Virus record (IMG/VR): IMGVR_UViG_3300019458_000191
Coordinates: 1-64,000 of that record
DNA from: a virus
Length of the DNA stretch: 64,000 nt
Strand: one strand, 5' to 3'
The translations under genes were made by a program, and so were the position numbers. This document shows, one piece after another, positions 1 to 64,000 of the stretch. The number at the start of each line of letters is the position of its first letter. Position 1 is the stretch's first letter. The notes beneath the pieces were generated by a model. It did no database searches and had not been told where the DNA came from. It worked only from the letters and a program-made list of their open reading frames with translations.

Positions 1-322
1 TCTTGGCTTTTTCTGCTAAGTCAATAGTGTGTTTACTACCTTTCGAAAAACCGTCCCAAAAAACTATAACAACATCTGCTTCATTTACGATAAGAACGTT
101 TCGTTTAAATCCGGCAGATTTACCATATTTATCCCAATCAGGATTGAAAATGATGGTGGGAATACCCTTTTCCCTGGCGAATCGTTCCGCAAGGGCATCC
201 GCACCAAAAGCATGTCCACTGACGATTACATCTATTGTGTATTTTTTCATTACGGATTCAAGACAACGTTTCAAAAGTTCATAATCTTGAAATGTTCTGG
301 ATCCAACGACGGCAATTTTCAT
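1..322 (-). CDS. SLOG superfamily / DUF2493 (YspA-like) protein, 3' end runs off the window
   Basis: Manual translation, not in the ORF track: MKIAVVGSRTFQDY...IVSGHAFGADALAERFA...DWDKYGKSAGFKRN...FWDGFSKGSKHTI. Confidence 0.85.
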   Translation of the reverse strand, partial: MKIAVVGSRTFQDYELLKRCLESVMKKYTIDVIVSGHAFGADALAERFAREKGIPTIIFNPDWDKYGKSAGFKRNVLIVNEADVVIVFWDGFSKGSKHTIDLAEKAK

Positions 323-520
323 GCAAATTTAAATTTGAAATGTTTATGATGGTTATTTTTTCCAATAATAACTCTTTTTATGGCAGAAATATCCAAATTC
401 AATTTTCTCGCCATTTCTCTAACACCCGTCCATTGATCAATAATCTTTCCGTTTATATCCATTCTGTAAAGTTTCTTGAGTATGTTTTTTTCCATAAAAA
501 GGATTATTTTTACCAGTCAT
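319..520 (-). pseudogene. Frameshifted remnant of homing-endonuclease DNA-binding modules (NUMOD3 + NUMOD1)
   Basis: MTGKNNPFYGKKHTQET (NUMOD3-like), then in shifted frames MDINGKIIDQWTGVREMARKLNLDISAIKRVIIG and NHHKHFKFKFA (NUMOD1-like); no nuclease domain. Confidence 0.65.
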
Positions 521-526
521 CCTTTA

Positions 527-1012
527 TCACTTTTTAAATCTTTTGTTAAACTTTTCTTGACAATGTGCCAACATTCTCTGATAAGATTCAAGAAAATTGG
601 TTTGACTCCATCCCCTACTAATATGGTCGTTGGTTTTTTCTTTCTTCTTCCAATACTTGACGTAAATCTTTAGACAATCAACGACGTATTTGAATTCACG
701 TTTGGTCAACATTTTGGATACCACCGGAGTAATATCCGGTGGTTCTCCTGACTCTAACAAATCATCATCTGTTCCTTTGTTTCCTTCATCCTCCATGACC
801 AAGGCAACGTTTGTTACACCATCGGTGTTGTATTGATTTGCATTATCGTTCAACTCCTTCTTTAAGAATCGTCGTAATTTTTTGGAATCAGGCTTTCTCT
901 CCAACGATTGTAAAACATATCTACAATCCGCAGCACCGTCTGATTCTACCCAACTTGATAATCCCATGAATCCCATATTATTTATTCTCCAACCATTTGT
1001 ATTGAAAGTCAT
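527..1012 (-). CDS. hypothetical protein (likely start at 976)
   Basis: ORF fills the gap in a co-oriented operon. Confidence 0.6.
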   Translation of the reverse strand: MTFNTNGWRINNMGFMGLSSWVESDGAADCRYVLQSLERKPDSKKLRRFLKKELNDNANQYNTDGVTNVALVMEDEGNKGTDDDLLESGEPPDITPVVSKMLTKREFKYVVDCLKIYVKYWKKKEKTNDHISRGWSQTNFLESYQRMLAHCQEKFNKRFKK

Positions 1013-1670
1013 GACTCAATTCGTGAGCCGCCATTTCTGAATGACTTATCAAGGTGTATTTGTCGTCTGTGTAATTCCTTTCAAGAATGAACTTTTCACA
1101 ATTTTTAGGATTTTTCCAACGTTCGAATTCTTCGACCGATTTGTGAAACCATCTCATTAGGAAAAGTCTGAGTGTCATACCGTGTGTAATGATGACAACA
1201 TTTCTAGGATAATCTCTCTTTTCAAAATCACGATGAAGAGTATTAAGGAAATCACTTACTCTATCATAAACATCGGCACAAGATTCTCCATCATTGAATC
1301 TGTAATAGAAGTGTCCGTAGTTGTCACGATACTCCTGCATTTTGTTTACCAAATCCAAATCATCTCTTAGATGTCCCCACTCTTGTTCACGAAGTCTTGG
1401 ATCTTCATAAACACGGTCACAATCCTTAAAATGCTTGAAACTTTTAGCAATATGTTCAAATGTCCTACGTGTTCTCCAAAAGGGTGAGACGTAATATTGA
1501 ATAGGAACGTCTCCGATTAATTTATGTATTTCTTTACCAACCCACATTGCTTGATTGACACCCTTTTCTGTAAGATCCAATGCATAGTCAGGAACGGTCT
1601 TGTAAATTTCTTTATTTACGTTGCCCATCGACTCGCCGTGACGAACAAGAATAATTCTATCCGGTTTCAT
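978..1670 (-). CDS. histidine phosphatase / phosphoglycerate mutase family protein
   Basis: LVRHGES, LTEKG, SPFWRTRRT, LREQEWG, GES, ITHG motifs. Confidence 0.93.
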   Translation of the reverse strand: MKPDRIILVRHGESMGNVNKEIYKTVPDYALDLTEKGVNQAMWVGKEIHKLIGDVPIQYYVSPFWRTRRTFEHIAKSFKHFKDCDRVYEDPRLREQEWGHLRDDLDLVNKMQEYRDNYGHFYYRFNDGESCADVYDRVSDFLNTLHRDFEKRDYPRNVVIITHGMTLRLFLMRWFHKSVEEFERWKNPKNCEKFILERNYTDDKYTLISHSEMAAHELSHDFQYKWLENK

Positions 1671-2089
1671 AATTCTTTCAACTTATCTGAAATTTCTTTT
1701 CGTCATTTCTCAAAGCCCGTCAAAATTTCATCAGGAGCAGGCTGAGTATAATACAACATTCGTTGTTCTATGGATTTCTTTTCATTATCCATTCTTGCCA
1801 ATTCTCTTTTCAATCATTCTGAATATTCCTTGTCGGTTTCTATTCGATATCCATAAATCGACATGTAACCACGACCAAGATTATTATCGTCTCCTTCGTC
1901 GTAGTCAAATACCACCACCACATCTTCAAATTCGGCAGATTTCTTTTTAATTTTAGTAATGAATTCTTCTAATTTTTCAATGGAATTATCCTTGGCAGGT
2001 GAATTAGAAAGGCCACTATATCCACCGATACAAATTCTTTTCCAAATTCGTTCTTTGGATAACTCACATGTATTTCGTTCTTTTTTCAT
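1667..2089 (-). pseudogene. hypothetical gene with two in-frame TGA codons (1814-1816, 1703-1705)
   Basis: Frame continues EYSE*LKRELARM...GFEK*RKEISDKLKEL and ends in an ATGA overlap with the next gene. Confidence 0.6.
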
Positions 2090-2679
2090 ACAAATGCTGT
2101 ACCGTTTTTAGAAACTTCATTCCATACATCGGAATTGTCTCTGTCACTTATTATACCACGTTCTTCGTTCAATTCAAGTTTTTTTCCTGTCTTCAAATAG
2201 TGTTTATAGGCACGATCATATAACACAAGATAAACGGCAGCTGCGAGATTTGTGCAATGTTTTGATGGAATTTTGACAAATCGATGACAATGCCTTCTAC
2301 TCACTTGGTCGATACTTCCATCCTCCGGCCCAAAAACATATACGGCATTTTCAGGATGTTCAAAATCATAAAGACATTCTGAATTAGGCAATAGTTCTAT
2401 TGCCACAGGTGTTGCATCAGGGAAATGTTCAAAGGGATAATCAAATTGTCTTAATTCAACGTCTTTGTATCCTTTAAGACGTTCTTCTCTTGGAAGTCTC
2501 TCCCCTTCTTCAACTCTGACTCGATTGCCTGTCCACCAAACTTGTTTTGCACCGAAACAAGATGCGGCCCGAACGGCAGCACCAACATTCGCTGACCACT
2601 TTGGGTTTGTAAGAATAATTGAAGGACAAATTCCTTCTGGCTTGGCATTCTTTCCAAATATTAATCTCTTGTCTTTCAT
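2086..2679 (-). CDS. SpoU/TrmH-family (SPOUT) RNA 2'-O-methyltransferase
   Basis: NVGAAVRAASCFG, YVFGPEDGSI, VKIPSKHCTNLAAAVYLVLYD. Confidence 0.9.
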   Translation of the reverse strand: MKDKRLIFGKNAKPEGICPSIILTNPKWSANVGAAVRAASCFGAKQVWWTGNRVRVEEGERLPREERLKGYKDVELRQFDYPFEHFPDATPVAIELLPNSECLYDFEHPENAVYVFGPEDGSIDQVSRRHCHRFVKIPSKHCTNLAAAVYLVLYDRAYKHYLKTGKKLELNEERGIISDRDNSDVWNEVSKNGTAFV

Positions 2680-3716
2680 TTCTTTTCAGGTATGATTCCA
2701 ATTACACCGTATATTATAGAGATACATTTCATGAATGGACTTTCGGAAAAATTTGGTGTTTCTATTACCGGAACAAAGTTGTAATATGGGGCATAATAAA
2801 GTCGATTGTTTGCAATCTCCGTTAGTGATCTTTGATTATCATACCTATTTTGATGTTCACTGTATGACTTATCTACTGATTGAATAACTTGTTCTCTCCA
2901 ATTTGTAGGAATATTGAATTGACCCACCTTTTCAATGACGGTAGCTTTCTTTACATTTTTTACATGATAGTAACACCAATCGACATCGTTTTCATTAAAC
3001 CCACCTGACTTATCAGACCTCCACTTTGAAATTTCTAACCACAGTTGACGTTTGACGAATCCCAAATTTTTATATATAGTATTCTTCTCTCCCCAATAGT
3101 GACCATCGGGATGTTCTTGTTCAAAAGTAAAACACCAATAATCACCAAGATAAATGGATAATTCATCCTTTTTATTTCTATAGACTCCACCAACTTCCAT
3201 GTTGGATTTGCTGACTTTGGATTTCTTTCCATCTTCGGTTGCTTGTATTAATTCTTGATGTAATTCTGAACCAACACACACCAATTTCATTTGAGAGCCT
3301 ACCTTACCCCAAATAAATTCACAATTAGGAACACCCTTTTCGATTTTACATTCAAGGATACAATCCAATAAAACGTCTTCTCTTAAATCGACATAATAAT
3401 TGTTTTGACCAAACATTACTTTATAAGCTCGGCCACCTTCAGAACGTTTCTCCAAGGAAATGATTTTAACTTTAATAGGTTTGTTTTCTACTTCTAATTG
3501 AGAAGGCTTATGGCCTTTGTCATCATTCCAATATCGTCCACTAGCCCAAGACATTCCTGTTTCTATGGTTTTAGGTTTCAACGGGTCTGCAACAAATAAC
3601 GGAATAACTGTTGGACCAACCTTAACAGTTTTTCTTTGAAAATCGTCCCACTCCCAATCGATTTGTTGTGGGACTTTATCTATAAAGATAACTTTTTCTG
3701 GAATATTTCCAATCAT
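2676..3716 (-). CDS. hypothetical protein
   Basis: 346-aa ORF with 4-nt overlap to the downstream gene. Confidence 0.75.
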   Translation of the reverse strand: MIGNIPEKVIFIDKVPQQIDWEWDDFQRKTVKVGPTVIPLFVADPLKPKTIETGMSWASGRYWNDDKGHKPSQLEVENKPIKVKIISLEKRSEGGRAYKVMFGQNNYYVDLREDVLLDCILECKIEKGVPNCEFIWGKVGSQMKLVCVGSELHQELIQATEDGKKSKVSKSNMEVGGVYRNKKDELSIYLGDYWCFTFEQEHPDGHYWGEKNTIYKNLGFVKRQLWLEISKWRSDKSGGFNENDVDWCYYHVKNVKKATVIEKVGQFNIPTNWREQVIQSVDKSYSEHQNRYDNQRSLTEIANNRLYYAPYYNFVPVIETPNFSESPFMKCISIIYGVIGIIPEKK

Positions 3717-3720
3717 AATA

Positions 3721-4917
3721 TTACAATTTTAATTTTCCCCAGCGTTTAATAGGAATTTGATATCCTGAATTGTTCTTATCCATATCGTTTTTATGGAAGA
3801 AAATATACAATAGAATCTGTGTCACTGTTAATACTATAGCAAATACCCAATAACTCCACGTCGGAGGTTCAATTGTAATATAATCAAATTTCTTCCAATC
3901 TTTGATTTGATAGTTTAAAACTACTTCGTCTTTTATTTTAGGTATAATACTACTATTAATAGGATGGTCAAACAATAGGCTTTCTAAATTTTTCTTAATT
4001 ATTGCCTTTTCTGTCCACCCAAACACATATACCCATTCTACATTTTCTCCGGCAGCAAAACATATTACCAAATCATTTTTCTTTCCACCAATCCATTTTG
4101 CTTCTTGCCACTTTCCATAATCCGATGGAGTTCCTGATGGAAATCCAACCATAATTAAATTAATTTTGTGTGCCGTACCCAACACAGCATTTAACTGGTC
4201 CCATTCAAGAACCGATATTTTTTGTCGTGCAGTTCCGAGTAATCTATCCGTTGTAAATAAATCTTTAGTTTCAGGCCATGAAAAAACAGAAATATTTGTT
4301 GGAACAATTCCGAATGAAAACAAAGACGGAGCAGCCTTTACACGATTTTCAAAACTAACAGTTTTCGAGACGGGTTCAATCCAATGATTTTTATTTACAG
4401 CAATATAATCATTCGGGTCACCAGCAATCATTCGAGAGTTATGTTCAGATGTGGTTCTATTACCACGAACAGGTTTCACTTCTCCAAACTTTTTACACAA
4501 ATATTGATATTTTTCACTGGAAATACTATAGCTTCCCAAAGTGGTATCCACGTTCCAATGTTCATTATGCCACCTAGACGTTGGTTCCCAATGGTCAAAA
4601 ACTTGAATAGTGTAAGAACAGTCGTAAGATTTTCCTTCGGAGTCTGTACAAGTTTGGTGAATGGTTTCGGTTCTATACACCGCATATTCGTAATATTCTT
4701 TCCATCTTGAATACTGTTTAGGTTCAACTACTTGACCACTCCAAGTTTCAATATCACGAGTCATTCCGGCCACAGACAAATATTGAAAAACTAATGCTGT
4801 AAGGAGAGAAACAACAACTCCAATCAACCATTCCCACAAAACGATTCTTTTATTTAACACCCATAGAACCATTCCTATGAATATTGGTAGAAAAGAGAGA
4901 AGCCAGAATAACCACAT
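3721..4917 (-). CDS. membrane protein with two N-terminal TMs, a large extracytoplasmic domain and a C-terminal TM
   Basis: Hydrophobic segments at about aa 1-50 and 355-375; W-rich core (QEAKWIGGKKNDLVIC). Confidence 0.75.
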   Translation of the reverse strand: MWLFWLLSFLPIFIGMVLWVLNKRIVLWEWLIGVVVSLLTALVFQYLSVAGMTRDIETWSGQVVEPKQYSRWKEYYEYAVYRTETIHQTCTDSEGKSYDCSYTIQVFDHWEPTSRWHNEHWNVDTTLGSYSISSEKYQYLCKKFGEVKPVRGNRTTSEHNSRMIAGDPNDYIAVNKNHWIEPVSKTVSFENRVKAAPSLFSFGIVPTNISVFSWPETKDLFTTDRLLGTARQKISVLEWDQLNAVLGTAHKINLIMVGFPSGTPSDYGKWQEAKWIGGKKNDLVICFAAGENVEWVYVFGWTEKAIIKKNLESLLFDHPINSSIIPKIKDEVVLNYQIKDWKKFDYITIEPPTWSYWVFAIVLTVTQILLYIFFHKNDMDKNNSGYQIPIKRWGKLKL

Positions 4918-4934
4918 AACTTTTTAAATGGGTA

Positions 4935-4958
4935 ACAGAGAGAATCCTTTCTCTCTGT
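4935..4958. terminator. inverted repeat, possible terminator
   Basis: ACAGAGAGAA-tcct-TTCTCTCTGT between genes. Confidence 0.5.
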
Positions 4959-4971
4959 CAATTATAGTTAA

Positions 4972-5565
4972 TTACTTGGTCTGTTCAAGTGGGGCTGGTG
5001 TTCTCTTGAACAACTGAGTTTCATCATCTTTTCTGGACTTGAAGGCATCTTCGGTTCGGGTAGAAGTGACGATTACCACGTCAATTTTATTTCGGCTGAG
5101 AATCATAGCATAAATAGTACCAGGAAACACATCAATGAGATTGTCATGTTCTCGTTTGAAATCCAAAATTTCTTTCTGTCTCATGGTGAATCCATCTCGT
5201 TCAGACGTAATAACGTTCATGAGCTTTTGATAAGTGGCCGAAGTAGGAGAAGCATCCGGAACAGATTCCTTAATCCACGCCATCATACGTCCCTGACCCT
5301 CAGAAGTTCGTGCAGCAGCATGAGACGTAAAGATTTCAACAAGGGCCTTTCGTTGTTCATCCGAAACTTCTGCCACTTGAGAAATGTTCTTCCACATCTT
5401 ATCCATTTGATTCTTATTGTCTGTCTGTTTGTTGACAATCAAGTTACGAAGACGAACTTCTTGATTGTGGAACTTGATTCCACCAATGAGTAACGTAAGG
5501 ATGAATATTGCACCGACGCCTAGTAATCCAAGAATGGACCCTATTATAATTAATTTTTTGTTCAT
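4972..5565 (-). CDS. LemA-like membrane-anchored helical protein
   Basis: N-terminal TM, helical body, YQKLM..I...R..F...Q and HDNLIDVFPGTIYA resembling the LemA C-terminal N..I..FP motif. Confidence 0.65.
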   Translation of the reverse strand: MNKKLIIIGSILGLLGVGAIFILTLLIGGIKFHNQEVRLRNLIVNKQTDNKNQMDKMWKNISQVAEVSDEQRKALVEIFTSHAAARTSEGQGRMMAWIKESVPDASPTSATYQKLMNVITSERDGFTMRQKEILDFKREHDNLIDVFPGTIYAMILSRNKIDVVIVTSTRTEDAFKSRKDDETQLFKRTPAPLEQTK

Positions 5566-5639
5566 AGTTTTGCGGTCTGTTGGTTATTATCTACTGTTCG
5601 GAATAAATCTACCACACTTTTTATATCTGTCAACCGAGT

Positions 5640-5831
5640 TTATTTTCCGTATTTCTTAATTCCTTCTTCTCCCCAACGAGAACGAAGGGCATCAAAATAC
5701 TCTTCAGTCTTAATCTTGCACATCCAAACATTACCACAATAATTCTCCATTGGTACCAGTTCCTTTACAAATAACACCTTCAAATAATTTGAATTTGTTA
5801 CCTGATCTGCTTCGAAGTTTTGAAAGCACAA
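5640..5831 (-). CDS. small hypothetical protein
   Basis: ORF in co-oriented cluster. Confidence 0.4.
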   Translation of the reverse strand: MCFQNFEADQVTNSNYLKVLFVKELVPMENYCGNVWMCKIKTEEYFDALRSRWGEEGIKKYGK

Positions 5832-5861
5832 GTCGTTGAATGGTTGAACATCGCCACGATA

Positions 5862-6068
5862 TTAACTCTTTTTAACTTCAATGGAACATCCATCAAAATA
5901 AGGAACGTCGTGTTCACACTGTCCGTATCCTTCCAACCTAGAACCAAAATCAAAACCGAAATTTCCTACAACTTCATATCCTTCGGAACGGAGATGTTTT
6001 TTAATAATTTCTCCAATTTCCTCTTTTGAAAGTGTCAATGTAATTTTTGCTTTCATATTAATCCTCAT
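5862..6068 (-). CDS. small hypothetical protein
   Basis: ORF overlapping the upstream gene. Confidence 0.6.
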   Translation of the reverse strand: MRINMKAKITLTLSKEEIGEIIKKHLRSEGYEVVGNFGFDFGSRLEGYGQCEHDVPYFDGCSIEVKKS

Positions 6069-6375
6069 TTAATCCCAATAGTTCTTTTTCTTCTTTCGTC
6101 AATTTGCTTAGTGCTTTATTTCTTTTTTCTTCCTTAGTCAAGTTTCTATCCAATTTTATTGGTTTATAGTATTCTTCATCTAAAAGATAGACAATATTTT
6201 TTATTTTTATAACGGTTCTATCTTGAACATCACCCGGACCTCCCCACCAGCCCATTTTTTCTACGGCTTTATTTACGGCGGCTTTATCGGAGGATACAAT
6301 AATCAATTTTCCGTGGCGGCCAAAATCATCCACTGTTTCCCATCCAGCATATACTTTGATAATTTCGTGTTTCAT
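6058..6375 (-). CDS. hypothetical protein
   Basis: C-terminal ALSKLTKEEKELLGL tail typical of phage small proteins. Confidence 0.7.
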   Translation of the reverse strand: MKHEIIKVYAGWETVDDFGRHGKLIIVSSDKAAVNKAVEKMGWWGGPGDVQDRTVIKIKNIVYLLDEEYYKPIKLDRNLTKEEKRNKALSKLTKEEKELLGLNED

Positions 6376-6519
6376 AATTCAAGTTAGTTCGGTTTTTATA
6401 AAAGTCAATAGGGAAGTTAAATTACGGCTAAATTTTTTAGGTTGGTTATTTTAGAAAATTGAAAGCAACTCTTACATCCGTCTTGATTTCATTATTGTAA
6501 TAATCTTTAATAATCGTTT

Positions 6520-6969
6520 TCATACAGAAAATAATTCGCTCACACTTTCATTTTTATTAATATTCAAGATTGCTTTGGCAAAAACAGGAGAAACGTCAAC
6601 GGTTTCTAACATCTCCGAAGTTTCCAGTCTATCAGAAACAAAAGAGAAATTAACCGCGTTGGAAACAAAAAACTTATTAATGACGCCTTCGTTAAAAGCC
6701 TTATTAAGTCTAGGGAATGCTACAGAACGATTGAAACATCCGTGTGTCACGGCCACGTAAATTAAATCGGCACCATGATCTCTACAAGTCTGTGCTGCTT
6801 CAATCAAAGTTCCGACTGATTCCGTTAAATCGTCAATAATCAACACACGAGGATGTTTATTAACAACCGTTTGAATGAGTTCTTTGTGAGCTTCGTGAAG
6901 AGACGGAACTTGAAATCGGCCAACTATTATTCCTACTTCTGCTGTTTCATTTACAGTTTTCATAATCAA
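6520..6969 (-). pseudogene. in-frame chimera of an NMN adenylyltransferase (NadM-type) N-terminus and a ribose-phosphate pyrophosphokinase (Prs) C-terminus
   Basis: GIIVGRFQVPSLHEAH (HxGH-type) joined at RVLII to DDLTESVGTL...YVAVTHG...VDVSPVFAKAILNINKNESVSELF. Confidence 0.8.
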
Positions 6970-7009
6970 TCACCTTATCTTTATCAGGTTGTTTTACTAC
7001 TCGTCAAAG

Positions 7010-7357
7010 TCACTTTATCAAATATCTTCGTGTATCTTTGACACTAATAAGTATAGACCAAATTTTACAGGAAGGTAATAAATTATGAATATGATCTATT
7101 ACTCCCAGTGGAGTATCCATAGAAAAAGATTCACAAGAAATGATGTGTGCTACGGTTATCATGCCTTTAGCATAAGAACCACATATATAACATTTATCCA
7201 TTGAAATATTATGTAATTTAAGTTCTTTTCGAGCAAATCTACGTATTAATAAGGAAGACCGAGTGTTTGGAACATTTTTATTCCAATTCATTCCTTTAGT
7301 TTCTTTTCTTTTTTCTAGGCAATCATTTAATAATTTTTGATATTGATTGTTATTCAT
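7010..7357 (-). CDS. HNH endonuclease, probably C-terminally truncated
   Basis: CYICG...TVAHIIS...HNLLPSC, but the closing CxxCH is absent. Confidence 0.6.
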   Translation of the reverse strand: MNNNQYQKLLNDCLEKRKETKGMNWNKNVPNTRSSLLIRRFARKELKLHNISMDKCYICGSYAKGMITVAHIISCESFSMDTPLGVIDHIHNLLPSCKIWSILISVKDTRRYLIK

Positions 7358-7375
7358 AGTAATATAGATTTCAGT

Positions 7376-8590
7376 TTATAATACATTTTTAGGATTGTCT
7401 TTGTTTTTTAATAATCTCTCTTGAATTTCGGCCGGACTCATAGACTTATCAACATACTTACTTTTGACCACACCACTTCCATCAAAGATTCCAAAAAAAT
7501 TATCAAATAATCTATTGAATTGGTCGTTAGTAGCTTTATCTAAACAAATCTCTCTATCTGTTCTTCCGGGACGTTTTAAAGCTGGGTCTAATTTTTCAGG
7601 ATGATTAGTAGTCATAATCAACAATCTCCCTTCACCACTCAAAATACCATCTAAAGCATTTAATAAACCGCTCATGGATACATTACTTATAGGTTGTTCT
7701 TTCTTTTCTTTTTCCTCAGTTTCACTATTGACACGAGTTTTGAATACCGCATCAATATCTTCAATGACTAATAATGAACTTGGTCTAAGATTACTTACTA
7801 ACATATAAAGATCTTTATCGCTGACGGATTTATCTGCTAAACTTAAAAAGTAAATCGGACAATTAAGTTCTCCAGCCAATGCCAATATCAATGAACTTTT
7901 TCCACAACCCGGAGGACCAAATAAAAGATATCCTCGCCGATATGGAATTCCTTTATTTTTATACCATTCCTTTCCATCCATGAATTGCTTTGCGTCGCCA
8001 ATTATATCATCCATTAAATTTCCGTCCAGAATAACATCATTCTTTGTCTTCGTTCCTCTTAACACTCTATAATGCCAATCTGACCCACTATTAATATAAG
8101 ATTTTACACAACCTTCTCCAATAGATTCACCCACAATACGAGCATCTTCAATCATTTTGATTAAACGTTTCTTGTTTCGACCAAATGTTTGAAAAACAAA
8201 AGTATCATAATGGGCGGATGGCCAAGCAAATTCTACCTTTTCTCTTCGTCGTTCAAACCAAATGGGCCAACCATTATGGAATAAAAAATGCCTTCCAACT
8301 GCCGGGCTTAAAAACAAATCGTGACTATGGGCACTGTTCCAAAGACTGTTTAAAATGGAATGTCTTCCGTGTTGAAAATTTGGATGATTTGTTAAAAATT
8401 TAGTAATCCACTGAAATGCTTGGTCATGTTGAGGAATTTCCATTGTAACAAGAAATTTGTTTCTTGTCCATCTCCATACATGTAAAGGAACGCCTCTTAA
8501 TGTTGCCAGTATGGAACCAAAGACCATTAACAATAATCCTCCTGATGCTAATGAATTCTTATCTAAAAACTGAACAAGTTGCTCCCACAT
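7376..8590 (-). CDS. BCS1-like membrane-anchored AAA+ ATPase
   Basis: N-terminal TM, BCS1_N-like region, WYKNKGIPYRRGYLLFGPPGCGKSS, IEDID, SGLLNALDG, TTNHPEKLDPALKRPGRTD. Confidence 0.9.
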   Translation of the reverse strand: MWEQLVQFLDKNSLASGGLLLMVFGSILATLRGVPLHVWRWTRNKFLVTMEIPQHDQAFQWITKFLTNHPNFQHGRHSILNSLWNSAHSHDLFLSPAVGRHFLFHNGWPIWFERRREKVEFAWPSAHYDTFVFQTFGRNKKRLIKMIEDARIVGESIGEGCVKSYINSGSDWHYRVLRGTKTKNDVILDGNLMDDIIGDAKQFMDGKEWYKNKGIPYRRGYLLFGPPGCGKSSLILALAGELNCPIYFLSLADKSVSDKDLYMLVSNLRPSSLLVIEDIDAVFKTRVNSETEEKEKKEQPISNVSMSGLLNALDGILSGEGRLLIMTTNHPEKLDPALKRPGRTDREICLDKATNDQFNRLFDNFFGIFDGSGVVKSKYVDKSMSPAEIQERLLKNKDNPKNVL

Positions 8591-8722
8591 ATTATTAAAT
8601 CAATTCGACATAATCGATAATATCATGACAAGATGTTGGAAATTTAGAAACCATTTCTGACGGAATAATAATGATATCTGTGGACCAAATTCTTCTATAA
8701 AAATCAGGGTCAAGTCGTTCTA

Positions 8723-9295
8723 TTAACATACGATTAAATCTTTTGATGGCCAGATATAAGCCAAATTATTTGGTGTACCGGGAAAATACTTTGTGTAATA
8801 TTCAGGAAGCTTTCTTATCAAATTTGATTGATGAGAACAATGAAAATTGTTATCGCCAATCCAATATGGGATCACAACTGGTAAATGTTCAATATTACAT
8901 TCAATTGAACGAAACTTTGGATAACACGTATCACGAAATCCTCTTGCAGACCATTCATTGCAAATGTTGAATCCATATTCTACCAAGCTTCGGTCATATC
9001 CCCTCCACATTTGAACGGCAGGATGATTATACCAAGGAGTTTTTCTTACAGTTGGTGTTTTATTTTTTTTAGATTCATTAAATTCCTCAAGATTACAAGA
9101 TTCCCAAACAGGAGTGTTATCTTGTCTATAATTAATCAACATTTGATACGGGCCAATGGCTAATACTTGAAGTATCTGTAAGGCTTCTACTCTTTGTTTT
9201 CCTAATCGTTTATTATCCAAGACTTTTGAGGTCTGAACAAAATCGGGATAAGGTAAGAATGTCTGCATATAAATCTTTTTTGTGTAACCGTTCAA
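8723..9295 (-). CDS. pyrimidine-dimer DNA glycosylase / endonuclease V-like (MSMEG_6728-type), likely start 9268
   Basis: MQTFLPYPDF...LDNKRLGKQRVEALQI...NHPAVQMWRGY...HCSHQSNLIRK...YIWP. Confidence 0.85.
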   Translation of the reverse strand: MNGYTKKIYMQTFLPYPDFVQTSKVLDNKRLGKQRVEALQILQVLAIGPYQMLINYRQDNTPVWESCNLEEFNESKKNKTPTVRKTPWYNHPAVQMWRGYDRSLVEYGFNICNEWSARGFRDTCYPKFRSIECNIEHLPVVIPYWIGDNNFHCSHQSNLIRKLPEYYTKYFPGTPNNLAYIWPSKDLIVC

Positions 9296-9382
9296 TCATA
9301 TACAATAGACCACATCTATGATTTCGTCAACCGAATATAATATGTTGAAGGTGTTGTCATTTCATCTTATTGTAATTCAACT

Positions 9383-9631
9383 ATGAAGATTCTTAACGAA
9401 TTGGTTGATACGGTTGTTGAAGCAGAGGTTATTCAAAATGAAGACAGAACTTTTTCATTGAAAATGACTCCGAAACTTTATGAAGACCTTTTCACAATAC
9501 AAGCCAAAGTTGATTCTATGGAAAGAATATTGACAACCATGAGAAATGACAGTGCAGAAAAACATTCAGATACTCTCGTTGGTAAAATGGTTGTTGAATA
9601 CTCTGATGCACTATTAAAATTAATAGAATGA
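9383..9631 (+). CDS. hypothetical protein
   Basis: ORF with ATGA overlap to dCMP deaminase. Confidence 0.65.
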   Translation: MKILNELVDTVVEAEVIQNEDRTFSLKMTPKLYEDLFTIQAKVDSMERILTTMRNDSAEKHSDTLVGKMVVEYSDALLKLIE

Positions 9632-10191
9632 AAGATTTAACTCCTGAACTACAGAATTGTATCAAGTCGGATTTTGTAAATTATGTTCCGCCTTCGTGGG
9701 ATGTATTGTTTATGAGAATGGTATATCTTATTTCTACAAAATCAAAAGACCCTTCTACAAAAATCGGGTCTGTCATTGTTGGTCCTGATCACGAAATAAT
9801 AAGTGTAGGATATAATGGTATTCCAAGAGGCGTAAATGATAATGTATTAGAAAGATTTGAAAGACCGGAGAAATACAATTACTTTGAACATGCCGAACGA
9901 AATGCTATACTTTCAGTAGCAAGGGTCGGTGGCCCATCATTAAAAGGGTGTATCATGTACACACAATCAATGCCTTGTTCAGATTGTGCAAGGTCGGCAA
10001 TACAATCCGGAATAAAATGTCTAGTTTTACATAGGCCATACGAAAAAATATTTGATTATCTTGCTAAGAGTTGGCAAAATTCTTGTGACGCCGCAGCGAT
10101 TATGGTTCAAGAATCTGGTATAGAAATAAGATATGTAGAAGAATTTGTCGGATGTGGAACATACATCCGAGGAAAATATATTGAGGTATAA
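9628..10191 (+). CDS. cd: dCMP deaminase
   Basis: SKDPSTKIGSVIV, GYNG, HAERNA, PCSDC zinc motif. Confidence 0.93.
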   Translation: MKDLTPELQNCIKSDFVNYVPPSWDVLFMRMVYLISTKSKDPSTKIGSVIVGPDHEIISVGYNGIPRGVNDNVLERFERPEKYNYFEHAERNAILSVARVGGPSLKGCIMYTQSMPCSDCARSAIQSGIKCLVLHRPYEKIFDYLAKSWQNSCDAAAIMVQESGIEIRYVEEFVGCGTYIRGKYIEV

Positions 10192-10192
10192 T

Positions 10193-10579
10193 ATGAATGA
10201 TGATGCATCGATGGGTGAAGTTCAAGTAGTTCAATTTAAAAATGTTAAATTGTTGAGATTAGGCGTACCAAACAAAAACGGTACGGTTTATACAAAGGAA
10301 TGTGTAGAAAAGGCTCTAGCAAAAATGAATAATGAAGAGGATAAGGTCATTGTTCATAATGTGTATGCCGAAAATCCCATGCCAGTTGGCATGATCGAAA
10401 ATCTGAGAATTGAAGGGGATTTATTAATGGCTGATTGTTTATTTAATCCTGAATTTATCAAATTGATTGAAGGTAAGACTATAAATGTAAGACCTATTGG
10501 ACAAGGCGTGTTTGATGAAAACGGAAAATTAGAAGATTATACTATTAGTGGGCTGACCGTGGTTTATCAGCCACAATAA
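10193..10579 (+). CDS. divergent T4 gp21-like prohead-protease homolog, probably catalytically degenerate
   Basis: PNKNGTVYTKECVEKAL resembles NRNGRxYPxxxLE; IENLRIEGDLLMA; RPIGQG where gp21 has SSRGxG. Confidence 0.5.
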   Translation: MNDDASMGEVQVVQFKNVKLLRLGVPNKNGTVYTKECVEKALAKMNNEEDKVIVHNVYAENPMPVGMIENLRIEGDLLMADCLFNPEFIKLIEGKTINVRPIGQGVFDENGKLEDYTISGLTVVYQPQ

Positions 10580-11605
10580 TTAGTTAACGGCTACGTTGGT
10601 ATAGTCTCCCTTTATTGCCCACTCTGCAATATCCTTGAGGGTCTTTAGTATATTACGTATCCATTCTTCTTTTAATCCAAAGTGATGTATGGTGGCTCCA
10701 CGCCCGCCTTTTTCGGTTTTATCTGGAGTCACTAAAGATTGAATCTTAAAATCATTATCTTCCACCATTTCTATTCGTCTTAATAATTCTTTTGCTGGAA
10801 CAGTAAAAGATGGTTCATCTTCGTCCAAAGATGCATCATTGAAACTTAGTAAATCTTTAAATATTGCTCGTGCCGTCCTATAAGTAATACTCAAATCCGG
10901 AGGCATATCTTGTTCAGGAGTTTTTAAAACCGGAATTCTAATTACTTGAGATTTGTATGTACCGCTTTGTTCCGGTCCTTTAAACGGACCGATTTCAATT
11001 CCTTCATCTGTTAAATAGTATTTAATAGCATTCAGAAATACGTTCATTAATCGATTGGGGATTCCACTAATATAAAAGTTTATTGTCCCTGAATCTTTAT
11101 CAAACGAATCACCATCAGGAGCAAAAGTTTCTCCCTTTAATCCTATTTGTTTATACGTTTCTTTTTCTTGTTCTGTAAACTGTTTTTCTATGATAGGAAT
11201 TAAAACTTTATCTTGTAAAAAGAAACAAAGGTCTAAAATAGTATTCAATCTCCGTTCGGTTACATCCGGAACAAAAACAGAAACACCTTCATAAATGGCA
11301 TCTTGTTTGGTCGATTCTTGAAGGCCAACGTTTTTATTGATTTTTAATTTATTAATACCTCTTGAACGCATTAAGGATTCTACAGACAGTAATTTTTGAA
11401 GTATTTTTCTTCCTTCTTCAGTCTTTACGTTGGTTCTTAATCCTATAATTAATGATTCTATTTCACTTCTGTAGATGAATGAAGTTTGTTTTGCGTCATC
11501 AAAGATTTGATTGACTGCACGAAGCCATTTGGATTCTTCTGAATGACCTACTCCTAACTCGGAAAGTAGTTCAAATATTAAAGATTTTAGGTCCGGCTCC
11601 GTCAT
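10580..11605 (-). CDS. hypothetical protein, probably late/virion
   Basis: 341-aa ORF with TATTTATA motif 5 nt upstream of ATG. Confidence 0.7.
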   Translation of the reverse strand: MTEPDLKSLIFELLSELGVGHSEESKWLRAVNQIFDDAKQTSFIYRSEIESLIIGLRTNVKTEEGRKILQKLLSVESLMRSRGINKLKINKNVGLQESTKQDAIYEGVSVFVPDVTERRLNTILDLCFFLQDKVLIPIIEKQFTEQEKETYKQIGLKGETFAPDGDSFDKDSGTINFYISGIPNRLMNVFLNAIKYYLTDEGIEIGPFKGPEQSGTYKSQVIRIPVLKTPEQDMPPDLSITYRTARAIFKDLLSFNDASLDEDEPSFTVPAKELLRRIEMVEDNDFKIQSLVTPDKTEKGGRGATIHHFGLKEEWIRNILKTLKDIAEWAIKGDYTNVAVN

Positions 11606-11647
11606 AATGATATAAATATTATCATTATGAGTAAAGAAACGATAATA

Positions 11648-11839
11648 TCAAACAAAAGGAAAAGATTCTTCTCTATCAAGTTCCGACTGAATCAACCTCT
11701 CTGCTAGAGATTTTGTTTCTATTTTGTGTCTTCTTGTTTCTAGTTCTAATAACCTTTGTAACCGAATATTTTCACGTTTAAGTTTACGATTTTCTTTCTG
11801 TAATCTCAACACTGCAAATTCAATACTTTTATCTCTCAT
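11648..11839 (-). CDS. small coiled-coil hypothetical protein
   Basis: MRDKSIEFAVLRLQKENRKLKREN; overlaps the end of the upstream gene. Confidence 0.5.
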   Translation of the reverse strand: MRDKSIEFAVLRLQKENRKLKRENIRLQRLLELETRRHKIETKSLAERLIQSELDREESFPFV

Positions 11840-12368
11840 AATTATAATTAGTTCGGAAGATTCCCATTGCAATACCGGCCGCCGTTCCAACATTCATAGA
11901 ACGAACAGAACCATAAGCCGGTATGGTTACAATTGCATTACACCCTTGTAAAACGTCATCTGATAGGCCGGCCTGTTCTTCTCCTACAATAATTATGGGA
12001 TTCTTTGGCCATCGGAATTCAAAAAGATTCTCCATTTTATAATTAATATTGTTTTCCAAAGCGATAGGGATATATTTGTCTTCGATTGACGACCAAAACT
12101 CTGCCAGTGAGCGACAATAATTCATCGGAGTGTAGTGTTGGGTGCCTACCACACCCCTTTTGTCCCAACCCTTGCTGCCTTCAATATAGAATACTTCACG
12201 AAAACCAAAGAAATTTGCAGTTCTTAGAACATTTGAAAGATTGAAGTCGCCTGTCGCATGCATCATTGCAATGGCCGCAGGAATGGTGTTTTCGGAACAA
12301 TAATTCTTAATTGCTTCGACTTCAAGGTTCTTTAGATGGTCGCGGACATTCATGACCAAATATACCAT
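11829..12368 (-). CDS. second SpoU/TrmH-family RNA methyltransferase
   Basis: NLSNVLRTANFFG, IIVGEEQAGL, VTIPAYGSVRSMNVGTAAGI. Confidence 0.92.
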   Translation of the reverse strand: MVYLVMNVRDHLKNLEVEAIKNYCSENTIPAAIAMMHATGDFNLSNVLRTANFFGFREVFYIEGSKGWDKRGVVGTQHYTPMNYCRSLAEFWSSIEDKYIPIALENNINYKMENLFEFRWPKNPIIIVGEEQAGLSDDVLQGCNAIVTIPAYGSVRSMNVGTAAGIAMGIFRTNYNYER

Positions 12369-12387
12369 CTAAATATAAAAAGTCAAC

Positions 12388-13398
12388 TCAGAATAATTCG
12401 TCGATTAAGGTTGTTAAATAAGAAACATTTACTGCACTTGGGTCGGTAGAACGAAGCTTTGCCAAAATCTCATGGAAATAGGCCATATCGACTCCGGTTA
12501 ATTGTTCTTCCAACACCTTAAAATCTTTGAGATTCAGTTCACTCAACTGCATCAAAATCTTTAATAATTGGCCAGCATTAATGTGCCATCCACGTTTAAT
12601 AAACTTACGAATTCGACAAACAGAAGCGAGCGGATATTTTGAACCAATATAAACCAATTCCTTTGTTAATAAACATTCAAGGGCCTTTGGGTCAAGATGA
12701 ACATCATTATCCCAAGAAGTCCAATAATTTCGACAATGAGCAAAATCATAGTTTTCATGAATGACTGAAGGTTCGCCATAAAATCGAATAACAATTTGAA
12801 CTTGGTCAGTCAAGGTAATTGCGTTAGAAGAAAGGAATACCGGTTTGAATTTTTTCTCAGAATTCTTTCGGAGTTGATTAGAAATGTCAACCAATCCTTC
12901 GATGTAATTTCCACCAGCATCTCTCATTGGGACACCAGACATTTCAAAATATTGGTAAGAATTCTCACCGTCTTCTACAGATGAAATTCCAGCAGACTTA
13001 GCGACAATTTTGATTCTATCCCCCTCTTCTCTAACAGAAATCGGAACGGTGATTCCGGTATTATCATTTTCAGGAACAGATTCTACTTCGGCAGTTTCAG
13101 TGATAATATCCGCTGCTGCTTCACCAACAAGGTCTTTGGTGTCTTGTGCCGTCTTCATAGCTTCCTTATCCTTTAGAAATTGTGCCACATAGTATTTAGC
13201 AACGGCTAATGTAGTTTCCTTGTTTCTAAAATAAAAATCAAAATCATTCACGTCTTCATTGAGAAGCATAGAAGCAATCGCTCCTCCGGTCATGATTGTA
13301 TTTTTCTCAACCAATTGTCGAACCGAATCATCGGTGATAGTTTTAACCCACTGATTAAATTTGCTAGTAATAATTTTGTTAATTGTTTTAGTTTTCAT
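12388..13398 (-). CDS. Pol-beta superfamily nucleotidyltransferase
   Basis: MTGGAIASMLLNEDVNDFDFYF (GG...DxD), YDFAHC, RIRKFIKRGW. Confidence 0.8.
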   Translation of the reverse strand: MKTKTINKIITSKFNQWVKTITDDSVRQLVEKNTIMTGGAIASMLLNEDVNDFDFYFRNKETTLAVAKYYVAQFLKDKEAMKTAQDTKDLVGEAAADIITETAEVESVPENDNTGITVPISVREEGDRIKIVAKSAGISSVEDGENSYQYFEMSGVPMRDAGGNYIEGLVDISNQLRKNSEKKFKPVFLSSNAITLTDQVQIVIRFYGEPSVIHENYDFAHCRNYWTSWDNDVHLDPKALECLLTKELVYIGSKYPLASVCRIRKFIKRGWHINAGQLLKILMQLSELNLKDFKVLEEQLTGVDMAYFHEILAKLRSTDPSAVNVSYLTTLIDELF

Positions 13399-13439
13399 AA
13401 ATAGTGTGTGTAATTTTCTCTAAGATAAAAAGTCAAGGG

Positions 13440-14057
13440 TTACTCTTTTCTTAAAAAGTAACTAGGAGGCAATACATAGAACATGTATTCTTTTTCAAGA
13501 CTATCAGAACCATTATTTTTACCATCAAGTTTTCCATTCTTGCCTTCCATTCCATTTTTTCCGTTTCCTTGTTCGCCGTTTTTGCCTTGACCTTTTCCCT
13601 TACCTTTACCTTTTGATTTTAATTCGCCTCGTACTATTTGACCCTTAGCGTTAGAAGGCATTACATTCTTTTGTAATTCTTCATGTAGTGGTCGAGAATA
13701 TGGAAGACGAAATAATCTAGGTTCAGATCTGTCTGTTTTATAGGCAAAAACATTCATTATCAATGAATCGTATTTTGTAGGAATAGACTCCAATAAAAGA
13801 TAGATACTACCATCAAATTTTAATTGTTCGTTTGGTTCTTTAATTACTACATGTCTGATAGCAACGACTTTTGGAACATATTTATCTTTAGCTGCCCATC
13901 CCATAGCTGATTCCCAAATGGAAGAAAATAAAGCACAAAACAAAAAAAACATTGAAATGACAAAAACTTTTAATGTCAATGGCACGGTTGATTCTTTAAG
14001 AATCCAAAATCCTAACGCACATAGTAAAATAAGTGTTATAGATAGAGCAATAAACAT
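13440..14057 (-). CDS. two-TM membrane protein with G/K/N-rich linker, third gene of the motor-like module
   Basis: Two hydrophobic N-terminal helices, EPRLFRLPYSRPLHEE, GKGKGKGQGKNG. Confidence 0.75.
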   Translation of the reverse strand: MFIALSITLILLCALGFWILKESTVPLTLKVFVISMFFLFCALFSSIWESAMGWAAKDKYVPKVVAIRHVVIKEPNEQLKFDGSIYLLLESIPTKYDSLIMNVFAYKTDRSEPRLFRLPYSRPLHEELQKNVMPSNAKGQIVRGELKSKGKGKGKGQGKNGEQGNGKNGMEGKNGKLDGKNNGSDSLEKEYMFYVLPPSYFLRKE

Positions 14058-14066
14058 AGGTTTTCC

Positions 14067-14741
14067 TTATTCTGGATGATTATATGGTTCAGGTGTCGCT
14101 GGTGGTTCAGGAACATTTTGTGAACCATTAATACTATCTTGTTGTGGACCACTAAATTGTGAATCGTGATGTTCTTGTAAGATAGAAGTTGGTAATTCAT
14201 TTATATCCGTGATGTTGTCGTTCTTATCTACGGAGAATCTAAAAAAGGTCAATTCTTCTCCGTTAGTTGTGAATTCCTTTTCTCTTTCGATAACAATACC
14301 ATAAGGTTTTGTTTTAATTAATCGAACCTTAGCCTTTACATTCCCTTGTGAATTTTTCATATTATAGGAATGAACATTAACAATGTATTCTCCCTCAAAA
14401 GTTCCACGAATGGATATCAACTCTTCATTGACTTTATTAACTACTTCCCCAAGTTCGTTTACTTCAGTAGTATTGGCTCCCAAACAGTCTCTATTAAGAG
14501 AGAACAAACTTCCTTGTCCTCCTTCTCTCGTTTTGAATCCACAAATATGTCCCTTAGAATCTTTGGACCATAAATCTAAATCTGTCGGACCTTCCCACGT
14601 CAAAACAACTTGAAATAGAACGTTTTGTTGAAGAGCAGGGTCGGCATCCGATTTAGTCACTTTTAACAAAAGAAAAACAGCAACAAGTGTTAAAATGAAA
14701 CTAAATAATACATCAATGAATGGAACGATTTTTTTATTCAT
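14067..14741 (-). CDS. ExbD/TolR/MotB-like single-TM protein with YfaP (DUF2135)-like beta domain
   Basis: VPFIDVLFSFILTL with the conserved TM Asp; LTWEGPTDLDLW...NEELISIRG...GEYIVNVHSY. Confidence 0.7.
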   Translation of the reverse strand: MNKKIVPFIDVLFSFILTLVAVFLLLKVTKSDADPALQQNVLFQVVLTWEGPTDLDLWSKDSKGHICGFKTREGGQGSLFSLNRDCLGANTTEVNELGEVVNKVNEELISIRGTFEGEYIVNVHSYNMKNSQGNVKAKVRLIKTKPYGIVIEREKEFTTNGEELTFFRFSVDKNDNITDINELPTSILQEHHDSQFSGPQQDSINGSQNVPEPPATPEPYNHPE

Positions 14742-15219
14742 GGTGAGTAATCACAAATTTCTGTAATTGAAGGAAAATCGACGTTACAATACCAACCAGT
14801 GTGGTATAGAATGCAGTCGCCAAACCAGCACGAAGAGAGATGATGACTTGTTCTGGATTTGGAGCTTGTCCACCAAGAGAGTTATACATCATAATACAGA
14901 AACCGATGATCGTTCCCAATAAACCCAACACGAAGAAATTATCTGAAAATAAATCCAATAGAGCCAATCTCTTTGTAACCAATTCCTTTTTTAAGGATTT
15001 CAATCTATAAGCCAAATATCCAGCAACGGATGAACCCAACACATACAATATCATAAGAATCAAACAAATGTAAGATTGGTCGTTCTTAATGAATAATTCT
15101 ATCAATCCTCTATTGTATGCAATAAGTCCGCCAGCTATACTGGCAGCAAAAATAATGAACCATTGAATAAATAATTTGTGAGGATTGGATTTAAGAAGTT
15201 TTGTTTTTTCAGTTTTCAT
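14734..15219 (-). CDS. MotA/TolQ/ExbB proton-channel family protein
   Basis: LGLLGTIIGF and GLATAFYTTLVGI signature helices. Confidence 0.88.
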   Translation of the reverse strand: MKTEKTKLLKSNPHKLFIQWFIIFAASIAGGLIAYNRGLIELFIKNDQSYICLILMILYVLGSSVAGYLAYRLKSLKKELVTKRLALLDLFSDNFFVLGLLGTIIGFCIMMYNSLGGQAPNPEQVIISLRAGLATAFYTTLVGIVTSIFLQLQKFVITHHE

Positions 15220-15269
15220 TTAATGTTAATGTAATTCGATATTGGTGAACGTCAAAATATAAGAAACGA

Positions 15270-15458
15270 TTACTCGTTCCAATCATATTCGCTTCTAAGA
15301 TACTCACTAACAATGGATGGTAAATATTTTTGTTTTAACTCGTCAACAATAGAACGTAAATTTTCCAAAGCGTCGGATAGTAACATTCCATCATCTACGT
15401 TATGAGATTGAACAGTCATCATTGCGTCATGTAAACGCATTTTATCAAGCGAATTCAT
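15270..15458 (-). CDS. small hypothetical protein
   Basis: ORF. Confidence 0.5.
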   Translation of the reverse strand: MNSLDKMRLHDAMMTVQSHNVDDGMLLSDALENLRSIVDELKQKYLPSIVSEYLRSEYDWNE

Positions 15459-15512
15459 AATTTTATTTTAATTTTATTTTCATTCCAAAACGATTTAGCG
15501 GCATTACTGTAT

Positions 15513-15764
15513 TCAGTATTCAGTATCACACACATTACAAACACAGAGCCTCAATTTGTTTGGATTATCAATTTCTATTGGTAAAAACATACTATTTGGA
15601 ATGCCTATAGAATCTATCCACGATATACTTGATTCGTTAATTGTAACAAAACAATATATTTGTCTTGGTCTTTTATCTTTCCTACAAAATACACAAATAC
15701 CTAAACATTCTTCATCTGGTGTATTAAAAAATACATCAAAATTATCTTTGATTTCTCGACTCAT
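15513..15764 (-). CDS. small zinc-finger-like protein
   Basis: CVFC...CNVC pairs. Confidence 0.55.
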   Translation of the reverse strand: MSREIKDNFDVFFNTPDEECLGICVFCRKDKRPRQIYCFVTINESSISWIDSIGIPNSMFLPIEIDNPNKLRLCVCNVCDTEY

Positions 15765-16027
15765 TTCTTTTTAATATCATTCATCGTTTCTTCTATTTCA
15801 ATTTTAGAATGTACGATTTTCGATGTAGTATCAAATAGGGACATCCCGAAAATTTTATCAAAAATACTCTTTTTATCGTATTCTCCGTTAGAGTCAGCAA
15901 ATCCTTGATTATAGGCTTTCTCTAATTCTTTTTCAAAAGATTGAGTCGATATGTTTATCTTTTTTGATTGAAATAAAGCCTTATTAGCTTTCTTAAGTCC
16001 ATGAATATAATTTCCAAAACTGTTCAT
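15761..16027 (-). CDS. hypothetical protein
   Basis: ORF with ATGA overlap to the next gene. Confidence 0.6.
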   Translation of the reverse strand: MNSFGNYIHGLKKANKALFQSKKINISTQSFEKELEKAYNQGFADSNGEYDKKSIFDKIFGMSLFDTTSKIVHSKIEIEETMNDIKKK

Positions 16028-16186
16028 ACTCGTGTTTGGGTTAAAAGTGGTTGGATTATTTCAGAAATGTTATCTCATGTTAAAGATTGACATGACTTTA
16101 TATCCGTTATCATAAAGGACAATAAAAGAAATTCAATGGAAAGTCAAACTATAAAAATGATTTAGAATGAATTGTGAAGAAAATAT

Positions 16187-16755
16187 ACTTGTCCCCGATA
16201 ACATTTCATGATACCGGTTTCCTTGCTAAAGGGCGAACGATTTAGGAAATAAGTCTTAGCTGACTCGTATCCTTTTGTCGTCCCTCATAAGGACAAGTTC
16301 GACGGAACAAATACCGTCTGTTTTTCATTCGACTGACCGTGTGAGGCGTCACCCTCTATATCTACCCATCAGTTAGGCCGGGCCATAGTAGGCATCAGGT
16401 CGCTCTGCGTCCCGATTGGAGTTGACTTCTCCGACCATTTTTCCCCGAACGAAATTCTACAAATTATTAGTGGGAATGTATTGTAAGGTGATACATTCAA
16501 AATATGTCACACAGAATCCTGCCGGGTGCTTCCTCGCTCGTCCGAACACAGACCAACATATTCTACTTCCACCAAATACTGAAAAAAATGTTTGAAACGG
16601 TATCGGCCTTATTGCCATTGTAATCCGTTTCAAACATGTTGGGTATCCTATATTATTGAGTTTTCCACGGCTTTAGCAACGCATCCGATAGAATCGGAGA
16701 ACTACTCAATTTTTACGTTTTTGTTTTCTATTCCCATCGCCCTAACCGATGGAAC
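16187..16755 (-). ncRNA. cluster of unassigned structured RNA elements downstream of the atypical tRNA
   Basis: No ORF of 60 aa or more, raised GC, successive closed stems (16187-16298, 16324-16453, 16467-16576, 16588-16637, 16654-16710, 16731-16755). Confidence 0.6.
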
Positions 16756-16759
16756 AAAT

Positions 16760-16849
16760 TGGTAGTCCTGTAGCGAGTCGAACGCTATCCCGGCACTGAT
16801 CTAGTGCGAATGTTGTTATAAGCAACACGTCCCTCCAAGGGTCAGGACC
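16760..16849 (-). tRNA. atypical tRNA, anticodon UAU (nominally Ile), with long variable arm and minimal D-arm
   Basis: GGTCCTG/CAGGACT acceptor stem + A-CCA; anticodon loop CTTATAA; T-arm TAGCG-TTCGACT-CGCTA; V-arm GCACT-AGATC-AGTGC. Confidence 0.8.
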
Positions 16850-16862
16850 ATTTTAAATCAAT

Positions 16863-16923
16863 TTAATCGGTCAAAATATCCCGTCGCCAGTCCCACAAAA
16901 TATAAGGCGATAAGACCGATTAA
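16863..16923 (-). ncRNA. structured element upstream of the atypical tRNA
   Basis: TTAATCGGTC...GACCGATTAA outer stem enclosing TCGCC/GGCGA. Confidence 0.45.
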
Positions 16924-16950
16924 TGGAATAATTAAAATTACTGTCATAAA

Positions 16951-17136
16951 TTATCTTCTATTCAAATTTCGACTTCGTTTTAACGGAAGCCAACGATTTG
17001 CAAATTCTTCATTATTCATTAACTTATGTTTAAAGTAATCAAAGTTGCCTGCCATTGGCTGACAATTATCAACATACCTTTCGTATGCTGTATTTAATTC
17101 TTTATCAGAATACTCGATAATTCTAGTTAATTTCAT
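16951..17136 (-). CDS. small hypothetical protein
   Basis: 61-aa ORF downstream of a promoter. Confidence 0.55.
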   Translation of the reverse strand: MKLTRIIEYSDKELNTAYERYVDNCQPMAGNFDYFKHKLMNNEEFANRWLPLKRSRNLNRR

Positions 17137-17234
17137 AAATCATAATGGACTTGGTTGCCTTACTCTTCTTTGGATTGGGGTCTTATACCGTCATCTAATC
17201 GTTCCGCCCATTAGAGAACGTTCATCTGTAAATA

Positions 17235-17262
17235 AGTATAACAGACTTTTAAGTATTGTCAA
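17235..17262 (-). promoter_or_regulatory. sigma70-type promoter for the small ORF / tRNA / ncRNA cluster
   Basis: TTGACA-16 nt-TATACT with extended -10 TG. Confidence 0.7.
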
Positions 17263-17321
17263 GAAACAATTACAATTACAACAGGGGTGCTAGGCGTGGA
17301 TGGTGGTTCAGTTGGTGGCAT
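17259..17321 (-). CDS. 20-aa micropeptide MPPTEPPSTPSTPVVIVIVS
   Basis: Manual translation; closely matches the C-terminal 14 aa of the upstream Fn3 protein. Confidence 0.55.
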   Translation of the reverse strand: MPPTEPPSTPSTPVVIVIVS

Positions 17322-17342
17322 AGGTATTTATATAAAATTAAG

Positions 17343-17375
17343 AAAACACCCCCGCTTTTAACAGGGGTGTTTTTT
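17343..17375. terminator. intrinsic terminator-like hairpin
   Basis: AAAACACCCC...GGGGTGTTTT(TT). Confidence 0.7.
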
Positions 17376-17393
17376 GGTTTAATGTATTGTCAA

Positions 17394-17678
17394 TTAGGAA
17401 ACAATGACTGTAACAGATGGGGTTTCAGGAGCCGAAGGAAGACCGGGGGTACTTCCAACTCCAGAGAAACCGCTGTTGCCAGCCAAATTTTGAGCCAACA
17501 CTTTGTAAGCATAAATGCCGGGAAGTGGATTCAAAATGTCATAGCTTGGTGATGGCGAAGCCAATACCGTAGCTTTGAAGGTGAAACTTGCACCATTTAC
17601 TGATTCCCATAATTGATAACTAGTTACTTGTTCAGATGGGTTATTTGCTGCCCAAGTGATGTGTATAGTTGTTGCCAT
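17394..17678 (-). CDS. stand-alone fibronectin type III domain protein, apparently circularly permuted
   Basis: ITW, VTSYQL, LPGIYAYKVLAQNLAGNS Fn3 signature; C-terminal PSAPETPSVTVIVS. Confidence 0.8.
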   Translation of the reverse strand: MATTIHITWAANNPSEQVTSYQLWESVNGASFTFKATVLASPSPSYDILNPLPGIYAYKVLAQNLAGNSGFSGVGSTPGLPSAPETPSVTVIVS

Positions 17679-17804
17679 AATTAATCCTTTTTGTTAATTC
17701 GTATCCGTCATTGGATACAATAATAAATAGATATAATATTAACATTTATTGTATTTTTATAAAAATAAATTTACTTGATGGCGAGGGGTTTATGAAAAAT
17801 GAAA

Positions 17805-17879
<75 letters not shown>

Positions 17880-17948
17880 GTAATATTCAATGGTTTCGGT
17901 TCCTAGTCACTCAATTAAGGTAAGCTACAGTCTTACCACCATCAAAAT

Positions 17949-18022
17949 TGGAGCAGGTAACTGGAATCGAACCAGCACTTCAGCATTGGCAATGCCGTGG
18001 GCTACCACTACACCATACCTGC
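17949..18022 (-). tRNA. tRNA-Gly(GCC)
   Basis: GCAGGTA...loop TTGCCAA...GGTTCGATTCC...TACCTGCTCCA. Confidence 0.96.
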
Positions 18023-18328
18023 AATCTGATAAGTTCGGATGCCTCTTATTTGGGATTTTCTTACACCGATATCGGATACTAATGTATCACAGTTGACTTA
18101 TCAAAAACTTTAAAATTCTACTTCGGCCGAAAGACAACCACCAATCGGAATTCCGCCGATAGTGATTTTAGCCATTTCCTTTATTGAGAAACAGCCGCCG
18201 ATTTTTACAAATCGACCTTCTTTGGCTACATTTTCGCCTTTAATCATGGTAATACATATACCACCAAAAATAAAAAATGTCAAGCATTTATTGGTTTTTA
18301 TAAAAACATTGACAAATTCACAAAGTCT

Positions 18329-18712
18329 ATGTACCTTATGGTAACAATGAAAACTTACTACGCAGAAAGAACACAAAGTTGTGGCGAGGAAAATGTTTGG
18401 ATTTCTGAAAATGGTGTTGACCGATTGCTTCCGGTTGAACCAAGTATAAAGGTTATTCATCACGCACCAGGATTTCAATGGGGTTATGCCGGTTCAGGCC
18501 CCTCCCAATTAGCTTTAGCAATTCTTTTAGATTTTACTAAAGGTAACATTCAAATGTCTAAAGATTTTTATCAACGTTTCAAGTTTGAGTTCGTTGCAAA
18601 ATGGCAAGATTCATGGAGTATTACAGAGAATGAAATACACGCATGGATAAAAGAAAATTTTGACAACATTCTTGATAAAAAAGATGAAGATAAAAAGAAA
18701 TTTGGAATGTAA
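18329..18712 (+). CDS. DUF6166-like protein (likely start 18347)
   Basis: HHAPGFQWGYAGSGPSQLALAILLD...YQRFKFEFVA. Confidence 0.75.
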   Translation: MYLMVTMKTYYAERTQSCGEENVWISENGVDRLLPVEPSIKVIHHAPGFQWGYAGSGPSQLALAILLDFTKGNIQMSKDFYQRFKFEFVAKWQDSWSITENEIHAWIKENFDNILDKKDEDKKKFGM

Positions 18713-18737
18713 ATAGAATCGGAGTATAAGGCAAAAT

Positions 18738-19340
18738 ATGAAAGTCGAAATTCGTAATATAATATTGTTTATATGTTTGATTGGATTTTTAATTGTAGGT
18801 ACTGGATGTCGTTCGGTACTTCCTTCTGAAGTAAAACAAACAAAGATGCCGTGGAAATCCTACGAGGAAGTTCAACGTGAGTTTGATAAAATTGTTCCTG
18901 GTCAAACAACTATGGCAGAATTGAAAGGATTGGGATATAACATAACTAATACCGCAAACATAAAAATTCTTACATATTTAGACCTTATCCGAATCTTTAT
19001 GCCTAACGCAAGTATTACTTTGAGTGACCTTCACACCGAAGTTAGAAAATGTATTGAGGCGAAGGATGAATGTCATGCTTATGAATTGGATGTAGAAGTG
19101 GTCAATAAAAAACGATATGGTAATGTGGCATCCGATATATTTGGATTTAATAAAAATACTAAAATAACAGGATGGAAATTTCGAGCATTGATTCTCATAA
19201 GAAATGACAAGGTTGTATATAAATTATGTTCAGGAACGCCTGCCATAGATATGGTAGAAAGAAAGAAGAATCCGTTAGGACCATTTCAAGAATTGGATGA
19301 TATGTTAGGCGGAGCAGTAAAATCGGCCACTAAGTTTTAA
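18738..19340 (+). CDS. lipoprotein
   Basis: Signal peptide with lipobox VGTGC; IVPGQTT resembles a BamE/SmpA-like start. Confidence 0.75.
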   Translation: MKVEIRNIILFICLIGFLIVGTGCRSVLPSEVKQTKMPWKSYEEVQREFDKIVPGQTTMAELKGLGYNITNTANIKILTYLDLIRIFMPNASITLSDLHTEVRKCIEAKDECHAYELDVEVVNKKRYGNVASDIFGFNKNTKITGWKFRALILIRNDKVVYKLCSGTPAIDMVERKKNPLGPFQELDDMLGGAVKSATKF

Positions 19341-19359
19341 GGAAAAAATAAAATAGGTT

Positions 19360-19659
19360 ATGAAAGAAATAAAATACAATAGGGATTGTGGAATTGTTGA
19401 ATGTTGTGAGGAAAATTGTCCGTTTCTAAGAGAATGTGCCAATCACAGAACGGCTGGAGATTTCAGAACGGAAGATGGAGTAAGACCGAGACTTCATTAT
19501 CGACTAGGCAAATTAATGTGTGAATCCATTGATAGCCCAATCGATGAAAGATATCTTCCATATCAGACTTATCCTGTGATTTGTGACCCTCGTGTTGATG
19601 ATTTAGCCGCAGTCACTTGGCATCAAATAATCGAAAAGACGGATGCCTACGAAATTTAA
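19360..19659 (+). CDS. Cys-rich hypothetical protein
   Basis: CCEENCPFLRECANH. Confidence 0.65.
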   Translation: MKEIKYNRDCGIVECCEENCPFLRECANHRTAGDFRTEDGVRPRLHYRLGKLMCESIDSPIDERYLPYQTYPVICDPRVDDLAAVTWHQIIEKTDAYEI

Positions 19660-19779
19660 AAAACCTTCTTGACTTTTTACCAATTCATCGTAAACTGTTT
19701 ACTGAATATTACGGTGGAGTTCAAAGAACGCTGTAAAGATAAAAACAAACAATAAACAAGTTAGAAAAACTCAGTATAT

Positions 19780-20568
19780 ATGAATACACTCAAGGTTACA
19801 TTGTCGGCAGTCCTCGGACTGGTTATTCTCTCGTCTTCTGCTTTCGCCGCTCCGAAGGGCGCAGAACGTCTCGCAACCCGAAACACCACTACTACGGTTA
19901 CTACTCCGGCTTCTGAAGCCCCAGTTTCCGCTGTTCGTGGAAACAACACCGTTCTTCAGAGTCACATCAAGAGTCTCGGAACGATTGGAAAGACCGGTCG
20001 TTACGAAGTCACTCAGGTCAAGGTCCGTGGATGGGATACTCCGAACCTCGTTTCGGTTTTCGTTTATGACCGTGAAACCGATACGCTCCTTGTCACCGGT
20101 AACGCTTCGGCTCCCGGCCTCGGCGTGGCTGTCGTGAATGGTGCCGCTCAAGTCGGCGGCAACTTCTTGTTCGGTTCTAACATCAAGCCTGACCAACAGA
20201 ACATCAGCAACGATTCATCGTCTAAGTCACATGGCGGTACTTCCGTCTCTGGCGCTGTTTCCGGTTCGAGTTCCAAGTCTGGCGCTGTCTCTGGTTCAAG
20301 TTCTTCTTCCTCTTCGAGTGCTAAGAACAACAACACCAGCGTAAACGTTAATGACAACAATGCAAGTGCTAAGGTCAATAACAATAACGTCAATGCTCAG
20401 AGCCAAGGTCAAGGTCAGTTACAAGGCCAACAGCAGGGTCAATCGGCCTCTGGCGGAAATGGTTATGGCTTCGGCGGCAACGGTGGAAATGGTGGCAACG
20501 GCGGCAATAACACCACCCACAATAATAACAACAATCACAACAACAACAGTAACAGCAACAAGAACTAA
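19780..20568 (+). CDS. secreted protein with Ser/Asn/Gln/Gly low-complexity C-terminal half
   Basis: Sec signal peptide (SSAFA|APK), C-rich codon usage, own promoter and terminator. Confidence 0.85.
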   Translation: MNTLKVTLSAVLGLVILSSSAFAAPKGAERLATRNTTTTVTTPASEAPVSAVRGNNTVLQSHIKSLGTIGKTGRYEVTQVKVRGWDTPNLVSVFVYDRETDTLLVTGNASAPGLGVAVVNGAAQVGGNFLFGSNIKPDQQNISNDSSSKSHGGTSVSGAVSGSSSKSGAVSGSSSSSSSSAKNNNTSVNVNDNNASAKVNNNNVNAQSQGQGQLQGQQQGQSASGGNGYGFGGNGGNGGNGGNNTTHNNNNNHNNNSNSNKN

Positions 20569-20595
20569 TAAAGTTCCGTTGTTTGTTTAGATATT

Positions 20596-20622
20596 GGGAG
20601 AGTCGAAAGACTCTCCCTTTTT
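20596..20622 (+). terminator. intrinsic terminator
   Basis: GGGAGAGTC-GAAA-GACTCTCCC-TTTTT. Confidence 0.9.
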
Positions 20623-20721
20623 GTTTGTACATACAAAGGATATGTGGTCGGAATCATCGAAGGATTAATTTTGGCGTTTTCAGGAAATTGATACTATATA
20701 TTAGACGGAACAAAAATTCAC

Positions 20722-20749
20722 TTGACACAACCCGAAGTTGGTGTATAGT
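20722..20749 (+). promoter_or_regulatory. sigma70-type promoter
   Basis: TTGACA-16 nt-TATAGT. Confidence 0.75.
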
Positions 20750-20766
20750 GATGTTATCCGAAATAG

Positions 20767-20870
20767 ATTTAAGATACGCACAGCATTAATATCTTATCAA
20801 AGAGAAAAAACGTATCTAGCTTATTTAAGGTAGGAACAGCATAGAAATATTGTCAAAAAACACTACCTAG
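20767..20870 (+). repeat. two tandem ACAGCA stem-loop units in the leader of the DUF2828 gene
   Basis: ATTTAAG-stem-(C/A)ACAGCAT-loop-stem'-CTAG at 20767-20819 and 20823-20870; stems AGATACG/CGTATCT and AGGTAG/CTACCT covary. Confidence 0.8.
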
Positions 20871-20898
20871 TATCTTATAAAGAAAGGAACAAAGAAGT

Positions 20899-22410
20899 AT
20901 GAAAAAGAACACGAAAATCAAAAAGTCTCAAGTCTCTCCTGCGGTTGGTAATGCCCTTGTTGCCGGATTAGCCAAAGTTAGTAACACTACTCTAACAGAG
21001 AATGGTGCATTAACTAATAAGAGTACTCTTTCTCATACGTTGGATTTCTTCGGTCAAGGTGGAGCACTTCGCACCCGCGAAGAATCTGATATTAATTCCC
21101 TATTTTCTAAAGCATTTGCTGAAAACCGTCTTGCAGCAATGAAGACTTTGTTTTATTTGCGTGATGTCCGTGGTGGACAAGGTGAACGCAAAACTTTTCG
21201 CACAATCCTTCGTTGGCTCGCAGTCAATCAACCAGAAGTTCTTCGTAAGAACTTGGAAAATGTTTCATTTTTTGGTCGTTGGGATGATTTGTATTCTCTC
21301 GTTGGAACACCCTTAGAAAATGAGATTTTCAAAATCATTGCTCTACAGTTAACGAATGATATGGTTGCAATGAAGAAAGAAGAATCGGTTTCATTGTTAG
21401 CAAAATGGTTGAAGAGTGAAAACACTTCTTCCAAGGAATCGTGCCGCCTTGGCCGTTTGACTCGTGAACGACTCGGTTTTTCTCCAAAGAAATACCGAAA
21501 GACTCTTTCTGCTCTCCGACGTTATATCAACGTCGTTGAAGTTAGTATGTGTGCAAATCAATGGGACAACATTGATTTTAGTAAGGTTACTTCCAAAGCA
21601 GCATTAACTTATAAGAAAGCGTTTGGTAAACACAATCCAACCGGCTTTGAAAATTTCTTGAAGAAAGTCGAATCAGGAGAAGTCAAGATTAATGCAGGTG
21701 CATTATATCCTTATGAAATTCTTCGTTCGATCATTCATGAAAATGATAATATGTCTCTTCGTAGCTTAGACCTTCAATGGAAGTCAATGCCTAATTGGGT
21801 GGGAGATGAAGATAATTACTTTATGGTTATTGCGGATACGAGTGGCTCTATGGCTGGATTACCTATATTAGTTTCTGTATCTTTAGCTTTATATCTTTCC
21901 GAAAGAAATGTTGGTCCTTTTAAAGATTGTTGGATTAATTTTAGTAATAATCCAACATTTCAAAAAGTTATTGGAAATACTTTGAAAGAAAAATGGGAAA
22001 ATATTGACAAAGAAAATTGGGATGGAAGCACAAATCTGATTTCTGCTTTTGAATTGATTTTATCTACGGCCAAAAAATTTAATGTTTTACAAAAAGATTT
22101 ACCTAAAAATTTAATAATAATTTCGGATATGGAGTTTAATATTGCTTCCGATAGTAATGATAAAACAAATTTTGAAATGATTGAAGAAAAATATAAAGAA
22201 AATGGATACATCATACCAAAGTTAATATGGTGGAATGTAAATTCAAGAAATGATAATTGTCCTATTACCAAAGATGATAACGGAACGTGTTTAGTTAGTG
22301 GATGTTCTCCGTCTATATTCAAATCAGTATTGAGTGGAAAAGAATTTAATCCTGTCGATGTTATGTTAGAAATAATCAATAAAGAAAGATATGATAGAGT
22401 TATGATTTAA
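20899..22410 (+). CDS. DUF2828 family TROVE/Ro60-like protein with C-terminal vWA domain
   Basis: TLTENGA, LRDVRGGQGERKTF, GRWDDL, LLAKWL, DTSGSM (MIDAS), IISDMEF, IWWNV. Confidence 0.88.
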   Translation: MKKNTKIKKSQVSPAVGNALVAGLAKVSNTTLTENGALTNKSTLSHTLDFFGQGGALRTREESDINSLFSKAFAENRLAAMKTLFYLRDVRGGQGERKTFRTILRWLAVNQPEVLRKNLENVSFFGRWDDLYSLVGTPLENEIFKIIALQLTNDMVAMKKEESVSLLAKWLKSENTSSKESCRLGRLTRERLGFSPKKYRKTLSALRRYINVVEVSMCANQWDNIDFSKVTSKAALTYKKAFGKHNPTGFENFLKKVESGEVKINAGALYPYEILRSIIHENDNMSLRSLDLQWKSMPNWVGDEDNYFMVIADTSGSMAGLPILVSVSLALYLSERNVGPFKDCWINFSNNPTFQKVIGNTLKEKWENIDKENWDGSTNLISAFELILSTAKKFNVLQKDLPKNLIIISDMEFNIASDSNDKTNFEMIEEKYKENGYIIPKLIWWNVNSRNDNCPITKDDNGTCLVSGCSPSIFKSVLSGKEFNPVDVMLEIINKERYDRVMI

Positions 22411-23344
22411 TGAAACTATTAAATCCTTTTACTGCTTCTATTTCTGAATTAAATCTTTCGGATATAAATCTAACATTGTTTTTAGACTGATAATATCTCC
22501 ACATTTTTGTGTCTTTATCATACGAAATATTTTTATGAATGGAAGATTTAATATGCAATTTCTTTTTAATTCTTTTATATATTTTGTATTTTCTTTTCAT
22601 TATTAAGTTTGTAGGATTAGAGTATAACCATTCCATTACTTTTACTATTTGATTCCTACCTCTAATATAAAGATTGTATATAGAACCAATTGGTTGAATA
22701 TTTGGTTTTATATCTGTTTCTTTGGTTATTATTTCCGATATTTTATTACATACATCATGTGTTCCGCATATAGAGAATCCGGGTTGTTGTCTTTTACTAT
22801 TTGTTATAAAAATAGACCCGTCTCCCTCAAAATATCCTAGTATAAAATATTTTAACAAATTCTTTTTTAAAAAATCAGGAAAAATTAATGTTAATGACTT
22901 TTTTTGTGGACATTTACACTTTTCTAATCCATCCTTTATTTTTTTATTAGATATAACTAAACTTACATATTTATTATTTATAAATTTTATTGGATGAGAA
23001 GATTTTAATTCTTTTTTTATTTTTCTTAAATAATTTTCATCTTTTTTTGATATTGTTATTCCCAATCCTCTACCAGTATTATAACCATCTGCATAAATAA
23101 ATCCTAGTATTTGTGATTTAATCGGAGAATCCATACAATCAAAAAAAGTTTCATCGATTTTATATTTTTGTTGACATTCACTAAATGTTCGCATTTTAAT
23201 GTTTTCTTTTTTTAAAACTCTCCATGTTCCACTAGCAGTAATATTGTAATCCCTTGCGATTTCTACGGTATTTTTTCCTGATTTATATTTAGTTACAATA
23301 TCAATTTTATCTTTTTCAGTTAATTTTCTCATATAAATTTTCAA
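22400..23344 (-). mobile_element. free-standing LAGLIDADG homing endonuclease (HTH + two LAGLIDADG motifs + AP2-like tail)
   Basis: ILGFIYADG and FILGYFEGDGSI; very AT-rich; C-terminal ISYDKDTKMWR...FNSEIEAV. Confidence 0.88.
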
Positions 23345-23425
23345 GTCAAATGCTGTATGAATAACTATAAAACATAAATCGTATAAAATTTATTATAACT
23401 TTACATTCTTCTAATACGGAGTAAT

Positions 23426-24439
23426 TTGATTTATATGAATGATGAAAATCCGTTGGAAGCTTTTGGTGATGAAAGTTCTTCAAAAGCACGAAGATGTAAT
23501 GACGCCGTAGAATGTCCACCCACTCCGGCTCTTTCCACTGAATCCGAATCAGAAGCAAGTAAGCTTTACAAAGCTACCAAATTGGTTCAATGGGCTATTT
23601 GCGGAGCCGATATTTTTAAACCCGTTGCCGATACTTCTAATATTCTTTCCCCCGGTATTTATAGTATTCTAACCACACAAGAACATGGTATTATTTTTCA
23701 AAAGAAACAACTTCAAGTTGATGATCTTCTTATGTTTCCAGATAGTTTATCTGATAAAATATTAAAAGAAGTTGTTCATTTTTGGTCATCCGGTGAATCG
23801 TTCAAACACTATGGATTCTTGCACCGAAGAGGATATATGTTATGGGGACCTGCTGGTTCCGGGAAAACATGTCTGGTACATCAAATTATGGCGAATATTA
23901 TATCTTCAGGCGGCATTGTTTTTCAATGTGATAGTCATCCAAAGACATTTAGTATGGGTTTACAATTATTTAGACAAGTAGAACCTTCTCGGCCTACAGT
24001 TTGTTTATTTGAAGATATAGATGCCATTATTAATGCAAGTAGTGAAGATGCTATTCTTTCTTTGTTAGATGGTGAAAATCAAATTAATAGAGTTTTAAAT
24101 GTTGCGACTACAAATTTTCCAGAAAGATTAAATCGTCGTATTGTTGCTAGACCAAGACGGTTTGATAGAGTTATTCTTGTTGATATGCCTCCGCCTGAAG
24201 TAAGAGAGTTGTACTTCAAGGAAAAATTGAAATTAGATAAAGAAACAAACGTGGCTGAGTGGGTAAAATTATCTGACAGGTTTTCTTTTGCTGCTATGGC
24301 TGAATTAGTTATTTCAGTTAAATGCTTTAATAAGAGTCTAAACGACGCAGCAAAACATCTTAGAAGTTTATTAATCAATAAAGTGTCCAGCGATAAATAC
24401 GATGAATTAAAAGAATCTGTCAGATTCGGATCAAAATGA
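23426..24439 (+). CDS. AAA+ ATPase
   Basis: RRGYMLWGPAGSGKT, FEDID, LLDG, ATTNFPERL...RPRRFDR. Confidence 0.9.
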   Translation: MIYMNDENPLEAFGDESSSKARRCNDAVECPPTPALSTESESEASKLYKATKLVQWAICGADIFKPVADTSNILSPGIYSILTTQEHGIIFQKKQLQVDDLLMFPDSLSDKILKEVVHFWSSGESFKHYGFLHRRGYMLWGPAGSGKTCLVHQIMANIISSGGIVFQCDSHPKTFSMGLQLFRQVEPSRPTVCLFEDIDAIINASSEDAILSLLDGENQINRVLNVATTNFPERLNRRIVARPRRFDRVILVDMPPPEVRELYFKEKLKLDKETNVAEWVKLSDRFSFAAMAELVISVKCFNKSLNDAAKHLRSLLINKVSSDKYDELKESVRFGSK

Positions 24440-24777
24440 ATATTAACAAAGATATAGTACCTTCTAATTTAGAAGAGTGTTTGAAAGTTCTCAGAAAATC
24501 CTTGACACCGTTAGATATTGAGGAATTGACAAGGAAAAATTCCTGTTCTTCACAACATCATTTTGGTTTAGGAATGTATATAAGAAACGAATGGAGTCTT
24601 TGGGAAAAAGATACTCCATTAAAAAATTGGTTTTTGAAAGAATATGGATTGACCCATGCAGATGATATTAGTGGAATTATTCTCCATTGTTTATGGGCCG
24701 ATATAAGAAATGAACCAAGAAAAGACAAAGAACAAGCAAAACTATATCTCAATCATTGGAAAGAAATAAATTCATGA
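24436..24777 (+). CDS. DUF6794-like protein
   Basis: HFGLGMYIRNEWSLW...HADDISGIIL. Confidence 0.7.
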   Translation: MNINKDIVPSNLEECLKVLRKSLTPLDIEELTRKNSCSSQHHFGLGMYIRNEWSLWEKDTPLKNWFLKEYGLTHADDISGIILHCLWADIRNEPRKDKEQAKLYLNHWKEINS

Positions 24778-25217
24778 ATTTTATTATTACATCAAAGCCA
24801 GTTTACTTTCGAGTGTGGGACACTAAAGAAAAGACTATGCATTATGTAGCTCCATACTCAAGCTTTCATGGAGTAGAATCGAACAATGGAAAAAAGAATC
24901 GTCATGATAAACATTCGTTTATGACGTGGGATGGTTTCAGTTATGAAAACGGTAAGTTACAAAACTATGTCTTTCTCCATTGTGTATTTCTTATCCATCC
25001 GAATGAACATCATGCTTTTAAAAATTGTTGGGTTTTTGAATCTGATATCGTAAAATTTACAGATATTAATTCGGAAGAAATTATCGGTGTTGTATCTTGG
25101 AATCCCATTCTTTGTCGATTCCATATCAATGATAAAAATGGAATGGAATATCCTATCTGTTCTAGTAATAATTATCAAGTGTTAGGTAATATTTATGAAC
25201 ATACTGATAGGTTATAA
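24756..25217 (+). CDS. YopX family protein
   Basis: FRVWDTKEKTM...FESDIV...VLGNIYEH. Confidence 0.8.
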   Translation: MERNKFMNFIITSKPVYFRVWDTKEKTMHYVAPYSSFHGVESNNGKKNRHDKHSFMTWDGFSYENGKLQNYVFLHCVFLIHPNEHHAFKNCWVFESDIVKFTDINSEEIIGVVSWNPILCRFHINDKNGMEYPICSSNNYQVLGNIYEHTDRL

Positions 25218-25241
25218 AACTAATTAAGCATTATTAAAAAT

Positions 25242-25472
25242 ATGAACAAGTATAATAGAAATCAAGGTGATAGAGTTTACTTTGAAATGGGTGGTCCAAA
25301 ACTTCCTCGTGGTTACGCAAAGATTTGTGGATGTGTCAGCGACGAACTTCCGGGTTTAGGAAGGCAATGGATCGTGGAATTAGAAGTGCCTTTGGCAACC
25401 TATCCATTTACACATATCACCATTTTTGATAAGATGATAAAAGACGCTCCCTCAAGCATCACACATGTCTAA
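25242..25472 (+). CDS. small hypothetical protein
   Basis: ORF in operon. Confidence 0.6.
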   Translation: MNKYNRNQGDRVYFEMGGPKLPRGYAKICGCVSDELPGLGRQWIVELEVPLATYPFTHITIFDKMIKDAPSSITHV

Positions 25473-25782
25473 GACAGTCGTTGTAAATATAAAAAAAGAA
25501 CGATGTGATGTAAAAATCGATAGAACTACTTCGTTTGGAAATCCCTATCACATTGGTCAAGACGGAGACAGGAAACAAGTCATAGAAAAATACCGAACTT
25601 ATTTCTATAAGAAGTTGAATAATCCACTATTTAGGAATAAAGTATTACTATTAAAAGGAAAAAGATTAGGATGCTACTGCAAGCCAATGGAATGTCATGG
25701 CGATGTCATAGTAGAATATTTAGAAGGTAACGATGAAAGAAAACACGACACTAAGACAGTTGATTTTACAGACTTTGAGTAG
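25465..25782 (+). CDS. DUF4326 protein
   Basis: DVKIDR...FGNPY...LKGKRLGCYCKPMECHGDVI. Confidence 0.9.
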   Translation: MSKTVVVNIKKERCDVKIDRTTSFGNPYHIGQDGDRKQVIEKYRTYFYKKLNNPLFRNKVLLLKGKRLGCYCKPMECHGDVIVEYLEGNDERKHDTKTVDFTDFE

Positions 25783-26449
25783 AGGCGAATTTTCGGCAAT
25801 GATAGATTATCTTTTCGCCCGAGATTCCGATACGATGTGCAAAAGCCCCGCCGACCCACTAACAAGGGAAAAGACAGAAAATGCCTATAACAGTGTTATC
25901 GAAGAACTTCTTGAACTACCCGATTCTCTACCAAATAAATTTCCATTGATTGTTTCTATGGTAAAGGATGACCTTATGTTGAAGCCCGGTGAGATTGCCG
26001 AGGAATACATAGATGTATCTATGATTAATCTGGAATACATTGAACCTCCTGTTGGTGCTAAACCTTGGGGTGGGGAAGTCAGAGAAGTTGTTCCTGAAGG
26101 ATACTATAATTGCAACGAAGAAAAGTATAACAAATACTTCGGTTTTGGTCTTTCTCCTTGGTCCGAAATCATCGATAATCCTATTTTCAATGAAACGAAT
26201 TTGGATGACTATGAAATTTTGGCAGAAATTTTATGGGAATTGACTTTTTACGGATGGACACAGAAACAACAAGAAAACTTTCGATCTGAACTGGATGATA
26301 GACTTGAAGAATCAAAGAAAGAAATCCAAGAAGGAAAATGTACAAAACTTCCAAAACAAGAAGGTGATAAATATACCGTTGTAATTCCTGATTGCGTGGC
26401 CAAATCATTTTCACGAAAGATAAATAATTTAGCAGAAGGCGCCGATTAA
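25733..26449 (+). CDS. DUF6557-like hypothetical protein
   Basis: PWSEI...LAEILWELTFYGW. Confidence 0.65.
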   Translation: MKENTTLRQLILQTLSRGEFSAMIDYLFARDSDTMCKSPADPLTREKTENAYNSVIEELLELPDSLPNKFPLIVSMVKDDLMLKPGEIAEEYIDVSMINLEYIEPPVGAKPWGGEVREVVPEGYYNCNEEKYNKYFGFGLSPWSEIIDNPIFNETNLDDYEILAEILWELTFYGWTQKQQENFRSELDDRLEESKKEIQEGKCTKLPKQEGDKYTVVIPDCVAKSFSRKINNLAEGAD

Positions 26450-26453
26450 AATT

Positions 26454-27080
26454 ATGAAAGCAATAGCCGCAATGACATTGGATAGAGCCATTGGACACGA
26501 TGGAAAATTGCCTTGGCCAACATTAAAAGAAGATTTTCATTTCTTTAAAGGAATGACCAAAGGAAAGAAATTAGTGATGGGATCAAGGACATATAATTCT
26601 CTTCCTCAACCATTCTTAAAAGATAGAGAAATATACTCTATATCACGTAATAGAGTTCATGAATACACATCTGAATATCCTAATGCAAATTGTAAAGTTC
26701 ATCACAAATCTTTTCGTGATGATATTCCAAAGAACTTTCCTTTACAAGGCGAAGATGTATGGTTATGTGGCGGTGCAGAAATGTATAGAACATTTCTTCC
26801 ATTGTGTAGTGATTTATATTTAACAATTGTGTTAGACCCATACGAAGGGGATGTATTCATGCCGGAATTTGATCATCTATTTTCGGAACAAAGATTAATT
26901 AAGGAATATAGAGATATGTGGATAGTCCACTATTGGAATAGAACCTCATTGGTTCGTGAAACATATAGAGATGGATTCGATGCAAAATTAATAGGAAAGG
27001 TGGTTCAAAATCCAAATGAGAATCCGTCTTTAAGAAATGAATGGGATTTAGGATACAATAATGCACCGACGTTATTATGA
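26454..27080 (+). CDS. folA: dihydrofolate reductase with C-terminal extension
   Basis: AIGHDGKLPW, EDFHFFK, VMGSRTYNSL, CGGAEMY, EGDVFMP. Confidence 0.92.
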   Translation: MKAIAAMTLDRAIGHDGKLPWPTLKEDFHFFKGMTKGKKLVMGSRTYNSLPQPFLKDREIYSISRNRVHEYTSEYPNANCKVHHKSFRDDIPKNFPLQGEDVWLCGGAEMYRTFLPLCSDLYLTIVLDPYEGDVFMPEFDHLFSEQRLIKEYRDMWIVHYWNRTSLVRETYRDGFDAKLIGKVVQNPNENPSLRNEWDLGYNNAPTLL

Positions 27081-27442
27081 CCGACTTTCCCATAACAAAT
27101 GAAGAGTTTGAGGCCCATCCTTGGAAAACAACCGAAATAGGAGAATACAAAGTTGATTACTATATATTACATACTTTTACTGATAGCAATTTGTATATCC
27201 GTATCACTCTTAAAGACCCTTCTTTTCATTCTTTCAGCCAGTCGGAAGCCATGGCAGAAGTTTTCAAAGTTAAAAATTATTTGTGTAATGAAGGATTTTT
27301 GGATGAAGAGATGGAAGGAACTAATTTTCCCGACGCCAATATAATAATTTATTCTATATTTGTTTATACAAAGAATAACGTCATAAAAGAAAATGTGTGG
27401 GATAAATTTTATGATTGGTTAAAGAAAAAACTTTACGAATAA
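27077..27442 (+). CDS. hypothetical protein
   Basis: ORF with ATGA overlap. Confidence 0.6.
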   Translation: MTDFPITNEEFEAHPWKTTEIGEYKVDYYILHTFTDSNLYIRITLKDPSFHSFSQSEAMAEVFKVKNYLCNEGFLDEEMEGTNFPDANIIIYSIFVYTKNNVIKENVWDKFYDWLKKKLYE

Positions 27443-28533
27443 AAAAGATGAATATGAATAAAGTCGATGCAGAATATAATAGATTGGTAGAATTGGTTTT
27501 AAACGAAGGTAAATTAAAGAAAAATAGAACGGGTATTGATACCATAGGTGTATTTGGTGCTCAATCTAAGTTTGATATTAATCTGGATGCATTTCCAATA
27601 TTGACCACCAAAAAAGTATTCTTTAAAGGAATCGTTCATGAACTTTTATGGTTCATTAGTGGTGATAATAACATAAAATATTTAGTGGATAATAACGTTC
27701 ACATTTGGGATGAATGGGCATACGTAAAATTCCAAAAAGATAGTTGGTTGGGAAACAAGGAATATAGACATGAATTTCAAACTCAAGAAAAATTCATTCA
27801 GCGAATAAAGGATTTGGATAAAGATGATTGGTTTGTTAAAAAATTCGGAGACTTAGGCGTGGGAACATACGGTGGAATGTGGAGAGATTTTCCTTATAGT
27901 GATTATTTTCAAGGAGCAGACTTGTCAGTTGAACTAGAATCAAGAGGCATAGACCAATTACAAAAAGTATTAAACAGTCTAAAATATAATCCGGATGATA
28001 GAAGAATGATTGTCAATTCGTGGCACCCATATTGGGTGGATAAATGTGCGTTGCCTCCGTGTCATTGTTTATTTCATTTTAATACAGAAGAATTGACTCA
28101 CCAAGAAATGATAGATGAAGCCTTAAAGATATACATTAATGGTGACAAAGAATACCTCAACGGGTTATCATACAAACAATGTATCGATGATGCTTATATT
28201 CCTAAAAGAAGATTGAATTGTTTGCTATATCAACGTTCGGCTGACTTGGGTTTAGGTATTCCTTTTAATATCACTTCTTATTGTTTATTGACAGCGATGA
28301 TTGCTCACTGTGTAAGAATGGTGTCAGGAACATTTACACATACGTATGGAGACTTACATATTTATAAAAATCATATACCTTTTCTTTCTAAACAGATAAC
28401 CAATTCTGGATATGATTTACCACGTTTACGTATAAACACCAGCAGAAGAAATTTATTTGACTTGGTTTATGAAGACATTCAATTGGAAAATTATGTTTCT
28501 CAACCAACAATAAAGATGGACATCGCAGTATAA
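27415..28533 (+). CDS. thyA: thymidylate synthase
   Basis: RTGIDT, FPILTTKK, ELLWF, IWDEWA, ALPPCH, YQRSADLGLGIPFN, GDLHIY. Confidence 0.97.
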   Translation: MVKEKTLRIKKMNMNKVDAEYNRLVELVLNEGKLKKNRTGIDTIGVFGAQSKFDINLDAFPILTTKKVFFKGIVHELLWFISGDNNIKYLVDNNVHIWDEWAYVKFQKDSWLGNKEYRHEFQTQEKFIQRIKDLDKDDWFVKKFGDLGVGTYGGMWRDFPYSDYFQGADLSVELESRGIDQLQKVLNSLKYNPDDRRMIVNSWHPYWVDKCALPPCHCLFHFNTEELTHQEMIDEALKIYINGDKEYLNGLSYKQCIDDAYIPKRRLNCLLYQRSADLGLGIPFNITSYCLLTAMIAHCVRMVSGTFTHTYGDLHIYKNHIPFLSKQITNSGYDLPRLRINTSRRNLFDLVYEDIQLENYVSQPTIKMDIAV

Positions 28534-28561
28534 ATAAGTGTAATTAATAAAAACAAAATAC

Positions 28562-29743
28562 GTGGTTGTGGAACCCCGTAGATACTTATTATTAATGGAG
28601 TCGGCAAATATGAAAAAAATGAAAAAAGACCTCTTCAAATGCTTAAATAAGTTTAAGACCTTCTTACATCCCCTTCTCAAAAAAACCGAACGATACGAAA
28701 GACAAATAGTTGCATCCCTTCTTATTTTAGTTTTGTCTCTATCTTATCTTTTCTTCTTTGGTGAACCAATGCCTTCCAAAAAATCCGTATTAAAAAAATT
28801 AGATAATGTAACAGTTTTAGTGGAAGTAAAAGGCGGAAGCGGAACAGGAACTTTATTTTCAAGAAAGGATGATAAAGGAAATTTAGTACATTTTGTTTGG
28901 ACATCAGGTCACGTTATTGATGATGCAATGATTGGTCCTGATGAAAATATGAACGTTTCATTCTCTGACATTAAAATATCAAAGATGAATTTAGTAGGTG
29001 ATGCAATGTTAGAGAAAATTTCTTACTCAGCCAAAGTAATAAAGTTTAGTGGAATAAAAGGCGACGATTTGGCTTTATTGGAATTAGTCGATAAAAATAT
29101 ATTTGTAGAAGATGACAGTGTGGAATTTGCTTCTCCGATTTTAGTTGTTCCGGGAACATCTTTATATCATGTAGGATGTATGTATGGTTCTTCTGGATAC
29201 AATTCCGTATCAGAAGGAATGTTAGCAAATAATGGTAGAATGATATACGGAAAAGTTTTTGACCAATCATCAACAACTGTTTTTCCGGGTTCATCGGGCG
29301 GCGGCATATTCAATGAACGTGGTGAATATGTTGGAATGATTACAATGATGCGTGAAGCCAATATGAATTATTTTATTCCCGTTCGTAGAATGATGGTTTG
29401 GGCTCAAGATAATCATTTGGAATGGGCGTTGAATAGAGACATTAGAATGCCGCGGGAGTGGGTAAGGCACAATCAAATGAAAGACGCTGAATTGGATTCC
29501 GAGTTAGAAAGATTTCAATATTTTTCATTTAAACAGTGGAAAAAACAGCAAGATAAACAAAAAGATTTATCAGATCAAATTTCTAAATTAAAAGAAAATT
29601 TGGACTCCTTGAGAAAGGAATTAGGAAGAACGAATATCATTCATCAAGCTAAACCTACAAATTCCGTTCCATCTTTGAGATTCCATTTTTTTGGTCCTAA
29701 CGATGAAGAAGAGGATAGTGATTACGACTGTGGCAGACATTGA
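28562..29743 (+). CDS. membrane-anchored trypsin-like serine protease with C-terminal coiled coil
   Basis: TM helix, TSGHVI (His), DDLALL (Asp), PGSSGGG (Ser). Confidence 0.88.
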   Translation: MVVEPRRYLLLMESANMKKMKKDLFKCLNKFKTFLHPLLKKTERYERQIVASLLILVLSLSYLFFFGEPMPSKKSVLKKLDNVTVLVEVKGGSGTGTLFSRKDDKGNLVHFVWTSGHVIDDAMIGPDENMNVSFSDIKISKMNLVGDAMLEKISYSAKVIKFSGIKGDDLALLELVDKNIFVEDDSVEFASPILVVPGTSLYHVGCMYGSSGYNSVSEGMLANNGRMIYGKVFDQSSTTVFPGSSGGGIFNERGEYVGMITMMREANMNYFIPVRRMMVWAQDNHLEWALNRDIRMPREWVRHNQMKDAELDSELERFQYFSFKQWKKQQDKQKDLSDQISKLKENLDSLRKELGRTNIIHQAKPTNSVPSLRFHFFGPNDEEEDSDYDCGRH

Positions 29744-29772
29744 TTTTTAGAATCTAACTAATAAATACCTCA

Positions 29773-29803
29773 CCCCCGTAGAATGGATTTCTACGGGGGT
29801 TTT
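29773..29803 (+). terminator. intrinsic terminator
   Basis: CCCCCGTAGAA...TTCTACGGGGG-TTTT. Confidence 0.9.
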
Positions 29804-29805
29804 GT

Positions 29806-29834
29806 TTGACAGTGAATAGAGAGTATGTTATATT
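29806..29834 (+). promoter_or_regulatory. sigma70-type promoter, near-leaderless transcript
   Basis: TTGACA-17 nt-TATATT ending 6 nt before the ATG. Confidence 0.7.
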
Positions 29835-29840
29835 ACAATC

Positions 29841-30293
29841 ATGAACGATTACGTACTTTACATTTTAATGAGGAACGACCTTCCTAGTATGAATGTGGGT
29901 AGAGCCGCAGCACAAGCATCTCACGCGTCTAATGCCTTTATTCATTCTTTTGGTAAACGAAATGATGTCAAAAAGTGGCAAAAACAAACATCACAAGGAT
30001 TCGGAACGGCTATCGTATTGTCAGCCGACAAAAAAACAATTCAATTCACCATAGATAATATTAATAAATGCAAAGATTGTCCGATTTCTTGGGTCACTGA
30101 CCCTGAATACGGTATGCCTGTAACAAAAGAAATATGGGAACATATTTCAATAGAATTACAGTCTGCTCAGCCCGTTGTTAAAGAAGATGGAATGGTGGTT
30201 TGGTTTAGAAAAGAAGATACTTGTGCATATATCTTTGGTAGTAAAGAAGACCTATTACCATTCTTAGGAGAACTACCATTATGGCCAAATTAA
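29841..30293 (+). CDS. peptidyl-tRNA hydrolase Pth2-like protein
   Basis: YILMRNDLPSMNVGRAAAQASHA...VTDP...TCAYIFG...LGELPL. Confidence 0.7.
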   Translation: MNDYVLYILMRNDLPSMNVGRAAAQASHASNAFIHSFGKRNDVKKWQKQTSQGFGTAIVLSADKKTIQFTIDNINKCKDCPISWVTDPEYGMPVTKEIWEHISIELQSAQPVVKEDGMVVWFRKEDTCAYIFGSKEDLLPFLGELPLWPN

Positions 30294-30499
30294 AGAATTT
30301 TCTAATTCTTTTGTTTTTCAATTACTATACAATAGGAATAGCATTCCTAATATTTATTTTTGTTGCTATAAAAACAGGAAAACATATAAATTACAATCTC
30401 TTTTATTCCTCACATGTTGAGGAAAGGGTAAAACCGTTAGAAAAAAGAATAGAAAGATTAGAGTCGTTGATGACAAATGGGCCAATTCGATTACAATAA
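30281..30499 (+). CDS. small membrane protein
   Basis: TM helix followed by coiled coil. Confidence 0.55.
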   Translation: MAKLKNFLILLFFNYYTIGIAFLIFIFVAIKTGKHINYNLFYSSHVEERVKPLEKRIERLESLMTNGPIRLQ

Positions 30500-30920
30500 A
30501 AAAAGATACTGGTATCATTTATCCTACAATTTTTCTACGCCAGAAATCGAAATCTTTCCTTGGGATAATTGGAGGCGCCGGGCAGGCTCAGAACCAAGTG
30601 GCAATCGTCTTTGTGTTTGTCCTTCTGTGGCCCATTGTTTAACGGCTTTACCACATAGACCACTTTATCATATTTATCGAACATTCTCCAAAATAATTGC
30701 AGAAGAACCAGAAGGAGTTTATGATTCTGAAGTAACTAAAGAAGCATGGATTGTTAAAAAAATAAAACTCAAAAAAATAGGTTTTATAGATTTGGATAAA
30801 ATTTCAGAAGAGTTAGGATGGCGACCAATAGAAGCTGCAGTGGTTCCAAGAATCGATTGGTCCAGACGAGCATTAAAAGAATGGAATCAAATAAGCAATT
30901 TATATATGGATGTATGTTAG
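30477..30920 (+). CDS. hypothetical protein
   Basis: WYHLS...EPSGNRLCVCPSVAHCL...DSEVTKEAW (H-S-E-like pattern, weakly ART-like). Confidence 0.6.
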   Translation: MGQFDYNKKRYWYHLSYNFSTPEIEIFPWDNWRRRAGSEPSGNRLCVCPSVAHCLTALPHRPLYHIYRTFSKIIAEEPEGVYDSEVTKEAWIVKKIKLKKIGFIDLDKISEELGWRPIEAAVVPRIDWSRRALKEWNQISNLYMDVC

Positions 30921-31116
30921 ACCCAAACCACAAATTATTAAAATTATTTAGAGACGGTAGAAATGGATTTTTCTTTCTAATCGGAAGTATGTTATTGGCT
31001 AGGTTTACTTTTCTTGTCGGTATCTTACCTGACATTAAATGGATGATACTGTGGGATTTAATTACCTACTTGACTTCTTTTATTTGGGGTGTATATTTAG
31101 TCCTTAGAACAATTAA

Positions 31117-32271
31117 ATGAACGTTATGAAACAACTCCCTACTCTATTTGCCCGTGGAAACAATGGTAAAGTTCTTGAATGGTCCGTAGAAGTTCAAGGT
31201 AACAAATACCGATTTATTACTGGTGCACAGGGATTTAAGCAAGTTACTTCTGAATGGTCTGTAGCAGAACCAAAGAATGTTGGCCGAACGAACGCAACCA
31301 CTGCCGAAGAACAAGCCTTTTCTGAAGCTAAATCTCATTGGGAAAAGAAAATCAAGAGAAATGGATATTGGGAAAACATTGGCGATATCGACAAGACTAC
31401 TTTTGTTGAACCGATGTTGGCTAAAAACTTAAAAGATAGAATTGATAAGATTGATTGGAATGAAGGTGTTCTGGTACAGAACAAGTTTAATGGATTTCGG
31501 TGTGTAGCAACTTTTGATGGAGAAAATGTAGTATTAAAATCAAGGAAAGGAGAATTATACGTTTCTGTACCTCATATTAATATCGATCTAAAAAAGTTTT
31601 TTGAAACATATCCTGACGCAATACTGGACGGAGAATTGTTTAATAACGATTTGAGACAAAATTTAAATGAAATATCTAAACTTGTTCGTAAAACTAAAAA
31701 CATTACGGATGAAGATTTACTACGAAGTGAAAAATTAGTTAGATTTTTTGTTTATGATGGATACAATATGACAAGTGACTTGGGACCAGAAGTCGGTTAT
31801 ATTATTAGAAAACAATGGATAGATGATGTTCTCCCAAAATTTTCTAAATTTTATCATCCCGTTAAAACCTTAATAGCTCACTCAATAAATGAAGTAGATT
31901 CTATTTTTGGAGAATATGTAAAGGATTGTCAAGAAGGTGTTATTGTCAGAATTCCGAATTCTTCTTATGAGAATAAACGTTCATCATCCTTGCTCAAATA
32001 TAAACCCATCGACGATGCTGAAGCCACCATTATTGATATTAAAGAAGGAACGGGAAATTGGTCCGGAACAGGAAAAATAATTACACTTCAATGGGAAGGA
32101 AAGTCATTTGATGCGACGTTTAAAGGAACGTATGAAGAAGGCGTCGAGTTTTTGAAAAATAAAAAGAAGTGGATAGGTAAAGAAGTAAAATTCATTTACA
32201 ATTCTCTTACTGGTTTGGGAATACCTAACTATGCGAGGGTGGATATTAATAATTGCACTCCTGAAAAGTAA
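31117..32271 (+). CDS. lig: ATP-dependent DNA ligase
   Basis: PMLA, QNKFNGFRC (motif I), LDGEL, VYD, EGVIVR, KRSSSLLKYK. Confidence 0.93.
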   Translation: MNVMKQLPTLFARGNNGKVLEWSVEVQGNKYRFITGAQGFKQVTSEWSVAEPKNVGRTNATTAEEQAFSEAKSHWEKKIKRNGYWENIGDIDKTTFVEPMLAKNLKDRIDKIDWNEGVLVQNKFNGFRCVATFDGENVVLKSRKGELYVSVPHINIDLKKFFETYPDAILDGELFNNDLRQNLNEISKLVRKTKNITDEDLLRSEKLVRFFVYDGYNMTSDLGPEVGYIIRKQWIDDVLPKFSKFYHPVKTLIAHSINEVDSIFGEYVKDCQEGVIVRIPNSSYENKRSSSLLKYKPIDDAEATIIDIKEGTGNWSGTGKIITLQWEGKSFDATFKGTYEEGVEFLKNKKKWIGKEVKFIYNSLTGLGIPNYARVDINNCTPEK

Positions 32272-32400
32272 TTGGTTATAATGAATTTAATCCCTTGTCT
32301 TTCAAACATCTACGCTTGGAGAGAATGGAATAAATTTAAAGATTGACATTTTACTGTTTTGTGGTAATTTTCATTTGAGAGATTTTATCCAAAAGAGTTT

Positions 32401-33033
32401 ATGTATATTGCTTTAGACAACGAAATGGGTGGAGTAACCTTAGATTACTCGTTACTAACAACTTATCTAGTTGTTTTAGATGAAAATTTAAACAAAGTAG
32501 ATGAATTGGAACTGGCCTTAAAACCCAACGACGGTATCTATCGTGTTTGTGGACGTGCAATGGAAGTTAATAAAATTGATTTGAAAGAACACGACAAAGT
32601 TGCCATCTACTACAAAGAAGCTGGTAGCCTACTGTATCAATTTTTAAATAAAAATGCCTCGACCTCTCGAATTCCTTTGGTTCCCGGTGTAGGAAAAATT
32701 AATCGATTGACTCCAATCGGTCATGGGATTTATGGAGATATTGCATTCTTGACTCACTATCTAATGAAAGAAGAAACTTGGGAAACATTCGTTTCTTATA
32801 GAAAATTAGATACCCAAGCTGTGGCACAATTTTTGAAAGCTTGTGGAAAAATTCCTGATACGGTGTCTGGAAGTTTGGAATCTTTAGCAAAACATTTTGA
32901 AATAATTACTGAAGGAGCCAATGGAAATGTTTCTTATGTCGGTCTATATGATTGTATCGTTAGTTTACATAATGCCAAAGTAGATACTATGTTAACGGTT
33001 GAAGTGTTCAAGAAAATGAAGGAACTTATTTAA
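32401..33033 (+). CDS. DEDDh 3'-5' exonuclease
   Basis: ALDNEMGG, GHGIYGDIAFL, LDTQ, LHNAKVD. Confidence 0.85.
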   Translation: MYIALDNEMGGVTLDYSLLTTYLVVLDENLNKVDELELALKPNDGIYRVCGRAMEVNKIDLKEHDKVAIYYKEAGSLLYQFLNKNASTSRIPLVPGVGKINRLTPIGHGIYGDIAFLTHYLMKEETWETFVSYRKLDTQAVAQFLKACGKIPDTVSGSLESLAKHFEIITEGANGNVSYVGLYDCIVSLHNAKVDTMLTVEVFKKMKELI

Positions 33034-33707
33034 TGATTAATACATTAAAAATTAAGGAAACAGAAGACAGAAAAGTTTATGTATCTTCGGATACTCACTT
33101 TAATCACGATCGAGAATTTATTTGGGGAGTCCGGGGATATATAAACAACCAAGACCATACTGATTCTATCATAAATGACATAAATTCTTTGGTTAGACCA
33201 CAAGATGTTCTAATTCATTGTGGAGATTTTTGTTTAAATACAACACGAGAAATGCTAGATTCTGTATTGGATAGAATCCACTGTCAGACAATTTATTATA
33301 TTTGGGGAAATCATAATAATCCTCTTCAAAAAGTTTACAATGAATTGTGTGTTAAATTATTGCCTCAATGTGAATCGGATTTTCCAATCACGGAAATTTA
33401 TCCGTTAAGATATAAAAATCTAGTTTTTGTTGGAAATTATCTTGAAGCCTTTATCAATGGTAGAGCATACGTTTTTTGTCATTATCCAATTTACGTATGG
33501 AATAATGTGAAAGATGGAGTAATTCATTGTTGTGGACATTCTCATTACACTCTTCCATTGTCTCAGGCCGAAGATTTAACAGCGAAAATTTTAGATGTTG
33601 GTTGGGATGGTTTTAAACAACCATACTCTCCGAAGGAAATTCTCGCCATTTGTGAAAAAAAGGGATTACAAAAGGTTGACCACCATAAATTCAAAAATAA
33701 GGTTTAA
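33033..33707 (+). CDS. calcineurin-like metallophosphoesterase
   Basis: SDTHFNH, GDF, GNHN, CHYP, GHSH. Confidence 0.9.
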   Translation: MINTLKIKETEDRKVYVSSDTHFNHDREFIWGVRGYINNQDHTDSIINDINSLVRPQDVLIHCGDFCLNTTREMLDSVLDRIHCQTIYYIWGNHNNPLQKVYNELCVKLLPQCESDFPITEIYPLRYKNLVFVGNYLEAFINGRAYVFCHYPIYVWNNVKDGVIHCCGHSHYTLPLSQAEDLTAKILDVGWDGFKQPYSPKEILAICEKKGLQKVDHHKFKNKV

Positions 33708-33710
33708 TAT

Positions 33711-33941
33711 ATGACTACAAATACAACATTTGAACAAACTTGTTTGTCCGCAGCAGAAGAAATTACTAAATTATTAGACGTATTGGGATTTACTTCTGAT
33801 GAATCACATACTGATGTAAAAGAAAGAATTGCTGAAATCATCAGTCGTAATGTTCAATTAGATTCCGTTACATCTCTTGAACAATCTTCTTTGTCTGTAG
33901 AAGAACGTTCTCCGTTGTTAAAAGACGAAGTGCCATTTTAA
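33711..33941 (+). CDS. small hypothetical protein
   Basis: ORF. Confidence 0.55.
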   Translation: MTTNTTFEQTCLSAAEEITKLLDVLGFTSDESHTDVKERIAEIISRNVQLDSVTSLEQSSLSVEERSPLLKDEVPF

Positions 33942-33945
33942 ATCA

Positions 33946-34497
33946 ATGTACAATACATTAGTTTGTAATTTTCTTGGTGGACCTGGTACCGGAAAATCAA
34001 CAATGGCTGGAAGTGTATATTCCGAACTTAAATGGAGAGGAATAGAAACAGAAATAGTTTTTGAATTTGCGAAGGAATTAGTTTGGGAAAAGAGAACAGA
34101 AACATTCAAAGACCAAATTTATATATTCGGTGAACAATATCACAGAATCTTTAGGCTGTTGAATCAAGTCGAAGTCATTGTAGTCGATAGTCCATTACTT
34201 CTTACTCCAATTTATGACCAAGAACATAGGTCTAATCTTGAGAGTCTTTCCGTAAATGAATTCAATAGATTTAATAACTATAATATTTTCATTTCTAGGG
34301 AAAAGCCATACAATCCTAATGGAAGAAATCAAGATGAAAATGGAGCCATAGAAAAAGATTGTGAAATTCTTAGATTATTAAATCGGTATAATGTTCAATT
34401 TGATGTTCTTCCCGGAAGAAGAGATAGTATTATTCCAATTTGTGACAGAATTACCACTCAATTGCTTCCAACTTTATCCAGAATACATCATGAATAA
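33946..34497 (+). CDS. NadR-kinase-like P-loop protein (AAA_28)
   Basis: GGPGTGKST, EFAKEL, VDSPLL, YNPNGRNQ. Confidence 0.8.
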   Translation: MYNTLVCNFLGGPGTGKSTMAGSVYSELKWRGIETEIVFEFAKELVWEKRTETFKDQIYIFGEQYHRIFRLLNQVEVIVVDSPLLLTPIYDQEHRSNLESLSVNEFNRFNNYNIFISREKPYNPNGRNQDENGAIEKDCEILRLLNRYNVQFDVLPGRRDSIIPICDRITTQLLPTLSRIHHE

Positions 34498-35170
34498 TTA
34501 TATGGATATAAAAGTCAGGGAACATGGCGGAATTATTTACGTAACGGCCCCAAATCAATACATTTTATGCGATACATTCATGAGAATGCAAGAATTCTAT
34601 GAATCTCCGATACCATGTCTTCGTGGAAATTATTTCGCCGAAGAAACATTCAGAGACGAATACGCAAAGAAGTTTCAGAAGTTTAATTACCATACTACAT
34701 GGGTTGGATTTAATGTTCCCGGAAATATAGTTAAGGAATTTTACAAAAAATTTCATGATTTATCCATGAAAGAACAAGTCTTAAAGAATCTTCTAAAACC
34801 ATTTCTAAAATCCAATAAAAAATTCTACATCATTGGAACAATAGAAAGTGATAGGGAAGGTACCCTTGAACATGAAATTGCTCATGCTAGATATTATTTG
34901 AATCGAAGTTATCGACTCGCACAAAACAAAGTTTTTCGGTCGATGCCAAGATATATTCAAGAATATTTCATCAATGCGTTAATACAAATGAAATATGATA
35001 AATCGGTGGGTATTGATGAAACTCAGGCATATCTCTGTTCAACTTTGGATTTGTGGTATTTGAAGAAAAATTTTAGAGTCAAAGAAATGTCATGGATAAG
35101 AAACAAATTGATTCACCTTCGTTCCCTCCCTTATCTATTCAAATTTCGGAAAAATTTTCCGAGATTGTAA
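34490..35170 (+). CDS. hypothetical HExxH protein
   Basis: FMRMQEFYESP, GFNVPG, HEIAHA, DETQAY; ATG at 34490 overlaps the upstream stop. Confidence 0.65.
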   Translation: MNNYMDIKVREHGGIIYVTAPNQYILCDTFMRMQEFYESPIPCLRGNYFAEETFRDEYAKKFQKFNYHTTWVGFNVPGNIVKEFYKKFHDLSMKEQVLKNLLKPFLKSNKKFYIIGTIESDREGTLEHEIAHARYYLNRSYRLAQNKVFRSMPRYIQEYFINALIQMKYDKSVGIDETQAYLCSTLDLWYLKKNFRVKEMSWIRNKLIHLRSLPYLFKFRKNFPRL

Positions 35171-35194
35171 TTAGTTAAATATATTTATAAGAGT

Positions 35195-35785
35195 ATGAGA
35201 AATGCTTGTATTCTTATCATATCCTTTATATTCATTATAACTGGATGTTCCATCAGACATTACAAAACCATGTCTCAATCATTTCAATTGGGCGTTCCTA
35301 TTTTACAAACTACCAATCAAGTTAAATATGTAGAATTGACTTATGAAAAGGTCGAAACTTTCATGGCTTCTTCTGGAATCAATACAACATTAAAAAATAC
35401 ATCCGATCAACACTTTTTAGCTGTAGATGAAAATTGGATAACAAACACAGTGATCACAGAGTATAAACAATTCTTAAAAGATTTAAATCTGGAAAATAAA
35501 TATGAATCCGAAGTAAATGATTGTGACGATTATTCTCGTACATTTACATTTTTTTGTAAAATAAAATCTCGAAGAACCAATGATTTTAGATATAGCATGG
35601 CCGTTGCTGACGTGTTTTATCACGTTGCAGGAAACAAAAGAAATCCCCATGCAATAAATGGAATCATTGTATTGACAAGCGAAGGAAAGTTAAAATTGGT
35701 TTATATCGAACCACAAACCGGAATCATTTTCGCTGAATCCGAAAAATCAAATATATCAAAGAATGTTTATTTCTGGTCTATGTGA
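35195..35785 (+). CDS. lipoprotein with transglutaminase/papain-like Cys-His motif
   Basis: Lipobox ITGC; NDCDDYS, HAIN, IEPQTG. Confidence 0.7.
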   Translation: MRNACILIISFIFIITGCSIRHYKTMSQSFQLGVPILQTTNQVKYVELTYEKVETFMASSGINTTLKNTSDQHFLAVDENWITNTVITEYKQFLKDLNLENKYESEVNDCDDYSRTFTFFCKIKSRRTNDFRYSMAVADVFYHVAGNKRNPHAINGIIVLTSEGKLKLVYIEPQTGIIFAESEKSNISKNVYFWSM

Positions 35786-35790
35786 CCTAA

Positions 35791-35819
35791 TTGACAAAAC
35801 GGTTATGTTATGTCATAAT
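35791..35819 (+). promoter_or_regulatory. sigma70-type promoter
   Basis: TTGACA-17 nt-CATAAT. Confidence 0.6.
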
Positions 35820-35826
35820 ACAGTAT

Positions 35827-36267
35827 ATGATGACGCAAATCCTACTTCATTTGATAGGTGATTACTGGCTTCAATCCGATTGGATGGCCTTAAACAAATC
35901 AAAAAAGACATTGAATTGCCTTGTTCACTGTTTAATTTATACTTCTTTGTTTTTGTTTCTGACTACATCGGTTTGGGCACTATTATTCATCTTTCTGACA
36001 CACTTTCTAATTGATAGATTTCCAATTATCGTAAGAAAATTAATTTATTGGAAAAATCATTTTCCGAAGGGTTATCCAAGATGGGAACTGTGTGCTACAA
36101 CGGGATATTATGATGATTCTCCATACAATCCCATGAAACCTTCTTCTGATATTATTAAGAAAATAGGGCCACCACGACATTTCTTTATTACTGTTTGGTT
36201 ATATATTGTTTCCGATAATGCACTTCATTTGCTTTGTAATTTCTTGGTATTAACTTATCTTGTATGA
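35827..36267 (+). CDS. DUF3307 membrane protein
   Basis: HLIGDYWLQSDWMA...HCLIY...THFLID...DNALH. Confidence 0.85.
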   Translation: MMTQILLHLIGDYWLQSDWMALNKSKKTLNCLVHCLIYTSLFLFLTTSVWALLFIFLTHFLIDRFPIIVRKLIYWKNHFPKGYPRWELCATTGYYDDSPYNPMKPSSDIIKKIGPPRHFFITVWLYIVSDNALHLLCNFLVLTYLV

Positions 36268-36611
36268 CTGAAGGTTATTACAATCATAATATTGACCCAA
36301 TTTTTGAAGCCATACGGATTTTATCCAGTAGGCATTATTTAGATGATGGAAAAACCCTTGTATCATCTAAGCTTTGGGGGAAAACTCTCTTTGAAGGTAA
36401 ATTGCGGTCAGAACGATGGTGGCAAAATAGGTTGGATAAACTGAAAGAAGACCGTTCCAAAGAGCCAACGATTGAATTATCCCTCGGACCTGAATCAGAA
36501 CTTGTTGATTTTCCAACACCTTACGAAGTGGAATTTGACCTTCCAAATAAGATAGATTGTACCTCGTATTTTTCTTGGTTGGAACGAAAGAAATCCTTTG
36601 ACAAGATATAA
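36264..36611 (+). CDS. hypothetical protein
   Basis: ORF with ATGA overlap. Confidence 0.55.
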   Translation: MTEGYYNHNIDPIFEAIRILSSRHYLDDGKTLVSSKLWGKTLFEGKLRSERWWQNRLDKLKEDRSKEPTIELSLGPESELVDFPTPYEVEFDLPNKIDCTSYFSWLERKKSFDKI

Positions 36612-36686
36612 AAAGGTGGTATCCTATACTCACAATCGATTTGAACGCTCGATTGAGAAACAAAAACAATAAACGCCCGAATAAAA

Positions 36687-39085
36687 TGATACCTACAATC
36701 CGAAACCAAGAAGTTAAGACGAACGCCACCGGCGAAACAATGTCAATGGGACTAGATGCCGAAGATATTCAACACCTTCTGCCGATTCTTCGTGACAGTC
36801 TTTATGCCAATAAGATTTTGGCTCCTATCCGTGAGTATTCTACCAATGCTCGTGATTCTCACACCGCCTTTGGAAAGGCCGGCCGCCCTATTAGGGTCAC
36901 TCTTCCAACACGATTCGAGCCAGAATTCCGTATTCGTGACTTTGGAACGTCGTTGTCATTGGATGAAGTCAAAAATACGTATCTGAAGTATTGCAAAAGC
37001 ACCAAGAGAACGTCTAATGATTTCAACGGAGTCTATGGCCTTGGTTGTAAGTCGGCATTCGCTTATACTGACCAATTTACGGTTATCACCTATTTAGACG
37101 GTCAGCAAACGATTATCAACATTCCCATCAGCGGCGAAGCACAGGTCATTGCTCAGGTTCCTACTACGGAAGAACAAGGATTGGAAATCGTTATTCCGGT
37201 TAATATCAAGGATGTGGATGCTTGGCACGAAGAAGCCATGGCATTTTACGCTTACTGGTCCGTTCGTCCTACGATTGTCAATCAACGTCAAGATTTGTTT
37301 GAAAAATTCTTCTCTCCACTTCAAATCAAGCCCATCTTTTCTCAAGATGATTGGGAAGTTCGGCCGGGTGGATATAATAATCGTTCCAAGGCCGTTGCTG
37401 TCATGAGTTATGTTCCATATCCCATCAACTGGGAAACGGTCAAACGTAATTTCAGCGAAGAACAGACTCAAAAGTATGGAAAAATTCTTGGATTTGTTGA
37501 AAACAATTATGTGACGTTCATGTTCTCCAACGGCACAGCAGACTTCACTCCTTCTCGTGAAGCCCTCCAATATACCGAAACAACGTTGGCCTCAATTTGT
37601 CATAAATTGGATAAGATTTCGGACGCCATTGAAAAGATTATTTCTGAAAGAATCTCTTCGGCAACTAATCTCTGGGAGGCCAAGTGCCTATACAATAAAG
37701 TATTTAATGGCTCCTCCTACGACCGGACAGAAGGTAATTTTTATGGAAATCTCGGCCAAATTCAAACCATGATGTCTGGAAAACTCAAGTGGAATGGCAT
37801 TGGAATCGATGATGGTAAGTTTTCAGATATCCATCTTTGGGATAGAAATACCGGTAAAATCAAAGACGGAACACATTATGATTCTTCGACTGTGGTTCCA
37901 ATCTTTTCAAGTATTACTGTTGAAGATAATACCAAGAAAACCGTGATGGTTTCAGGAGTCGCTCGATACGGCAATCAAAGCCTTTTGGCTAGTGAACGGG
38001 CTCTCGTTCTTATTCTCGACGCTGAAGATACTTACAAAGCAGCGGCCGGCAGGTACCTCTTCTTTGAAGCGTATTTGGATAAGAACATTAATACAATTTA
38101 TGTGTTGGATCTATCGAATCCCACTGTAAAGAAGGAATTCTACAAACATTATAAGTTTGATTCTGTTCCGGTGATTTTGGCCTCTCAAATTGAGAATCAG
38201 GTTAAGGCTTTTATTGCTGCTAATAAGATTGTTCGGGCTGCTTCTGAACAAGTGAAGGCACCTTATATCGATATGGCTCCTTATTTCGATGCCGTCGATG
38301 GTAAGAAGGATGTGTATTATATCGATTTCGTTTGGAATAAAGATGTGGTTCCTCCAAAGGATGTTGTCGGTGGCATTTATATTCAGGCCACACAAAAAGA
38401 AGCCAATTACCTTGACCGTTCAATGGAAATTGGTGGTTCCGGTGGGTATCGTCGTCGATATCGCAGTAATTATTCTGCTAATGAAATGAAGAATTTGTTG
38501 CTGAATTTCGCACGTCTATGTCGTATGACTGGAAAGAAGGTCGATAGAATTTATGGTATTCAACCACGAACGGTCGATTCTAAATGGTTTAAGGAAGAAA
38601 TTGCTGATGGAACTTGGGTGGATATGGCATCGGTTGCCGCGGCCGAATTTTCCAAATTGGATATGAGCAAAGCATCATTGGCGATGGATTACAAGAATTC
38701 ATTAAATGAAAGTAATACAATTCGTATTGAAGTGGCCAGAACGTTGACGCCCCTTATTTCTGATACGAATAATCCGATTCACAAATACGTGAGTATGGTT
38801 TCATCGGAACTTAGTAATTATTCTCATGTTCCGGCAATGGCAGAAAGTCTTTTGGACAAGAACGACAAGAATTTCAAAATCGTATCTGCTGGTACACAAA
38901 TCGAAAAGGTTGTGAAGTCGATTAAGAAATTGTATCCTATGATTTCTATGTTTCCTTCCAATCATTATCTCTTCATGGAAGACGAAGAGAAGATTAAGAG
39001 GGTAGACCTGAAGGCTATTGCCGAATACATTAACGCTATGGATACCGTGAAAGCGGCTCAATCCCAACAACCAGTTGCTGTTTGA
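36687..39085 (+). CDS. rIIA: rIIA-like protein (N-terminal GHKL ATPase)
   Basis: LYANKILAPIREYSTNARDSH, IRDFG, STKR...GVYGLGCKSAFAYTD, FTPSREAL; directly upstream of rIIB. Confidence 0.9.
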
Positions 39086-39170
39086 TAAAAAAGATTTGAC
39101 TTCGGCCTAATATGAGTTATATTAATCCGTAGTTTGAAACAAAACAAAAACAATTAAACAAAAAAGAACC

Positions 39171-40211
39171 ATGACATACTCACTTACCCCGAATGCTCTG
39201 ACGGTTGTTACCAGTAACAACAAGGTTTTGATGACCCGTTCAGATAACCCTAATTGGCACCAGATTCTCTCTGCTTTGAAGCGTAACAACGAAGCAGATG
39301 TGGTGAATCTTATGAATGTTCGTCGAACGGTTGAAACGTTCGGTTCGGACTTGGCTCCCGGTGCAATCACCATCCGTGACGGACAAGTTTTCTTCCGTGA
39401 TGAATTATTGGCTGGCCTTGACGTTGACCGTATCCTAGAATTTTCTTGTAAGGGACTTCCGGTTGATGGTATGGTGGCCTTCTTGGAAAAGAAATTGGCA
39501 AATCCTTCTCGTCGTTCCATTGAATCCCTTTATTGGTTCCTTGAGAACGGTAATATGCCCATCACTCCCCGTGGTACGTTCCTTGCTTACAAGGGCGTTT
39601 CCAACGAATTCAATTCGATTAGCACCGGCCGCGAACCTCTGATTAGTGGTGTTCGTAATTCCAATGGCTCCATTCTTAACTCTGTCGGTCAGACTGTTCA
39701 CATGGAACGCCGATACGTTACGGATGACTTCAATCAAGGTTGTGGACCTGGCCTCCATGCCGGTAGTATTAATTACGCCAAGGGATGGGGCCCCCGTGTT
39801 GTAATCGTGGAAATCGACCCGGCTGACGTGGTTTCGGTTCCTTCATCTGAACACGAAAAACTTCGTTGTAATAAATATACGGTAATTGGTGAGTATGTTG
39901 CACCATTGTCTGATACTTATACAGAGGAATTTCATCCTGAGTTGGCCAAGCCTAAGAAGGTTGTGGTTACACCTGAGATTCAGGCTCTTATCGACGAAGC
40001 TTATGAAGCTGGTCAGAAAGATGCTTCGCTCGATGAACCTACTTTGGATGATATCGAAACCGAAGAAGACACGGAAACTTACGATGACGGTTATGCCCGT
40101 GGTTTGAAAGACGGCCGTGGCCACAAGCGCAAGGTTTACTCAAATGATGAATTGGGAAATAGCGATTATGTGGACGGTTATCTCGACGGCTACCGCAGGG
40201 GCCGGAAGTAA
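39171..40211 (+). CDS. rIIB: rIIB-like protein
   Basis: NPS...LYWFL...PITPRGTFLAYK...CGPGLHAG...VEIDPADVVSVP...KLRCNKY. Confidence 0.92.
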   Translation: MTYSLTPNALTVVTSNNKVLMTRSDNPNWHQILSALKRNNEADVVNLMNVRRTVETFGSDLAPGAITIRDGQVFFRDELLAGLDVDRILEFSCKGLPVDGMVAFLEKKLANPSRRSIESLYWFLENGNMPITPRGTFLAYKGVSNEFNSISTGREPLISGVRNSNGSILNSVGQTVHMERRYVTDDFNQGCGPGLHAGSINYAKGWGPRVVIVEIDPADVVSVPSSEHEKLRCNKYTVIGEYVAPLSDTYTEEFHPELAKPKKVVVTPEIQALIDEAYEAGQKDASLDEPTLDDIETEEDTETYDDGYARGLKDGRGHKRKVYSNDELGNSDYVDGYLDGYRRGRK

Positions 40212-40226
40212 AGAACTTCCCACAAC

Positions 40227-40307
40227 GGCAGAGTCTTCAGCGTTCCCTCTGCCAAATAAACCGAGGGCATCCTCTCTTTCGGGTGAGATGGGTGCCCTCA
40301 CTCTTTT
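40227..40307 (+). terminator. tandem hairpins / terminator after rIIB
   Basis: GGCAGAG..CTCTGCC then GAGGGCATCC..GGGTGCCCTC followed by CTCTTTT. Confidence 0.65.
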
Positions 40308-40801
40308 ATAGAAATATGTCAGTTACATTTATTATCAATCCGAATCAAGAAGTCTCCAAGTCGGAGTCGGTCAAAGACCGTGTAATTGAATACGTAACAG
40401 AATATAAGATAAAATCTATCGATGGTAAAAAATACGCCGGGTGGTACGGCAGTACCGAAACGGAATATTTTAGTATTGTTTTTGTTGGAGGCGTTGTTTC
40501 TATTTCCTTAGCAGAACGTCAAATGAAGATAGGTGAGGATTATTGTTTACCCCTTATAGTTTCACGATTGAAATCGGTAGCGATAACCAACGATAACAAT
40601 AAAAAATTAGTAGTATTGGGTAACTACAATTATAAACATGCAAATAAGGATTTAGATAGAGTATCATTTAAAGATGTCATGAAGCCTCTTGGTTGGAAAT
40701 TTGCATCTAAAAAAGTAAAGGTTCAATACGATTTGATTGAATCGGATTTTTATGAAAAATCAGAAGAAGAAATTTTACCACCTATTAATATTGTAATATG
40801 A
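40283..40801 (+). CDS. hypothetical protein (likely start 40316)
   Basis: ORF. Confidence 0.6.
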   Translation: MRWVPSLFYRNMSVTFIINPNQEVSKSESVKDRVIEYVTEYKIKSIDGKKYAGWYGSTETEYFSIVFVGGVVSISLAERQMKIGEDYCLPLIVSRLKSVAITNDNNKKLVVLGNYNYKHANKDLDRVSFKDVMKPLGWKFASKKVKVQYDLIESDFYEKSEEEILPPINIVI

Positions 40802-41277
40802 AAAATAACTATAAAGACTGGTCCACCGATGACCTTAGAAAAGAAGCAGAAATAATCTGTGCAGAAATTTATAAACGTGAGAGAAAAGAAGATTCAAAGA
40901 AACAAAAGAATCGTAATATTAATGGAATTACTCCAAAAGATATTGTTGTTGAAATTTGGACGACCGATGGAGATGACCTTTATTATTCCTTTTATATTCT
41001 TTATGAAGGAAAACGGTATGACATTTACTATGATGGAATTGCTGACTATGATAACAGATCAAAAGAAAATAATTGGGGATATCATTCTTGGTGGCCAATA
41101 AACCCGGATGAAGAAAATGATGAATACGCCACAAACGGTGCGTTCCTTTTTATTCCTGATGGTTTCAGTGAAGCAATGGAAAATGCTTATAATTTTAATG
41201 GAACAATAAAACAAGCAATTAAGAAATTGAAATCTTGTGGAATAACAAACGTTAACGAAAACATTATCCAACATTAA
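40798..41277 (+). CDS. hypothetical protein
   Basis: ORF with ATGA overlap. Confidence 0.65.
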   Translation: MKNNYKDWSTDDLRKEAEIICAEIYKRERKEDSKKQKNRNINGITPKDIVVEIWTTDGDDLYYSFYILYEGKRYDIYYDGIADYDNRSKENNWGYHSWWPINPDEENDEYATNGAFLFIPDGFSEAMENAYNFNGTIKQAIKKLKSCGITNVNENIIQH

Positions 41278-41280
41278 AAT

Positions 41281-41661
41281 ATGTCTTACTATCTCTTTTT
41301 GGATGATGTCCGTGATCCGAACAAATTTCTTAAATCCATTAGAACTTGGGTCATAGCTAGAGACTATAAGGAGTTCGTAAATATAATAACTAGAGATGGT
41401 CTTCCTGAATTCATTTCTTTTGACCATGACCTAGCGTTTGAACACTATCCCCTTAATGACCCTCAACAAAATGGTACAACCATACCGTATAACGATTATA
41501 CCGAAAAAACAGGTTATCACTGTGCTAAATGGTTAATCGAATACTGTATGGATATTAAAAAACCTTTGCCCAAGTTCCAAGTTCATTCAATGAATTCGGT
41601 CGGATCAGCAAACATTAAACAATTGCTCAATCGATTCAACGAAGTAAGAGATGATTTATAA
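41281..41661 (+). CDS. cyclic-phosphate-processing receiver-domain protein
   Basis: LFLDDVRDP, ISFDHDL, KTGYHCAKWL, VHSMNSVG. Confidence 0.85.
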   Translation: MSYYLFLDDVRDPNKFLKSIRTWVIARDYKEFVNIITRDGLPEFISFDHDLAFEHYPLNDPQQNGTTIPYNDYTEKTGYHCAKWLIEYCMDIKKPLPKFQVHSMNSVGSANIKQLLNRFNEVRDDL

Positions 41662-41703
41662 TAAGTAACTATAGATACTCCTGGTATCGGAATTAACTTA
41701 TTC

Positions 41704-42576
41704 ATGATATTCATGATATGTATTATCATGAATTATAAACGAATTTGCCCGGATTGTAATAAGGGAATCATCCACTCAGGAAAATATGCAAAGGATAATT
41801 GTAATAGGTCAATAAAAAGAAATTTGCCTTGTGTTTCGTGTGGACGAATAAGAATGAAAAATAATCCGAATTATTGGAATAAAATCGAAGAAGTAAAGAA
41901 GATTTTGAGTAAAAAATTGAGTGGAGAATTAAATCCAAATTATAAAGTTCCTATGTCAGAGGAACAAAAAGAAAAAATAAGAAAAAACGCAAAGGTATTA
42001 AAAGGCAAAGATAATCTAAGTTATAGAAAAAGTTTTTATACTTGGTGGGTAGAAAAATACGGAAAAGAAGAAGCTGATAAAAAATTATTGGATTTTAAGA
42101 AAAAACATTCAGAATCATCTTCTGGAAAAAATAATCCTATGCATGGAAAACCATCCCCACAAGGTTCAGGAAATGGCTGGTCAGGATGGTACAATAATTG
42201 GTATTTTAGAAGTTTACATGAATTATCATATATGATTAGAGTAATAGAAAGATTCAATCTATTATGGGAATCCGGAGAAAAACAAAATTATTCGATTTCT
42301 TACACAAATTATGATGGCAAAGAAAAAACTTATTTTTCGGATTTCATTATAAACGGAAAATATATGATTGAATGTAAACCCAAGAAGTTACATAAAACAC
42401 CTTCCGTCAAATTAAAAAAAGAAGCAGCTGAAAAATTTTGCGTATTAAGAGGATTAAAATATAAACTTGTATCTCCTAGACTTTTGTGTTATGATGTTAT
42501 GGTAAAACTGTGGAAAGATGGAAAAATAAAATTTCTTGAAAAATATGAAAGAAAATTTAGAGAATATAAACCATAA
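41704..42576 (+). mobile_element. free-standing homing endonuclease: Zn-ribbon + NUMOD3 + TnsA-like PD-(D/E)xK domain
   Basis: CPDC..CVSC, GELNPNY, MSEEQKEKI, GKNNPMHGK, FRSLHEL, YFSDF...IECKP. Confidence 0.8.
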
Positions 42577-43030
42577 ATTAGTTCTTATCGTTTTAGTCGG
42601 ACCTCCGGGCAGCGGTAAAAGTACTTGGGGTAAGAAATTTGCTCAAGACCATAATTTGAACTATATCAGTACCGACGAACTTCGTGCAAGATTTGGTTCA
42701 GGAGAAGATGATCAGACAGTAAGTGGTGCAGTTTTTGGTTATGTAAAAAGAATCATTCCACAACTTCTTTCCACAGGTAAAAGTGTGTTGATTGATGCAA
42801 CAAGCATGAGTCGGAGAGATAGAAAAGATTATATTAAATTTGCTGATGCTGTTGGTGCATACAAAATTGCTATTGCATTTGAAGTTGACCGAAATACTCT
42901 CATTAAACGTAATCAAGAAAGAGGCGAAAAAGGCGGAAGAAATGTACCCGTCGAAGTCATTGATAGATTTTTAGGAAAATATCAAAGACCGGATTCCTCC
43001 GAAGGATTTGATAAAGTTGTAATCAAATAA
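42545..43030 (+). CDS. polynucleotide kinase (AAA_33 P-loop)
   Basis: LVGPPGSGKSTW, ISTDELR, IDATS, RNQER...VPVEVI. Confidence 0.88.
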   Translation: MKENLENINHKLVLIVLVGPPGSGKSTWGKKFAQDHNLNYISTDELRARFGSGEDDQTVSGAVFGYVKRIIPQLLSTGKSVLIDATSMSRRDRKDYIKFADAVGAYKIAIAFEVDRNTLIKRNQERGEKGGRNVPVEVIDRFLGKYQRPDSSEGFDKVVIK

Positions 43031-43033
43031 GGT

Positions 43034-43420
43034 ATGCCAAAGAAACCTGTAAAGACCGAAGATAACAATATTGTTTACGCCCTTCATTATAAGGGTAAAT
43101 TATTAGGAACATTTAAATGGGAGGGTGGTGCATCATCAACACTACAGAGTTGGCGACCACCGAAGAAACTTTATTTTAAAGAACATCAAGCTAAGACGGG
43201 TGCAGCACACTTGCCCACAGATATCTTAGACGATGTAGAATTAGTCGAATATGTTCCGGTCAGGGTATTAAAAAGATTTTCTACTCAAGAAAGAAAAGAT
43301 TATCTTCATAAGAAAGAAATCGAATTTAAGAAAAGTCAATTAGAGTATTCAAAAGCTTATCACAAGGATAGTATCAAAAAACATCAAAGAGAACTTGATG
43401 AATTATTAAAGAAACAATAA
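43034..43420 (+). CDS. hypothetical protein
   Basis: ORF. Confidence 0.6.
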   Translation: MPKKPVKTEDNNIVYALHYKGKLLGTFKWEGGASSTLQSWRPPKKLYFKEHQAKTGAAHLPTDILDDVELVEYVPVRVLKRFSTQERKDYLHKKEIEFKKSQLEYSKAYHKDSIKKHQRELDELLKKQ

Positions 43421-43548
43421 TGAAAAAACAAGCCGGAAAAGGAGACAAACCGAGAAATTGTTTTTCTAAAGAATTTAAGAAAAACTATGACAACATCAAT
43501 TGGGGTCATGGTAAAAAACAGAAACCATCAAATAAAAAAGGAAATTAA
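43420..43548 (+). CDS. 42-aa basic phage peptide
   Basis: Manual translation MKKQAGKGDKPRNCFSKEFKKNYDNINWG...; fills the gap between genes. Confidence 0.65.
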   Translation: MKKQAGKGDKPRNCFSKEFKKNYDNINWGHGKKQKPSNKKGN

Positions 43549-43551
43549 GTT

Positions 43552-44100
43552 ATGCCCGGACAAAATGAATTACCACCTGTTCCAACACCTGAACCAACTC
43601 CAGAAGAATTGGCAAAACGTGAAGAAGCTTTGAATAAACTTGACCAATTACAGGCCGAACTTGAAAGACGACTGGCTGAAAGACGACTGGCTGAAAGAGA
43701 AGAGGCCAAGAAAGAAGATATCTTCGAGGGAACATTAAAAGATATCACGGAAGAGTCTTGTTGCGATAATTCGGAATGTGATTCACAACATTTGCCTGAA
43801 CTTCCAAACGAATCCAACACGGTGTCTATAGAATGTCCTCTTAATTGGGATTCGTTGACCGAGAATTCTGTATTAGTGATTAAAATCGATTCTACGAATC
43901 CAATGCGGTTCGCTCAATTTCAGCACGCTTTGGTTGGTTCCCTTCTTCAACCAAGAAAAGAACTTTTAAAGGAGAAGAAAATTTCTGTCGTATTCATGGG
44001 CTCTCAAGATGACATGTCCGTTTTAGAAGAAAAGGATATGAATCGATTAGGATGGTATAAGAAGGAAAAGAGTCTAATTATCACTCCAGACGACATTTGA
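43552..44100 (+). CDS. hypothetical protein
   Basis: 182-aa ORF. Confidence 0.7.
   Translation: MPGQNELPPVPTPEPTPEELAKREEALNKLDQLQAELERRLAERRLAEREEAKKEDIFEGTLKDITEESCCDNSECDSQHLPELPNESNTVSIECPLNWDSLTENSVLVIKIDSTNPMRFAQFQHALVGSLLQPRKELLKEKKISVVFMGSQDDMSVLEEKDMNRLGWYKKEKSLIITPDDI
43663..43698 (+). repeat. 15-bp tandem duplication (ERRLA x2)
   Basis: GAAAGACGACTGGCT x2 plus GAAAGA. Confidence 0.9.
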
Positions 44101-44186
44101 CGCTAATATAATAAATCAATATTTATTGGACTTTGCCCTTTCTGTATGATAGAATAAATACATATCATTAAGAAAGGGCACTTTTT

Positions 44187-44813
44187 ATGCAATGGAAAAA
44201 AAATCGAAAACCTTCTCGCCGATACAATCAAGACATGGATGATCTCGAAGATAATATAAAAGAATGGTTTGAGGAAAAGGATGATTCTCCATTACATAAT
44301 AAAATATATCTTTACGAAGACGTGACGCCACAGAGCATCCTTCGTCTAAATAAACAAATCGACTCTCTTACAAAAAGACTTCAGATACTTCAAATCAATG
44401 TATCTTTGCCTGCACCCCCGGTCATTGAACTTCATATTTGTACCGACGGCGGCGATTTGTGTGCAGCTTTATCTACCGCAGATAAGATTTCAAAAAATGC
44501 TGTCCCAGTTCATACTTATTGTGAAGGATTAGTAGCTAGTGCGGGAACCATTATTTCTGTTTGTGGTTATAGACGTTTCATCAGTGAAAATTCCTGTATG
44601 TTAATTCATCAATTAAGTTCTACCTCTTGGGGTAATTTTGAACAATTAAAAGATGATATGAAAAACAACGAAGTATTAATGAAAATATTGAAAAATGTTT
44701 ATTTAAAGAAAACTTCCATATCCGAAGAAGATTTATCGAATGTGTTAAAGAGGGATTTGTTTTTTACTTCAGAAGAATGTCTAAAAAGAGGATTGGTAGA
44801 TACAATTGTTTGA
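44187..44813 (+). CDS. clpP: ClpP-like protease
   Basis: IELHICTDGG, GLVASAGT (Ser), MLIHQ (His), RDLFFTSEECLKRGLVD. Confidence 0.88.
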   Translation: MQWKKNRKPSRRYNQDMDDLEDNIKEWFEEKDDSPLHNKIYLYEDVTPQSILRLNKQIDSLTKRLQILQINVSLPAPPVIELHICTDGGDLCAALSTADKISKNAVPVHTYCEGLVASAGTIISVCGYRRFISENSCMLIHQLSSTSWGNFEQLKDDMKNNEVLMKILKNVYLKKTSISEEDLSNVLKRDLFFTSEECLKRGLVDTIV

Positions 44814-44819
44814 TTTGAG

Positions 44820-44848
44820 TTGACAATTATAAAAAGTCGTGGTATGGT
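44820..44848 (+). promoter_or_regulatory. sigma70-type promoter
   Basis: TTGACA-17 nt-TATGGT with extended -10 TG. Confidence 0.6.
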
Positions 44849-44884
44849 TTTATTGTAACGCAGATTCTCTAAACAAGAACAATT

Positions 44885-45526
44885 ATGAACGACATCACAA
44901 ACAAGATAATCGTATTGAAGTTGAACGCCTTATGGCAACCTGTAGGCTATTCTTCGGTAGCTAAGGCTATTGTTGATTTGGCTGCTGGCCAAAGTGCCAA
45001 GGCTCTTGACTTGGAATATGAAATGGGCGAAGATGGTGAACCAACCGGCGAACCTATCAGCATGAATCCGGTCGAATGGGATGAATGGATTAATTTGCCT
45101 GTTCGTCCATACGACTTTTGTGTACATTATGCAAATGGCATGAAGGTTATGCGTGTTCCAACAGTCTTAATCGCTGTCAATTTTAATAAGATGCCTATAA
45201 AGAAATTCAATGGTAAGCCATCAAAAGATTCCATTTGGGCTCGTGACGGTGGAACGTGTCAATATACTGGCCGACAATTGAAAAAGGGCGAAGGTAATAT
45301 CGACCACGTTGTTCCAAAAGACCGTGGTGGTAAAGACACATGGGAAAACATGGTTTTGGCTGACAAAGAAATCAATTCCAAGAAAGGTAATCGGTTAAAC
45401 AGTGAACTCGGATTGAAGTTGCTTCGTGACCCGAAGGCTCCGAAGTCTATGCCATTGTCTTCAATGATTAGAACGATCAGACATCGAGATTGGAGACACT
45501 TTTTAACGAATATCGATGAAGAATAA
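44885..45526 (+). CDS. HNH endonuclease family protein (McrA-like architecture)
   Basis: VLKLNALWQP, VPTVL, RDGGTCQYTG, IDHVVPKDRGGKDTWENMVLADKEINSKKGN. Confidence 0.88.
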   Translation: MNDITNKIIVLKLNALWQPVGYSSVAKAIVDLAAGQSAKALDLEYEMGEDGEPTGEPISMNPVEWDEWINLPVRPYDFCVHYANGMKVMRVPTVLIAVNFNKMPIKKFNGKPSKDSIWARDGGTCQYTGRQLKKGEGNIDHVVPKDRGGKDTWENMVLADKEINSKKGNRLNSELGLKLLRDPKAPKSMPLSSMIRTIRHRDWRHFLTNIDEE

Positions 45527-45551
45527 TGGGGAGTACTCCCCTAAAAATCAG

Positions 45552-45578
45552 AAAACCCTCCCACTCGGGAGGGTTTTT
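45552..45578. terminator. bidirectional intrinsic terminator
   Basis: AAAACCCTCCC-ACTC-GGGAGGGTTTTT between convergent genes. Confidence 0.88.
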
Positions 45579-45749
45579 CGTTTATGTCTTTAATGACATA
45601 TTACCTGTTTATACCTTTAATTACATATTATTTTATACAACATATAGGCCAATGAATCAACATATCCAAAATGTTGAATCAATAAACATAACCTATTCAC
45701 TTTATGTAGTAGTAAATATAATTTTGTGTAAACATCCATACTATCGGTC

Positions 45750-46388
45750 TTACTTGGATTCTGTATCTTTATCAAATAAGAAATTGGCTTTAATTGGAGC
45801 TGCTCGATAAGACAAGGTTGACTTACTCAATTTGTCAAACATGACATTTACACCCTGAGAGTCTGCAACATAATCCAATGTAGTGCCAGCAGAATATCCA
45901 AGATTGGAACCAACGGCCCAAGAATCTTGATTTGCACCAATGTAAACGAAATCCCAAGAATATACTTGGGTTTGATGATCTATTCTGTTCTTTACATCTT
46001 GATGATTGAATTTGATGCTGGCATTTTCTAATCCATCCGTAATAACGACAACCAACACTCGTTCAGGTCGTTCTTCTTCAGGTGTATTATGTAAACGTAT
46101 ACCCACATTATCAACCGTTGTGCAAAAAGCATCATAGAGAGCAGTCCATCCTCTGGGTTCAAAATCTACATCCACCATATCTTTTAGTGTTTGTAAATCT
46201 TGATTCTCAAACATTACGTCATACACGTCGTCAAATTTATAGGCTGAAACCTTACAAGGTGCGTCACCTAACTTTTCTCGTTGTTCTTTTATAAACGAAT
46301 TCAATCCACCAACAACATCCGAAGCAATTTTTCGCATCGAACCAGACCTATCAATCACAAATATGATTTCTGTATATCCTAATCTCAT
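45750..46388 (-). CDS. von Willebrand factor A domain protein
   Basis: IDRSGSM, GWTALYDA, ITDGLENAS, FVYIGANQD. Confidence 0.92.
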   Translation of the reverse strand: MRLGYTEIIFVIDRSGSMRKIASDVVGGLNSFIKEQREKLGDAPCKVSAYKFDDVYDVMFENQDLQTLKDMVDVDFEPRGWTALYDAFCTTVDNVGIRLHNTPEEERPERVLVVVITDGLENASIKFNHQDVKNRIDHQTQVYSWDFVYIGANQDSWAVGSNLGYSAGTTLDYVADSQGVNVMFDKLSKSTLSYRAAPIKANFLFDKDTESK

Positions 46389-46495
46389 AATTAATTTTAC
46401 CTTTCTTATTTTGTTTCCCGTTGTGAAATTTCTATTTTTTCTTCAAATTCAAAATTAATTTTTACCGGTGAAGTTGTGAATCCTGTTCTCAATTA

Positions 46496-46762
46496 TTACT
46501 CTCTTTTTAGAGCACCATGTTGTTCCATACAAGCGACACATAGTCCTGCCACTTTACGAATCATGTCTAATTTCTTTTCGGTGTCAGCAAATTCTGCTGC
46601 GAAGGCTTTTGTCTTATCGGAATAGCCGGAAATGTATAGAATAAATTCATCTACGGTTCGTTCTCCGTTTCCTGGTCTTCCACCAGATAATGTGTTTCCC
46701 CATTTTTTATCTTGATAGTCACGCTCTGTGTCTATTACTTTATATACTTCTTCTCTTTTCAT
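46496..46762 (-). CDS. hypothetical all-helical protein (MazG-like fold possible)
   Basis: ERDYQDKKW...IRKVAGLCVACMEQHG. Confidence 0.65.
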   Translation of the reverse strand: MKREEVYKVIDTERDYQDKKWGNTLSGGRPGNGERTVDEFILYISGYSDKTKAFAAEFADTEKKLDMIRKVAGLCVACMEQHGALKRE

Positions 46763-46763
46763 A

Positions 46764-47909
46764 TTATTTTTTATCGTTATCTATCATGATTTTAACCAAG
46801 TGGTCAAATGATATTTTGGGTGCCCATCCTAGTTCTTTTCTTACTCTCTTTGAATCACCCAACAACAAATCGACTTCAGCGGGTCTGTAAAACTTAGAAT
46901 TAATTTTTACCAATACAATTCCCCTCCACACATATATTTCGTTTATTCCTTCTCCAACCCATTCGCCCACTACTCCAAAACAGTCGAAGGCACGTTCAAC
47001 AAATTCTTTGATGGTGTGTGTTTCTCCACTTGAAAGAACATAATCACTCAATTTTCTGGATAACCATTGAGTATATTTATCTCCGTAAATTTCCATCATA
47101 TCACTTCTTACTACCGCTAAATCTTCATTATAGACATCTTGGTTTAACATCCTCCATACACCATCCATAAAATCAGGAGAATAACTCCAATCTCTTTTTG
47201 CATAAATATTTCCTAATTCCAACGGAACAGGTTGAAGAACACCGGATTGATGTTCTTTCATGATTCGACAAACATTTTGAGTAATTTTCCTTGTTACAAA
47301 TTCTTCACCACGTCGTTCGCCCTCGTGGTTAAACAACCATCCTTGGATTGCGTATAATCCATACGATTCACGATAAACCTTAACGACCATCCTAGCAGCC
47401 GTTTTAGATGCTCCGTATGGGCTGCGTGGTCTTTCTGGATGTGTTTCATCTTGGGGGGTCCGTACGACATCACCAAATTCTTCCGAAGAACCGGCATTAT
47501 AAAATCGGCATGCTGGTTTGAACCTATAAATGGCTTCAAGACAATCCAATACAGCAGTTGAATTGGTTTCCCAAGTTTGGCGGGCAAAATCCCATGAGGA
47601 TGCTACGAAAGATTGTGCGGCGAAATTGATAAAGTAGTCAGGCTTCAATACTTCTATTAATTTGTAAATCGAATGAGAATCAGTCAAATCAAAATTAACT
47701 AAAATAAAACGGGGATAGTCAACCAAATGTTTTATGTTATCGTGATTTTCGACACTTAAACGTCTTGCCCCACCAACTACCGTTAAATCGGTATGTGATA
47801 AAAGATAATCAACCATGTGGCTTCCATCTTGTCCAGTGACGCCTGTGACGAATGCAACTTTGCCAGAAAAATATCTGCCCTGTAAATCTTGTATATTGTG
47901 AACTTTCAT
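46764..47909 (-). CDS. gmd: GDP-mannose 4,6-dehydratase
   Basis: TGVTGQDGS, AAQSFVASSW, SSEEFG, PRSPYGASK, FNHEG, FVTRKI, RPAEVDLLLGD. Confidence 0.95.
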   Translation of the reverse strand: MKVHNIQDLQGRYFSGKVAFVTGVTGQDGSHMVDYLLSHTDLTVVGGARRLSVENHDNIKHLVDYPRFILVNFDLTDSHSIYKLIEVLKPDYFINFAAQSFVASSWDFARQTWETNSTAVLDCLEAIYRFKPACRFYNAGSSEEFGDVVRTPQDETHPERPRSPYGASKTAARMVVKVYRESYGLYAIQGWLFNHEGERRGEEFVTRKITQNVCRIMKEHQSGVLQPVPLELGNIYAKRDWSYSPDFMDGVWRMLNQDVYNEDLAVVRSDMMEIYGDKYTQWLSRKLSDYVLSSGETHTIKEFVERAFDCFGVVGEWVGEGINEIYVWRGIVLVKINSKFYRPAEVDLLLGDSKRVRKELGWAPKISFDHLVKIMIDNDKK

Positions 47910-47949
47910 AACCGATTATACGTATATCCTTATCTCCACAAAGGAGTAA

Positions 47950-49080
47950 TTATATCAACATTAATGATTCTATCCACGCCATAGTAGAATCAACGTTGTA
48001 AGTTTCCAATCCTATAATATTCAGCATCTGTAAGTTAATGTATTTACCGTAATAGGCAATATATAACTTCCAAATAATACTATCTATATTCGTTGGTTCT
48101 GCTTTGTATAAAAAATTTAGCCAAGAAATATCTTTGGACCCCACCATTGAAATTCCATTAGAAACAAAATCCGCCGCGACAATATTAAATGTTTCGGACA
48201 TACTCACTTGTAAACCAATATCCATTTCTCTTACAAGGGTTATGAAAGTTTGGTGATCCATCCAATGATGTTTAACTAAAATATGTTGAGTGCCTTCAAA
48301 ACATCTTTCTATATTTGTTAAAACCGATTCGCCTTTTTGTTCCGTTCTGTCTGAATTGATATGAAATTTTATTTTTTTACCAATTTTGTTACCAAAAGCA
48401 ATAGATGCCATTGCTTGATAAAGTTGATTTTTCATTGGTCTGATTGCCCCGAAACAACCAATATTAATATATTCTGAATCACATGGTTTGCAATCTTCTA
48501 TGGTGTATTCCGGCGGACAATAAATGTTTGGGTGATAAATAACAGTAATATCAAAACAATCCCTGAATGTATCTACGATATCTCGGCTATTTGCGGAAAT
48601 AAATAATCGCTTTGGAAATTTTTTAGAAATTTCATGATATCTTTTTAACCAATCGATAGCAATACCCTCATTGGCCAAAAATGGAATCTTACTATGAATA
48701 CGAACGAACCATCTTATTTTTGGATGAATCTTTACTAATATTTCCATTTTCTCAGGTACAACCCACAAAGCTTCAATAAATACGTGTGTAGGTTGATCTA
48801 AAGTTACTTCTCTATCAATACAATTATTATCAACTACTGTAGTTGTTCTCGCTAAGATTCCGTGCTTTCTTAATTCATTACACACGAAATTACAAGAATT
48901 GATTAATCCATAAGATATTCCATAGGAATTATTTCTCTTCTTGCAGATAAATAGTATTTTTACTTTTCGGTCCATTTTATGTATTTGTATATTAGTTCTC
49001 CATCTTCGTCGAAATAACAAGCCCACCGGCCATCCGGAAAAGAAAAGTCTCGTTTTCTCTTCCGACATGATTCCTCCCAT
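47950..49080 (-). CDS. GT-B (family 4-like) glycosyltransferase (likely start near 48975)
   Basis: GCFGAIRPMKN, DIGLQVSMSETFNIVAAD. Confidence 0.75.
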   Translation of the reverse strand: MGGIMSEEKTRLFFSGWPVGLLFRRRWRTNIQIHKMDRKVKILFICKKRNNSYGISYGLINSCNFVCNELRKHGILARTTTVVDNNCIDREVTLDQPTHVFIEALWVVPEKMEILVKIHPKIRWFVRIHSKIPFLANEGIAIDWLKRYHEISKKFPKRLFISANSRDIVDTFRDCFDITVIYHPNIYCPPEYTIEDCKPCDSEYINIGCFGAIRPMKNQLYQAMASIAFGNKIGKKIKFHINSDRTEQKGESVLTNIERCFEGTQHILVKHHWMDHQTFITLVREMDIGLQVSMSETFNIVAADFVSNGISMVGSKDISWLNFLYKAEPTNIDSIIWKLYIAYYGKYINLQMLNIIGLETYNVDSTMAWIESLMLI

Positions 49081-49110
49081 TCTTTATACCAATCACTTTC
49101 CCACCAATTT

Positions 49111-49647
49111 TTATTCTTTTCCATCATAACCATCACCCTCGTCATCCTCATCTTCCCAAGGTGGTTTATCACCTTCGTTATCTGATTCACTATCGGAGTC
49201 TTCTTCATCTGAAAATTTTTGATAAAAATCTTCAAAATCATCCTCGGATAGACCGAGTAAATTTATAATAGCATTAATTATGTAACAATTATCGTATTTG
49301 CTTAATTGTTTTTCGGATATCTTCTTGGATAGAAGAGTTGCCAGATAAGTCAATTCCATCGTTTTTTTATCATTGGCATCAGGCTCTACTCTACCGTCGC
49401 GAATACGATTGATTACTTTTTCTTGAGTTATGTCCCAAACTAAACCAGGAATTTCATGATTTTCTATAGCCAATTTGGTTTGTTCTATGACCAGTTCGGA
49501 GATCTTCTGGTTTAATTCGTCGTCTGATACACCATCTTTTTTGGCTTTGGCTTGTAATTTCTTTATTAATCGATTGTCGATTTTTTTCGCAATCGAAAAA
49601 GAAGCCAGTATGCCTTCTTCAGACAATATGTGTCTTGGACAATTCAT
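49111..49647 (-). CDS. hypothetical protein with acidic tail
   Basis: TATTTATA motif 3 nt upstream of ATG. Confidence 0.7.
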   Translation of the reverse strand: MNCPRHILSEEGILASFSIAKKIDNRLIKKLQAKAKKDGVSDDELNQKISELVIEQTKLAIENHEIPGLVWDITQEKVINRIRDGRVEPDANDKKTMELTYLATLLSKKISEKQLSKYDNCYIINAIINLLGLSEDDFEDFYQKFSDEEDSDSESDNEGDKPPWEDEDDEGDGYDGKE

Positions 49648-49686
49648 GCCTATAAATATTTTTTAGATTGATTAAAAATCCAAAAA

Positions 49687-50400
49687 TCAAACTCGACTCG
49701 TTGTTTTTCTAGGCGACCCCTGCATTCTATCAGGGTCATTAAAATGAACATCTACCCTATTGTTACGTATATACCCACGTCCACAGATAAATGTGCAATT
49801 ATAACAGAGAAGTTTTATATTCTCTAATTTATGATTTTTTGGATCTCCATCTTCAAAATTCAAAACAAGTGGCATTTTTTCATCAGTTATTCTTTTTTCG
49901 CTGAATCCACATTGTTCACACTCAGCTTTTTTTGTTCCACTTCTTATTAAAAGGTCTTTAAGTCTAAATGCAGGATAATTAGGAAATTCACCATTTAATA
50001 TTTTATTTAATGGGTATTTACCTTTATTTGGGTCCCAGTATCTTTTCTTTGACCCCTTTCCCCAAGGATTCGTTTTAAAAATACCATACTTAATTGCATA
50101 TTTTTTGTATGTCGTGTAATCTACACCCAAATATCTTGCACAAGCTGCAGCACAATCATTCTTTTGTTGAGCTTCTAATATCTCTGATTCCAACAAAGGT
50201 CTTCTACTTCCCTTACTTTTTAATCTTGTTGGGGGCTGGGGTAGTATTCCGGAATCATTAAGTATATCTTCCGGCAATTGAAGTTCATCCATGACTTTTT
50301 TTGTGGTTAAATCATGGATTTGTTTCTTCATCTCTAGTATGTCTGATACTAGAGCATGAAGAACCTTCTGTTCATTACTTTGGCTTATCGGAGTTTCCAT
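49687..50400 (-). CDS. HTH + HNH-like zinc-binding protein
   Basis: AACARYLGVDYTTYKKY, CEQCG, DGDPKNHKLENIKLLCYNC. Confidence 0.75.
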   Translation of the reverse strand: METPISQSNEQKVLHALVSDILEMKKQIHDLTTKKVMDELQLPEDILNDSGILPQPPTRLKSKGSRRPLLESEILEAQQKNDCAAACARYLGVDYTTYKKYAIKYGIFKTNPWGKGSKKRYWDPNKGKYPLNKILNGEFPNYPAFRLKDLLIRSGTKKAECEQCGFSEKRITDEKMPLVLNFEDGDPKNHKLENIKLLCYNCTFICGRGYIRNNRVDVHFNDPDRMQGSPRKTTSRV

Positions 50401-50737
50401 CTTCCCCTCTCATAGATTCTAACTTTAAATCTACACCATGTTTTTTCATGAAATTCATTCTTAGTAATTCTGCTTTTCTGTGACAACCAGCATTAACTAA
50501 AACGAAATAACTGTTCAATACTACAGGTACATTTAATTTATTACCCACTTTTTCAGAACATTCCATTACTATTGCTAGTTTAAAGTCAGGTTGCCCTAAC
50601 TTTTTTTCTATAGCTCTAGTTGCTGCTTCCATGTAAACATCATCAAATATTGATGCATTTATTTCAAATTGTTCTTTCCAATTCAAACATTTGACGACAA
50701 TCTTCTTAATCTCCGACGATTTCATAGATTCCTTCAT
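50375..50737 (-). CDS. hypothetical protein
   Basis: ORF overlapping the next gene. Confidence 0.65.
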   Translation of the reverse strand: MKESMKSSEIKKIVVKCLNWKEQFEINASIFDDVYMEAATRAIEKKLGQPDFKLAIVMECSEKVGNKLNVPVVLNSYFVLVNAGCHRKAELLRMNFMKKHGVDLKLESMRGEDGNSDKPK

Positions 50738-50784
50738 ATTATATCCGATTTTGTTTCCTCTAGCTAATGATGATATTAGTTATC

Positions 50785-52437
50785 TTATAAATCCCCGAAA
50801 TCATAATTAACGTTGGTGATGGATAAATCTCCATCATTCAATAAGTCTAAATTCTTCAGTTTTTCCTGAAGGTTTTTGCATACCTTTTCTTCTACGGTTT
50901 TGGCAACAAAAACAATTTTTTGAATACTTTTCGTTTTGGCATCATCTCTCCATACTCTTCCCGTCGCTTGTCTCATTAAGACAGCCGAATAATTTGGTGA
51001 TATTAATGCCAGTCTAGGATGATTTCCCTCCAAATCATGAAGGGAAAGTCCTGCTCCACCTGATGCTATGTTAATTAGAATAACTCGTTGATTATTATTT
51101 TGAAAGTTCTCGACGTTCTTTTGACGAACATCATCTTTCGTTTTACCATCAAAAATACAACTCGTCTTCAATCTTCTTGCGATTGCATCTATGGTTTCTG
51201 TAAAATTTAAAAATACGGCAACAGACATGCCATTTTCCAGCCCTTCTTCTATTATTTCTATAAAAAGAGGAACCTTAATTAATTCAATTTGTTGTCTAGC
51301 TCTTAAAACGGCAGTAAGTTCGCTGGCCTTGTCTCGTTTTATTAGAGCATGTAATTTTCTTAATTCCTTTTCCATCGTTGCGTGCACAGAATTAATTTCT
51401 TCAGCTTGAATATCATCCATGTCATAACAATCAGCAATAATGTCTGATTCTGGAAATCCAGGAATAGTATCTCGTGTCAACCTTACGCCACGATGTTCAA
51501 AAATATCTTTGTTTAATTTTTTTAATACTTTTTCTTTAATCTTTTTATCTTCTGTAAACATTAATCCGAATCGGCCCTTAAACACTCCATGTTCATATAA
51601 CCATTCATAATATTGTTTTGGACCAGAAAATAATTTTATTGCAGTTCCAACGGTTCTCAATTCTAAAGGATTAGTAGCGTTTGTAGCCGAACAAAACAAC
51701 ATTTTAAATTTTTGTTTAATAGCTTCTACACATGTTTTAGAATTTTGTGTTTTGAAGTTCTTTAGTTTTTGTGATTCATCCCATATAATAAGAGTATCTT
51801 TAGGAATTTTCCATGTAAATTTTTCACGGTGGGTCTTTCGATTCATTACATACGAGGCTATTGGAGAATCTTTCTTTCCTGTTCTTAATTGTTCATAATT
51901 AATGATACCAATTAAAGAATCTTTCATTTTAAAGTGTTTACATATAACTCTTTTCCATGAGGCCATAACTGCCTTCGGACAAACTACGACGATTTTATGA
52001 TTTATTTCTCTTGCTACTGCACAAGCAACATAGGTTTTGCCGATACCTAAATCGGAACCATCTATTGCAGAATTCCATTTATTAATTGCGGATACGAGTT
52101 TACTAACCGAATCTATCTGCCAAGGTCTTAGACCGGATATATCTTTGACTTTATATGGAGGTAGCCAAAAATCCTCTTCTGGGGGAGGGGTCTTCTCTTT
52201 TGGTTGTGTAAATGATTTAAAATCTAAGCACGTCTTTTTTGTTTCGGCTAAAAACCAATCATTTTCATTTTCTTTAAATACAGAAAATCCTTCTTCTCTT
52301 AATTTAAATTTCGCACCCTTCCAGTAAGCAAAAAAAGCCGACCTATATTCAATTGGAATGAGCCAAATCCGTCTCCACATCGTCTTTTCTTTCTCGACGA
52401 CCTGATACGGTTCTGACCATTCAATCGATATTTCCAT
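50785..52437 (-). CDS. SF2 (SNF2-like) helicase
   Basis: LRPWQ, DLGIGKT, DESQ, SAT, ASGGAGLSL, QATGRVWR. Confidence 0.92.
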   Translation of the reverse strand: MEISIEWSEPYQVVEKEKTMWRRIWLIPIEYRSAFFAYWKGAKFKLREEGFSVFKENENDWFLAETKKTCLDFKSFTQPKEKTPPPEEDFWLPPYKVKDISGLRPWQIDSVSKLVSAINKWNSAIDGSDLGIGKTYVACAVAREINHKIVVVCPKAVMASWKRVICKHFKMKDSLIGIINYEQLRTGKKDSPIASYVMNRKTHREKFTWKIPKDTLIIWDESQKLKNFKTQNSKTCVEAIKQKFKMLFCSATNATNPLELRTVGTAIKLFSGPKQYYEWLYEHGVFKGRFGLMFTEDKKIKEKVLKKLNKDIFEHRGVRLTRDTIPGFPESDIIADCYDMDDIQAEEINSVHATMEKELRKLHALIKRDKASELTAVLRARQQIELIKVPLFIEIIEEGLENGMSVAVFLNFTETIDAIARRLKTSCIFDGKTKDDVRQKNVENFQNNNQRVILINIASGGAGLSLHDLEGNHPRLALISPNYSAVLMRQATGRVWRDDAKTKSIQKIVFVAKTVEEKVCKNLQEKLKNLDLLNDGDLSITNVNYDFGDL

Positions 52438-52443
52438 CGAAGT

Positions 52444-52740
52444 TTAATCTCCGTATTCTTCTTTTTGGAAATTCGTCACTTCATGAACATCGCAACGAAC
52501 ATGGGTTTTATCTTTATTTAAAACACCTATATTTACCTTTTCGGCCATAGCACGAGTAAACATGACTCCCTGAGGGTCATCATAACCATGACCTAAATCA
52601 ATAAGATGTTGAATAAATTCGGCTTTAGAATGGCCTGTTAGAGGTTTCACCATTTCCGAAAGATGTCTAACAACATCAGAAACAGTATTGTGATAAACTA
52701 CCCGCTTCAATAGTGGGTCTTGGACATAGAATTTGCTCAT
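52444..52740 (-). CDS. hypothetical protein
   Basis: ORF. Confidence 0.65.
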   Translation of the reverse strand: MSKFYVQDPLLKRVVYHNTVSDVVRHLSEMVKPLTGHSKAEFIQHLIDLGHGYDDPQGVMFTRAMAEKVNIGVLNKDKTHVRCDVHEVTNFQKEEYGD

Positions 52741-52845
52741 AATTTTTCCTATATGTATATTACGTTGATTTAACTGTAAACGGTTACAATTCTTATATCA
52801 ACATATAATATCAAAACTTATTTGTGGACTATGAGCCAACTTAAT

Positions 52846-53814
52846 TTATTTCCACTTTAACTCTCTTTTGATTTTATCAACACGGTCTTTGTCCGATTGG
52901 TCCATAGTTTTTGAAACTTCTTGTAAAAGTTCGGTGATAGTATATTCCTTTTCGGTGCCGGCCGCAGCTTCTCTTTCTTTCATTAGTTCGATAGAATCAA
53001 TGAGTTTATGTAATGTGTCTTTGTATCCATCAGATACGTGTGTAGGAACTAAGTTGGCAAACTTTACTGCACCCGGAGCAATACCCTTTACGAGTTGAAT
53101 CAACCAACTAAATCCGATTTCGAATATAGAAAAGATTGATCCTACAACAGGATTCGCCGAAGCAGCAAGTCTCAACACTAAATATAAAACTAAGAAAATG
53201 ACAATAAACCAAACAATACTAAAGAATAGTCTTTTAATTCCGTAGAATATGGCACCTAATCCGAACCAACTATCCATTTCATTAAGAGTGGCTTTATATT
53301 GGTCTGCCTTCAAAGCATTATTCTCTGCCAACTTTAGATATTTATCCAATTCGGCAACTTTTGAAGCAGCCAAATCTTTCATTTGTACGTTTAATGATTG
53401 AATTTCTGCGTCTTTTACAGACAATGCATCTCTTCCTCGTTTTTGTTCAGAAAATATTTCGGAAAGTAGTTTATCTACAATTGCAATTACTTCTTTTACT
53501 TCATTAAAATCCGGTTTATTAGCCAAAACCTTTACACGGTCATTCATTTCTCTAGCAACATCAACTTCTTTTGGTGGGTCTTGAACCTTCTTTAATGCGT
53601 AATCGGTTCCTTCAGCCAAGGCACCAATATGATTGAGTCTTTCTTGGTCGGTGGCAGCCATTCCTCTTTCAATTTTAGTAAATTGTTCCTTGGCTTCGCT
53701 GTTTTTCTTATAAGAATCGCCTATGACTCCCTTATTTTTACTAAGAAGAGAACCACATCCCACCAACACAAAAATCAAAAAACCTGTAATGACGCCGCCA
53801 ATATATTGTTTCAT
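52846..53814 (-). CDS. lipoprotein-signal, coiled-coil protein with internal TM helices
   Basis: Lipobox LVGC, ~160-aa helical region, hydrophobic segments at about aa 184-245. Confidence 0.7.
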   Translation of the reverse strand: MKQYIGGVITGFLIFVLVGCGSLLSKNKGVIGDSYKKNSEAKEQFTKIERGMAATDQERLNHIGALAEGTDYALKKVQDPPKEVDVAREMNDRVKVLANKPDFNEVKEVIAIVDKLLSEIFSEQKRGRDALSVKDAEIQSLNVQMKDLAASKVAELDKYLKLAENNALKADQYKATLNEMDSWFGLGAIFYGIKRLFFSIVWFIVIFLVLYLVLRLAASANPVVGSIFSIFEIGFSWLIQLVKGIAPGAVKFANLVPTHVSDGYKDTLHKLIDSIELMKEREAAAGTEKEYTITELLQEVSKTMDQSDKDRVDKIKRELKWK

Positions 53815-53841
53815 AGTATTAACCTCTTTCTTATAAATAGA

Positions 53842-54219
53842 CTATCCCTTTAAAAGAGACTTTTTATTTTCTATACCGTAACGTTGTTCAAGGGATTCGG
53901 GGTCAACTATTCCCATTTTAGCTTTAAGAATCGCTAATGCCGCGACCGGAGACATCAGCCCGCAATTGAATCCTATAATTCCATGTTGTTTACAAAAATC
54001 TTCAAGAGTTTTTATATCTTTTTCTTTATGACTTAATTTTGGTTGAGGATTGGCATCCGGATTAGATTCCGACTCCTTCTTCTGAACCATTATCTTATGT
54101 GGGTCAAATTCATTGTTAGGAGTGGCTACTGGGGGTACCTGATTTAATTTTTGTGCCATAACTTGATTAAAATCCGGAACTTTTACGAATGTAGGTTTAT
54201 AATCTTCTATTTCTTCCAT
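53842..54219 (-). CDS. hypothetical protein
   Basis: ORF. Confidence 0.65.
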   Translation of the reverse strand: MEEIEDYKPTFVKVPDFNQVMAQKLNQVPPVATPNNEFDPHKIMVQKKESESNPDANPQPKLSHKEKDIKTLEDFCKQHGIIGFNCGLMSPVAALAILKAKMGIVDPESLEQRYGIENKKSLLKG

Positions 54220-54224
54220 AACAA

Positions 54225-55550
54225 TTATTCTATACCAGCTTGGTTATATTTGTCTCCGAGCCAATTTACATTATTAAGTTGTTTTTCTAAATTAACCTGT
54301 AATTTAGTTGCTAATTCTTCTACAAAATTATCGGGTATAGTTTCTCCTGAAGTTAACATTTTATTGTAAGCTCTAAGGATACCATCTTTTATCATTTTCA
54401 TTAAAAGAGATTTAAGATATTTTTTGGATTTATTTCTGTCAGAAACTTGTAAATTTTCATCCACTCCGACCAATTGTCTTTTCTTCCAATCTGGAACAGG
54501 AGAAATTTTTGGTTTTGCTCCAATACCATACAAAGCTTTCTTTTTATCTTCAATGGATTTTAAATGAATTGCACGGTCTTTAGCTTGTTGAGAATTGTCA
54601 CCATCATCTTTATTTTTTTCTCCGTAAACGAATTCTTCATACGAAACGGTTTTATCTTTATCTCTTCCTCCACCAGTATATGGATTGAATAATACATCCT
54701 TTAAATCGAATCCTTCATCATTAGCGATCGTTTTCAATATTGGTAGTATATGATTTAATCCTATTTTCTTTAATTGATTAGATTTGTTCCAAAAAGTAAT
54801 AATGAGTTGACCGTCCATTTTAAAAATTCTACCTAAAACTGAATCATTATAACTGAGAGTAGGCCTCATGTCAGAATTTTCTGCATCAAATTCGCCTCTT
54901 TCCAAATTTTCTTTATATCCTGCTATTGTATCAACTAATCCACCATGAGTTTCATAATCCCATGTATGTTTTGTAAGATTAATTTTTCCATCTAAGAAAA
55001 CTGTATGGGCTTTTGTGTTTCCTCGTAACCAATGAACCTCACTGTTTTCAAAATATATTATGAATGGACCTACACAACAAGAATTATCATCAAATTGACA
55101 ATCAGCGAATTCTTCGGGATGTTCATTTAACTTTTCTTTTTTTTTAAAGTTACCGGTTTTAATTCCGTCTTCCCAATCTCTAAAAATCATATTTCCCAAA
55201 AGATATGCTTGTTTTTCCATCTTTCTCATGTGAGGGTCTTTTTGAGCATATCCGGGACCAAGATTATCATTATTACCTTTATTGAGCTGTTCGTGTTCAT
55301 GTTGCCAGTGATGAATAATTTCGTGTGCAAAAGAACGAAGAATATCTTTTGGATGTCTATCAGTAATGTTTAGTTTAACAATTCCCGTTTCAGGCTCGTA
55401 ATGTGCTGTTTTACCTAAAAGTTTGCCGGAATTTTTTATATCTTCTACCAAAATAACTTTGGGAGTCTTTTTTAAATCCAATCGTTCTCTTAGATAGAGA
55501 TAGAGACTCGCTAGATTTTCTTTAAACTCTTGTTTTTGTTCTGGTTTCAT
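54225..55550 (-). CDS. putative virion protein with N-terminal zincin-like HExxH domain
   Basis: RHPKDILRSFAHEIIHHWQ...MEKQAY; TATTTATT upstream. Confidence 0.75.
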   Translation of the reverse strand: MKPEQKQEFKENLASLYLYLRERLDLKKTPKVILVEDIKNSGKLLGKTAHYEPETGIVKLNITDRHPKDILRSFAHEIIHHWQHEHEQLNKGNNDNLGPGYAQKDPHMRKMEKQAYLLGNMIFRDWEDGIKTGNFKKKEKLNEHPEEFADCQFDDNSCCVGPFIIYFENSEVHWLRGNTKAHTVFLDGKINLTKHTWDYETHGGLVDTIAGYKENLERGEFDAENSDMRPTLSYNDSVLGRIFKMDGQLIITFWNKSNQLKKIGLNHILPILKTIANDEGFDLKDVLFNPYTGGGRDKDKTVSYEEFVYGEKNKDDGDNSQQAKDRAIHLKSIEDKKKALYGIGAKPKISPVPDWKKRQLVGVDENLQVSDRNKSKKYLKSLLMKMIKDGILRAYNKMLTSGETIPDNFVEELATKLQVNLEKQLNNVNWLGDKYNQAGIE

Positions 55551-55574
55551 TACTAATAAATATAAATTCTCCGT

Positions 55575-56438
55575 CTATTCCATTGGTTTTATTGATGGAA
55601 TGGGTTTAACTTCATAAGGTATATCAGGATGAAAATAATCACTAAAACTAAGGTTATCATCATCCAAAAAAGCATCCAAATCCATAACTTCTTCAAAAGA
55701 TTTTTTATCCGGTGGGGGACCTGATAAAATATGTCTTAATTGAGCATAAGATATTCCGAGTTTGTCAGCTGCCACTTGTAATCTGTTTGGTGGATATTTA
55801 GTTAATACCGCCCGTTTGGCTTCTGGAGAAAAATGTTGTAATTTTCTCAATTTATTTATTTGTTCATCTGATAATTTGGATTGGGTGGTGGTATTTTTTC
55901 TATTAAATACTTCATCATAAGAAAAAAATCTATTTGGAATACCTATGAATTCGAAAACGGTATTTTTAATGTTTGCTCCTAGTAAAACAAAAGCATTATG
56001 AATTTGAGTTTCATATCGTCGAACATTAAAATGATTTTCCCAAAAAGAACACATGTAATACCCTTTATTATCCATGTCTTCCCATATTCTACCAGAAACC
56101 ATAACCTGGGAATCAACTCTCTCGTCAGTTGCAATGATTCCTGCATCCCTTAATGGTTCAAGTAAGAAATGGTGCGTAAAATTTTCTTTGTGCCAGTTTA
56201 AATTTCCAGCATTACTTTCTTCGTAATCTTCCGCTGCATCATCATCATCCAAAAAAATTTTTAACTTTTTGGGACTAGCAGCCACTACAAAAGGCCGGCC
56301 ATAAAAATCACTGTCTATAACAGAAAATAATCCAACTACATCATCTCTATTTTCCCATGAATAACCGTTTCCATTATATTCTATGTAGTCCGGGTCTTCA
56401 TTCAATAATTTTTTGAATGGAAGTGGCATACATGACAT
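55575..56438 (-). CDS. putative virion protein, paralogous to the central domain of 54225-55550
   Basis: Shared LNE(H/D)P, TH, GRI(W/F), FW, SY(D/E)E blocks. Confidence 0.7.
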   Translation of the reverse strand: MSCMPLPFKKLLNEDPDYIEYNGNGYSWENRDDVVGLFSVIDSDFYGRPFVVAASPKKLKIFLDDDDAAEDYEESNAGNLNWHKENFTHHFLLEPLRDAGIIATDERVDSQVMVSGRIWEDMDNKGYYMCSFWENHFNVRRYETQIHNAFVLLGANIKNTVFEFIGIPNRFFSYDEVFNRKNTTTQSKLSDEQINKLRKLQHFSPEAKRAVLTKYPPNRLQVAADKLGISYAQLRHILSGPPPDKKSFEEVMDLDAFLDDDNLSFSDYFHPDIPYEVKPIPSIKPME

Positions 56439-57187
56439 TATTCCGTCATATTTGGTTCTGTCTGAACCGACCGGGCGTGGTCATCTTTTTGAACTCTGGC
56501 TTGAGTAGGAGCCACAACTTTCATTGAATGACATTCATCTACATCTTTTTCATGACATTTGCATTCACATTCCGGAGGACAGTCACAAGCAAATTTTGGA
56601 TCTCCTGTACATGGGCACTTATCTCCTTCTTCTAAAGTCATTTCATCTAATACTTCACGAACCAACGTTTTAATCAAATTTACGTGGGATTCTTGAAGTT
56701 TGGGGGTGCCATCTATCTTACCAGAAGAATTTGGACCGCCTTGACCGTCAGCAGTGGCACTAATTTCCTTTGGTGTTCCATCGATTTTACCTGAGGAATT
56801 TGATCCACCTTGTTTTTGACCTTCGCCGGAAACAACGTCACCACCAACGGAATGAGATGCAACGCTTTTATCTACCATTCCGGCAGCAGTAATTTTATCT
56901 TCTGCATGGCCACCAACTTTAGTCATACCAGAAACAGCACCATCAGCACATTTGCCACTGGTAGGTTTTCCTACCTGAATAATTTTGGCCAATCCAACCA
57001 TACCACGTACACGGGGTATTTTCATAGACCCATCATCGTATTTTAATTCTGTATCATCCACATCGTCTTTTTCTAAACCTATTCCTGGAGATGAATTATC
57101 AAAATGATTATGTTCCTCGTTTATATCCGAAGATTTCTTACCATAAAACTCTCGGTAACTTAAAATTTTATTGTTTTTATTTTCCAT
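56438..57187 (-). CDS. low-complexity putative virion protein with internal repeat and Cys cluster
   Basis: QGG(S/P)NSSGKIDGTPK twice; CPC..CDC..CECKC. Confidence 0.7.
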   Translation of the reverse strand: MENKNNKILSYREFYGKKSSDINEEHNHFDNSSPGIGLEKDDVDDTELKYDDGSMKIPRVRGMVGLAKIIQVGKPTSGKCADGAVSGMTKVGGHAEDKITAAGMVDKSVASHSVGGDVVSGEGQKQGGSNSSGKIDGTPKEISATADGQGGPNSSGKIDGTPKLQESHVNLIKTLVREVLDEMTLEEGDKCPCTGDPKFACDCPPECECKCHEKDVDECHSMKVVAPTQARVQKDDHARSVQTEPNMTE

Positions 57188-57746
57188 ATCGTTTTTCCTG
57201 TTTCTCTTTGAGTTTTTCTTGGATTATATCACAAATAGATCGAGGCGTTCTTTCTACTTGTTTTTTTCTTTCTATTATCATTTGGTCAAGAAGCTTAACA
57301 GTTTCTTTCACTTTCATTTTTTCATCATCGATGTTTAACATACCTAACCTACTGTAATATTGAGGGTCTTGTTTTAAATTGTTTAATACTGCTTGTTTAG
57401 CAATACTCTTATCTCTCTTCACCATGTTATTCAATTCATATTGAAGTGCCATGAGGATTTCATCTGGAGACGGAGTAATCTTTTTTGAAAATATTTGATT
57501 TACTTGATTATCAATGGAAGCTGAATCAGGACCAAGAGGGGGTTGAATATTGTCCGAATCTAAATCTTGAGAACCGCTTGGTTGATTTCCTATATGATTT
57601 ACTCCCTTTTCAGAAGCCGAAAATGAAGAAGGGTTTTGAGTAATATTTCCGCCAGCAGGAGTACCGTAACCAGGCCCAACAGAAGATATACCAGCGGCAC
57701 CACCCGGTGCACCATCAAATGTATTTTCTATCGTGAATTTGTCCAT
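57177..57746 (-). CDS. hypothetical late protein
   Basis: TATTTATA 4 nt upstream; LQYELN...AVLNNLKQDPQYYSRL resembles the DUF5661-type motif. Confidence 0.65.
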   Translation of the reverse strand: MDKFTIENTFDGAPGGAAGISSVGPGYGTPAGGNITQNPSSFSASEKGVNHIGNQPSGSQDLDSDNIQPPLGPDSASIDNQVNQIFSKKITPSPDEILMALQYELNNMVKRDKSIAKQAVLNNLKQDPQYYSRLGMLNIDDEKMKVKETVKLLDQMIIERKKQVERTPRSICDIIQEKLKEKQEKRYGK

Positions 57747-57798
57747 ACACTATAAATAGTATGGACTTAGGAGAAAGGAGGAACAAGTTAGTGAGATT

Positions 57799-58155
57799 TT
57801 ATAATTCTTCTATAAGAATTTTTTTAGATGTCAGTTCTATCATTATTTCTTTACCATTAATAGATGTTTCTTCGAGATAAAAAATCGTATGTTCACCGAC
57901 AATATTTATAGACTTCACTTGTTTTATGGGATTTAATTTACTATGATTACATAAGTTACTAGCTTTACGTATATTCATATTATTATTGAAATAATCTATC
58001 CAATATTGTTTATTTTTTATTGGAACTTTGGTACCAAATGATGATATATCATCCGGCATCATACGTTCTATCTCCATCTTTATCCTCAATTGGTTTTCCA
58101 TCAGAAGGAAGAGAAGTATCCCATTGGAATTTTGGTCTGAAATCTCCGTCACCAT
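57799..58155 (-). CDS. hypothetical protein (true start probably internal)
   Basis: ORF overlapping the upstream gene. Confidence 0.45.
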   Translation of the reverse strand: MVTEISDQNSNGILLFLLMENQLRIKMEIERMMPDDISSFGTKVPIKNKQYWIDYFNNNMNIRKASNLCNHSKLNPIKQVKSINIVGEHTIFYLEETSINGKEIMIELTSKKILIEEL

Positions 58156-58333
58156 CAGAATACAACGTCACGTTACGTGAAGACCCCAATCCACCAAGTT
58201 GTTGCATGTATTTCAACATAGCAAGAAAATGAGGAATCCATCTCTCTTCCATACTACACTCAATAGTAAATGTTTTACTGTTTCTCATGTTTCTCTCCGT
58301 GACAGTTCTTACATAAAAGAACACAATAAACAA
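58049..58333 (-). CDS. hypothetical protein (likely start 58288)
   Basis: LGGLGSSRNVTLYSDGDGDFRPKF conserved-looking phage motif. Confidence 0.65.
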   Translation of the reverse strand: MFIVFFYVRTVTERNMRNSKTFTIECSMEERWIPHFLAMLKYMQQLGGLGSSRNVTLYSDGDGDFRPKFQWDTSLPSDGKPIEDKDGDRTYDAG

Positions 58334-58503
58334 AGTAAAGGTTTTTTATAATACCACCTTCTTTTTAATAATTTATCTCTTTCCGGATTATTTTTTACCC
58401 AATGTTTATCTCTACATCTCGTAGAACAAAATTTCTTATTAGGATGTTTTGTAGATAGTAAAAAATCAGAATTACAAAATAAACATTTAACTAATGTCTC
58501 CAT
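58309..58503 (-). pseudogene. Zn-binding N-terminus of a truncated HNH/homing endonuclease
   Basis: CLFC...KKFCSTRC...WVKNNPE; no nuclease domain follows. Confidence 0.5.
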
Positions 58504-58777
58504 TTTCCTTTATCTTCTCGTTTTCGTAATCCGAAACAGGTCTTCTATATAATTCCAATTTTATACACTCTAATACACCAATTAAATCATTAGCAGTCTG
58601 ATATCCGCGTTGAAGATTCAAAATTCTATTACAAACCGTTGATATGACGTAATTTATTTCTCCCACCGAATATAATGGTTTGCGTTCATCAAAAAGATTT
58701 TCCTCTGTGAGTTTTCGAACAATAGTATCTATTAATTCGTCGTATTTCTTTCGGTCTTCTGGTTTAATATAAGGCAT
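58487..58777 (-). CDS. DUF6899-like protein
   Basis: MPYIKPEDR...GEINYVI...GVLECIKLELYRR...YENEKIKENGD. Confidence 0.75.
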   Translation of the reverse strand: MPYIKPEDRKKYDELIDTIVRKLTEENLFDERKPLYSVGEINYVISTVCNRILNLQRGYQTANDLIGVLECIKLELYRRPVSDYENEKIKENGDIS

Positions 58778-58778
58778 A

Positions 58779-59120
58779 TTATTCGAAACTTTTACATTTG
58801 AGTTGAATTACGGTGACAGTAGAAGTCAAATCCAAATCAGGATAATAATCTCTCAATCCTTCAAATAAATCCGTTCTCGACACAAACCCATCTTTTATAT
58901 ATTCGTCTTCGGTTATGTCATTGAGTGTAGTATGACGAACGTTGACTACTTCTGCTTCCATGCACCAATTTACATCGGGACAAGCCAAAATAACTTTACC
59001 GGGTTTATAATCTCTATGACCTTCTCGAATTGTGATAGTTTTTTCTCCACTCATTGCTACATCTATAAGAGATTCTGACAGGAGAAGACATTGTAAAGGT
59101 TTTTTTAATTTAGACTCCAT
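58779..59120 (-). CDS. ASCH domain protein
   Basis: SGEKTITIREG, DITEDEYIKDGF, YYPDL. Confidence 0.85.
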   Translation of the reverse strand: MESKLKKPLQCLLLSESLIDVAMSGEKTITIREGHRDYKPGKVILACPDVNWCMEAEVVNVRHTTLNDITEDEYIKDGFVSRTDLFEGLRDYYPDLDLTSTVTVIQLKCKSFE

Positions 59121-59298
59121 AATTTATTTTAACTAAATATTTTTTTGTTATTGATTGAGAATGAGCCAGAGAAACTTCAGCAACAGGAGTTCCCGGAGGA
59201 TAAATAGTTTCGATGGTAACTGGTCCCTTTTCTTTAACAAGAGTTAACAATCCATTGATTATTTCCTCAGACGTATCAAATGATAATGTCTCACTCAT
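59110..59298 (-). CDS. small hypothetical protein
   Basis: ORF with overlaps on both sides. Confidence 0.5.
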   Translation of the reverse strand: MSETLSFDTSEEIINGLLTLVKEKGPVTIETIYPPGTPVAEVSLAHSQSITKKYLVKINYGV

Positions 59299-59633
59299 AC
59301 TGGTTCCATGTATTCTACAGGTATTCCAAATTCTGTAGCAATCTTTATTTCAGCATTGACTCCGGTTGATTCCTTATATCCATCAACCATCAAAACTATA
59401 AGTTTTTGACAACGAGCAATCATTGCCACATCGAATGCTTTCCAGAATTCCCAATGACCTGGCAAACTTGCATCAACCGACATTGGATGACATTGAGAAA
59501 TAGGAGCAAAAACAAAATGACCTTCACACATCAATTTTGAAGCTGCTCTATTTGATGCATGAAATCTTTCTTCTTGAACAGATTTATCTTTATGAGAATA
59601 CGGACAGGCTAAATATATGAGGGAATTATTCAT
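59295..59633 (-). CDS. DUF1937 / nucleoside 2-deoxyribosyltransferase-like protein
   Basis: IYLACPYSH, FAPISQCH, WKAFD, ESTGVNAEI. Confidence 0.85.
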   Translation of the reverse strand: MNNSLIYLACPYSHKDKSVQEERFHASNRAASKLMCEGHFVFAPISQCHPMSVDASLPGHWEFWKAFDVAMIARCQKLIVLMVDGYKESTGVNAEIKIATEFGIPVEYMEPV

Positions 59634-59634
59634 A

Positions 59635-60027
59635 TCAATTCGAATTAGGATTTAATGCTCCTGTTAAATGAATAAGTTCCACCGAATTATATGGTTGAAC
59701 TATTAAATTAATGGCCAATGTTGCTGGCTCCAAAAAATATACATGTGTTCGATATGATTGTATTATTTTCATATCTTCGAGTGTCAGTAATTCTTTATCG
59801 ATATTTGATGACACTTTAGTTCGTGTTTCAGAATTCATCGGTTCAAATGCCGATGCACGTAACTCTCTATCAATTAATTCTTTCAAAGTCTTAACAAGAA
59901 CACTATTTTCATACCTTGAAAGAGTGTCTGATTTTTCCGTTGTATTATTTGACCAAGAAGGTCTTGGAATCCAAGCAAACAAACAAGTCAAAAATGATGC
60001 TTTAGTAAAAAATTGTCTTCTATTCAT
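59635..60027 (-). CDS. Tat-signal protein carrying a tail-sheath C-terminal-like domain
   Basis: MNRRQFF twin-arginine motif; AFEPMNSETRTKV...L..L...IIQSY...INLIVQPYNSVELIHL. Confidence 0.6.
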   Translation of the reverse strand: MNRRQFFTKASFLTCLFAWIPRPSWSNNTTEKSDTLSRYENSVLVKTLKELIDRELRASAFEPMNSETRTKVSSNIDKELLTLEDMKIIQSYRTHVYFLEPATLAINLIVQPYNSVELIHLTGALNPNSN

Positions 60028-60192
60028 TGTTGACCTCCTTCAAAGCAAGTTCATACATGTTCATTAGTGTAGAGCTTAATGTTTCGCCTCCATGAAAGAC
60101 TTCTAATTTTTTGTAAAGATTCAAGGTCGATTCTTGATTTTGCTTCTTTTCCATTCTTTCTAACTATTATTTCAACTTCATTTTTCATAATT

Positions 60193-60939
60193 TTATCGTA
60201 ATTCAGGTTTCAAAAGTTTCCAACGGTCGCTGTTAATTCTTACAATATTATCATCGATGTTTTCTACCATCGTCATGACTTCTTCAACGTTATTGTAGAT
60301 GTATTTATGAGGAACAGCACCCATTATCCACAATGGAGTCTTTTTCTTACCACCTTCAATAGAAAGGAACAAAGGTTTCTTTTCACGAATGACAGTGGTT
60401 ATTTCTTCGGCACTTCCCCACGATGCTTTCTCTGGAATGATATGAGCTATAAAGAAATCACAAATATCACACAATCTTAAATCATGAGAACGAACCTGCC
60501 ACATTCTCTGTTGAACCAAATCATATTGTTCTGTTTCCATCCAGTGATGCATTTCATCTCGTGACCTTTCATCTTCTGGAATTTCATTAATGAATGGTTT
60601 GTGATATGGGTCGAAAAAGGTAATATTCCTATTGGCGAGCCTCTGTTTTATAACATCTCTCCATCCCCGGCCGTCTGAATATTGCATGTGACCAATCAGA
60701 TAACAGCGAGTTCTAAACAAAACGTTTTCTTTTGTTTTAACAGATGATTGTTGGTCTTCTGCATTACCAAACAATAATTTTTTGTGTTCATTTTCCATAG
60801 GAATTTTATAATTCTGGTTTTTAATAACCCGGCAACCTTCTTCTTCTAAAGAACGAATCCGAATGTCAAACCACTCTCCGGTGGCATCATTTCGTTGTAA
60901 CCACCAAGGCGGATCACCGGCTGACAGTTTTGTTGACAT
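60193..60939 (-). CDS. nucleoside 2-deoxyribosyltransferase-like protein
   Basis: CYLIGHM, WRD, FFDPY, DLRLCDICD, SWGSAEEI. Confidence 0.75.
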   Translation of the reverse strand: MSTKLSAGDPPWWLQRNDATGEWFDIRIRSLEEEGCRVIKNQNYKIPMENEHKKLLFGNAEDQQSSVKTKENVLFRTRCYLIGHMQYSDGRGWRDVIKQRLANRNITFFDPYHKPFINEIPEDERSRDEMHHWMETEQYDLVQQRMWQVRSHDLRLCDICDFFIAHIIPEKASWGSAEEITTVIREKKPLFLSIEGGKKKTPLWIMGAVPHKYIYNNVEEVMTMVENIDDNIVRINSDRWKLLKPELR

Positions 60940-60941
60940 TA

Positions 60942-61172
60942 TTAGTCGGTAACTGTCACAAACTCCAGAGCTAATCCACGTTGTTGTGCAAAATCCATCA
61001 AATCAGGTAATTCACGAACCGGACGATAGTTTACTGCAACTTCAAGAGTTTTGCAAAAACGGGTTGGATGATTTTCAATCACGTTTGCACCACGCAACCA
61101 TTGATGGGTGTGGTATTTTTGAATAAATTCGGCTAGGGCCTGACGGTCTTTTTCGTTTGTTGGTAATTTCAT
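60942..61172 (-). CDS. small hypothetical protein
   Basis: ORF. Confidence 0.6.
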   Translation of the reverse strand: MKLPTNEKDRQALAEFIQKYHTHQWLRGANVIENHPTRFCKTLEVAVNYRPVRELPDLMDFAQQRGLALEFVTVTD

Positions 61173-61206
61173 AATTTTTTCTTTCCTACATTAATAATAT
61201 CGAACA

Positions 61207-62178
61207 TTACTTCAAATGTTTCAAGATTTTATATACACACGCCAAAAACGTTAAGTCTCTGGCCTTTGGAATGACAAGTGAAGATTGATACAGTGATTCG
61301 GCCAACTCTACAATGATTAAAGCATCCTTTCCCTTTCCGTAAGAATCGACCTTTTCAAACAATTGTTTATACAAAGCATCAAATGAATTTGGGTCAAAAT
61401 CAGCAACCAACTGACGTATCTCTCCGAATGAAGATAGTTTCGGAGACTTTAGAATTTCGACAATCTTTTCAATGAAGTCGTTATTGACAATTGATTGTTT
61501 TGATATCTTTATGACACCATTCACCGTTGACTGTTGAGCAAAATTAAGTACTTTTCTCATGTCAGGATGAAAAGAGTTTATAATAAAAACAATATCTTCT
61601 TGTGTAAATTGTACATTTTCAATTGTTAAGATTTCGGCCAATTTAACGGCCCCTTCCTTTTTACTGGAAGGACGGATTTCAAACCCCTGAGTCCTTGAAA
61701 TTAACGCTGGAATTATCTTTTCTACATAATTACATGTTAAAATAAACCGTGTATGAGCCGAATATGTTTCCAACAAATTTCTAAGAACAGATTGTGCATT
61801 AAGAGTCAAGAAGTCGGCTTCATCCAATATGATGACCTTTAATGGTCTAAATCCAGCGGAATAAGCAAAATTCTTAATCTTGTCTCTAATTGTTTCAATA
61901 CCATTTTCATCCGATGCATTAATTGTCATTACATCACATGGTATATGTTGAACGATTAATTTAGCCAATGTAGTCTTTCCGGTACCAGCAGGCCCACTGA
62001 ATAAAAGATTTGGAATATCTTTCTTTTCTATGAAAAGTTTGATTTGTTCTTTTATATCCGAGTGTCCGACATATTCATCCAATGTCGCAGGCCGATATTT
62101 CTCAACCCAAAGAGTATGTTTTTCTCTTTTGGCTAAGGTTTTATCTAAACGTGATTCATCTTCAAAAAAATCATTCAT
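61207..62178 (-). CDS. clamp loader ATPase subunit (RFC small subunit / T4 gp44-like)
   Basis: WVEKYRP, GPAGTGKTT, INASDENG, LDEAD, TCNY, SRTQ. Confidence 0.95.
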   Translation of the reverse strand: MNDFFEDESRLDKTLAKREKHTLWVEKYRPATLDEYVGHSDIKEQIKLFIEKKDIPNLLFSGPAGTGKTTLAKLIVQHIPCDVMTINASDENGIETIRDKIKNFAYSAGFRPLKVIILDEADFLTLNAQSVLRNLLETYSAHTRFILTCNYVEKIIPALISRTQGFEIRPSSKKEGAVKLAEILTIENVQFTQEDIVFIINSFHPDMRKVLNFAQQSTVNGVIKISKQSIVNNDFIEKIVEILKSPKLSSFGEIRQLVADFDPNSFDALYKQLFEKVDSYGKGKDALIIVELAESLYQSSLVIPKARDLTFLACVYKILKHLK

Positions 62179-62180
62179 AA

Positions 62181-62435
62181 TTATGATGGAATTGATACAC
62201 CACGTTCTTTTAATACCGAATCCAAAGCAACCGTGGATAATCTATGAACCTCTTCACCTTCAGGAGAAGTCGATACCACCAATCTACCTTTCTTTGCTTC
62301 ATCGACGGCCCAACGATAGATGCTTAGTGCATCTTGCATTACTTCTGTATCCGTCTGATTCAGTTCCGCCATGAGTTTATTCATGAATGGAGAACTGACT
62401 GTAATCGATATATCCATATCAGTCTTCGGTATCAA
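62181..62435 (-). CDS. ribbon-helix-helix-like small protein
   Basis: ISITVS...TDTEVMQDALSIY. Confidence 0.55.
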   Translation of the reverse strand: MIPKTDMDISITVSSPFMNKLMAELNQTDTEVMQDALSIYRWAVDEAKKGRLVVSTSPEGEEVHRLSTVALDSVLKERGVSIPS

Positions 62436-63165
62436 CCTTAATCATGTAATACTTGGAAGTGAGTCCGGTGTCAGCGTATTCAACAAACGCTATTCCAGCT
62501 TCTGATACCTTTAATACTGCATCCTTACCTTCGGAATTAGCCGTGATAATTTCTTTTAATACTTTGGCGGAAAAACTAATTGGTTTGGTAACTTTATCCT
62601 TTCCATCAACTGTTTCAACATCCAAAGAAATTCTATTGATGTTAGAATTTACACTATATCCGAGAACCATTTCCAGTCGTCCACGTTTCTTACTCATTGC
62701 CAATGTAAATAATTCAACATCCGATAAAGCACCTTTAGCTTTAAAGAATCGACTAATGAAATCTTCAGACAACTTGATTTCAACATCCGACAGAGGCAAT
62801 GTTTTCAAATTTGGAGATTGATGAATGACCGACAAATCTCCAGCAACGATAGACATTTCTGATTTATCATCCGCCATAAGAACGGAAGTCACTCTATTTA
62901 CATCATCAGGGTCAGTCGCCAACGTAAATGTAACATCCGAACCAAGTACATTCAACATTCTCGTTATAAGAGACGTATCCAAAACGCCCAATTCAGTATC
63001 TTTAAATGCATCGAAGTTTTCCAACGTTACATTGGCCATGAACTTTCTACAACTGGTCATTGCAGTGGTTGACAATTTGTTTTCCTTACTCAACCAACGA
63101 ACTTGATTAAGAAGGCCGTTGAGGTAATACTTTTTGATAAATGATTCTAATCTTGATTTTTCCAT
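62419..63165 (-). CDS. sliding clamp (T4 gp45-like)
   Basis: 248 aa, next to the clamp loader; C-terminal LKVSEAGIAFVEY...SKYYM pattern. Confidence 0.8.
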   Translation of the reverse strand: MEKSRLESFIKKYYLNGLLNQVRWLSKENKLSTTAMTSCRKFMANVTLENFDAFKDTELGVLDTSLITRMLNVLGSDVTFTLATDPDDVNRVTSVLMADDKSEMSIVAGDLSVIHQSPNLKTLPLSDVEIKLSEDFISRFFKAKGALSDVELFTLAMSKKRGRLEMVLGYSVNSNINRISLDVETVDGKDKVTKPISFSAKVLKEIITANSEGKDAVLKVSEAGIAFVEYADTGLTSKYYMIKVDTED

Positions 63166-63222
63166 ATAAGTGTATGTGTTGTTTATTTTACTATAACCGA
63201 TTAATACTTGGCTGTCGAATTT

Positions 63223-63774
63223 TTATACTAAGAAGGAATCTAAAGTGATTCCTTCGCTCTTTGGTTTATTTATATTTGCTTCAGACGGAATACAAAGAGA
63301 TATATTGATGTTAAATTTTACAGTAAATGATGAAAGTTGTTTTTCTACAAATCGTTTTAGTTCTTCGGTATTCTCAGGGGGAGGGGTACTACCAGGAACA
63401 GGACCATAAGGGCCTCTTCGACCATTTTTACCACCTGGAAGAGGCATGGCTACGGATTTGATATCATTTTCCAATATCACCAATTTCATTGATTGAATAC
63501 TTTGTTCTATCCAATGGACGGTACTCCAATTTCTCCAATCGTCTTTTACTGCCAATCCAAGAAGATACATGCCGTCTGCATTTTTATACACATAACAAGT
63601 TCCTGGTTTAATTTCCTTTAAATGACATTTCTGTTTATAATCCGAAAACATTTCTGGATATCTCTTTTTAAATTCTAATGCTATTCCTGCACCCATTGCA
63701 CCGACACAATTGATGGTATTTACGTAGGCATCGGCCTTAATATTAAAAATGGAATCATCTAAAATCTTGAACAT
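63223..63774 (-). CDS. macro domain protein (DarG / Appr-1-p processing type)
   Basis: VNTINCVGAMGAGIALEFKKRYP, SVAMPLPGGKNG. Confidence 0.92.
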   Translation of the reverse strand: MFKILDDSIFNIKADAYVNTINCVGAMGAGIALEFKKRYPEMFSDYKQKCHLKEIKPGTCYVYKNADGMYLLGLAVKDDWRNWSTVHWIEQSIQSMKLVILENDIKSVAMPLPGGKNGRRGPYGPVPGSTPPPENTEELKRFVEKQLSSFTVKFNINISLCIPSEANINKPKSEGITLDSFLV

Positions 63775-63775
63775 A

Positions 63776-64000
63776 TCAATTCTCTATCCTTGGGATTACA
63801 ACGTCTTCGGCCATTCGTTGTGCTCTGGCTGCGATTTGTACTAATTCATGATACATTGATTTGTAATCTCTGAGTTTATTCTTTTTCTTGACTTCATCCC
63901 AAAGTTCATCCACTTCTTCATTTAATAAACTAAATCCTTCGTGAGTAGAATGAACTTTTTCTGGATGTCTTTCACGTAGTTGTGAAAGCTTCTTCGTAAC
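63776..64000 (-). CDS. partial MazG-like all-helical protein (5' end outside the window)
   Basis: Manual translation HSTHEGFSLLNEEVDELWDEVK...ELVQIAA. Confidence 0.65.
   Translation of the reverse strand, partial: VTKKLSQLRERHPEKVHSTHEGFSLLNEEVDELWDEVKKKNKLRDYKSMYHELVQIAARAQRMAEDVVIPRIEN

What the first reader, a model, noticed from the sequence alone, without database searches (positions are those of the whole stretch)
16760..16849. Non-canonical 90-nt tRNA with UAU anticodon, long V-arm and shrunken D-arm
Seen: 7-bp acceptor stem with A73 and encoded CCA, a single nucleotide (A, no U8) before a CCCT-TGG-AGGG D hairpin, loop CUUAUAA, a class-II-sized variable arm and a normal T-arm. Established: most bacteria read AUA with lysidine-modified tRNA-Ile(CAU) and avoid UAU; long V-arms mark Ser/Leu/Tyr/Sec tRNAs, and A73 is used by both IleRS and LeuRS. 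Inference: a TilS-independent AUA decoder for an AUA-rich phage, a mischarged tRNA, or a tRNA-mimic decoy for anticodon nucleases.
Basis: partly seen in the sequence, partly recalled or inferred. Interest (0 to 1): 0.7.

Follow-up and report, generated by a model that had tools for sequence, protein, structure and literature searches.

The report
Phage AUA tRNA with second GAU arm
This phage gene is a real, oddly built transfer RNA that most likely reads the isoleucine codon AUA, and its "long variable arm" is a conserved second anticodon-like hairpin showing GAU, the ordinary isoleucine anticodon, which may be how the charging enzyme accepts it.

Summary
Rfam's tRNA model misses it.

It is not a chance fold. 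A covariance model built without the window finds it at 74.1 bits, E 1.1e-17. In 45 distinct relatives all five helices covary: 95.4% of cells paired against 65.1% when shuffled, and 23 of 27 pairs show compensatory changes.

The family is widespread:
- It sits mostly inside large tRNA arrays of uncultured phages.
- It occurs in Synechococcus phage S-SRM01.
- It occurs in 38 bacterial genome contigs, 27 of them Acidobacteriota.

The anticodon UAU is invariant, in 109 of 109 tRNA-like hits of a pattern that left the anticodon arm open.

The extra arm is not a Leu/Ser/Tyr-type variable arm. It has anticodon-arm dimensions, and its loop Y-A-G-A-U-Y-R carries GAU in 44 of 45 distinct sequences.

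Best reading: an AUA decoder, probably charged with isoleucine. The use of the GAU arm as an IleRS handle is inferred, not shown.

Closest in print is allo-tRNA(UAU) of Mukai 2017. This scan reached the same reading before on other DNA.

The parts
16760..16849 (-). Whole tRNA(UAU) gene, 90 nt, CCA encoded
   Evidence: ARAGORN. Model R2, built without the window: 74.1 bits, E 1.1e-17, model positions 1-90.
16843..16849 (-). Acceptor stem, 5' strand GGUCCUG; pairs with 16764-16770 (CAGGACU); G1-U72 wobble
   Evidence: In the family all 7 acceptor pairs show compensatory changes and 100% of cells are paired.
16831..16842 (-). Single linker A (16842), then the small D hairpin CCCUUGGAGGG (16841-16831)
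   Evidence: 3 of the 4 D-stem pairs covary in the family. UUGG is kept in the 36 of 45 distinct sequences that have the small hairpin.
16810..16828 (-). Anticodon arm: 6-bp stem, loop CUUAUAA (16822-16816), anticodon UAU at 16820-16818
   Evidence: UAU in 109 of 109 tRNA-like hits of a pattern that leaves this arm unspecified.
16793..16807 (-). Extra arm GCACU-AGAUC-AGUGC; GAU at 16801-16799, in the middle of a 7-nt loop UAGAUCA if the U-A pair is counted as positions 32 and 38
   Evidence: Family loop: G 45 of 45, A 45 of 45, U 44 of 45. Arm dimensions. Arm composition.
16788..16792 (-). Five unpaired nt (CGGGA) between the extra arm and the T-stem, the length of a class-I variable loop
   Evidence: 5-6 unpaired nt here in 75 of 89 distinct family members.
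16771..16787 (-). T-arm UAGCG-UUCGACU-CGCUA
   Evidence: 4 of the 5 T-stem pairs covary.
16760..16770 (-). Acceptor stem 3' strand (16770-16764), discriminator A73 (16763), CCA (16762-16760)
   Evidence: Discriminator A in 42 of 44 and CCA in 41 of 44 distinct family sequences that reach this end.
17235..17262 (-). Promoter-like site TTGACA-16-TATACT with TG, 11 of 12 matches, upstream of a 61-aa ORF (16951-17136) and the tRNA. A consensus match only.
16582..16639 (-). Long hairpin followed by a run of seven U, about 120 nt downstream of the tRNA: terminator-like. Seen in the fold only.

Best explanation
This is a working phage gene for a non-standard tRNA that reads the isoleucine codon AUA with an unmodified-type UAU anticodon, so it does not need lysidine synthetase (TilS). 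It belongs to a widespread family carried by phages and bacterial tRNA arrays. In this family a hairpin with the size and sequence of a tRNA-Ile(GAU) anticodon arm sits between the decoding arm and the T-arm: a 4-5 bp stem with C-G at the equivalents of 29-41 and 31-39, and a 7-nt loop Y-A-G-A-U-Y-R. Five or so unpaired nucleotides follow it, as a class-I variable loop would. In this hairpin the residues flanking the triplet are A and U, where a decoding loop has U33 and A37. It therefore cannot itself decode or carry t6A. Most likely the tRNA is charged with isoleucine. The GAU hairpin would then supply the G34-A35-U36 signal that ordinary bacterial IleRS requires and that a UAU anticodon lacks. 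The very small D hairpin of this copy is a variant found in many phage members; bacterial members keep a normal D-arm. Shown here: gene, fold, family, covariation, invariance of UAU and GAU, arm geometry, array context. Inferred: expression, decoding of AUA, isoleucine identity, and use of the GAU arm by IleRS. My separate odds: real functional AUA-reading tRNA about 0.85; charged with Ile about 0.6; GAU arm is the IleRS handle about 0.35.
For: Gene and fold. Independent model hit at 74.1 bits, E 1.1e-17.

Covariation in 79 hits, 45 distinct: 95.4% of cells paired against 65.1 +/- 0.9 when shuffled, and at most 46.3% when partners are slid. 23 of 27 pairs have changes on both sides, and every helix covaries.

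A pattern fixing the D-loop, the UAU loop and the T-loop found 109 viral loci. ARAGORN called 71 of them tRNA(tat) of 84-95 nt, and the model later confirmed 10 more at 50 bits or above. In these, G-A-U of the extra loop was never part of the pattern, yet G is kept in 45 of 45, A in 45 of 45 and U in 44 of 45. The reverse test fixed the extra loop and left the anticodon arm free. It gave 113 loci: 109 have a stem-closed YUUAUAN loop and 4 are non-tRNA chance hits.

The motif YAGATYR occurs in 65 of 72 long UAU tRNAs, against 0 of 26 Tyr, 0 of 51 Leu and 1 of 68 Ser in the same loci.

Arm geometry in 89 distinct members: 7-nt loop in 77, 5-bp stem in 48, 5-6 nt after the arm in 75. Leu, Ser and Tyr arms have 3-5 nt loops and 0-3 nt after them.

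Arm composition in 93 distinct members: C-G at the '29-41' equivalent in 90, and C at '31' with G at '39' in 89 and 90. The same C29-G41 pair is present in 47 of 66 tRNA-Ile(GAU) of these loci, but in only 208 of 1601 class-I tRNAs overall. C29-G41 is a listed E. coli IleRS determinant (PMC9976931, section 11, read).

E. coli IleRS prefers LAU over UAU 360-fold (PMC3575796, Table 1, seen in passages).

The family tRNA sits among 20-35 ordinary tRNAs in many arrays.

This phage uses ATA for 32% of Ile codons. A promoter-like and a terminator-like site bracket the gene.
Against: There is no evidence of expression, processing or charging.

The extra loop has U where t6A37 would be, and t6A37 is a strong determinant for bacterial-type IleRS (PMC9976931, section 11). 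In a normal L-shape a variable arm does not lie where IleRS binds the anticodon, so the idea needs an arm swap or a new binding mode.

The match of the triplet to the Ile anticodon was noticed after the fact; the chance is roughly 1 in 64 for one named triplet.

Six acidobacterial allo-tRNA(UAU) species converted to CUA did not rescue a Ser146 amber CAT reporter in E. coli, and two killed the cells (PMC5389517, section 16). That assay needed Ser or Ala, so it does not test Ile insertion.

With the extra arm removed, the family was not closest to tRNA-Ile(GAU) of the same arrays. Short Leu(UAG) and Leu(UAA) ranked nearest on average.

This phage record carries only three tRNAs, so the array argument is borrowed from relatives.

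One family sequence (L040 and L062) shows GAC instead of GAU.
Confidence: 0.6

Rival explanations
1. A leucine-charged missense tRNA, like the nematode nev-tRNA-Ile(UAU). LeuRS ignores the anticodon, so a Leu-type body with UAU would put Leu at AUA.
For: With the extra arm removed, short Leu(UAG) and Leu(UAA) tRNAs of the same arrays ranked nearest on average, mean ranks 4.2 and 5.1. That ranking is partly driven by the similar anticodon loops. A precedent exists: nev-tRNAs are charged with Leu in vitro (PMC3333845 and PMC4300185; search listing and start of abstracts only).
Against: The extra arm is unlike the Leu arms of the same loci. Leu arms have a 4-nt loop in 57 of 70 and 1-2 nt after the arm in 67 of 70. 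The family has a 7-nt loop in 77 of 89 and 5-6 nt after the arm in 75 of 89. The motif YAGATYR is absent from 51 of 51 long Leu tRNAs. Bacterial members have a 4-bp class-I-type D-stem. The tiny D-loop of this copy lacks most of the D-loop that LeuRS is said to read (recalled).
Confidence: 0.12
2. A tRNA-shaped RNA that is not used for decoding. It could be a decoy or substitute target for host anticodon nucleases, or a regulatory or toxin-antitoxin-linked RNA, as Mukai and others proposed for allo-tRNA(UAU).
For: Mukai 2017 found that six allo-tRNA(UAU)-derived suppressors were inactive and two were toxic in E. coli, and that such genes lie near toxin-antitoxin and transposon genes (PMC5389517, section 16, read). 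The acidobacterial relatives found here share the same anticodon loop and extra loop. This phage has only three tRNAs. Per an unchecked first-reader note (e1-6114791), it also has several RNA-repair-like genes.
Against: Features needed only for translation are kept throughout: U33 and A37 around UAU in 93 of 93; the T-loop UUCGA in 45 of 45, though that was part of the first pattern; A73 in 42 of 44; CCA in 41 of 44. The gene stands in line with complete sets of ordinary tRNAs. Mukai's reporter required Ser or Ala and an altered anticodon, so it says little about Ile-charged UAU forms.
Confidence: 0.15
3. A serine-charged (or other mischarged) allo-tRNA-type missense suppressor that puts Ser at AUA.
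For: A long extra arm is the main SerRS signal (PMC5389517, section 12, read). UAU is the most common allo-tRNA anticodon there.
Against: The discriminator is A in 42 of 44 distinct sequences, not G or U. The acceptor branch is 7/5, not 8/4: nucleotide 8 (A) would face an A. Arm geometry differs from the Ser tRNAs of the same loci, which have a 4-nt loop in 68 of 109 and 0-2 nt after the arm in 107 of 109. The later check quoted says part of that other claim fell.
Confidence: 0.05
4. A chance cloverleaf or a decaying pseudogene.
For: Rfam's tRNA model gives nothing. Fold energy z is only -1.74. There is no close relative of this phage, or of the 90-nt sequence itself, in the phage record collection.
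Against: Independent model hit at E 1.1e-17 over the full length. No broken pair in the window copy apart from one position in the extra-arm stem (alignment). Strong covariation in the family.
Confidence: 0.02

Closest known systems
allo-tRNA(UAU) of Acidobacteria (Mukai et al. 2017, NAR, PMC5389517; sections 12 part 1 and 16 read; supplementary figures not available)
   Same: UAU anticodon, a long extra arm, a small D stem-loop with a short linker, and possible five-stem junctions. 27 of the 38 bacterial contigs that carry the same anticodon loop and the same CAGAUUAG extra loop are Acidobacteriota, so these are very probably the same lineage.
   Different: The window copy has a 7/5 acceptor branch, not 8/4 or 9/3, and A73, not G73 or U73. 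It is in a phage. The main text of the paper treats the group as probably serine-type and probably not translational, and says nothing of a GAU loop. I could not see its Supplementary Figure S5.
Class-I tRNA-Ile(UAU), the TilS-independent AUA decoders such as Mycoplasma mobile tRNA-Ile2 (Taniguchi et al. 2013, PMC3575796; abstract and passages read)
   Same: UAU anticodon with U33 and A37, A73, and a presumed role of reading AUA without lysidine.
   Different: [quoted passage not shown] This family carries an extra GAU hairpin and must work with whatever IleRS its hosts have.
Nematode nev-tRNA-Ile(UAU) (Hamashima et al. 2012, PMC3333845; listing and start of abstract only)
   Same: UAU anticodon combined with a long extra arm.
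   Different: nev-tRNAs are eukaryotic, have a true class-II Leu-type arm and are charged with Leu. Here the arm has anticodon-arm dimensions and a GAU loop.
Anticodon-arm mimicry used to bind a synthetase, as in the thrS leader that binds ThrRS
   Same: A hairpin that copies a cognate anticodon arm in order to be bound by the synthetase.
   Different: That mimic is in an mRNA and serves regulation. Here the copy would sit inside a tRNA and serve charging. No case of this is known to me.

Membership tests
Phage and array tRNA(UAU) family with a GAU extra arm (defined here) | Five-helix cloverleaf matching the family covariance model | tested here: met
   R2, built without the window: 74.1 bits, E 1.1e-17, positions 1-90 of 90.
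Phage and array tRNA(UAU) family with a GAU extra arm (defined here) | Anticodon UAU in a 7-nt loop with U33 and A37 | tested here: met
   Loop CUUAUAA. Family: 109 of 109.
Phage and array tRNA(UAU) family with a GAU extra arm (defined here) | Extra arm with loop Y-A-G-A-U-Y-R followed by about 5 unpaired nt | tested here: met
   UAGAUCA, then CGGGA. Family statistics.
Canonical tRNA as modelled by Rfam RF00005 | Score at or above the gathering threshold of 29 bits | tested here: not met
   No match at all, even at E <= 10. Relatives with a normal D-arm do pass: L006 51.0, L106 48.2, L077 46.5 and L079 40.6 bits. L041, L066, L021 and L051 were not listed.
Class II tRNA (bacterial Leu/Ser/Tyr type) | Variable arm with a short loop and 0-3 nt before the T-stem | tested here: not met
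   Family: 7-nt loop in 77 of 89 and 5-6 nt after the arm in 75 of 89. Leu, Ser and Tyr of the same loci: 3-5 nt loops; 3 of 200 have more than 3 nt after the arm.
allo-tRNA (Mukai 2017) | 8/4 or 9/3 acceptor/T branch | tested here: not met
   7 acceptor pairs plus 5 T pairs. An eighth pair would be A opposite A.
allo-tRNA (Mukai 2017) | Discriminator G73 or U73 (serine identity) | tested here: not met
   A73. A in 42 of 44 distinct family sequences.
allo-tRNA (Mukai 2017) | Long D-stem with a tetraloop and a long extra arm | tested here: inconclusive
   D hairpin of 4 bp with a 3-nt loop and a 1-nt linker. This is similar in style but shorter. The paper's figures were not available.
TilS-independent class-I tRNA-Ile(UAU) (M. 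mobile type) | Short variable loop, plus an IleRS adapted to U34 | tested here: not met
   The region between the anticodon stem and the T-stem is 22 nt. The host and its IleRS are unknown, so the second half is not testable.
Functional isoleucine tRNA | Aminoacylation with Ile and decoding of AUA | not testable with these tools
   No RNA run holds the stretch. No biochemical data.

The most novel reading that the evidence does not exclude
A two-headed tRNA. One arm (UAU) is presented to the ribosome to read AUA. A second, disabled copy of the tRNA-Ile(GAU) anticodon arm is presented to IleRS as the identity signal, possibly by swapping places with the decoding arm on a flexible five-way junction. 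This would let a mobile tRNA read AUA in any host without TilS and without an adapted IleRS. It would be the first tRNA whose decoding anticodon and synthetase-recognised anticodon are physically separate.
Probability: 0.35. Interest if true: 0.85.

Novelty: new variant of a known kind. Interest (0 to 1): 0.62.

Why it matters
Reading AUA is a classic weak point of the bacterial code. A UAU anticodon is poorly charged by ordinary IleRS and risks reading AUG, so nearly all bacteria use a lysidine-modified CAU tRNA instead.

A widespread mobile tRNA that keeps UAU invariant and always carries a copy of the GAU anticodon arm suggests a third solution. It would also uncouple what the synthetase reads from what the ribosome reads. 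That is of direct interest for tRNA identity rules, for phage takeover of translation, and for engineering orthogonal tRNAs.

On the practical side, Rfam's tRNA model misses the small-D-arm members, and the copy in the S-SRM01 RefSeq record is unannotated. Phage tRNA inventories therefore undercount this family.

Tried and rejected
**Exact and near-exact searches for this copy.**
- The first 39 nt as an exact pattern found nothing in viral contigs.
- D hairpin plus UAU loop found nothing.
- blastn of the 90 nt against phage records found no match.
- blastn of 4 kb around the gene found only tRNA-Gly matches.

**Relatives of the phage through its DUF2828/TROVE-like protein.** This gave three loci at 56% identity. 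ARAGORN found 0 tRNAs in them, and there was no match to the tRNA region in their records (best E 0.29). Synteny therefore gave nothing.

**Fold energy as evidence.** z = -1.74, which is not significant.

**A mis-spaced pattern, CAGATTAGN{13,17}GGTTCGAT.** It gave 27 loci, and ARAGORN called no tRNA at any of the hits. My spacing missed the family (it needs 12-13 nt), so this scan served only as an accidental control. Two hits (L126, L138) lie in tRNA arrays and remain unexplained.

**Origin of the body.** With the arm removed, the nearest class-I tRNA in 49 arrays was spread over 15 isoacceptors, and Ile(GAU) was never the closest. This is inconclusive, and I make no claim about the donor.

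**MAFFT alignment of all 38 sequences.** It misaligned the 5' ends, so RNAalifold saw only three helices. I replaced it with model-based alignment.

**Expression.** No RNA holder is listed for window 15200-18500. The two holders are DNA runs of cave metagenomes that may be the source.

**Literature.**
- long variable arm + UAU + phage + tRNA.
- allo-tRNA.
- nev-tRNA.
- tRNAIle / UAU / variable arm / bacteriophage.
- tRNA array / Acidithiobacillus / tRNAIle.
- Mycoplasma mobile / UAU anticodon / IleRS.
- Term look-ups in PMC8421152, PMC4758250 and PMC6933170.

None of these turned up a description of a GAU-bearing extra arm. Supplementary Figure S5 of PMC5389517 and the supplementary tRNA tables of the array papers may show these tRNAs.

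**Not used:** protein searches, structure prediction and complex prediction. None bears on an RNA question.

Full report
**What is there.**
The window is the first 64 kb of an 89,913-bp virus record with 34.4% G+C. The record encodes phage proteins such as RIIA, a helicase and a ligase.

ARAGORN finds three tRNA genes in the whole record, all on the minus strand. Two are ordinary tRNA-Gly genes at 17806-17879 and 17949-18022. The third is a 90-nt tRNA-Ile(tat) at 16760-16849.

- a 7-bp acceptor stem (G1-U72 at the top);
- one linker A;
- a tiny D hairpin, CCCU-UGG-AGGG;
- a 6-bp anticodon stem with loop CUUAUAA;
- a 15-nt extra hairpin, GCACU-AGAUC-AGUGC;
- five unpaired nucleotides;
- a regular T-arm, A73 and an encoded CCA.

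The minimum-free-energy fold is this cloverleaf. Its energy alone is unremarkable, with z = -1.74. Rfam's tRNA model does not see the gene at any threshold I tried.

**Is it more than chance?**
The phage has no close relative in the collections, and exact searches for this copy found nothing. Three distant relatives found through a neighbouring protein had no tRNA at all.

A looser pattern fixed only UUGGA of the D-loop, the loop CUUAUAA and GUUCGA of the T-loop. It matched 109 viral contigs.
- ARAGORN of the 109 a tRNA(tat) of 84-95 nt.
- Ten more were later confirmed by a covariance model at 50 bits or above: L040, L062, L063, L068, L070, L072, L080, L081, L092 and L095.
- About 25 are chance matches.

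I built a model from 15 sequences and collected 79 hits at E <= 1e-9, of which 45 are distinct. This threshold leaves out a few lower-scoring true members: L050, L077, L094 and L103.

On that alignment:
- 95.4% of cells form standard pairs, against 65.1 +/- 0.9% after shuffling and at most 46.3% when partners are slid.
- 23 of 27 pairs show changes on both sides.
- All five helices covary: acceptor 7 of 7 pairs, D 3 of 4, anticodon 5 of 6, extra arm 4 of 5, T 4 of 5.

The alignment was fitted to the model, which favours the structure. The size of the effect, and the completely different acceptor sequences, leave no doubt all the same.

The window was in that first seed, so I built a second model from 17 relatives without it. 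That model finds the window gene over its full length at 74.1 bits, E 1.1e-17. The two tRNA-Gly genes score 27.0 and 23.6 bits.

**Where the family lives.**
In many loci the gene stands in line within arrays of 20-35 ordinary tRNA genes. These cover nearly all amino acids and often include tRNA-Ile(GAU) and several CAU tRNAs.

A member lies in the cultured freshwater cyanophage Synechococcus phage S-SRM01, at L114 4000-4089. The RefSeq record annotates nothing there.

A stricter pattern (CUUAUAA, CAGAUUAG, GUUCGA) run on one genome per prokaryote species gave 38 contigs.
- All 38 show the same layout, and ARAGORN of them.
- 27 are Acidobacteriota MAGs: Pyrinomonadaceae, Terriglobia, Bryobacterales, Blastocatellia and Ca. 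Angelobacter.
- The other 11 include an Acidithiobacillus chromosome (38 tRNAs within 8 kb), Roseovarius, Sulfitobacter, Aquiluna, Polynucleobacter, Prevotella and a Pseudobdellovibrionaceae MAG.
- Most are again inside tRNA arrays.

The bacterial members mostly have a normal D-arm. The small D hairpin of the window is shared with the main phage cluster. Members with a normal D-arm pass Rfam's tRNA threshold: L006 51.0, L106 48.2, L077 46.5 and L079 40.6 bits. L021 and L051 (small hairpin) were not listed, nor were L041 and L066, which do have a normal D-arm.

**Two invariants.**
When the search fixed the UAU loop, the middle of the extra-arm loop was free. It still reads G in 45 of 45, A in 45 of 45 and U in 44 of 45 distinct sequences, within Y-A-G-A-U-Y-R. 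The one exception, L040/L062, has GAC.

When the search instead fixed the extra loop (CAGAUUAG) and left the whole anticodon arm free, 113 contigs matched. Of these, 109 have a stem-closed loop YUUAUAN: 59 CUUAUAA, 30 CUUAUAC, 10 CUUAUAU and 10 UUUAUAA. The other four are not tRNAs. So UAU and GAU are each invariant when the other is used as bait.

The motif YAGATYR is present in 65 of 72 long UAU tRNAs. In the same loci it is present in 0 of 26 Tyr, 0 of 51 Leu and 1 of 68 Ser tRNAs.

**The extra arm is not a class-II variable arm.**

| tRNAs of these loci (distinct) | Arm loop | Unpaired nt before the T-stem |
|---|---|---|
| UAU family, 89 | 7 nt in 77 | 5-6 in 75 |
| Leu, 70 | 4 nt in 57 | 1-2 in 67 |
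| Ser, 109 | 4 nt in 68 | 0-2 in 107 |
| Tyr, 21 | 3-5 nt in 19 | 2-3 in 19 |

The family arm's stem is 5 bp in 48 and 4 bp in 26 of the 89 (which also gives the table figures). The family values are the dimensions of an anticodon arm followed by a class-I variable loop.

The composition fits too. If the arm is numbered like an anticodon arm, 93 distinct members have:
- C at '29' and G at '41' in 90 each;
- C at '31' in 89 and G at '39' in 90;
- C at '32' in 85 and A at '38' in 87;
- G-A-U at '34-36'.

The 66 distinct class-I tRNA-Ile(GAU) of the same loci have C29 in 47, G41 in 49 and G30 in 48. Only 208 of 1601 class-I tRNAs overall have C29-G41.

The two positions that differ systematically are '33' (A in 91 of 93, where decoding loops have U) and '37' (U in 88 of 93, where tRNA-Ile has A). 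The real decoding arm keeps U33 and A37 in 93 of 93, and mostly has G29-C41.

In the window copy the arm reads C-G, A-U and C-G at '29-31', and its loop is UAGAUCA.

**How it most likely works.**
The invariance of a perfect UAU anticodon loop, the T-loop, A73 and CCA, together with the place in arrays that otherwise hold one tRNA per codon box, point to a decoding tRNA for AUA. That is a codon this phage uses often: 605 of 1903 Ile codons, 23.3 per 1000 (crude ORF set covering 87% of the record). The phage's other tRNAs include Gly(UCC), which matches its commonest Gly codon, GGA (47%).

The charging step is the open question. E. coli IleRS prefers the lysidine anticodon over UAU by a factor of 360. 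The Trp that stacks on base 34 is conserved in species that have TilS (PMC3575796, abstract and passages). The anticodon, A73 and C29-G41 are listed IleRS determinants (PMC9976931, section 11).

A mobile UAU tRNA therefore has a charging problem in ordinary hosts. A hairpin that copies the tRNA-Ile(GAU) anticodon arm, including C29-G41, but is disabled for decoding, is what one would add to solve it. That is inference.

Against it:
- '37' is U, while t6A37 is a strong determinant.
- A variable arm does not normally lie where IleRS grips the anticodon. The idea therefore needs the two arms to exchange places on the five-way junction, or a new binding mode.
- The 5-nt spacer after the arm would allow such an exchange in topology, but nothing here tests it.

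**Rivals.**
- Leucine charging, as in nematode nev-tRNA-Ile(UAU), fits A73. It does not fit the arm geometry or the class-I-type D-stem of the bacterial members.
- Serine charging, as proposed for allo-tRNAs, does not fit A73 or the 7/5 branch.
- A non-decoding role (decoy, toxin-antitoxin-linked RNA) is what Mukai and others favoured for allo-tRNA(UAU), after six CUA-converted species failed in a reporter that needs Ser or Ala (PMC5389517, section 16). That test would not detect an Ile-charged tRNA, so the possibility stays open but is not favoured.
- A pseudogene or a chance fold is excluded.

**Context in the window.**
A promoter-like site (TTGACA-16-TATACT, 11 of 12 matches) lies at 17262-17235 on the same strand, upstream of a 61-aa ORF and the tRNA. 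A long hairpin followed by seven U lies at about 16639-16582. These are pattern matches only. No RNA data set holds the stretch; the two holders are cave-metagenome DNA runs.

**Comparison with what is known, and novelty.**
The closest described group is allo-tRNA(UAU) (PMC5389517). The acidobacterial sequences found here are very probably that group, and they share both loops with the phage genes. The window copy fails the defining allo-tRNA features (8/4 or 9/3 branch, G73 or U73).

I found no paper that mentions a GAU-bearing second arm, the phage and array distribution, or an isoleucine reading for it (searches; look-ups). Supplementary figures that could show it were closed.

Other agents of this scan reached the same reading on other genomes. 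I had written mine down, before I looked. I rate this as a new variant of a known kind. The window adds one more, rather divergent, member from a cave-metagenome phage that carries only three tRNAs.

Noticed in passing
L005-L113, e.g. L012, L013, L045: Many tRNA-Leu genes in these phage arrays are only 76-78 nt, which is class-I length with no long variable arm: for example Leu(caa) of 78 nt in 20 cases, Leu(tag) of 77 nt in 17 and Leu(taa) of 77 nt in 7.
   Followed up: no
L015, L029, L005, L050, L035, L016: Other long tRNAs with anticodons that are not class-II: Gln(ttg) 87 nt, Asn(gtt) 84 nt, Lys(ctt) 88 nt, Met(cat) 84 nt and Asp(atc) 87 nt. None has the YAGATYR loop.
   Followed up: partly
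L006:8017-8355 (-): A tmRNA gene (Rfam RF00023, 140.1 bits) lies directly next to the family tRNA(UAU) at L006 7918-8012 on a 20-kb viral contig.
   Followed up: no
L114 (NC_070963, S-SRM01) 4000-4733: ARAGORN finds three tRNA genes here: the UAU family member, Met(cat) and Leu(taa). They have no annotated feature in the RefSeq record.
   Followed up: partly
L126:10510-10542 and L138:5926-5954: Two hits of the mis-spaced CAGATTAG...GGTTCGAT pattern lie inside arrays of 29 and 31 tRNAs. ARAGORN does not call them tRNAs. They may be further odd tRNA-like genes.
   Followed up: no
window 20899-22410 (+): A 503-aa protein matches PHROG 850 ('RNA-binding protein', E 4.8e-145) and Pfam DUF2828 plus DUF7788. 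It is a TROVE/Ro60-like candidate about 4 kb from the tRNAs. No Y-RNA family of Rfam matched nearby.
   Followed up: partly
window 22400-23344 (-): An ORF with weak LAGLIDADG and CENP-B N-terminal DNA-binding matches, a likely homing endonuclease, sits next to the Ro60-like gene.
   Followed up: no
window 16570-16760 (-): The about 190 nt downstream of the tRNA fold into several hairpins (z = -2.34), ending in the terminator-like hairpin. They match no Rfam family.
   Followed up: partly
A4, acceptor pair 1-72: The first acceptor pair is G-U in 23 of 43 distinct family sequences, the window included. That is an unusually weak top pair for an elongator tRNA.
   Followed up: no

What the first reader, a model, noticed from the sequence alone, without database searches (positions are those of the whole stretch)
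17259..17678. Circularly permuted Fn3 protein plus a separately encoded 20-aa copy of its terminal strand: possible donor-strand polymer and cap
Seen: the 94-aa protein starts at Fn3 strand B (TTIHITW) and ends with a strand-A-like segment (PSAPETPSVTVIVS). 72 nt downstream an unannotated mini-ORF encodes MPPTEPPSTPSTPVVIVIVS, matching that segment at 10 of 14 positions with diverged codons and the same C-terminal end. Established: Fn3 domains normally begin with PxxPxxLxV (strand A), and Ig-like pilins polymerise by donor-strand complementation. Inference: subunits could chain head-to-tail into a fibre (virion decoration), with the peptide capping the open groove or limiting length. A terminator-like hairpin between them would make the peptide sub-stoichiometric.
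Basis: partly seen in the sequence, partly recalled or inferred. Interest (0 to 1): 0.75.

Follow-up and report, generated by a model that had tools for sequence, protein, structure and literature searches.

The report
Strand-shifted phage Fn3 protein plus tail remnant
A small phage protein is a fibronectin-type domain that lacks its first strand and carries that strand at its far end, a conserved design that could let copies plug into one another, while the nearby 20-residue mini-gene looks like a leftover gene end rather than a working cap.

Summary
ORF 17394-17678(-) encodes a 94-aa Fn3 domain that starts at strand B (Pfam fn3 positions 12-78) and ends in a linker plus a strand-A-like tail. 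72 nt downstream, in the same frame, a 20-codon ORF repeats that tail at 10 of 14 residues.

The shifted architecture is not a quirk of this phage. At least 57 protein clusters of about 91 aa share the same start and the same C-terminal end, and every one I could place on DNA lies on a viral contig. The tail is as conserved as the core. AlphaFold2 does not fold the tail back, and the linker is too short for canonical self-complementation. Docking onto another copy, as a chain or a dimer, is therefore the best reading, but it is untested.

The "cap peptide" is not supported. The repeat runs 16 nt past both stop codons, so it is a DNA-level repeat. The mini-ORF lies between a strong terminator and the next promoter. 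None of 12 related loci has a second tail. Its codon divergence (dN/dS about 0.2) and its equal likeness to other members' tails fit a displaced allele's 3' end.

The scan has noted similar split-Fn3 systems on other DNA.

The parts
17394..17678 (-). Gene for the 94-aa strand-A-less Fn3 protein, with an AAGGA ribosome-binding motif 8 nt upstream of the ATG
   Evidence: Family membership: (E 5.6e-38 to the family profile). Fn3 fold. Pfam fn3 positions 12-78.
17397..17438 (-). Copy A, the last 14 codons of the gene (PSAPETPSVTVIVS): linker plus orphan strand A
   Evidence: Aligns to the next repeat's strand A in tandem Fn3 protein P0082. VTVIV is invariant in the 7-member subgroup.
17378..17393 (-). 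Copy A of the 16-nt post-stop repeat. It contains TTGACA, but I saw no -10 box at 16-18 nt.
   Evidence: (family D8). The promoter scan lists no site here.
17343..17373 (-). Intrinsic-terminator-like hairpin with a U-rich tail, ending the tRNA-Gly/Fn3 transcription unit
   Evidence: 14 pairs, 6 G-C. (-20 kcal/mol, z -4.59).
17259..17321 (-). 20-codon mini-ORF. Its last 14 codons are copy B of the tail. Most likely the displaced 3' end of an earlier allele or paralogue.
   Evidence: No Shine-Dalgarno-like motif upstream.
17235..17262 (-). Sigma-70-type promoter (TTGACA, 16 nt, TATACT; 11 of 12 with TG) whose -35 box overlaps the mini-ORF stop codon. It holds copy B of the post-stop repeat (17247-17262).
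16951..17136 (-). 61-aa gene of unknown function, the first gene downstream of that promoter
   Evidence: No Pfam or PHROG match.
17806..18022 (-). Two co-oriented tRNA-Gly genes (UCC and GCC) directly upstream of the Fn3 gene, probably the same transcription unit
   Evidence: Weak promoter-like site at 18104..18076(-).

Best explanation
The 94-aa protein is a genuine, conserved phage protein. It is a six-stranded Fn3 domain that lacks strand A, so its edge beside strand B is open (a 'socket'). After a Pro-rich linker it carries an orphan strand A at its very C-terminus (a 'plug').

The Fn3 termini lie at opposite poles, and the linker has the same length as between domains of covalent tandem Fn3 arrays. 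The plug therefore cannot reach its own socket in the canonical geometry. It most likely inserts into the socket of another copy. That would give non-covalent head-to-tail chains that mimic a tandem Fn3 array, or a reciprocal dimer; I cannot tell which.

The fold, the register, the conservation and the absence of a fold-back in the models are shown. The docking between copies is inferred.

The 20-codon mini-ORF is most likely not a working partner. It looks like the displaced 3' end of an earlier allele or paralogue of the same gene, left behind when a segment carrying the present gene end and a terminator was joined in. It sits in a transcriptional gap between that terminator and the promoter of the next gene.
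For: Family:
- phmmer against 1.84 billion representatives gave 1386 hits. They include full-length relatives of about 90 aa, such as P0043 at 59% identity.
- A profile search restricted to 47-170 aa gave 57 clusters, most of them 91 aa.
- In the 58-row alignment, 54 of 58 rows end at the same column. P81 is present in 57 of 58, and position 89 is V, I or L in 57 of 58. Mean pairwise identity is 0.44 for the tail and 0.48 for the core.
- In the 7-member subgroup nearest the window (50-59% identity), VTVIV is invariant.
- ESM Atlas: the nearest clusters (91 aa with 103 members, 94 aa with 73 members) are listed as 100% viruses.

Register:
- Pfam fn3 positions 12-78 and 13-80.
- The tail aligns to the next repeat's strand A in a tandem protein.
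- Forms whose N-termini look to me like signal peptides (P0202, P0114, P0139, P0145) would start at strand B after cleavage and also end in an extra strand A (read by eye).

No fold-back:
- With 8 sequences the tail has pLDDT below 50.
- With 58 sequences the model has mean pLDDT 90.8 and no strand after residue 77.
- The VIA-align rows that span residues 1-94 are tandem Fn3 pairs.

No other partner seen:
- There is one family gene per record in 5 of 5 related virus records, two of them 93-100% complete. The only further hits are two weak ones (16.5 and 12.4 bits). A Pfam fn3 search of the same five records gave nothing over the cut-off.

Mini-ORF:
- The repeat includes 16 non-coding nt.
- It lies between the terminator and the next promoter.
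- No same-strand second tail was found in 12 of 12 related loci.
- pS 0.64 against pN 0.23, with third positions identical at 5 of 14 against 22 of 28 for positions 1 and 2. The two copies therefore diverged while both were being translated.
- The mini-ORF tail is as close to the tails of P0183 (11 of 14) and P0185 (10 of 14) as to the adjacent gene's tail (10 of 14).
Against: - No result here shows that two copies bind.
- With 58 sequences AlphaFold2 gives the tail pLDDT 77-89 without pairing it to anything. That also fits a plain extended tail.
- The shifted register could be a historical accident of excision from a tandem array.
- The mini-ORF keeps an ATG, an intact frame and a tail within the family's range. 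Its protein-level conservation (dN/dS about 0.2) is also what a functional peptide would show.
- The near-identity of the post-stop 16 nt beside saturated third codon positions is not explained by a simple remnant model.
- This phage rarely uses Shine-Dalgarno motifs (23 of 96 long ORFs against 13% background), so the missing motif is weak evidence against translation.
- No locus of the closest subgroup (P0043, P0152, P0159, P0183, P0185) could be fetched. The 12 loci without a mini-ORF encode proteins only about 40-55% identical to the window's.
Confidence: 0.45

Rival explanations
1. Subunits chain head to tail by strand donation, and the separately translated 20-residue peptide, made in small amounts by terminator read-through, fills the open socket at one chain end and limits fibre length.
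For: - The mini-ORF tail lies within the family's range: 11 of 14 to P0183 and 10 of 14 to the adjacent gene.
- The codon pattern shows protein-level constraint (pS 0.64, pN 0.23).
- The ATG and the frame are intact.
- The upstream region is AT-rich, and the phage seldom uses Shine-Dalgarno motifs.
- A terminator lies between the two ORFs.
Against: - No second tail is present in 12 of 12 related loci.
- The repeat extends into non-coding DNA.
- No promoter was found between the terminator and the ATG. The next promoter's start site lies downstream of the mini-ORF.
- The invariant T of the subgroup's VTVIV is I in the mini-ORF.
- The family tail profile scores it 5.6 bits (domain) against 24.2 bits for the real tail. 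That score carries a large composition correction.
Confidence: 0.07
2. The protein is an adaptor rather than a self-polymer. Its plug docks into a strand-A-less Fn3 socket on another phage or host protein, or its socket accepts a strand-A tag from another protein. This is the pattern of the 'split Fn3' tag-and-socket pairs that this scan noted on other DNA.
For: - Earlier notes of this scan describe orphan strand-A tags beside strandless Fn3 domains in other genomes (AI notes, leads only).
- Only 26% of this phage genome is in the record, so partners could lie outside it.
Against: - In the 89,913-nt record no other ORF matches the family profile, Pfam fn3 or the tail profile.
- In five related virus records, two of them 93-100% complete, there is one family gene each and only two weak further Fn3-like hits.
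- Plug and socket sit on the same polypeptide throughout the family.
Confidence: 0.15
3. There is no strand complementation. The six-stranded domain is stable alone, and the conserved C-terminal tail has another role, such as binding a capsid, an envelope or a nucleic-acid partner, or acting as a stability or turnover signal. The shifted register only reflects descent from one unit of a tandem Fn3 array.
For: - The query aligns in the same shifted register to internal repeats of giant tandem proteins, for example 3-93 to P0003 and to P0082. That is compatible with excision of one repeat unit.
- AlphaFold2 models a well-packed six-stranded core without strand A, with pLDDT 86-94 in the core blocks.
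- The gene sits among tRNA genes, not in a recognisable structural module.
Against: - The tail is conserved like the core and ends at a fixed position.
- What is conserved is exactly the Fn3 strand-A pattern, and the protein starts exactly where that strand would end.
- The same design recurs in forms that appear to be secreted, with one or two domains.
Confidence: 0.25

Closest known systems
Type V pili of Bacteroidota (FimA, Mfa1): protease-mediated strand exchange
   Same: A C-terminal donor strand of one subunit occupies the groove left by a missing N-terminal strand of the next subunit, giving a head-to-tail polymer (PMC13655056, passages read). This is the closest match in logic: the C-terminal plug replaces an N-terminal strand.
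   Different: - Type V pilins are large, two-domain, lipidated, secreted proteins. Their groove is opened by gingipain cleavage, and the donor strand is first self-complemented.
- Here there is one 94-aa Fn3 domain and I see no signal peptide.
- No strand is removed, because the socket is open from synthesis. No protease or anchor pilin is evident.
- There is no sequence relationship, and binding is untested here.
Chaperone-usher pili (Pap/Fim), CPR Pam pili and TasA fibres: donor-strand complementation or exchange
   Same: An incomplete Ig-like fold is completed by a strand from the neighbouring subunit. Sources: PMC13278184, passages read; PMC9674648, listing and start of abstract only; Pap/Fim from my own knowledge and as described in PMC13655056.
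   Different: - In Pap/Fim the missing strand is the last one (G) and the donor is an N-terminal extension.
- Those systems need a chaperone and an usher and act outside the cytoplasm.
- Here the missing strand is the first one (A), the donor is C-terminal, and no chaperone-like gene is adjacent.
Covalent tandem Fn3 arrays and Fn3 or Ig-like domains of phage structural proteins (for example tip attachment protein J)
   Same: The same fold and detectable sequence similarity: 28-38% identity to the repeats of most of the multi-repeat proteins listed. ESM Atlas lists J-type Ig-like clusters among its look-alikes. The linker plus strand A of the tail aligns to the junction between two tandem domains.
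   Different: Those domains are complete and covalently linked. Here a single domain is cut between strands A and B, so the junction would have to form non-covalently.
Anastellin (fragment of fibronectin III-1) and engineered strand-swapped Fn3 scaffolds
   Same: Fn3 fragments that lack N-terminal strands expose an edge and promote strand exchange and polymerisation (PMC13233970 and PMC9772232, starts of abstracts only). A consensus Fn3 scaffold solved as an N-terminal strand-swapped form (4m6a) is among the fold matches (title only).
   Different: Those are a laboratory fragment and engineered proteins. Here the arrangement is a natural, conserved gene product that carries its own matching strand.

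Membership tests
Fibronectin type III domain (Pfam PF00041) | Sequence match to the family profile above the curated cut-off (25 bits) | tested here: not met
   There was no hit at E <= 0.1 in hmmscan. The one-genome search gave 13 bits, E 0.008, positions 12-78 of 84. Relative P0043 scores 21 bits. Five of the 57 short relatives carry a precomputed PF00041 label. The protein is a divergent member by sequence.
Fibronectin type III domain (Pfam PF00041) | Seven-stranded beta-sandwich fold (A, B, E and C', C, F, G) | tested here: inconclusive
   Six of the seven strands are modelled. Foldseek and VIA-align match Fn3 domains over residues 1-79 (best Z 10.3, rmsd 2.0, 74 aligned). Strand A is absent at the N-terminus, and a strand-A-like segment sits at the C-terminus.
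Unnamed family of about 91-aa phage Fn3 proteins (this report) | Length 87-99 aa, starts M-x-T-T at strand B, ends right after P-[ST]-x-P-x3-[TV]-V-x-V-x-x-[ST] | tested here: met
   The window protein matches the family profile at E 5.6e-38 over its full length and aligns end to end.
Donor-strand complementation polymers (type V, chaperone-usher, Pam, TasA) | Subunit fold lacks one strand and so exposes a groove | tested here: met
   Strand A is missing by profile register and in both models.
Donor-strand complementation polymers (type V, chaperone-usher, Pam, TasA) | The same subunit carries a terminal extension that matches the missing strand | tested here: met
   The tail aligns to strand A of the next tandem repeat and is conserved like the core.
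Donor-strand complementation polymers (type V, chaperone-usher, Pam, TasA) | The extension inserts into the neighbouring subunit, and a filament is observed | not testable with these tools
   This needs a structure, cross-linking or microscopy. The monomer models only show that the tail is not paired in cis.
Donor-strand complementation polymers (type V, chaperone-usher, Pam, TasA) | Export signal and dedicated assembly factors (chaperone, usher or protease) | tested here: not met
   I see no signal peptide in the window protein (sequence). The neighbouring genes give no such Pfam or PHROG match. Four relatives do have N-termini that look to me like signal peptides (read by eye).
Translated micropeptide gene (the mini-ORF) | Conserved as an ORF in related genomes | tested here: not met
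   No same-strand second tail-like ORF occurs beside the family gene in 12 of 12 fetched loci. No locus of the closest subgroup was available.
Translated micropeptide gene (the mini-ORF) | Own promoter or ribosome-binding signal | tested here: inconclusive
   No promoter-like site was found between the terminator and the ATG, and there is no Shine-Dalgarno-like motif. Only 23 of 96 long ORFs of this phage have such a motif.
Diversity-generating retroelement (variable and template repeats) | Mismatches between the two repeats fall at adenines of the template copy | tested here: not met
   By my count from the codon table, copy B has A at 5 of the 15 mismatches and copy A has A at 4 of 15. The repeats are only about 61-64 nt long.

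The most novel reading that the evidence does not exclude
A widespread, unannotated family of about 91-aa phage proteins assembles without chaperone, usher or protease into non-covalent 'tandem Fn3' chains. Each subunit would donate its C-terminal strand A to the open edge of the next. This would be a minimal, self-contained donor-strand polymer made of one Fn3 domain. In this phage a free strand-A peptide might additionally cap it.
Probability: 0.3. Interest if true: 0.75.

Novelty: new variant of a known kind. Interest (0 to 1): 0.5.

Why it matters
If the family self-assembles by strand donation, it would be the smallest known donor-strand system, a single 90-residue Fn3 domain with plug and socket on one chain. 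It would be encoded by phages and made in the cytoplasm without assembly factors. That would extend the pilus principle to viruses. It would also give a simple natural building block for protein fibres.

This also bears on the scan's wider set of 'split Fn3' observations. Here both halves sit on one protein, so a single expressed gene would test the idea.

The mini-ORF matters less. It is probably a recombination scar, and it shows how phage genes are replaced piecemeal.

Tried and rejected
- **Complex prediction**. Two copies with the 8-row alignment gave ipSAE 0.21 twice against a mark of 0.42. The tool's verdict was 'no answer' and the controls were not run. This is neither for nor against binding.
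- **Sequencing runs**. Two cave-metagenome DNA runs hold the stretch, and no RNA holder is listed, so nothing can be said on expression. Laying their contigs gave two identical contigs with no variants. They may be the source of this DNA, so they are not independent and give no population data.
- **Close relatives' DNA.**
  - IMG/VR scans with the window protein, P0043, the window+P0043 alignment and the 7-member subgroup alignment found no relative.
  - The scan with P0159 found only a weak partial match (L008, 41% over residues 7-50), which I did not examine further.
  - The one metagenome scan found only a 30%-identical repeat (L007).
  - GenBank phages gave no match with the window protein or with P0168.
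  - The genome-contig scan gave 14 hits at 27-41% identity and one short partial hit at 55% (L021). I take them to lie in larger Fn3 proteins but did not inspect them.
- **Pfam, PHROGs and cluster look-up.** Pfam and PHROGs give no name to the 94-aa protein. The exact cluster look-up gave no names or accessions.
- **Family tail profile**. The mini-ORF scores low (5.6 bits domain, 2.5 overall, E about 42) against 24.2 bits for the real tail. I do not lean on this, because direct comparison shows the mini-ORF tail is as near to other members' tails as any and the score carries a large composition correction.
- **Diversity-generating retroelement.** Rejected, because the mismatches are not adenine-specific.
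- **Stop-codon read-through.** Rejected, because there are four in-frame stops of mixed kinds.
- **Translational bypass of the T4 gene 60 kind** (recalled). Considered only by eye. The hairpin starts 20 nt after the stop, not at it, and nothing supports it.
- **Simple tandem duplication.** Rejected, because the 72 nt after copy A and the sequence after copy B are unalike.
- **Recent horizontal arrival of the gene.** Not supported. GC3 is 0.33 against a genome mean of 0.28 (sd 0.06).
- **Literature.** Searches (2 papers; 1 paper; 3 papers) listed no paper that, by title or start of abstract, describes a natural strand-A-less Fn3 with a C-terminal donor strand in phages. I saw listings only, apart from the passages named elsewhere in this report. 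No supplementary files were consulted.
- **Regex limits.** My tail pattern missed the real tail of L029. It also gave off-target hits that I judged to be chance: the same opposite-strand site 1.8 kb away in L002-L005, and an antisense overlap in L030.

Full report
**Where the window lies.** The window is the first 64 kb of an 89,913-nt IMG/VR virus record that CheckV rates 26% complete. The same protein is on record on a 340,916-nt contig. The source is therefore a low-GC (34%) jumbo phage, and the two runs that hold it are cave metagenomes. An RIIA homologue and a helicase are among the named genes.

**The observation.**
- The two ORFs are 72 nt apart and in the same frame, with four in-frame stops between them.
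- The last 14 residues agree at 10 of 14. In a six-frame scan of the whole record (179,744 words) the next best match to the tail is 6 of 14, so the repeat is real.
- Between the two ORFs lies a 14-pair hairpin with a U-rich tail. It folds at -20 kcal/mol with z -4.6.

**The fold and its register.**
- Pfam does not reach its cut-off.
- The weak match runs from fn3 position 12 to 78, and the 59%-identical relative P0043 matches positions 13-80. The first dozen profile positions, which form strand A, are absent.
- AlphaFold2 with 8 sequences gives six strands and leaves residues 80-94 below pLDDT 50.
- With 58 sequences the model reaches mean pLDDT 90.8. The tail blocks average 89 (residues 81-90) and 77 (91-94), but no strand is assigned after residue 77.
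- Foldseek and VIA-align match Fn3 domains over residues 1-79 (best Z 10.3, rmsd 2.0).
- The VIA-align rows that span residues 1-94 are tandem Fn3 pairs at rmsd 5-6. The tail therefore points as the linker and first strand of a following domain would.
- BLASTP against the natural tandem protein P0082 aligns residues 5-93 continuously, with the tail opposite the next repeat's opening segment.
- The protein is thus one Fn3 unit cut between strands A and B. It starts where strand A would end and finishes with strand A.

**It is a family, not an accident.**
- phmmer against 1.84 billion representatives found 1386 proteins at E <= 0.001. Most of the best 150 are multi-repeat proteins, many with over a thousand residues. 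Seven are full-length relatives of 87-97 aa.
- A profile search limited to 47-170 aa found 57 clusters, all unnamed or 'hypothetical', most of them 91 aa.
- In the 58-row alignment, 54 rows end at the same column. P81 is kept in 57 of 58, and position 89 is V, I or L in 57 of 58. Mean pairwise identity is 0.44 for the tail and 0.48 for the core.
- In the seven sequences nearest the window (50-59% identity) the block VTVIV is invariant. It is the longest invariant run in the protein.
- ESM Atlas lists as nearest clusters a 91-aa one (103 members) and a 94-aa one (73 members), both 100% viruses.
- Species-representative prokaryote genomes gave only weak hits at 27-41% identity and one short partial hit at 55%.
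- Four relatives have N-termini that look to me like signal peptides, by eye and without a predictor. These are one single-domain form (P0202) and three two-domain forms (P0114, P0139, P0145). Their mature ends would also begin at strand B, and they also finish with an extra strand A.

**How it most likely works.**
- Fn3 termini lie at opposite poles of the domain (established knowledge).
- The tail's P-S-x-P motif corresponds to the very start of an Fn3 domain, and only about three residues separate it from the end of strand G.
- The tail therefore cannot reach its own strand-B edge in the canonical direction. Neither model folds it back.
- The linker has the length seen between domains of covalent arrays. 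The tail of one copy could therefore complete another copy in the geometry of a tandem array.
- The outcome could be an open chain or a reciprocal antiparallel dimer. I cannot tell which.
- In five related virus records, two of them 93-100% complete, there is one family gene each. The only further hits are two weak Fn3-like ones. In this record nothing else matches the family, Pfam fn3 or the tail profile. A separate partner is therefore not in sight, and self-association is the simplest reading.
- All of this is inference. No result here shows binding.

**The mini-ORF.**
- Against the cap idea:
  - The repeat does not stop at the stop codons. A 16-nt stretch follows both, 15 of 16 identical with one gap, and its 10-nt core occurs nowhere else in the record. 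This is duplicated DNA, not only a duplicated peptide.
  - Copy B's TTGACA overlaps the mini-ORF stop. With TATACT 16 nt on, it forms an 11-of-12 promoter for the next gene. The mini-ORF thus lies upstream of that start site and downstream of the terminator, and could only be transcribed by read-through.
  - In 12 related loci (L002-L006, L009, L025-L030) no second same-strand tail is present. These loci encode proteins only about 40-55% identical to the window's, and my pattern was imperfect.
- Pointing the other way:
  - The 14 codons show pS 0.64 against pN 0.23. Third positions are identical at 5 of 14, against 22 of 28 for the first two positions.
  - The peptide's tail is as close to the tails of P0183 (11 of 14) and P0185 (10 of 14) as to its neighbour's.
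- This pattern means that the two copies diverged while both were being read as protein. The most economical account is that copy B is the 3' end of an earlier allele or paralogue. It would have been displaced when a segment carrying the present gene end and the terminator was joined in by illegitimate recombination, as is common in mosaic phage genomes (general knowledge).
- In relatives L026/L027 and L028 the stop codon is likewise followed within a few bases by TTGACA. That fits copy B as the original arrangement.
- The near-identity of the post-stop 16 nt next to saturated third positions remains unexplained.

**Context.**
- The gene follows two co-oriented tRNA-Gly genes and precedes the unusual tRNA-Ile(UAU).
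- In 11 of the 12 related loci, which are high-GC viral contigs, a co-oriented tRNA with anticodon CAU lies 14-532 nt from the gene.
- A resolvase-type recombinase lies upstream in three of the three loci scanned.
- The meaning of this linkage is open. Nothing places the gene in a virion module.

**Comparison with what is known.**
- The logic is closest to type V pili, where a C-terminal donor strand takes the place of an N-terminal strand (PMC13655056, passages).
- More loosely it resembles chaperone-usher pili, Pam pili and TasA.
- It differs in fold size, in having no export signal in the window protein, and in having no visible chaperone, usher or protease. It also differs in that the socket would be open from synthesis.
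- Three literature searches listed no description of such a natural Fn3 (listings only).
- This scan has noted related 'split Fn3' tag-and-socket systems on other DNA. Those notes are leads, not support.

**Verdict.** The anatomy is real and conserved. Self-assembly is plausible and cheaply testable. The cap peptide is probably a recombination remnant.

Noticed in passing
L002-L005 3290-3364; L009 3899-3972; L025 5811-5888; L026 2749-2820; L027 5333-5404; L028 3177-3247; L029 4493-4568; L030 4659-4734; window 17806-18022 and 16760-16849: In 11 of 12 related viral loci a co-oriented tRNA with anticodon CAU lies 14-532 nt from the small Fn3 gene. In the window the gene sits between two tRNA-Gly genes and the odd tRNA-Ile(UAU). 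I did not determine whether the CAU tRNAs are Met or lysidine-type Ile tRNAs.
   Followed up: partly
L004 2213-2995; L025 3550-4317; L029 3359-4072; L009 2601-3311: A resolvase-type serine recombinase (PF00239, E 2.9e-22 to 2.4e-29 in the three loci scanned) lies just upstream of the Fn3 gene in the high-GC viral contigs. Downstream come two or three paralogous genes of 260-293 aa and a gene of 624-643 aa, none with a Pfam or PHROG match.
   Followed up: partly
L025 6003-6074: ARAGORN reports a tRNA with a four-base anticodon (ttga) next to tRNA-Trp in a viral contig rated 100% complete. It could be a frameshift-suppressor-like tRNA or a caller artefact.
   Followed up: no
window 17701-17718: A perfect 6-bp inverted repeat with a 6-nt loop lies about 25 nt upstream of the Fn3 start codon, between the tRNA-Gly genes and the ribosome-binding motif. 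It could be a processing or regulatory hairpin.
   Followed up: no
proteins P0202, P0114, P0139, P0145 (no loci): One-domain and two-domain relatives have N-termini that look to me like signal peptides. After cleavage their first domain would also start at strand B, and they also end in an extra strand A. The shifted register therefore recurs in apparently secreted proteins.
   Followed up: partly
window 18329-18712: A DUF6166 protein (E 1.8e-23) is encoded divergently just upstream of the tRNA-Gly pair. The 503-aa gene at 20899-22410 carries DUF2828 and DUF7788.
   Followed up: no
window-wide (96 ORFs of at least 120 aa in the 89,913-nt record): Only 23 of 96 long ORFs have a Shine-Dalgarno-like motif upstream, against 13% at random positions. 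This suggests a host with weak Shine-Dalgarno use.
   Followed up: no

What the first reader, a model, noticed from the sequence alone, without database searches (positions are those of the whole stretch)
59635..60027. Tail-sheath C-terminal domain fused to a twin-arginine export signal
Seen: MNRRQFFTKASFLTCLFAWIP, then ~95 aa (LKELIDRELRASAFEPMNSETRTKVSSNIDKELLTL...IIQSYR...LAINLIVQPYNSVELIHL) matching by eye the contractile sheath C-domain pattern (I......FEPN...TR..I...I..FL..L....I..F.V...L...I.I.P....EFI.L). It lies among non-structural genes. Established: this domain forms the inner handshake layer of phage, T6SS and eCIS sheaths. Inference: an exported or membrane-tethered sheath mimic that could poison competitor tail or host T6SS assembly, block superinfecting tails, or decoy a sheath-sensing defence. 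It parallels the dead protease homolog at 10193.
Basis: partly seen in the sequence, partly recalled or inferred. Interest (0 to 1): 0.7.

Follow-up and report, generated by a model that had tools for sequence, protein, structure and literature searches.

The report
Stand-alone tail-sheath domain with export-like leader
A large uncultured T4-like phage from a cave carries, among its DNA-replication genes, a small orphan gene that joins a secretion-signal-like leader to the inner core domain of a phage tail sheath; this design is not described in the papers I could search and its function is untested.

Summary
The ORF at 59635-60027 (-) is real: 130 aa, GGAGG ribosome site, start overlapping the upstream stop. 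Residues ~30-127 are homologous to the C-terminal (inner) domain of contractile tail sheaths. A profile of 91 sheath C-termini scores 28.0 bits, against at most 9.9 in 2000 shuffles. ESM Atlas structure search gives TM 0.85. PDB sheaths give Z 7.1-9.8, against 6.1 for gp25.

The leader MNRRQFFTK + 12 uncharged residues + RPSWS reads like a Tat or Sec signal and ends where homology begins. However, both curated Tat profiles (TIGR01409, PF10518) miss it and no signal predictor was available, so export is plausible but unproven.

The gene is an orphan: no true relative in 1.84 billion representatives. It lies in a lineage-specific insert of small genes absent from 82 related loci.

My best guess, at low confidence, is an early periplasmic accessory protein acting on incoming tails, like T4 Sp.

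This scan's notes report the same design in two other phages (e1-5754555, e1-5411941). I could not test those. Interest is moderate.

The parts
59635..60027 (-). Gene for P0001, 130 aa: leader plus sheath inner domain
   Evidence: ORF list and translation. The open frame extends only 4 codons upstream of the ATG. The sequence is identical in contigs of two cave-metagenome runs.
59950..60027 (-). Residues 1-26, MNRRQFFTKASFLTCLFAWIPRPSWS: signal-peptide-like leader. It has an RR-x-F-F motif, a 12-residue uncharged h-region, a basic residue in the c-region and a small-x-small SWS site.
   Evidence: Read from the sequence. It is the only ORF over 100 aa with such an N-terminus in the 89.9-kb record. 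It is not matched by TIGR01409 or PF10518.
59647..59940 (-). Residues 30-127: homologue of the contractile-sheath C-terminal (inner, 'handshake') domain. It lacks about 7 residues of the sheath 'NNTP' loop.
   Evidence: HMM alignments; reciprocal hit at 59662-59940; alignments A1 and A2; Atlas TM 0.85 over residues 27-127; AF2 model with H32-58, H66-85, E89-100, E103-112; PDB sheath matches Z 7.1-9.8.
60034..60038 (-). GGAGG ribosome-binding site, 6 nt before the ATG
   Evidence: Sequence.
60020..60154 (-). Upstream 44-aa ORF whose stop overlaps the P0001 start (ATGAATAG). Possible translational coupling.
   Evidence: No Pfam hit.
58779..60154 (-). Lineage-specific insert block (44 aa, P0001, DUF1937 / nucleoside 2-deoxyribosyltransferase-like, 62 aa, ASCH) between the conserved 248-aa gene and the DUF6899 gene
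   Evidence: tblastn of each gene against 82 related loci gave 0 of 82 for all five block genes. In L024 and L004 the 248-aa homologue is followed directly by DUF6899. GC3 of the four named block genes is 0.19-0.25 (the 44-aa ORF is 0.42), against 0.29-0.34 in the flanking core genes.

Best explanation
P0001 is a real, expressed-looking accessory gene of a roughly 340-kb T4-like jumbo phage. It encodes only the inner core domain of a contractile tail sheath (two helices plus a beta-hairpin, then the C-terminal strand). In place of the 400-1000 N-terminal residues of a true sheath there is a cleavable-looking signal peptide.

Shown here: the homology, the fold class, the domain boundaries, the orphan status, and the position in a variable insert among replication genes.

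Inferred:
1. The leader sends the domain across, or anchors it in, the inner membrane by Tat or Sec, so the domain works in the periplasm.
2. There it acts on parts of incoming contractile tails, most plausibly the naked tail tube. The tube is the natural ligand of the sheath inner domain and the only sheath partner that enters the periplasm.
3. The outcome would be superinfection exclusion or superinfection sensing. This would be analogous to the small periplasmic T4 proteins Sp and RI, whose genes also lie among early genes (T4 facts recalled, not tested here).
For: - The gene looks real: intact ORF, GGAGG 6 nt upstream, start/stop overlap with the preceding ORF, tight same-strand array. It is identical in two runs.
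- Sheath inner-domain homology: 28.2 and 28.0 bits against sheath C-terminal HMMs, with 0 of 2000 shuffles reaching this. PHROG and tblastn hits fall only on sheath C-termini, and there is a reciprocal hit.
- An MSA-free ESM Atlas model matches small PF17482-bearing clusters at TM 0.85 and 0.80.
- PDB sheaths rank on top: P1 Z 9.8, eCIS 9.6, Anabaena CIS 8.8, T4 gp18 Foldseek probability 0.99.
- The leader ends exactly where homology starts.
- RR-hydrophobic N-termini are rare. In the 89.9-kb record, 4 ORFs fit my pattern but only this one exceeds 100 aa. In 1.15 Mb of related loci, 2 ORFs fit. A random origin of the leader is therefore unlikely.
- Position: an accessory insert next to the clamp, clamp loader and polymerase genes.
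Against: - Both curated Tat-signal profiles fail on it, even at E<=10 per record, while ringing in 12 of 14 control genomes. No SignalP, TatP or DeepTMHMM was available.
- No homologue exists, so neither purifying selection nor RR conservation can be shown. The two runs carry no variants.
- Pfam's own PF17482 model does not reach E<=1 on the protein or E<=10 on the record.
- The phage's own sheath and tube are not in the 89.9-kb record, so tube binding is pure inference.
- The AF2 model used an MSA of sheath domains and is therefore partly circular. Its residues 1-25 and 116-130 are below pLDDT 50.
- Host and host Tat system are unknown.
Confidence: 0.4

Rival explanations
1. Neutral or decaying gene fragment. 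A 3' piece of a sheath gene was captured in a hyperplastic region and happens to be open, with no selected function.
For: - Orphan: only itself among 5.8 billion clusters and 1.84 billion representatives.
- Absent from 82 of 82 related loci.
- Only 20-29% identical to sheath C-termini, which are 52-67% identical among themselves in the XacN1-like set.
- The conserved NNTP loop is deleted.
- Low GC3 (0.20) within a block of small accessory genes.
Against: - The ORF is intact, with a strong ribosome site and a coupled start.
- The truncation falls exactly at the domain boundary.
- The core residues shared with all sheaths are kept: R38, F61-E62-P63, T68-R69, P112, E117, I119.
- The signal-like leader is a rare feature.
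- Scan notes report the same architecture in other phages (untested).
Confidence: 0.25
2. Not exported. The hydrophobic N-terminus is an inner-membrane tether or a self-complementing strand, and the domain acts on sheath polymerisation from the cytoplasmic side. It would cap or regulate the phage's own sheath, or poison a competitor's tail or the host's T6SS sheath.
For: - Tat profiles do not match.
- All natural partners of the domain except the tube in an infecting tail are cytoplasmic (established knowledge).
- AF2 places residues 13-18 as a strand beside the hairpin, which gives POTRA-like matches at Z 6-6.8. That segment is below pLDDT 50.
Against: - With R3, R4 and K9 before the hydrophobic stretch, the positive-inside rule (established knowledge) puts the domain outside, not in the cytoplasm.
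- The h-region is uniformly hydrophobic rather than alternating.
- The P-x-S-W-S end looks like a signal-peptidase site.
Confidence: 0.15
3. Ordinary virion protein: the baseplate 'sheath initiator' (gp25/TssE/Mu gp46 analogue), which has the same fold and a similar size.
For: - Its size (130 aa) is close to the T4 gp25 chain 5iv5_BD (126 residues), which aligns at Z 6.1.
- Other gp25-like structures also align: a 122-aa Streptomyces CIS baseplate chain at Z 5.9 and IraD at Z 5.8.
- An Atlas structure row is a GP46 family cluster at TM 0.69.
Against: - Sequence profiles match the sheath, not gp25, and there is no GPW_gp25 Pfam hit at E<=10.
- Sheath chains outrank gp25-like chains (Z 7.1-9.8 against about 6).
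- There is no baseplate or any structural gene in 89.9 kb.
- It is absent from relatives.
- It has a hydrophobic leader.
Confidence: 0.05

Closest known systems
Contractile tail sheath proteins (T4 gp18; sheaths of XacN1 and phiXF1; Pfam PF04984 + PF17482)
   Same: Residues 30-127 align end to end with the last ~100-130 residues of sheath proteins. They keep the R...FEP..TR...P....E.I core and the two-helix plus hairpin fold.
   Different: It is 130 aa instead of 450-1200 aa. It has no PF04984 part, no N-terminal arm and no NNTP loop. It is not next to a tube gene. A signal-like leader takes the place of the rest of the sheath. Identity is only 20-29%.
gp25 / TssE / Mu gp46 sheath initiators and IraD (GPW_gp25 fold)
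   Same: Small stand-alone proteins with the same alpha/beta core (Z 5.8-6.1; GP46 cluster TM 0.69). IraD shows that the fold can be reused outside a tail (recalled).
   Different: There is no sequence match to GPW_gp25. P0001 carries the sheath-type FEP..TR motif, a leader, and a non-structural genomic context.
T4 Sp (spackle), Imm and RI: small early envelope proteins of T4 (recalled knowledge; only the reference-list entry for RI's cleavable signal peptide was seen, in PMC13673990)
   Same: A small protein with an N-terminal signal, encoded among early or replication genes of a T4-like phage. Sp targets a part of an incoming tail in the periplasm.
   Different: No homology was found: no superinfection-exclusion PHROG at E<=1. 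The only hint is a chance-level tblastn hit on a Cor gene (E=5). The function of P0001 is untested.
Tat-signal plus sheath C-domain proteins noted earlier in this scan (e1-5754555, e1-5411941)
   Same: The same stated architecture and the same stated position among replication genes of T4-like or jumbo phages.
   Different: P0001 finds no small homologue by any search here, so it is either very diverged or an independent invention.

Membership tests
Contractile tail sheath protein | C-terminal inner domain (Phage_sheath_1C type) | tested here: met
   Custom HMMs of 8 and 91 sheath C-termini score 28.2 and 28.0 bits, with 0 of 2000 shuffles as high. Atlas TM 0.85. PDB sheaths Z 7.1-9.8. Pfam's own PF17482 model gave no hit at E<=1 on the protein or E<=10 on the record.
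Contractile tail sheath protein | N-terminal and middle sheath domains (PF04984), length of several hundred residues | tested here: not met
   The protein is 130 aa and the frame opens only 4 codons upstream. PF04984 is absent from the record.
Contractile tail sheath protein | Encoded in the tail module next to the tube gene | tested here: not met
   Neighbours are the clamp, clamp loader, DUF1937, ASCH and DUF6899 genes. There is no structural gene in 89.9 kb. Real sheath genes in L020 and L002 are followed by tube genes.
Tat (twin-arginine) substrates | S/T-R-R-x-F-L-K-like motif followed by a moderately hydrophobic h-region and a basic c-region (consensus recalled) | tested here: met
   N-R-R-Q-F-F-T-K, then 12 uncharged residues (ASFLTCLFAWIP), then R22 and SWS|N, read. 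It passes my regex and hydropathy filter.
Tat (twin-arginine) substrates | Match to the curated Tat-signal profiles TIGR01409 or PF10518 | tested here: not met
   No hit at E<=10 on the protein or on the record. The controls rang in 12 of 14 genomes.
Tat (twin-arginine) substrates | RR-dependent export by a host TatABC system | not testable with these tools
   The host is unknown (cave metagenome). This needs fractionation with RR-to-KK and tat mutants.
gp25 / TssE sheath initiator (PF04965) | Sequence match to GPW_gp25 | tested here: not met
   No such Pfam hit at E<=10 (HMMER filters may drop weak hits).
gp25 / TssE sheath initiator (PF04965) | gp25 fold | tested here: inconclusive
   T4 gp25 5iv5_BD gives Z 6.1 (rmsd 2.8, 80 aligned). 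This is below the sheath chains at Z 7.1-9.8. The two folds are related.
gp25 / TssE sheath initiator (PF04965) | Baseplate gene neighbourhood | tested here: not met

The most novel reading that the evidence does not exclude
Large phages deliberately export detached domains of their own virion proteins to the host periplasm. Here it is the tube-binding, strand-accepting inner domain of the sheath; elsewhere in this scan it is tube and protease copies. These exported domains would recognise, block or sense the tails of superinfecting phages, or incoming contractile injection systems. This would be a new class of envelope-level exclusion or sensing factor built from tail parts.
Probability: 0.15. 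Interest if true: 0.8.

Novelty: new variant of a known kind. Interest (0 to 1): 0.5.

Why it matters
The sheath inner domain is known only as a building block of cytoplasmically assembled contractile machines. A stand-alone copy behind an export-type leader, placed among early replication genes, would mean the fold has been reused at the cell envelope. If it binds incoming tail tubes, it would be a new kind of superinfection-exclusion or sensing protein and a handle on how tails cross the periplasm. If it is only a decaying fragment, it still shows how hyperplastic regions of jumbo phages sample pieces of structural genes.

Tried and rejected
**Searches for homologues that found nothing useful**
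- Near-length search found only the protein itself. The longer-length search gave 656 candidates and none at E<=10.
- phmmer over 1.84 billion representatives gave one other hit, P0002. It is a repeat protein with summed 22-residue repeat matches, and I rejected it as spurious.
- IMG/VR and the JGI metagenomes had no relative.
- PDB by sequence gave only a chance hit (E 0.52).
- A tblastn hit on a Cor superinfection-exclusion gene (E=5, residues 25-76) is chance level.

**Structure**
- The single-sequence AF2 model was unusable (pLDDT 42.4).

**The phage's own sheath**
- I could not find it. PF17482, PF04984 and phrog_10581 are absent from the record, and phrog_10581 rang nowhere, not even in the controls.
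- The relative G001 showed no sheath by PF04984, PF17482, the XacN1 sheath or my first HMM.
- Sheaths of more distant relatives (7 of 22 records searched; 16 further handles were not held) are only 17.7% identical to P0001 at best.

**Search for other stand-alone sheath-C genes**
- 83 of 83 loci found with sheath-C alignments are full-length or contig-cut sheath genes.
- 18 of 18 XacN1-type records, and the 7 records with a match among the 22 clamp-loader relatives, have exactly one match each. In every case it lies in a long frame.
- 82 clamp-loader loci have none; the best score was 12.9 bits, E 0.013.

**Promoters**
- TATAAATA occurs at chance frequency (12 observed against 8.3+-2.8 expected) and none lies just upstream. 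The sigma-70 and terminator scans were at chance.

**Expression and population data**
- No RNA holder was listed. The two DNA runs are identical and may be the source of this DNA.

**Papers**
- Two full-text searches were run (listings and abstracts seen).
- Passages were searched in 10.64898/2026.10.24.761521: 0 occurrences of 'sheath', 'Tat' or 'periplasm'.
- Passages were searched in PMC13673990: 4 'phage' mentions, none about phage Tat cargo.
- I found no description of this design. Supplements are closed.

**Not run**
- Complex prediction was not used. No own partner protein is available, and an MSA of true sheaths would pass by likeness.

Full report
**1. What is there**

The frame opens only four codons upstream of the ATG, so the N-terminus is unambiguous. 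A GGAGG lies at 60034-60038, six bases before the start. The start overlaps the stop of a 44-aa upstream ORF (ATGAATAG), and the next gene begins one base after the stop. The same sequence, without a single difference, stands in long contigs of two cave-metagenome runs. These may be the source of this DNA, so they are not independent.

The window belongs to an 89,913-base viral record rated 26% complete. The same protein is on record on a 340,916-base contig. The record carries T4-type non-structural genes only:
- RIIA, helicase, RtcB-like protein and ligase;
- clamp loader, with a 248-aa ORF (no family hit) where T4-like phages have the sliding clamp;
- DNA polymerase, a Mom-like protein and glycosyltransferases.

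**2. The sheath domain**

Pfam finds nothing above noise. The other lines of evidence agree with each other:
- The only two PHROG hits are tail-sheath families, both at their C-terminal ends: positions 368-421 of 431 and 807-903 of 915 (E 0.11 and 0.14).
- In 50,697 phage records, the five best of seven tblastn hits fall on the last ~100 codons of sheath genes (three annotated as tail sheath, one unannotated record, one 'hypothetical protein'): phiXF1 at E 0.03, and XacN1, Xoo-sp13, CM1 and RAS14 at E 1-3.
- Searched the other way, the XacN1 sheath hits only 59662-59940 in the whole record (E 0.004).
- An HMM of eight sheath C-termini scores the mature part at 28.2 bits. An HMM of 91 scores it at 28.0 bits; 83 of those 91 were collected without reference to P0001. 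The best of 2000 shuffles scored 11.6 and 9.9 bits, and the reversed sequence scored below 0.
- The alignment runs from residue ~30 to ~127. It keeps R38, F61-E62-P63, T68-R69, P112, E117 and I119, and lacks seven residues of the conserved NNTP loop.

Structure searches point the same way:
- The ESM Atlas holds its own MSA-free model of this protein (pTM 0.53). Residues 27-127 match a 118-aa viral cluster, partly annotated PF17482, at TM 0.85, and a 130-aa 'sheath C-terminal domain' cluster at TM 0.80. By language-model features the best hit scores 0.95. The tool states that shuffles reach that score about once in 100, and that this was not calibrated for parts of proteins.
- An AF2 model built on an MSA of sheath domains (so partly circular) is confident for residues 32-112. 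It shows two helices and a hairpin (mean pLDDT 66.7).
- Foldseek ranks T4 gp18, Klebsiella phage KP1, Anabaena CIS and AFP sheaths first. Probability is 0.99, but E is only 0.1-0.3.
- VIA-align gives Z 9.8 (P1 sheath), 9.6 (eCIS) and 8.8 (Anabaena CIS), down to 7.1 (AFP). All align to the C-terminal ends of the chains. gp25-type chains score about 6, and POTRA domains 6-6.8. The POTRA matches depend on a low-confidence strand made from the leader.

I conclude that the domain is a sheath inner domain. It is related in fold to gp25 but closer to the sheath.

**3. The leader**

Residues 1-26 read MNRRQFFTK, then 12 uncharged residues, then RPSWS. This fits the recalled Tat consensus loosely (the K is one place late). 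It has a basic residue in the c-region and a small-x-small site, and it ends where sheath homology begins.

It is the only ORF over 100 aa with such an N-terminus in the record. A similar filter finds two ORFs in 1.15 Mb of related loci. One of them, in L005, has weak Tat-profile hits.

Against this, TIGR01409 and PF10518 do not match P0001 at E<=10, either on the protein or on the record, while ringing in 12 of 14 control genomes. No dedicated predictor was available. My estimates are about 60% for export or membrane anchoring by some route, and about 35-40% for Tat specifically.

**4. Context and relatives**

P0001 has no true homologue.

In the closest loci, whose clamp loaders are 53-59% identical, the backbone is clamp, loader, 76 aa, 248 aa, (DUF6899), 189 aa. 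Five genes of the window (44 aa, P0001, DUF1937, 62 aa, ASCH) are found in 0 of 82 loci. P0001 therefore sits in a lineage-specific insert. The four named genes of that insert have lower GC3 (0.19-0.25) than the core genes (0.29-0.34).

Whole records of 22 relatives and 18 XacN1-type phages each have at most one sheath-C match, always in a long frame. Sheaths of the complete relatives score 121-126 bits against the profile, whereas P0001 scores 28. They are at best 17.7% identical to P0001. P0001 is therefore not a recent copy of that type of sheath. The phage's own sheath could not be seen.

**5. Mechanism**

Sheaths and T6SS sheaths polymerise in the cytoplasm (established knowledge). A leader with its positive charges first puts the domain outside the cytoplasm.

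The only natural partner of the inner domain that enters the periplasm is the tail tube of an infecting contractile phage. T4 places small envelope proteins that act on superinfecting phage (Imm, Sp) or sense it (RI) among its early genes (recalled). I therefore favour a periplasmic accessory protein that binds or senses incoming tails. The confidence is low, and every step after 'leader plus domain' is inference.

The rivals are a neutral fragment, a cytoplasmic or membrane-tethered cap on sheath polymerisation, and a gp25-like virion protein.

**6. Novelty**

Two full-text searches and passages of two papers gave no description of a signal-tagged stand-alone sheath domain.

This scan's own notes list the same design in two other phages (e1-5754555, e1-5411941). 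They also list export-tagged tube and protease copies (e1-5704136, e1-5968299). These are untested AI notes. My searches found no small relative of P0001, so I could neither confirm them nor link P0001 to them.

I file the finding as a new variant of a known kind (a sheath domain in a new architecture and place). Interest is moderate because export and function are unproven and the gene is an orphan.

Noticed in passing
L005:9043-9510 (+): A relative of this phage encodes a 155-aa ORF starting MNRRDFIKAVPVLALA. It has weak Tat-profile hits (TIGR02811 E 0.0078; PF10518 E 0.35). Its mature part has no family hit and no match to the sheath HMM.
   Followed up: partly
window 57799-60154: About ten small genes are inserted into a conserved backbone (clamp, loader, 76 aa, 248 aa, DUF6899, 189 aa). 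None of the inserted genes is found in 82 related loci, so this is a hyperplastic spot.
   Followed up: partly
window 60193-60939 (-): The 248-aa protein has weak nucleoside 2-deoxyribosyltransferase-like hits. It carries about 70 extra N-terminal residues compared with its 179-aa homologues in L004 and L005. A second such domain (DUF1937) lies two genes downstream.
   Followed up: no
model of P0001 residues 7-114: With the leader modelled as a strand, the beta-alpha-alpha-beta-beta arrangement matches POTRA domains of BamA, TamA and FtsQ at Z 6-6.8. The N-terminal strand has low confidence, so this is probably only a common arrangement.
   Followed up: no
The protease claim was not examined further.
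   Followed up: partly
window 60373-60613: Run X2 also holds a 5.9-kb contig from a diverged relative. It matches two short pieces of the 248-aa gene with 6-7 differences each.
   Followed up: no
window 16760-18022 (-): Three tRNA genes are present: Ile(UAU) of 90 nt, Gly(UCC) and Gly(GCC). The odd Ile tRNA was already followed up in this scan (e1-6114797).
   Followed up: no
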